This document shows, piece after piece, positions 1 through 10,037 of a stretch of DNA of 10,037 nucleotides. The first letter of the stretch is position 1. The number at the start of each line of letters is the position of its first letter. The stretch lies in NCBI GenBank assembly GCA_039190745.1, contig JBCCXZ010000096.1, positions 1-10,037 on the forward strand, read 5' to 3'. The stretch comes from Planctomycetota bacterium (lineage in GTDB: Bacteria; Planctomycetota; Planctomycetia; Pirellulales; Lacipirellulaceae). The position numbers and the translations under genes were made by a program. Under the pieces are notes generated by a model. It saw nothing but the letters and a program-made list of their open reading frames with translations. It was not told the DNA's origin and did no database searches.

Positions 1-536
1 GCGAAGTAAAACCACTGATAGACCTTCGACATCAGGTGCTGGTTGCGTTTGCCAAACTGATCGCCCACGTGGGCGCCGACGCACGGCTTGATCGCGCCCT
101 GACCGATGGCGATCAGTACCAGTGCCGCGATCAACGAGTGTTTGGGGTCGATGCCCGTCAGCTGCGGGATCTCGACAAACGCCAGGATGCCGTGCCCCAC
201 GCAGTACATCAGTGAGATCCAGAGGATCGTCTTGTACTTGCCGAACAGCCAGTCGCAAATGATGGCGCCGACGATGGGGAAGAAGTAGGCAATCCCCACA
301 AAGTTGTGCTGCCACTCAGTGGCCGTGGCATTGTCCATCGGAGCCAGCTCGCCGGAGCGGTCGAGCAGGTACTCGGTCATGAAAACGAAGAGGATGGCCT
401 TCATGCCGTAGAAGCTAAACCGCTCGGCCGCCTCGTTGCCGACGATGTACGGCACTCCCGGGGGCATCTGGTCGGTGTCGAGCGGCGCGGTGACGTGCCC
501 CGGCTTCGTGCTTGGCTCGGTTTCTGCGTCGGCCAT
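1..536 (-). CDS. POT/PTR2-family proton-dependent oligopeptide MFS transporter, 5' part only (runs off the window; missing from the ORF track)
   Basis: My translation from ATG at 536: [57 protein letters not shown]...[28 protein letters not shown]...[20 protein letters not shown]...VYQWFYF. It contains the POT ExxERFxYY-type motif ([10 protein letters not shown]), the GxxxxD..G motif and the PTR2 signature ([17 protein letters not shown]). The frame is open to position 1. Confidence 0.93.
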
Positions 537-621
537 AGGTCGCCCTGGTTTGCTTGGTCGCCTCGGCGGCCAGTCTAGTCGCGCGGAGCGGGAAACGCCA
601 CGGCGGGTCGACGCCGACTTA

Positions 622-1128
622 CTACTGCTTGGCGGCCCTGCGGGCGGCCCAGTGGGCGCGGTCGAACAGCAGGCAGTGCAGCAGGATCGGCAGCTCGTAG
701 ACCGACAGCAGGAAGAACAGCGGGAAGCCCTTCTGGTACTTCTCGGCGAACTCGCTCATGTCGTGCGACTCGTCGTAGACGTCGTGATTCCAGTTCTGGA
801 ACTTGTGCCACACGAAGATCAGCAGCACGTACACCCACCAGGGTACTAACGGCGCGGCCCGGAACGCGGCGAACAGCAGTCCGATAAACAGCAGCGTGGC
901 TACCCACACCGTGAAGGGGACGTTGAGCAACAGGATGCCGAAATACACAACCAGCACGCCGCCGACGATCCACTGCCCGGCCGGTTCGGGGAAACTGTAG
1001 GCGATGCCGAACAGCGAGATGTAGATCCCCACCACCGCGATGAGGTGCATCACGTTGATGCCGAACTGCGAGTGGCGGCAGAGGTGGCGGCGGTAGAGCT
1101 CGTCGAAGTTGACGTTCAGCAGGTTCAT
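622..1128 (-). CDS. Integral membrane protein, DUF962/Mpo1-like
   Basis: 168 aa with about 4-5 hydrophobic segments. The N-terminal Y-x-x-H-x-x-x-H...N-x-x-H ([17 protein letters not shown]) and later W-x-x-x-Q-x-x-x-H-x-x-Y-D ([13 protein letters not shown]) resemble the DUF962/Mpo1 pattern. Co-oriented, 44 nt downstream of the aminotransferase, and ends in tandem stops TAG TAA. Confidence 0.65.
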
Positions 1129-1172
1129 GGCCTGGCCCGTGGGGCTTTTTGGGTTCAGGGATTGGGGTTGGT

Positions 1173-3290
1173 TTACTCTTGCTTGGCGAAGGGCCGCGGC
1201 AGCGTGCGGGCGATGCCGGCCGCGGCGAGCGACGGCAGAGGGCGGCGGAGCACGGCCCCGACCGTCCGGCAGACCTGCTCGACCTCGTCCTCGGTGACCG
1301 ACAGCGGCGGGGTGAACTTCAGCACGTTGGTCTCGTACTGGCAGAAGCCCATCAGCACCGGGAACGTCGGCTCACGCAGCATGCCCAACAAACAGAGCCG
1401 CGGCAAGAGCTTCTTGAGCGCCGGCACACGAAGAGTCGAATCATCGAGCTCGATCCCGATCAGCAATCCGTAGCCCCGGACCTCCCGCACACGGCCGCAG
1501 CCGGCGAGGTGGTGATTGAGCCGGTCGACGAACAGCCGGCCGCGGTCACGCACCTGGTCGACCAGCCCCTCACGCTCGGCGCGGCGGAGCGAGTTGACCA
1601 CGGTCCGGAAACCGTAGTCGTAGTGGAACCGGCAGGCGAAATCCTGGCCGATGCTGCACCCGCGCTCGGCTAATCGCTGCTGGACACGCTCCGAGTGCAT
1701 CGAGAACGCGAACGGGTAGACCATGTCGGAGGTCGCCTTGCCGACGGTCAACAGGTCGGGCTCGACGCCGAGTTCGGCCGAGCGGACGAACGGACCAGTG
1801 CGGAAGAAGCCGGTCTGCACCTCGTCGATCAGCAGCAGGCAATCGTGTTCTTCGCGGAGCCGCTTCATGCGTTCGATCACCGCAGACGGGACCTCTCGCA
1901 CGCCGCCGACGCCCTGCACCAGCTCCGACTGGATCACGCCAATCGGGTGCTCGTCGAACGCGCGGCCGAGCTGCTCGACCGCGTCGGGCGCGAACGGGTC
2001 GACGTACACCACGTGCGGGTAAAGCGGGTCGAGCCCGGCCCGGAGCTTCGGCTTCCAGGTTCCGGTGAGCGCGAAGAGCGTCTTCCCGCCGAAGCCGCCG
2101 CGGAGCACGAGCACGTGGCTTCTGGGGTGCTGCGAGGCGAGGCCGATCTTCAACGCGTTCTCGACGGCGCTGGCTCCGCTCACCGCGGGGACGGCGTGCT
2201 CGAGGCCGGTCAGCTCGTACAAGCGGCGGAGCACTTCGGTGCGGCACGCCTCGGCGTCGCCTGTGTTGGTGATCTCCTCGACGTAGCCGGAAGGGTTGTG
2301 CCCGCGGACGCTGCACGCCACGCCGGCGACGCCGTCGAAGACCCGGCGGCCGCGGTCGACGATGTCGTGCCCGTCGACGTGCAGGTCCCGCTGCCGGAAG
2401 CCGACGGTCTGGATGAGCTTCACCAACGATGGGCTGTAGAGGTCGGCAAACACCCGACTGCGGAAGTCGAGGTCGTCTTCGATCCGCCGGAGCGCGTCGC
2501 GGTGCGGCTCCACCAACTCGGGGGCGTCGGCCTTGAGCCGCTCGACCAGGTGCAGATTGCTGATAGTGTTCGGCTGGTAGGTCGTGGAGTGGAACGTGGC
2601 CATGCCCTTCTTCAGCCAGTGGCCGAAGAGCGACTTCCCCGCGCCGAACGCGCCGAACGGCACGTCGCGGCCGACGAGCGATTCGTCGAAGACGACGATG
2701 TCCGGCGCGGGGCCGTCGTCGGTCTCACGCGAGTTGTCGAGATTGGTCCACACGACGACCAGCGGGGCGGCGCCCCGGTCGCGGCCATCAAACCACAGGC
2801 GGAGTGGGTTTGAAGCGGATCGCCACGCGTCGTGGGCGACGACGACGAAGCCGACCTCCGAGGTTCGTTGCTCTAGCACTTTCACGGCGGCAGCCGCATC
2901 GCCGAACACATCGACGCCCGGCAGGTACTGCACGTCGCCCTCGGGCAGCTCGGTCCGCGCGAAGTGCGAGAGCTCGCCCCGCTCGTCGAGGATCAGCCCC
3001 GCGTTCGGCCGGCCCTCCGCGTTGCGGCTGTAGCGGGCGAGCTTCACGGCGCCGCTGAGCGCCTCGTCGCGGCTGTTGGCGAGGAACACCTGCTGGTCGG
3101 CTTCGGCGTCCGGCCAAATGCGACGCGTCGTTTCGGACAGCAGCAGGCACGCCTGGGCCACGTGCGGGTTGAGGTACAACCGCAGCAGGTTCGGCGTCTT
3201 GGAACCGATCATCTCCCGGCAGCTCCGGTCGAAGAGCGATTCGCCCGACGCGGGGCTACATGCTGTGCTTGCCGGGGTTGTGCTTGGCAT
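1173..3290 (-). CDS. PLP-dependent class III aminotransferase with an internal duplication (degenerate N-terminal copy plus catalytic C-terminal copy)
   Basis: The C-half has VFDGVAGVACSVRGHN, SGASAVENALK, ELVQGVGG, LLLIDEVQTG (D489), PDLLTVGK (PLP Lys518, nt 1737-1739), VRGYGLLIGIEL and VLKFTPPL. The N-half repeats class-III motifs in degenerate form. The start is uncertain: ATG 3290 overlaps the upstream gene by 35 nt, and ATG 3212 is an alternative. Confidence 0.9.
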   Translation of the reverse strand: MPSTTPASTACSPASGESLFDRSCREMIGSKTPNLLRLYLNPHVAQACLLLSETTRRIWPDAEADQQVFLANSRDEALSGAVKLARYSRNAEGRPNAGLILDERGELSHFARTELPEGDVQYLPGVDVFGDAAAAVKVLEQRTSEVGFVVVAHDAWRSASNPLRLWFDGRDRGAAPLVVVWTNLDNSRETDDGPAPDIVVFDESLVGRDVPFGAFGAGKSLFGHWLKKGMATFHSTTYQPNTISNLHLVERLKADAPELVEPHRDALRRIEDDLDFRSRVFADLYSPSLVKLIQTVGFRQRDLHVDGHDIVDRGRRVFDGVAGVACSVRGHNPSGYVEEITNTGDAEACRTEVLRRLYELTGLEHAVPAVSGASAVENALKIGLASQHPRSHVLVLRGGFGGKTLFALTGTWKPKLRAGLDPLYPHVVYVDPFAPDAVEQLGRAFDEHPIGVIQSELVQGVGGVREVPSAVIERMKRLREEHDCLLLIDEVQTGFFRTGPFVRSAELGVEPDLLTVGKATSDMVYPFAFSMHSERVQQRLAERGCSIGQDFACRFHYDYGFRTVVNSLRRAEREGLVDQVRDRGRLFVDRLNHHLAGCGRVREVRGYGLLIGIELDDSTLRVPALKKLLPRLCLLGMLREPTFPVLMGFCQYETNVLKFTPPLSVTEDEVEQVCRTVGAVLRRPLPSLAAAGIARTLPRPFAKQE

Positions 3291-4986
3291 CGGGGAGCTC
3301 GTCGCGCATGAAGGCCAGGAACTCGGCGCTGGTCTTGCGCTTCATGAACAGGTCGGCAGAAACGCAATCGCGATCGCCGAAAGGGGAGTGCGGCAGGCCG
3401 TCGGCCCGGACGTAGCGGAGCTGGATCTTCGAGAGCGGCAGCCGCTGGTGGGCCGCCCAGAAGACGGCGAACTGCTCCTCGGTGAGGAACAGCTCGACGT
3501 GGAAGCCGATCCGCTTCACCAGCTCGTGGAACAAGAACGAAACGACGGGCGTCTCCTCGATCCGGTCCCAAAGCCGGCCGATCTTGTCGCGGGGGACTTC
3601 CAGCAATCCCTCGCCGGCGGCTTCGCTGGTGTAGTATTTGCTGACTTCGATCTGGCTGTCGCCCGCTTGGGCCTTGCGCACCTCGATATTGGACGCCTCC
3701 GAATCGTGGAAGACGCCCCACACTTGCTCGGCCTTGGGCGAATCGAGTTCTTCCCGCCGCACGAAGTAACCGCTCTTGGGCTTCGTGTTCAGCCGCAGCC
3801 GCAGGGCGAGCACGCCGCTGGGCGGGTAGTACATGCAGCGGTCGAAGTCGGCGTCGCCCCGGCGGACGCGCAGGAAACGATCCGCCGCGGGGTCGTAGAG
3901 CAGCGCGCTCTCGAGAGTGTCGCCCAGCGTGGAGTACTCGCTCCCCGAGCCGTGCACCGGCACGAAGAACACCGTGCCCATGCTGATGTAGGAGTAGTTC
4001 GGCACGACGTAGAACTCTCGGCCGGCGGCGTCGAGCTCGGTGATCGCCCGCTTGAGGGTTACGCCGGCGTCGACTTCGATCGATGCGCCGCGGACCCGCG
4101 CCCGTCGTCCCGTCTCGACGGTCTTCACGATCGTCTTGCCGGGGTACTTCCAGCCGAAGTGGGTCACGCCGGTGTTGTACCCCGCGATCGCGACGTGGCG
4201 GGCGTTGTACGGGTTGTAGAGCGCGAGCAGCTCGCGGACGGACTGCGGCTCCATCACGCCTATCCGGAAGCGCCGCCAGGGGGCGTGGACGCGAGCACCA
4301 ATGGAACCGACGAGCGCAATCAACCGACCGACAAACAGATACGACAACGCCAAGCAGACCGCATGCAGCACCGAACCGACCACGCCCTTCGGCTCCGGCA
4401 GGGCTTCAGCAAGCGCTCGGTTGGCGCCGAGCAGCGTGAGCGTGCGCAGGCTCGGCCACGCTGGCTTGGCGTGCAATGCGTGGACGGCTTGTTCCAACTC
4501 GGCGGGTTCGACGAAGCAGCTCCGCCAGCCGGCGGTCAGCAGCGGCCGCAGCCACGAGGGGCCGGCGGCGGTGAGGTTCCCCAGGCGGAGCACCGCGACC
4601 CTGCGGCGGGTTTCTTCTTGGCACAACGCAATGGCAGCTCGCTCGGTTTCGATCCAACGGTGATCACCGAAGTGAGCCGAGAACGAAGAGAGCAACGCCA
4701 CGCGGCACTCGGCGGTCGCTTCCAAGCACTCTCGGATCGCGTCGCGGTCGGCGGGCTGCCAATCGCGCCCGAGTGACACAGCGAAGCCGAGGCTAGCACC
4801 CTGGCTCTGAGCGTCTTCGATCTGTCGCCTCAGCTCATGGACGGAACCGCAGACCGGGCCCCGGTTCTGCGCTTGTTCACGCACACCGTCGGGCAACTCC
4901 CCATGGAGGTCGACCCAGACCACACGCGTGGCAAGATCGGCGGACGGCGGTGCGGGCTCGGCCTCTGTCGCAAACGCTTCGCTCAC
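3256..4986 (-). CDS. FAD-binding oxidoreductase (VAO/PCMH fold, aldonolactone-oxidase-like) with an N-terminal degenerate SDR-like domain and a hydrophobic linker; about 576 aa
   Basis: I re-called the start to GTG 4986 because it overlaps the psd stop (GTGA). The ORF-track extension to 5526 lies in another frame of psd. PCMH-type motifs: PQSVRELL, IEVDAGVTL, PNYSYISMG...VHGSG...TLGD. The C-terminal IQLRYVRAD and HNPGK resemble the ALO-family 'ExR' and 'HWGK' elements. Confidence 0.75.
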   Translation of the reverse strand: MSEAFATEAEPAPPSADLATRVVWVDLHGELPDGVREQAQNRGPVCGSVHELRRQIEDAQSQGASLGFAVSLGRDWQPADRDAIRECLEATAECRVALLSSFSAHFGDHRWIETERAAIALCQEETRRRVAVLRLGNLTAAGPSWLRPLLTAGWRSCFVEPAELEQAVHALHAKPAWPSLRTLTLLGANRALAEALPEPKGVVGSVLHAVCLALSYLFVGRLIALVGSIGARVHAPWRRFRIGVMEPQSVRELLALYNPYNARHVAIAGYNTGVTHFGWKYPGKTIVKTVETGRRARVRGASIEVDAGVTLKRAITELDAAGREFYVVPNYSYISMGTVFFVPVHGSGSEYSTLGDTLESALLYDPAADRFLRVRRGDADFDRCMYYPPSGVLALRLRLNTKPKSGYFVRREELDSPKAEQVWGVFHDSEASNIEVRKAQAGDSQIEVSKYYTSEAAGEGLLEVPRDKIGRLWDRIEETPVVSFLFHELVKRIGFHVELFLTEEQFAVFWAAHQRLPLSKIQLRYVRADGLPHSPFGDRDCVSADLFMKRKTSAEFLAFMRDELPDAKHNPGKHSM

Positions 4987-5999
4987 GGGGCGCCCTCGGG
5001 GCTTCGACCCTTCCAGCCCGACTGGCCGCCGCAGCCCGGGGCGAAGCAGTAGGCCGGCTCGCCGTAGCGGACCTTGTCGTCGCTGGAGATGAAGGCGTAG
5101 CAGTCCTCCTGTGGTTCGGTGAGCATGATCACAGTCGAGCCGAGCTCGAACGTGGCGGCCCAGTCGCCGGCTTCGAGTTCGATCGGCTGTTCCAACACGG
5201 CGGCCGAGACCTTGCCGCGACGCATGCCGAGCTTGCGGTTGGCCCGGACCTCGCCGTCGGGGTAGGGGTCCGCGATCCCGGAGGGCCGGTCGGCCCAGCG
5301 GTAACGGGCGGTGAAGGGCAGGGTGATGTTGCCCACGCCCCAGCCGGCGACCATCACCAGCAGGCAGCGGCCCCACTTCGTTTCCAGGTGCAGCACGACG
5401 CGTTCGTTGAGCGTAAAGACGGGGAACTCCTGCCGCTGGAACGGCGGGTGCACCAGCAGGCGGTGCCCCGGCACGTGGGTCACACGGGTGAGCTTGGCGT
5501 TCTGCGGCGCGAACACACGATGGCAATCGACCGGCGAGAGAAAGAAAATCGAGAACGCCCCGCCGTGGAACGGCCGGGTATCCGTCTGCGGAACGAGCGA
5601 GGCGAGCGAGTAGCCGATGCCCTTGGCCGTCATCACGGTGTCGCCGTCGATCGTGCCGAGGTCCTGCACGGTGCCGTCGACCGGGCAGAGCAGGTTCAGG
5701 TCGGGGCGCTGAAGCGGGCGCGACTCCGGTCGAACGCCGCGGGTGAACAGCTCATTGAGCGAGCGGTAATCGCCGATGGGCTGCTCCATCTCCTCTTCGC
5801 AGAGCGGCGAGTACTTGCTGCCGTACACCTCGCGGAAGAGCTTCTCGCGGAGCGAGCGGCTGGGGATCGGCATCTTCGACAGCCGCACCGCCAGAGACGC
5901 GGCCAGCACGCTCGCCGGCCCGCCGTGGATCTTGCTGGCTTGCTTGAACTGTTCGATGCGAGCTTGTGTATTGGTGGGTGTTTGGGTTTTCGAAGACAC
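4983..5999 (-). CDS. psd: Phosphatidylserine-decarboxylase-family pyruvoyl proenzyme (divergent; substrate uncertain)
   Basis: LNELFTRGVRPESRP, LLCPVDG (D108), AKGIGYSL, LSPVDCHR (H160), LNERVV and the FELGSTV self-cleavage motif (S288; LGST at nt 5133-5144). GTG start with an AAGGA RBS at 6006-6010. The symbol marks the family, not proven PS activity. Confidence 0.88.
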   Translation of the reverse strand: MSSKTQTPTNTQARIEQFKQASKIHGGPASVLAASLAVRLSKMPIPSRSLREKLFREVYGSKYSPLCEEEMEQPIGDYRSLNELFTRGVRPESRPLQRPDLNLLCPVDGTVQDLGTIDGDTVMTAKGIGYSLASLVPQTDTRPFHGGAFSIFFLSPVDCHRVFAPQNAKLTRVTHVPGHRLLVHPPFQRQEFPVFTLNERVVLHLETKWGRCLLVMVAGWGVGNITLPFTARYRWADRPSGIADPYPDGEVRANRKLGMRRGKVSAAVLEQPIELEAGDWAATFELGSTVIMLTEPQEDCYAFISSDDKVRYGEPAYCFAPGCGGQSGWKGRSPEGAP

Positions 6000-6005
6000 A
6001 GCCAG

Positions 6006-6010
6006 TCCTT
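6006..6010 (-). promoter_or_regulatory. Shine-Dalgarno site for the psd-like gene
   Basis: AAGGA on the minus strand, 6 nt upstream of the GTG at 5999, within the 14-nt gap after the GMC stop. Confidence 0.6.
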
Positions 6011-6013
6011 CGG

Positions 6014-7531
6014 TTACATTTCTTGGACCGCAACCGCCGCGACACGCAACGCGTTCGCGGCGATGGTGAGCGACGGGCCGACGCCCATCGAGTTGGGCAG
6101 CACGCTGCCGTCGACCACGAACAGGTTCTCGCGGCCGTACACGCGGCAGTCCGGGTCGGTCACGGCCTGCTTAGGGTCGGTCCCCGAGCGGAGTGTGCCG
6201 CACTGGTGGGCGACGTGCTCCTGGGAGGGCATCGCCTTGGTGGCCACGTGCCAGGCGCCGCCGCGGCGGAGGATCGCCCGCATCGCCCGGGTGAGCGCCC
6301 GGCCGCGGACGCGGTCGAACTTTGAGTAACGGTGCTCGAGGCCGATCGAACCGTCGCTGCGCAGCGTCACGCGGTTGGCGGGGTCGGGCAGGTCTTCGAC
6401 GATTCCGACCATCGGCAGCATCCGCTTCCTGAGCTTGAGCAGCACGCGCTTGGGGACCTTCTTCAGCCCGCTCTTGGCCATCATCAGCGGCCCCGGCGCG
6501 GGCAGCGATTGGACAATCCCCATTTTGGCCATGCACCGCGGCGTGCCTAGGTAGTAGTCCGCAAATCCGACTTGCTTGATGAACGTCTCGTCGGCCCCCG
6601 TCGCGGCGGGGAAGAACCCCACGGCCAGCGGCGAGTAGTGCAGCATGTAGTTCCGCCCGACGTTGGGGCCGTCGATACCCGACTTCAGCATCAACGCCGT
6701 CGAGCCGATCGCCCCGGCCGCTAAAGCGTAACGCTGTGCGCGGAAGCGGTGAGTTTGCTGATTGTTCCGATCGCGGACGACGACGGCGTCGACGCTCCCG
6801 TCTCGGTTGGTCTCCAGCCGATCCACTTCGGCGTTGTCCATCAACCGCACGGGGCCGGCGGTTTCGTCGAGCACGTGGGCCGAACTCCGGCGTGCGTCGT
6901 GCGGGCAGAGAAACCCCGCGCAAGCGTCGCACAGCTCGCACTTGCCAGTGTCGATGGCGAGCGGTAACTGAAACGGTTTGAGTCCGGCGCGCTGGTTGGC
7001 CGCGATCAGCTTCTGGTTGATCGGCGCCAGCGGCAGAACGCTGCCGAAGAGCTGATCTCCCGGCGGGTGCAGCGGATCGTACCCATCATTCTCTTGTTCC
7101 CCTCGATGCCAGGTGAGCTTGAAGAGCTGTTCAGCCCGATCGTAGTGCGGGCGGAGGTCGTCGTAGCTGAAGGGCCACTGCCAGAGGGCCCGGTCGAGGC
7201 GGTCGCCGTACTGGGCCCCGGGTTCGAAGTCGCACGGCGCGGGGCGGAGCATCAACGCGCCGTACACGGAGGTGCTCCCGCCGACCACGCCGCCCATGTA
7301 GAGCCGCGCAGGCGCTTCGTTGACGTACACAATCCGGTCGTCGTACGGTCGCTTGTCGAGCAGTGTGGCCCGTTCGTCGTGCGGGCCGCCGGGGTAGGAC
7401 TCCAGCACGGCGGCGGTCCGGCGGCCCCGTTCGATCACGAGTACGCTCTTGCCGGCCTGTGCGCAGGCGTGGGCGAACGAGGCCCCGCCGGCCCCGCTGC
7501 CGATGACAATCGCGTCGAAATCTAGCTCCAT
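6014..7531 (-). CDS. GMC-family (glucose-methanol-choline) FAD oxidoreductase, about 505 aa
   Basis: I re-called the start to ATG 7531 (MELDFDAIVIGSGAGG), immediately before the Rossmann GxGxxG motif. Other motifs: VLVIERG, GGVVGGST, WPFSYDDLRPHYDRAE, CxxCxxCxxxxCP, LAAGAIGST, VGRNYMLH, EDLPDPANRV, HQCGT (catalytic His442), NLFVVDGSVLP and PSLTIAANALR. Confidence 0.93.
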   Translation of the reverse strand: MELDFDAIVIGSGAGGASFAHACAQAGKSVLVIERGRRTAAVLESYPGGPHDERATLLDKRPYDDRIVYVNEAPARLYMGGVVGGSTSVYGALMLRPAPCDFEPGAQYGDRLDRALWQWPFSYDDLRPHYDRAEQLFKLTWHRGEQENDGYDPLHPPGDQLFGSVLPLAPINQKLIAANQRAGLKPFQLPLAIDTGKCELCDACAGFLCPHDARRSSAHVLDETAGPVRLMDNAEVDRLETNRDGSVDAVVVRDRNNQQTHRFRAQRYALAAGAIGSTALMLKSGIDGPNVGRNYMLHYSPLAVGFFPAATGADETFIKQVGFADYYLGTPRCMAKMGIVQSLPAPGPLMMAKSGLKKVPKRVLLKLRKRMLPMVGIVEDLPDPANRVTLRSDGSIGLEHRYSKFDRVRGRALTRAMRAILRRGGAWHVATKAMPSQEHVAHQCGTLRSGTDPKQAVTDPDCRVYGRENLFVVDGSVLPNSMGVGPSLTIAANALRVAAVAVQEM

Positions 7532-7639
7532 GCGGTCGTGCTTCGGGAATGGGGGCCGGGGTGCCGACGGCGGCGGTCGGCTTGACAAACAGCCGCGGCC
7601 GGGTGGGAAACCCCACAGCCTAGCACGCATCCCGGCACC

Positions 7640-7720
7640 GTATTGCCAGCGGGTGCCCCGAATCTTAAAACATGCTTTCCGGTGAGTTTAACCGCGGGGC
7701 CTATTTTTGGGCGTTTATCC
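7640..7720. promoter_or_regulatory. Probable divergent promoter region (locally AT-rich)
   Basis: AT-rich patch between divergent genes. Plus strand: TTGCCA (7643-7648), 17 nt, TAAAAC (7666-7671). Minus strand: TAAGAT (7667-7662) with TTAAAC 18 nt upstream (7691-7686). Both are imperfect sigma70-like matches. Confidence 0.3.
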
Positions 7721-7870
7721 CGAGTCTGTTTGCCGCGGCGAAGCAGCCTCTCCACGTTTCTCCGCTTCACAACAGACTCGGCCGCTGTGCCCAGCGACGC
7801 ATGACGCGTCGTCAGCCCGGCCCGGTCTTTGTCCTGTAGGGTCTTGAAGGCTCAAGGAAGTCTCCGAGTC

Positions 7871-8704
7871 ATGAGCACAGCGACTATCCAGCGTCAGTAC
7901 GACGAACTGATCGCCGACAACTACGACGCCGACCCGCAGGGACTAACCGGCAAAGCCCTCGATCGCGCACTCGATCAACTCGCCGACGCGGGCTGCCTTG
8001 CCGGAGACGGCGACCTGAAATCCATCGACGTGGGCATGGGGACCGGCTTGTTTTTCGACAAGCTCGCCTCCCGCACCGACCGGGAGATCGGGCCCTACGG
8101 CATCGACCTCTCCCAGCGTATGCTCGAGATTGCCCACGAGCGTATCCCCGAGCTGCGGTACGCAGTTGACGACGCGGCCAACCTTGACGACCACTTTGTG
8201 GAAGACCTCTTCGATCTAGCGTGCACCCACTTCATCACTGGGTTCGTGCCGCTGGCCGACCTGGCCCCCGTCATCTGGAACAAGCTCCAGCCAGGCGGGT
8301 ACTGGTCGTTCGTTGGAGCCTCCAGCGATGCATTCCCGGGCTTGCAGAAGCGGGCCTCCTCGAAGCTGATCCAAATGCTGGTCGGCAAACGCAGCTCAAA
8401 CCTCGATGAGTTGATCACGCCCAACGACCAATCCGCCGTCGAGGGCATCTTCCGCGGCAGCGGGTTTGAGGTGGTCGCTGCTGAGACGTTCCAGCCCAGG
8501 CTCTCCTTCCAAAACTTCCGCGAGTTCATGGAGTTCGCCTACCTGGGCGGCTGGCTCACGCCGTTCATCGAAGAGCTCGGCTTGCAAAAGGCGCCCCCGT
8601 ACCTGCGGATGCTGCTCAACCGGTTCTTTTTCCCAATGCAGGACCACCACACTATCGTGCTGGGCGTGGCGCGGAAGCCGCTCGAAGTCGGCGCTGCGGA
8701 GTGA
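7871..8704 (+). CDS. Class I SAM-dependent methyltransferase, about 277 aa
   Basis: ATG 7871 (MSTATIQRQYDELIADNYD) is preferred over TTG 7829. Motif I IDVGMGTG (nt ~8024-8047), GIDLSQRMLEIA, DDAANL, FDLACTHF and motif III LQPGGY. Confidence 0.9.
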   Translation: MSTATIQRQYDELIADNYDADPQGLTGKALDRALDQLADAGCLAGDGDLKSIDVGMGTGLFFDKLASRTDREIGPYGIDLSQRMLEIAHERIPELRYAVDDAANLDDHFVEDLFDLACTHFITGFVPLADLAPVIWNKLQPGGYWSFVGASSDAFPGLQKRASSKLIQMLVGKRSSNLDELITPNDQSAVEGIFRGSGFEVVAAETFQPRLSFQNFREFMEFAYLGGWLTPFIEELGLQKAPPYLRMLLNRFFFPMQDHHTIVLGVARKPLEVGAAE

Positions 8705-8757
8705 GTCGGAGCGTTCCAGCGGCGCTGGCCTGTTAGCGTCCAGAGGGGGCTGAGCCT

Positions 8758-10023
8758 ATGCGTGTCGCGATCGTCGCGGAGGTTTATCTGCCGAAGGTTG
8801 ACGGCGTCGTGATGCGCACGATGAACCTTATCGATTGCCTGCTGAAACGCGGCGACGAGGTGCTGGTCGTCTGCCCCGAGGTTCCCCGCCGCGGCGAGAG
8901 CCCCGTACCGCTGGTCGAGTTTCCCAGCTTCCCGTTCCCCGACTACCCGGAGTACCGCATCGGGCTTCCGGACGCACGCCTTCCCAAGGCGCTACAGGAT
9001 TTTGGGCCCGACGTAGTGCACTACCTGAACCCGTTTGCCTTCGGCTTCCGCTGCCACGACGTCGTACGCAAAGCGAAGCTTGACTTGCCGAGCGTCTTCT
9101 CGTTCCACACGCTCTACGGCGAGTTCGTGAAGCAGTACCCTTTCCTGAGCCCCCTCTCGCCGGTGCTGTGGTGGTTGACTAAGCAATACCACAACCGGGC
9201 CGACGCGAACCTTACGGTCTCGACCGTTATGCGCGACGACCTGACCGACCGCGGGTTCGAGCGCGTGCATCTGTGGCCGCCGGCGGTCGACAGCGAGTTG
9301 TTCCGCCCCGACCGCGCTACCGCCGCGATGCGGGAACACCTCTCCGGTGGACGCCCAGACGGCCCGCTGCTCCTGACCGTCTCAAGGCTGGCCCCCGAGA
9401 AGAACGTCGAGTTCCTTGCCGAGGTCCTGCGGCAAACCCCCGAGGCCAGGTTGGCTGTCGTCGGCGACGGCCCGCAGCGTGCTGAGCTCGAGCGCCGATT
9501 CGAGGGTACGAATGCAAACTTCGTCGGCTACAAGAGGGGCGAGGAGTTGGCCGAGGCCTACGCGTCTGCGGATGCGTTTGTCTACGCTTCTGAGACCGAG
9601 ACGCTCGGCAACGTTATTCTCGAGGCGATGGCCAGCGGGCTCTCGGTGGTGGCGCCGCGGGCGGGCGGCATCCCCAGCATGGTCGAAGAGGGAGAAACCG
9701 GGCTCCTGTTCAACCCGGGCGACACGGCCGACGCAGTCGCCAAACTGGCTGCAGTCCTCCAAGACGACGACTTCCGAACCGAGATGGGCCAGAAGGCCTT
9801 CGAAGCGGCCTCCGGGCAGTCCTGGGAGAACTCCGCTGACCGGGTTCGGGAATACTACCAGAAGGCCGCCGAGGCCCACCGCAACGGCGACGGGGCCCTT
9901 CAGTTGCGTGGGGGGCTGGCGCAGGCAACCATCGACTCGCTTGTCCTTGCTTACAGGGCCATGTCCTGGGCCCAGCAGGGCAAAGAACCGGCTGTACAGC
10001 CGTCCGAATCGCGGCCAAACTAG
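8758..10023 (+). CDS. GT4 (GT-B, retaining) glycosyltransferase, SqdX/SQD2-like putative glycolipid synthase
   Basis: MRVAIVAEVYLPKVDGVV, FPDYPEYRIG, SFHT, HNRADANL, FRPDRATAAMREHLSGGRPDGPLLL, RLAPEK, VGDGP and the E-x7-E motif ETLGNVILE (E281-E289). Purine-rich RBS AGAGGGGG at 8742-8749. Confidence 0.9.
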   Translation: MRVAIVAEVYLPKVDGVVMRTMNLIDCLLKRGDEVLVVCPEVPRRGESPVPLVEFPSFPFPDYPEYRIGLPDARLPKALQDFGPDVVHYLNPFAFGFRCHDVVRKAKLDLPSVFSFHTLYGEFVKQYPFLSPLSPVLWWLTKQYHNRADANLTVSTVMRDDLTDRGFERVHLWPPAVDSELFRPDRATAAMREHLSGGRPDGPLLLTVSRLAPEKNVEFLAEVLRQTPEARLAVVGDGPQRAELERRFEGTNANFVGYKRGEELAEAYASADAFVYASETETLGNVILEAMASGLSVVAPRAGGIPSMVEEGETGLLFNPGDTADAVAKLAAVLQDDDFRTEMGQKAFEAASGQSWENSADRVREYYQKAAEAHRNGDGALQLRGGLAQATIDSLVLAYRAMSWAQQGKEPAVQPSESRPN

Positions 10024-10037
10024 TTACATGTCCCGCC

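What the first reader, a model, noticed from the sequence alone, without database searches (positions are those of the whole stretch)
622..10023. Candidate undescribed biosynthetic cluster, probably for a modified (possibly phosphorus-free) amino-glycolipid
Seen: seven enzyme-like genes in two divergent units, with coupling typical of one pathway. The gaps and overlaps are GMC-psd 14 nt, psd/oxidase GTGA overlap, oxidase/aminotransferase 35-nt overlap, 44 nt to DUF962, and 53 nt from methyltransferase to GT. Known: PSD, SqdX-type GT4 and Mpo1 family members act on membrane lipids, and flavin oxidase plus class III aminotransferase is the standard route from a hydroxyl to an amine. No pssA, sqdB, acyltransferase, PKS or NRPS is in the window. 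Inference: a head-group assembly line of glycosylation, oxidation, transamination, decarboxylation and N/O-methylation on a lipid such as DAG, ceramide or hopanoid. The repeated pattern of intact catalytic cores with altered substrate contacts suggests enzymes recruited to a new substrate. I know of no characterised pathway with this combination.
Basis: partly seen in the sequence, partly recalled or inferred. Interest (0 to 1): 0.85.

Follow-up and report, generated by a model that had tools for sequence, protein, structure and literature searches.

The report
Candidate bacterial DGCC betaine-lipid pathway
Scattered Planctomycetota carry a fixed set of seven enzyme genes, often beside a phospholipase-like gene and a likely phosphate-starvation switch, that likely builds a phosphorus-free membrane lipid, most plausibly the algal betaine lipid DGCC, whose biosynthesis is unknown, by a predicted route that carves a sugar head group into a choline-like one.

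Summary
GMC-psd-like-flavin oxidase-aminotransferase-Mpo1-like is complete in 62 of 63 loci with room, always in the same order (66 of 66). The methyltransferase is nearby in 45 of 47 loci, the GT4 in 33 of 47 and a plcP-like gene in 28 of 47; plcP starts 4 nt after the GT here.

An 11-bp-period TTCAC repeat lies upstream of GMC in 34 of 57 loci and of 4 of 5 pstS genes. It is likely a Pho box, but weak in this window.

The PSD-like protein keeps its self-cleavage and catalytic residues but lacks both phosphate-binding side chains (Y137F, S166L) and has a near-invariant Arg. The genome has no pssA. It therefore likely decarboxylates a phosphate-free serine-type lipid.

The seven activities fit a route from glucuronosyl-diacylglycerol to DGCC: oxidise, decarboxylate, aminate, cut the ring, decarboxylate, trimethylate. 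The product is inferred, not measured. DGCC is unreported in bacteria. A distant flavin-oxidase homologue occurs in the haptophyte Prymnesium. No description was found in ten literature searches. Odds: phosphate-starvation aminolipid pathway about 0.8, DGCC about 0.45.

The parts
622..1128 (-). Mpo1-like (DUF962-like) small membrane protein; predicted Fe-dependent C-C-cleaving dioxygenase
   Evidence: H15 67/69, H19 68/69, N25 67/69, H28 69/69, Q111 69/69, H115 69/69, E145 68/69; weak Pfam Mpo1-like in 13 of 30 members; Atlas feature hit 0.91 to a cluster with 11% Mpo1-like
1173..3290 (-). Class III PLP aminotransferase, predicted single-chain pseudo-dimer: dead N-terminal copy plus active C-terminal copy
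3256..4986 (-). Degenerate extended-SDR domain fused to a VAO-type flavin oxidase (alditol oxidase / DprE1 / galactonolactone dehydrogenase fold)
4983..5999 (-). Phosphatidylserine-decarboxylase-like pyruvoyl enzyme without the phosphate-binding side chains
   Evidence: D108 70/70, D158 66/70, H160 69/70, LGS288 70/70 kept; E. coli Y137 is F153 in 69/70, S166 is L182 in 63/70 (P in 6), R180 69/70
6014..7531 (-). GMC flavoprotein of the bacterial glucose/fructose dehydrogenase type with a four-Cys motif
   Evidence: Best PDB hits FAD glucose dehydrogenase E 1.6e-29 and fructose dehydrogenase; C198/C201/C204/C209 60-61/61, H439 and H442 60/61, Gly485 at the usual Asn position 59/61
7532..7870 (.). 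Divergent promoter region; weak copies of the family's 11-bp-period TTCAC (Pho-like) repeat near 7652-7682 and 7842-7861
   Evidence: Scores only 5.0-7.8 bits here and 8.8 in the same-genus genome, against >=12 bits in 34 of 57 homologous regions; no Rfam match in the window
7871..8704 (+). Class I SAM methyltransferase; predicted amine N-methyltransferase
   Evidence: Pfam Methyltransf_25 36.9 bits; own Planctomycetota cluster in the Atlas, no characterised close relative; in 45 of 47 loci with room
8758..10023 (+). GT4 glycosyltransferase; predicted glycosyl/glucuronosyl-DAG synthase
   Evidence: Best NCBIfam models are lipid GTs (GlcNAc-PG synthase 129 bits, monoglucosyl-DAG synthase 102 bits, both below cut-off); in 33 of 47 loci with room; likeness to SqdX/SQD2 is recalled, not tested
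10028..10037 (+). First codons of a plcP-like (LpxH-family) metallophosphoesterase gene, continued on contig C57
   Evidence: the family lies in 28 of 47 loci with room, 36 of 79 overall

Best explanation
This conserved seven-gene cluster, with its plcP-like neighbour, is likely a phosphate-starvation pathway that is predicted to convert a glycosyl-diacylglycerol into the phosphorus-free betaine lipid DGCC (DAG-O-CH(COO-)-O-CH2CH2-N+Me3) or its less methylated forms. Shown: gene set, order, folds, conserved and altered residues, neighbours, upstream repeat. Inferred steps: (1) PlcP (and PAP2 where present) frees DAG from phospholipids. (2) The GT4 makes glucuronosyl-DAG. (3) One flavoenzyme oxidises C4, and the beta-keto acid loses C6 as CO2, as in ArnA (recalled). 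(4) The class III aminotransferase aminates C4. (5) The second flavoenzyme makes a 2,3-ketol, and the Mpo1-like protein cuts C2-C3 with O2, giving DAG-O-CH(COO-)-O-serine, a phosphatidylserine analogue in which a carboxylated acetal carbon replaces phosphate. (6) The PSD-like enzyme removes C3 as CO2, its Arg180 likely holding the acetal carboxylate. (7) The methyltransferase adds three methyls. Sugar C1, C2, C5 and C4 become the acetal CH, the carboxylate, O-CH2 and CH2-N. Which flavoenzyme does which oxidation, and the order of steps 3-5, cannot be told from sequence.
For: Conservation: five-gene core complete in 62 of 63 loci with room, same order 66 of 66; methyltransferase 45 of 47, GT 33 of 47, plcP-like 28 of 47, PAP2 10 of 47; PSD-oxidase fusion in P0014. 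Phosphate control: TTCAC 11-bp repeat >=12 bits upstream of GMC in 34 of 57 loci (leave-one-out) vs 2.5% of shuffles; same matrix >10 bits on the coding strand within about 150 bp upstream of 4 of 5 pstS-type genes and upstream of 0 of 2 tupA-like genes; plcP beside non-phosphorus-lipid genes is the known pattern (PMC4796936 passages). Phosphate-free serine-type substrate: triad and LGST kept, Y137 and S166 equivalents lost in 70 of 70 rows (69 residues and one gap at the S166 column), the pair whose double mutation strongly lowers E. coli PSD activity (PMC7952604 passages). The window genome (95.5% complete) has this as its only PSD and only pgsA as CDP-alcohol transferase; 4 of 5 other cluster genomes have a second psd, next to a pssA-like gene in 4 of 4. 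Both flavoenzymes resemble sugar/polyol oxidisers, one of them the lipid-linked-sugar oxidase DprE1. Mpo1 cleaves a C-C bond at a carbinol with O2 (PMC10398889 passages). A UDP-glucose-dehydrogenase-like motif is in the genome (motif recalled). DGCC has an acetal head (PMC10362313) and takes methionine label (PMC5835749); Diacronema lutheri has glucuronosyl-DAG (PMC11771548). Distant homologues of the flavin oxidase occur in two Prymnesium records, and DGCC-like lipids are putatively reported in P. parvum cultures (PMC13431280).
Against: No lipid was measured. DGCC is called unprecedented in bacteria (PMC7242380) and seen only in marine organisms (PMC10685587). The passages read on Singulisphaera acidiphila, which has the cluster (L065), name methylated ornithine lipids, and that review has no DGCC mention (growth phosphate not seen). 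The cluster's GT clade is missing from 14 of 47 loci with room; in 5 such genomes searched the best match is a 37-40% paralogue elsewhere. The Pho-like box is weak in this window (<=7.8 bits) and absent upstream of this genome's pstS-like and phoX-like genes; it reaches 12 bits upstream of only 5 of 24 free-standing methyltransferase genes; the leave-one-out test reused sites picked with the full matrix. The algal link rests on one enzyme: the Prymnesium protein sits on a very long branch, the Pinguiococcus homologue groups with a stand-alone clade, and that clade lacks the other cluster genes in 5 of 5 (mostly short) metagenome loci. No diatom or dinoflagellate name appeared among the 20 proteins looked up. 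N-methylation, ketol cleavage by an Mpo1-like protein and the GT's sugar donor are untested. The fit of seven genes to seven steps was made after the fact.
Confidence: 0.45

Rival explanations
1. The cluster makes a different, undescribed phosphorus-free aminolipid, for example a methylated amino-sugar-DAG, a differently cut ether head group, or a ceramide-based analogue.
For: Everything that supports a Pho-linked lipid pathway and a phosphate-free PSD substrate supports this equally; DGCC is unreported in bacteria; Mpo1's known substrate comes from sphingolipid turnover.
Against: An intact amino-sugar gives the pyruvoyl decarboxylase no alpha-amino acid, yet psd-like is in every complete core (62 of 63). 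DGCC is the known lipid that is phosphatidylcholine with a carboxylated carbon in place of phosphorus (structure recalled; acetal). The neighbours release DAG, not ceramide.
Confidence: 0.33
2. The five-gene core degrades or salvages an amino- or glycolipid (or scavenges its nitrogen or carbon), and the methyltransferase-GT-plcP unit is a separate remodelling module that merely shares the regulon.
For: Oxidases, a transaminase, a decarboxylase and an Mpo1-like protein are also catabolic types. The methyltransferase-GT module moves and flips relative to the core, and the GT clade is missing in 14 of 47 loci.
Against: The methyltransferase stays with the core in 45 of 47 loci despite rearrangement. 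No transporter, hydrolase or CoA ligase family recurs with the core; the POT gene is in 1 of 79. A Pho-like box points to phosphorus saving rather than carbon or nitrogen gain.
Confidence: 0.1
3. The cluster makes a soluble metabolite (an aminated, methylated sugar derivative or osmolyte), not a lipid.
For: GMC sugar dehydrogenases, alditol-oxidase folds, class III aminotransferases and this methyltransferase fold commonly act on small soluble molecules.
Against: PSD, Mpo1-like, lipid-type GT4, PlcP-like, PAP2, PmtA/OlsG-like and O-acyltransferase genes are all membrane-lipid families; no exporter recurs.
Confidence: 0.07
4. The psd and methyltransferase are an ordinary phosphatidylethanolamine/phosphatidylcholine route, or the set makes DGTA from a DGTS precursor.
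For: The PSD-like protein passes TIGR00163 (137 vs 111.75 bits) and is the genome's only PSD. DGTA is assumed to come from DGTS by decarboxylation.
Against: No pssA found in the genome; phosphate contacts lost; true psd-pssA pairs lie elsewhere in 4 of 4 genomes examined. btaA was not found in 5 of 5 genomes searched, though that search rang in no control.
Confidence: 0.05

Closest known systems
plcP-agt and plcP-btaAB phosphate-starvation lipid-remodelling loci (PMC4796936, passages read)
   Same: PlcP-like phosphoesterase next to a GT4 and a SAM methyltransferase, with a Pho-like box upstream
   Different: No btaA found; five extra tailoring enzymes in a fixed operon; gene order methyltransferase-GT-plcP; Planctomycetota host
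Phosphatidylserine decarboxylase pathway PS to PE to PC (E. coli PSD, PMC7952604, passages read)
   Same: Pyruvoyl decarboxylase with the D90/D142-H144-S254 equivalents and LGST, plus a SAM methyltransferase
   Different: Y137 and S166 phosphate contacts lost, His147 is Phe, new conserved Arg; no pssA; separate housekeeping psd-pssA pairs exist in other carriers
Yeast Mpo1 2-hydroxy fatty acid dioxygenase (described in PMC10398889 passages; primary papers not held)
   Same: Small membrane protein with conserved His/Asn/Gln/Glu, weak Pfam match
   Different: Below the Pfam cut-off; embedded in a sugar-oxidation operon; predicted substrate is a lipid-linked ketol
ArnA/ArnB aminoarabinose route and DprE1/DprE2 (recalled; DprE1 fold match)
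   Same: Oxidation of a uronic acid or lipid-linked sugar followed by decarboxylation or amination; SDR plus flavin oxidase pairing
   Different: Acts here (predicted) on a DAG-linked sugar, uses a class III aminotransferase, and goes on to ring cleavage; the SDR half is degenerate
Class III aminotransferases ArgD, YgjG, PigE
   Different: An N-terminal dead copy appears to supply the partner-subunit Thr loop within one chain

Membership tests
Phosphatidylserine decarboxylase (true PSD) | Asp-His-Ser triad and LGST self-cleavage motif | tested here: met
   D108 70/70, D158 66/70, H160 69/70, S288 70/70
Phosphatidylserine decarboxylase (true PSD) | Phosphate-binding Tyr137 (or Arg) and Ser166 | tested here: not met
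   Phe in 69/70 and Leu in 63/70; no Tyr, Arg or Ser at those columns
Phosphatidylserine decarboxylase (true PSD) | A phosphatidylserine synthase in the genome | tested here: not met
   Only pgsA among CDP-alcohol transferases; the PLD-family hits read by eye as cardiolipin-synthase-like and polyphosphate-kinase-like; genome 95.5% complete
Phosphatidylserine decarboxylase (true PSD) | Activity on phosphatidylserine | not testable with these tools
   Needs an assay
btaAB (DGTS) locus | BtaA (DUF3419) present | tested here: inconclusive
   Not found in 1 of 1 own and 4 of 4 other genomes, but no control genome rang; not among the recurring neighbour families
btaAB (DGTS) locus | Methyltransferase is a BtaB orthologue | not tested
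   No BtaB reference was available; the Atlas places it in its own Planctomycetota cluster
plcP-linked lipid-remodelling locus | plcP-like gene next to a lipid-synthesis gene | tested here: met
   LpxH-family metallophosphoesterase 4 nt after the GT; 28 of 47 loci; PlcP orthology rests on family and context
plcP-linked lipid-remodelling locus | Pho box upstream | tested here: inconclusive
   Strong across the family (34 of 57) and at 4 of 5 pstS genes, weak in this window
Agt / SqdX-type glycosyl-DAG synthase | GT4 of the lipid-glycosylating subgroup | tested here: inconclusive
   GT4 met; best NCBIfam models are lipid GTs but below cut-off; no Agt or SqdX reference was compared
Sulfolipid (sqdB-sqdX) pathway | sqdB present | tested here: inconclusive
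   A recalled SqdB motif was not found in the own genome and was found in 1 of 5 others; no profile search or control
Mpo1 / DUF962 | Pfam PF06127 above cut-off | tested here: not met
   11.4 vs 24 bits; 13 of 30 members hit weakly, best E 0.0029
Mpo1 / DUF962 | Conserved His/Asn/Gln metal-site pattern | tested here: inconclusive
   Four His plus Asn, Gln, Glu nearly invariant; the match to Mpo1's catalytic residues is recalled, as the primary paper was not held
Class III aminotransferase | Fold, DEVQTG motif and PLP lysine | tested here: met
VAO/aldonolactone-oxidase-type flavoprotein | PCMH FAD fold with HG motif and C-terminal Lys | tested here: met
DGCC biosynthetic pathway | Production of DGCC | not testable with these tools
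   No gene is known for it; needs lipidomics

The most novel reading that the evidence does not exclude
These are the first genes for DGCC biosynthesis. The head group is made by oxidatively carving a glucuronosyl-DAG into a phosphatidylserine analogue, then running a PSD/methyltransferase route as for phosphatidylcholine. Bacteria therefore make DGCC under phosphate starvation, and haptophytes and other algae use a related route of which the Prymnesium flavin oxidase is one member.
Probability: 0.4. Interest if true: 0.95.

Novelty: new variant of a known kind. Interest (0 to 1): 0.84.

Why it matters
DGCC is a major phosphorus-sparing lipid of phytoplankton, and several papers state that its pathway and genes are unknown; one calls this a very conspicuous gap (PMC5835749, PMC10685587, PMC8227023, PMC10362313, PMC3237563; passages read). 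A compact bacterial operon in cultured strains makes the question testable with one phosphate-starvation lipidomics run and one heterologous expression. If right, it supplies search profiles for the algal genes, removes DGCC as a strictly eukaryotic biomarker (it was found unexplained in deep groundwater, PMC7242380), and shows head-group chemistry without precedent, which would then rate as categorically new. If the product is another lipid, it is still an undescribed phosphate-starvation membrane pathway of Planctomycetota with a repurposed PSD and a single-chain pseudo-dimeric aminotransferase.

Tried and rejected
POT transporter as part of the cluster: 1 of 79 loci.

Housekeeping psd: rejected on residues and missing pssA.

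DGTA via DGTS: btaA not found in 5 genomes, with a control that rang nowhere.

Sulfolipid route: only a recalled-motif check, none in the own genome and 1 of 5 others.

Motif search upstream of the methyltransferase returned mostly the coding start of GMC, not a regulator site. Validation of the Pho-like box in the window's own genome failed: nothing above 6 bits upstream of its pstS-like gene and nothing above 11 around phoX.

Direct N-half versus C-half comparison of the aminotransferase was not significant (HHalign 1.2%), and phmmer of the N-half against PDB gave only E>=0.3 to aminotransferases. The match appeared only against a profile of six canonical class III enzymes from the genome. 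The N-half was not folded or searched alone.

Fused eukaryotic forms of the Mpo1-like protein: only one longer hit, a fragment fusion with the aminotransferase (weak evidence).

The divergent intact-SDR tier as a second version of the cluster: no other cluster gene in 5 of 5 loci.

Expression: no RNA holder listed, which is no evidence. Rfam: no match. No complex prediction was run.

The primary Mpo1 residue paper and Moore et al. 2013 were not held; their text and supplements might bear on Mpo1 residues and on minor lipids of S. acidiphila. No supplements were read. Earlier scan findings were not available.

Full report
OBSERVATION. The window is the whole of contig C96 of a 3.9-Mb, 95.5% complete genome. 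Its same-genus relative is titled Lacipirellulaceae (Planctomycetota). Five genes run leftward (GMC, psd-like, flavin oxidase, class III aminotransferase, Mpo1-like) and two rightward (methyltransferase, GT4). The rightward unit goes on: an ATG 4 nt after the GT stop opens an LpxH-family, plcP-like metallophosphoesterase, found whole at the start of contig C57 and followed by an OlsF/GlsA-like O-acyltransferase. The C57 copy of the overlap is about 91% identical at protein level, so the junction may join two close variants.

CONSERVATION. A profile of 48 flavin-oxidase homologues fetched 79 loci from the species-level genome collection. Two pairs come from the same MAGs, and four records carry titles that are not Planctomycetia or Phycisphaerae (Trichodesmium, Chitinophaga, Ca. 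Kuenenia, an unclassified bacterium), which I did not verify. Of 63 loci with room for the core, 62 hold all five genes, and the order is the same in 66 of 66 loci that hold all five. Of 47 loci with at least 6 kb on both sides, the methyltransferase is in 45, the GT clade in 33, plcP-like in 28, PAP2 in 10, PhnZ-like in 4, PmtA/OlsG-like in 3, PhoX-like in 2 and the acyltransferase in 2. The methyltransferase-GT module sits upstream and divergent, or downstream in either direction. The POT transporter is in 1 of 79. The cluster is patchy: 2 of 40 relatives, 7 of 300 other genomes of the order, 0 of 400 drawn from the phylum, with a positive control of 5 of 5. Cultured carriers include Singulisphaera acidiphila DSM 18658, Singulisphaera sp. 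GP187, Aquisphaera insulae and Paludisphaera soli.

REGULATION. De novo motif search upstream of GMC found a direct repeat TTCAC-N6-TTCAC with 11-bp period. With leave-one-out matrices, 34 of 57 de-duplicated regions score at least 12 bits against 2.5% of shuffles; the sites had been picked with the full matrix, so this is somewhat generous. As an outside check, seven PBP_like_2 loci from five carrier genomes were scanned. Of five pstS-type genes, four have a 10.6-20.3-bit site on the coding strand within about 150 bp upstream; neither of two tupA-like genes (label by eye) has one upstream. An 11-bp period is the PhoB/PhoP pattern (recalled). Against this, the window scores only 5-7.8 bits, the genome's own pstS-like and phoX-like genes show no site, and only 5 of 24 free-standing methyltransferase genes reach 12 bits.

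MECHANISM. A pyruvoyl decarboxylase needs a free alpha-amino acid. One that has dropped its phosphate contacts, in a phosphate-starvation locus, beside a methyltransferase and DAG-releasing enzymes, points to a phosphorus-free counterpart of the PS-PE-PC series. DGCC is such a counterpart: DAG and choline joined through a carboxylated acetal carbon (structure recalled; acetal confirmed in PMC10362313). An acetal between DAG and another oxygen is what a glycoside already has at C1. Starting from glucuronosyl-DAG, oxidation at C4 with loss of C6, amination at C4, oxidation to a 2,3-ketol and oxygenolytic C2-C3 cleavage give DAG-O-CH(COO-)-O-serine; decarboxylation and three methylations give DGCC. 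This uses one GT, two sugar oxidases, one aminotransferase, one C-C-cleaving dioxygenase, one decarboxylase and one methyltransferase, which is the gene set. It agrees with the one known labelling result, methionine into the head group (PMC5835749), and with glucuronosyl-DAG in Diacronema lutheri (PMC11771548). All steps are inferred, and the fit was made after seeing the genes.

ALGAL LINK. The profile search over 1.84 billion representatives reached a distant full-length tier. Of 20 proteins looked up, named ones were from Prymnesium parvum, a Prymnesium MAG, Pinguiococcus pyrenoidosus and Rhodopirellula; a further search added cyanobacteria and planctomycetes with an intact SDR domain. In a 35-row tree the P. 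parvum protein falls on the cluster side but on a very long branch, and Pinguiococcus falls with the stand-alone clade, whose five metagenome loci hold no other cluster gene. P. parvum cultures contain putative DGCC-like lipids (PMC13431280). This is a lead, not support for the whole pathway; the other six families were not searched in algae.

AGAINST. DGCC is unprecedented in bacteria, though tentatively found in deep groundwater (PMC7242380). The planctomycete lipid passages read list ornithine lipids and phospholipids (PMC7828035, PMC7397252). The GT clade is absent from 14 of 47 loci; five such genomes have a 37-40% paralogue elsewhere, in one case with an 11.8-bit box upstream, so a substitute is possible but unproven.

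LITERATURE. Ten searches were made. None returned a description of this gene set; the five-term search for the combination returned no paper. Fourteen papers were read as keyword passages only, none in full and no supplements: PMC10685587, PMC7828035, PMC7397252, PMC4796936, PMC7952604, PMC10398889, PMC13431280, PMC7242380, PMC8343106, PMC11771548, PMC8227023, PMC5835749, PMC10362313, PMC3237563. Six of them state that DGCC synthesis is unknown or little known. Subscription journals are mostly not covered. ArnA/ArnB chemistry, SqdX likeness, the Pho-box period and Mpo1's residues are recalled.

VERDICT. A real, conserved and apparently undescribed pathway. Phosphate-starvation aminolipid synthesis about 0.8; DGCC or its congeners about 0.45; another aminolipid 0.33; catabolic 0.10; soluble product 0.07; ordinary PE/PC or DGTA 0.05. 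Filed as a new variant of the plcP-linked remodelling loci; it would be categorically new chemistry if the ring-carving route is confirmed. Interest 0.84, because cultured strains make a long-open question directly testable.

Noticed in passing
window:1173-3290: The aminotransferase looks like a tandem-duplicated class III enzyme with complementary losses: the N-copy has no PLP lysine but keeps the Thr loop, the C-copy has the lysine but no Thr loop. A likely single-chain pseudo-dimer.
   Followed up: partly
L105:1807-3699, L106:1668-3113, L107:5523-6151, L108:5636-7546, L109:2104-2692: A stand-alone family with an intact epimerase-type SDR fused to the same flavin oxidase, in planctomycetes, cyanobacteria and Pinguiococcus. 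Neighbours read by eye include a ketosphinganine-reductase-like SDR (L105), a fatty-acyl-AMP-ligase-like and an Asp/Asn beta-hydroxylase-like gene (L109) and a BtaB-like methyltransferase (L107). Function unexplained.
   Followed up: partly
P0014 (888 aa) and P0121 (383 aa): Fusions between cluster genes: PSD-like with the flavin oxidase, and an aminotransferase C-terminal part with the Mpo1-like protein. Each seen once and possibly an assembly or frameshift product.
   Followed up: no
L014, L032, L052, L062, L073, L077, L079, L082, downstream of the GT: An extended variant: GT followed by a PAP2 phosphatase, an alpha/beta-hydrolase-like gene of no NCBIfam family, and plcP-like.
   Followed up: partly
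L035, L042, L043, L077, L082 and L075, L078, L079, L080, L081: Phosphonate-catabolism-like genes (HD-domain PhnZ-like, FAD oxidoreductase, DUF5690-like; labels by eye) or a PhoX-like phosphatase lie beside the cluster in several genomes.
   Followed up: partly
L087:1-240 (G000:C57 start): The start of contig C57 overlaps the end of the window at about 91% protein identity, and its first ~120 bases resemble an inverted copy of the plcP start; probably an assembly artefact or strain mixture.
   Followed up: no
L088 and L089 (own genome): The genome has pgsA and a PmtA/OlsG-like methyltransferase but no detectable pssA or ordinary psd, so it may lack a phosphatidylethanolamine route.
   Followed up: partly
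window:622-1128: The Atlas's third feature hit for the Mpo1-like protein is a cluster that is 61% viral, mostly Nucleocytoviricota.
   Followed up: no
window:3-536: Start of a POT-family oligopeptide transporter, cut by the contig end; not linked to the cluster outside this genus.
   Followed up: yes
L046, L063, L077: Records titled Trichodesmium, Ca. Kuenenia and Chitinophaga carry the cluster genes; either mis-binning or transfer outside Planctomycetia.
   Followed up: no

Follow-up and report, generated by a model that had tools for sequence, protein, structure and literature searches.

A planctomycete class III aminotransferase-family enzyme with two unequal homologous halves that probably share one composite active site in a single chain

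The window, a 10,037-nt stretch of a planctomycete genome, carries on its minus strand a 705-aa ORF whose first 35 nt lie within the upstream gene. Pfam model PF00202 matches this ORF at 148.5 bits (gathering score 30.5) over residues 314-677, assigning it to the class III aminotransferases of fold type I. The gene belongs to a conserved cluster of six to seven genes, found in 9 of 200 genomes of the class and in 0 of 150 genomes of a phylum-wide sample. The neighbors and the features of the ORF are collected in Table 1; neighbor frequencies refer to 79 loci. Searches of PDB with the small His-rich membrane protein gave no match. A POT transporter gene at 1-536 was considered as a cluster member and dropped, as it occurs in 1 of the 79 loci, and a Pho-box-like pattern upstream of the GMC gene was found in 0 of 45 cases.

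Table 1. Genes of the window and features of the 705-aa ORF.
Feature	Position (nt)	Strand	Evidence or remark
Small His-rich membrane protein, faintly Mpo1-like	622..1128	minus	E 0.048, one relative only; 75/79 loci
Predicted single-chain pseudo-dimeric class III PLP enzyme, 705 aa (whole ORF)	1173..3290	minus	
C-half, residues 273-690: putative catalytic subunit with both small-domain parts	1221..2474	minus	PF00202 and model
C-half residues 547-560: helix and short turn replace Thr loop	1611..1652	minus	helix 547-554 in model
Lys518, Schiff-base lysine	1737..1739	minus	114/114 and 106/106
DEVQTG, residues 489-494: Asp489 for pyridine nitrogen	1809..1826	minus	114/114 and 106/106
ELVQGVGG: Val461 instead of Glu switch	1902..1925	minus	YgjG Glu243, OAT Glu235
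GFGGKT: Phe400 (ring stacking), Lys403	2079..2096	minus	Lys403 = YgjG Lys183; Arg in ArgD/OAT/GabT
GH...SG segment, loop 1 deleted	2175..2303	minus	span comparison
Helical connector, residues 242-272, length nearly fixed	2475..2567	minus	span counts, pLDDT 98
N-half, residues 16-257: truncated Lys-less fold-type-I large domain; putative helper subunit	2520..3245	minus	model vs PigE
Partner-donated loop 2, Thr loop (FHSTTYQPN)	2568..2594	minus	Thr237 = YgjG Thr332*, GabT Thr297
PDIVVFDE: Glu203 in place of Schiff-base lysine	2682..2705	minus	hhalign register; PDIVVFDES = residues 196-204
N-half copy of NSGxEA helix, phosphate cup filled (Arg74, Asp75)	3033..3086	minus	
Partner-donated loop 1 kept in N-half (Pro33-Pro42)	3165..3194	minus	alignment, conservation
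FAD-binding-4 protein, weakly like aldonolactone dehydrogenase / alditol oxidase	3256..4986	minus	E 0.004; 74/79 loci
Phosphatidylserine-decarboxylase-family (pyruvoyl) protein	4983..5999	minus	PF02666 144 bits; 65/79 loci
GMC flavo-oxidoreductase	6014..7528	minus	among solved structures nearest to FAD-glucose and fructose dehydrogenases; 63/79 loci
SAM methyltransferase	7871..8704	plus	profile matches include phosphoethanolamine and PE N-methyltransferases; 59/79 loci
Accessory gene: GT4 glycosyltransferase, glycolipid-synthase type	8758..10023	plus	46/79 loci

A sequence-only reading of this DNA had proposed a fused pseudo-dimer, and the positions of the motifs that it cited were confirmed: ANSRDEALSGAVKLAR (residues 71-86), PDIVVFDES, HSTTYQPN (residues 234-241, nt 2591-2568), DEVQTG, Lys518 and FACRFHYDY (residues 551-559). 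In profile as well as in fold comparisons the nearest relatives of each half are the PigE transaminase domain (PDB 4PPM) and the putrescine aminotransferase YgjG (4UOX), although the ORF scores below the cut-offs of the corresponding family models (NF053554, 129.9 vs 850 bits; NF008570, 103.8 vs 612 bits). The full-chain model matches PigE over the C-half with Z 45.7 and 423 aligned residues, and ArgD/PigE generally at Z 45-46. The N-half model matches residues 450-700 of PigE only (Z 19.8, rmsd 2.9 Å, 225 aligned); it has the fold-type-I PLP large domain that had been foreseen, with no small domain at either end.

The two halves are homologous. Alignment of their profiles with hhalign, built from the deep alignment A2 that includes distant relatives, gave a probability of 92% and E 5e-7 over 178 columns; distant relatives were required for this, the shallow alignment A1 giving a non-significant E of 0.13. 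The expectation of two Aminotran_3 repeats thus stood as regards homology, but the N-half is a partial repeat, and PF00202 itself reaches 13.6 bits there against its cut-off of 30.5. When all six-frame ORFs of the same genome were searched with a profile of the N-half only (E < 0.001), the only matches besides the gene were five ordinary class III aminotransferases, the best E among them being 6e-12. Conversely, the C-half profile scored at least 10 bits with 9 of 106 N-halves but with none of the 106 reversed or the 530 shuffled sequences. Neither phmmer nor whole-length profile searches of PDB ever reported the N-half stretch, and in fold searches with the full model no solved chain among the matches listed spans both halves (best TM 0.52; best 423 aligned). 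Mutual-information covariation between the halves over 199 sequences was uninformative, the division into close and distant groups swamping the signal. No split two-gene form was seen among 8 examined of the 95 short proteins that match the N-half profile; these eight are out of frame or end in or just past the N-half, as frameshifts would. Two relatives have long low-complexity insertions inside the N-half, and the N+C unit occurs intact within larger fusions, of reductase, methyltransferase and carrier-protein types; in a paper on a trans-AT PKS oxygenase the aminotransferase-like part goes unmentioned.

Motif conservation was counted in 114 close relatives, in 68 distant rows and in a further alignment of 106 rows. 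In PigE and YgjG, which form homodimers with two equivalent active sites, every subunit has the lysine, the aspartate and both of the loops that are donated to the partner; in this protein a single chain divides loops and catalytic residues between its unequal halves. Lys518 and Asp489 are found in the C-half only, where the phosphate-binding Gly372 and the stacking Phe/Tyr400 are each present in 114/114 as well. What the C-half lacks is the Thr loop, which each subunit of a class III enzyme normally has: the pattern occurs in 0 of 114 close relatives, and where it matches in 5 of 68 distant rows the site is helical or departs from T[FY]xGN. The N-half has the loop in all 114 close relatives, and in the distant rows Thr237 is present in 65 of 68 (strict motif, 58 of 68). 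Thr equivalents donated by the partner have been described in YgjG and GabT (PMC4244111; PMC9309667). The T[FY]xGN register picks Thr237 from the Thr236/237 pair that had been proposed as the trans-acting residue, leaving Thr236 aside.

A second reciprocal swap, overlooked in the sequence-only reading, concerns loop 1. The GH...SG span measures 42-43 residues in 114/114 C-halves vs 52-55 in 22/22 ordinary class III enzymes, a deletion of 9-13 aa, while the N-half keeps the loop with Arg37 and Pro42 in 114/114. It aligns to LYENP of AcOAT 2eh6; the register of Arg37 with YgjG Gln119 was set by hand.

The N-half in turn has lost the catalytic residues. Glu203 falls in register with Lys518 in the A2 profile-profile alignment, as had been claimed, and lysine occurs at residues 201-205 in 0/114 close relatives and 0/106 rows. 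The absence of DEVQTG from the N-half is true of this sequence, which has Asn183 at the Asp position, but the Asp is not lost throughout the family: 75 of 114 close relatives have Asp183. In the copy of the NSGxEA helix Asn72, Glu76, Gly80, Lys83 and Arg86 are invariant; position 74 has changed from Gly to a bulky residue in 94/114 and position 75 is Asp or Glu in 113/114 close relatives.

It had further been suggested that the freed second pocket may be remodelled for a bulky substrate or a partner protein; an effector or PLP would be other candidates. The retention of Asp183 in many relatives, the conservation of Asp202-Glu203 in the close group, an in silico proposal of a non-covalent PLP site in the Lys-less half of glycine decarboxylase (PMC7259800) and the basic surface for a carrier protein on Ser4 of SerTA (PMC11726168) speak for such a pocket. 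Yet a small domain is missing from the N-half, the phosphate cup there is filled and the FHGxT segment is deleted; of the 63 positions in the would-be lining none reaches 90% conservation, in a span that varies from 53 to 113 residues, the insertions in two relatives fall in this half, and the C-half loops needed for completion of the pocket are lost. We regard the suggestion as unsupported and a second pocket as most unlikely.

AlphaFold folded the whole chain into one compact unit (pLDDT 94.9, pTM 0.94; all five models at least 94.0). The two partner-donated loops have pLDDT 97 and 78 in the full model, vs 67 and 56 when the N-half was modelled alone from a shallower alignment. The homology of the halves, the reciprocal loss throughout the family, its second instance and the compact model together argue for a degenerate and a catalytic copy sharing a composite site, each half keeping its share as originally conceived. 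On sequence and model, then, one chain very probably holds one complete active site of the kind that two subunits normally build. The C-half would bind PLP at Lys518 and provide all same-subunit contacts (Gly372, Phe400, Asp489 and the small domain), and the N-half, a remnant of a second PigE-like subunit, would sit in the usual place of the dimer partner, with Thr237 reaching the PLP phosphate and Arg37 of loop 1 facing the distal end of the substrate. On both sides the mirror-image site would have decayed, leaving no pocket.

The N-half of one chain might instead complete the C-half of another in a domain-swapped dimer. Class III enzymes are obligate oligomers (PMC9309667), SerTA units pair on into a tetramer (PMC11726168), and a single-chain prediction would render a swapped pair as one chain; against this, the connector is helical and predicted with high confidence, the Asn241-Asp319 span is 78-80 residues in 114/114 close relatives (75-86 in the 106 rows), and the N+C unit sits within long multidomain chains. 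We consider swapping very improbable. Assembly of the site within the chain, which we favor, does not require a monomer in SEC-MALS, because in SerTA units of this kind pair into a dimer (PMC11726168).

SerTA (Ser4/Ser5) of Serratia sp. ATCC 39006, a heterooligomeric aminotransferase seen by crystallography (PMC11726168), is similar in plan: a short Lys-less partner without N- and C-terminal regions joins a full-length subunit that lacks the inter-subunit loop, and we likewise found a Lys-less partner without small domain and a catalytic part without that loop. SerTA has one active site per pair, with the PLP phosphate bound by partner residues, an arrangement suggested here by register and model. 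It differs in having two genes, in forming a heterotetramer, in being of the sugar-aminotransferase (perosamine-synthase-like) type rather than PF00202, and in lying in an amino-group-carrier-protein cluster, the neighbors here being others. The glycine decarboxylase P-protein (GLDC/GcvP) is also a single fold-type-I chain of two homologous halves with the lysine in the C-half only; its alpha chain matches the N-half model with Z 15.1, and split alpha/beta forms exist too (PMC7259800). However, it has about 1000 aa in two near-full halves and is a decarboxylase of another family, whereas the helper half here has ~240 aa; no GcvP model was among the Pfam matches or the best 25 of 67 NCBIfam matches for the 705-aa ORF. 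Serine palmitoyltransferase offers a further case, its LCB1 subunit being without the lysine. In coccolithoviruses the LCB1/LCB2 heterodimer subunits are fused in one gene (PMC5371807), which similarly joins two subunits of a fold-type-I heterodimer, but these are long-diverged eukaryotic subunits of the alpha-oxoamine synthase family, both near full length. Glycine decarboxylase, viral SPT and SerTA are thus precedents from other fold-type-I enzymes; the searches found none within class III.

As to the reaction, the enzyme resembles YgjG in having Lys at the Arg141/Arg180 position and an N-terminal helix, but it is without the Glu243-Arg426 switch, position 461 being Val and position 658 Lys in 114/114. 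Val occupies the switch position in an AGXT2-like enzyme of this genome too, and the Val461 change may thus reflect the amino donor alone. The architecture could serve a reaction other than transamination, class III folds including decarboxylases, racemases and phospholyases: the C-half has changes at the His of FHGxT, at the first Glu of SGxEA and at the Glu switch, and dialkylglycine decarboxylase, racemases and phospholyases come near the top of the fold matches (Z 38-43). The nearest relatives by sequence and fold are nonetheless transaminases (PigE, YgjG, ArgD), and amination is the step missing from a cluster that has two oxidases and a separate decarboxylase; another chemistry seems to us quite improbable.

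The product of the cluster is probably an aminated, methylated lipid head group. With the Glu switch lost and Lys658 free for an alpha-carboxylate, the transaminase product is plausibly a serine-like alpha-amino acid. We tentatively propose, at slightly less than an even chance, that the two flavoenzymes oxidise a lipid head group derived from a sugar or polyol and that this enzyme transaminates it by a ping-pong mechanism to such a product; decarboxylation by the neighboring pyruvoyl decarboxylase and N-methylation by the methyltransferase would follow. A far more speculative version, which we rate a long shot, makes the transaminase the amination step of a new route from glycosyl-diacylglycerol to a phosphorus-free betaine lipid with a DGCC-type head group. 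The two flavoenzymes and the His-rich membrane protein would oxidise and cleave the sugar ring, giving an O-linked 2-oxo acid that the transaminase would turn into an O-linked serine before decarboxylation and N-trimethylation. Synthesis of the DGCC lipid class is stated as unknown (PMC10685587). Literature searches found nothing on DGCC or DGTA in planctomycetes, and a TMO review lists phospholipids and ornithine lipids alone for Singulisphaera and relatives. Singulisphaera acidiphila is a carrier of the cluster that has been cultured.

Alternatively the cluster could be a PssA-independent route to phosphatidylserine, in which this enzyme would aminate oxidised phosphatidylglycerol and the phosphatidylserine would go on to PE and PC. 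This chemistry would suit the GMC protein, the FAD oxidase, the aminotransferase, the decarboxylase and the methyltransferase alike, and in four of five carrier genomes checked the cluster decarboxylase is the sole PF02666 match, those four having no pssA above cut-off. Counting TIGR00473-type PssA only, however, 4 of 10 carriers have pssA vs 67 of 191 non-carriers of the class, which shows no avoidance, and the glycosyltransferase and phosphoesterase neighbors point to phosphorus-free lipids. We judge this route unlikely.

The family offers a clean natural case of a symmetric two-site dimer collapsed into one asymmetric chain whose losses are traceable to individual residues. Since Pfam labels the C-half alone, the whole family is taken for ordinary aminotransferases that carry some unknown extension at the N-terminus. 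Dimer dissociation limits omega-transaminases, and a one-chain, one-site class III transaminase would suit biocatalysis and fusions as a scaffold. Heteromeric class III forms were described as little known in a 2022 review (PMC9309667). The gene family also marks an uncharacterised lipid-type cluster whose product should be findable by lipidomics.

Every motif that the sequence-only reading had quoted was found in its place within the 705-residue ORF. Pfam and NCBIfam recognize a single class III domain in it (about 306–682; PF00202, 148.5 bits). Close relatives, taken as the 120 best of 822 matches, are 45–90% identical and mostly 680–760 residues long, and a profile-free search of cluster representatives found a distant group at 22–34% identity, likewise about 700 residues; among named loci the closest, at 91% identity, belongs to a Lacipirellulaceae assembly. 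Two alignments were used: a close one of the query with 113 of the 120 best matches, seven partial or insertion-bearing rows being excluded, and a deep one of the query, 20 close rows and 85 of 150 cluster representatives, excluding fragments and long fusions. Relatives of 895–915 residues (P0076, P0102; L021:10001-12583) carry long low-complexity insertions in the N-half only.

The active site of a class III dimer takes its Gly, Asp, stacking aromatic and Lys from one subunit and borrows a Thr from the partner, as PMC4244111 and PMC9309667 describe; the Thr is Thr332* in YgjG (PMC4244111) and Thr297 in GabT (PMC9309667). The proposed complementary loss between the two halves holds throughout the close alignment: HxxT[FYW]xxN is present in the N-half of 114/114 rows and a Thr-loop pattern in the C-half of none, while Lys518, Asp489 and Gly372 are each found in all 114. 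Among the 68 distant rows of the deep alignment, Lys518 is kept in 68, Thr237 in 65 and the strict N-half motif in 58; the other ten still have an S/T-rich loop with a GN or GG end. A Thr-loop pattern matches the C-half in five distant rows, none of T[FY]xGN form. No Lys was found at 201–205 in the N-halves of the aligned relatives.

The halves align to each other with the deep alignment (probability 92%, E 5e-7) and not significantly with the close one (E 0.13). In the former PDIVVFDE falls opposite PDLLTVGK, placing Glu203 at the PLP-lysine position, as had been proposed. In the source genome, nothing except the query gene and five class III enzymes of ordinary type matched an N-half-only profile at E <0.001; in the PDB the profile matched an acetylornithine aminotransferase (E 3e-6). 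Modeled alone (pLDDT 87), the N-half matches PigE 450–700 (Z 19.8, rmsd 2.9 Å, 225 aligned), a match that other class III enzymes equal to within 1 Z, while the C-half matches PigE 372–851 (Z 45.7); the N-half therefore runs from just after the GH motif to the helix beyond the Thr loop, and on these models is a large domain without either part of the small domain. Of the two class III repeats foreseen, homology of the halves stands, but the N-half is truncated. Of 22 ordinary class III enzymes taken from the same bacterial class, the PigE-like L087 scores best against both half profiles (C-half, 232 bits against at most 193 for the others; N-half, narrowly, 67.3 vs. 66.7), so that a single PigE-like ancestor for both halves is favored by sequence, though not proven.

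The full-length model is compact (pLDDT 94.9, pTM 0.94), with seven strands per half and helix 547–554 occupying the expected place of the C-half Thr loop; an Atlas model (pTM 0.91) aligns over 680 residues with a mainly actinobacterial cluster. Both donated loops gain definition when the whole chain is modeled, at 97 and 78 compared with 67 and 56 for the N-half by itself, the underlying alignments being different. The connector Asn241–Asp319 is 78–80 residues in 114/114 close rows, and covariation computed between the halves gave no informative signal. With reciprocal motif loss and homologous halves, the compact model leaves a composite site, each half keeping its own share, well supported; its geometry we infer. 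It had further been suggested that the freed second pocket may be remodeled for a bulky substrate or a partner protein, and Asp183 does survive in 75/114 close rows. However, the phosphate cup is filled by positions 74–75, the FHGxT segment is deleted, none of the 63 positions of 131–193 reaches 90% conservation, and the 124–196 span varies from 53 to 113 residues where its C-half counterpart is exactly 87; a second pocket is thus not supported.

In class III structures loop 1 also serves the partner subunit's site. The GH-to-SG span of the C-half is 42–43 residues in 114/114 close rows, and 52–55 in 22/22 ordinary class III enzymes; the missing piece corresponds to HSQELLD of YgjG and NFIQYISIPE of PigE. 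The N-half retains loop 1 as PNLLRLYLNP, aligning with LYENP of 2eh6. Its Arg37, invariant in the close alignment and variable in the distant group, falls on YgjG Gln119 in a gapless register set by hand; according to PMC4244111, Gln119 binds putrescine at its far amine and adjoins the inter-subunit pair Glu120-Arg54. This second loop swap extends the composite-site reading.

Neighbors were counted over 79 related loci, many ending at contig edges. The window's own neighbors recur there: the His-rich membrane protein (75), FAD oxidase (74), decarboxylase (65), GMC protein (63), methyltransferase (59) and GT4 (46), with a calcineurin-like phosphoesterase (38), PAP2 (14) and a hydrolase (14) in addition. 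The GMC protein is closest to FAD-glucose and fructose dehydrogenases (E 2e-29), the FAD protein weakly resembles galactonolactone dehydrogenase (E 0.004), and the methyltransferase matches N-methyltransferases generically. The FAD protein has a conserved HNPGKHSM-type C-terminal end and the end of its gene shares 35 nt with the start of the aminotransferase gene. The small His-rich membrane protein, with no Pfam hit above threshold and no PDB match, is possibly a metal-dependent membrane enzyme. In the 300 nt preceding the GMC gene, the hexamer TGAATG occurs at 23/45 loci (5.7 expected from base shuffles), an excess that may come from inheritance, the loci being related.

Features of the aminotransferase region
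Feature	Coordinates	Strand	Remarks
Aminotransferase ORF, 705 aa	1173-3290	minus	ORF translation
FAD protein	3256-4986	minus	First 240 residues without family match
Small membrane protein	622-1128	minus	Invariant H19, N25, H28, Q111, H115
POT-family peptide transporter, start	1-536	minus	Interrupted by contig edge; outside cluster

Lys403 corresponds to Lys183 of YgjG, which the authors of the YgjG work tie to substrates without a carboxylate at that place; Val461 stands where OAT has a Glu that, per PMC13327489, shields Arg and restricts reaction with glutamate. A plausible, if not quite probable, role for the cluster is in modifying a lipid head group, which would be oxidized, aminated by the query enzyme to an alpha-amino acid, decarboxylated and then N-methylated; a DGCC-type version of this route has no direct support. 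The cluster decarboxylase is the sole PF02666 match in the source genome and in genomes G001, G002 and G003, none of which has a TIGR00473 pssA match above cut-off, and pssA is found in 0/48 genomes of f81, one family of the class. A phosphatidylserine bypass fitted five genomes and failed a wider test (pssA in 4/10 carriers vs. 67/191 non-carriers).

The close family is patchily distributed, in 0/150 genomes sampled across the phylum, 9/200 across the class, and additionally at a few cyanobacterial loci. Three loci labeled Kuenenia or Chitinophaga (L025, L037, L042) have the planctomycete-type cluster and are possibly mis-binned or mis-labeled. No convincing split two-gene form was found, the eight examined of 95 short N-half matches resembling frameshift truncations. 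The whole N+C unit also occurs within fusions to thioester reductase, methyltransferase, GCV-T and kinase-like domains, and to carrier, hydrolase and flavin-monooxygenase domains. Four proteins (P0158, P0162, P0167, P0171) have the thioester reductase N-terminal to the unit, the reverse of the TamH order, and are candidate acyl-thioester-to-amine enzymes. Carrier-protein/hydrolase/N+C/flavin-monooxygenase fusions of 1670–1750 residues (L080:10345-15369, plus strand; P0244; P0259) have lost both catalytic Lys and Thr loop, and there the whole pseudo-dimer is therefore a pseudo-enzyme; L080 is located on the megaplasmid of Methylorubrum extorquens AM1, beside further very long ORFs.

We found no description of a class III precedent in the literature consulted, chiefly portions of open-access main texts including PMC9081730, PMC9309667, PMC10829540 and PMC11214133. 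SerTA (PMC11726168) has the same logic, but in two genes and of sugar-aminotransferase type; glycine decarboxylase (PMC7259800) is likewise one chain whose N-half lacks the Lys; and coccolithovirus SPT (PMC5371807) is a fused pair. The query belongs to class III by its fold, is not one of the usual homodimeric members and probably works in the manner of SerTA or glycine decarboxylase.
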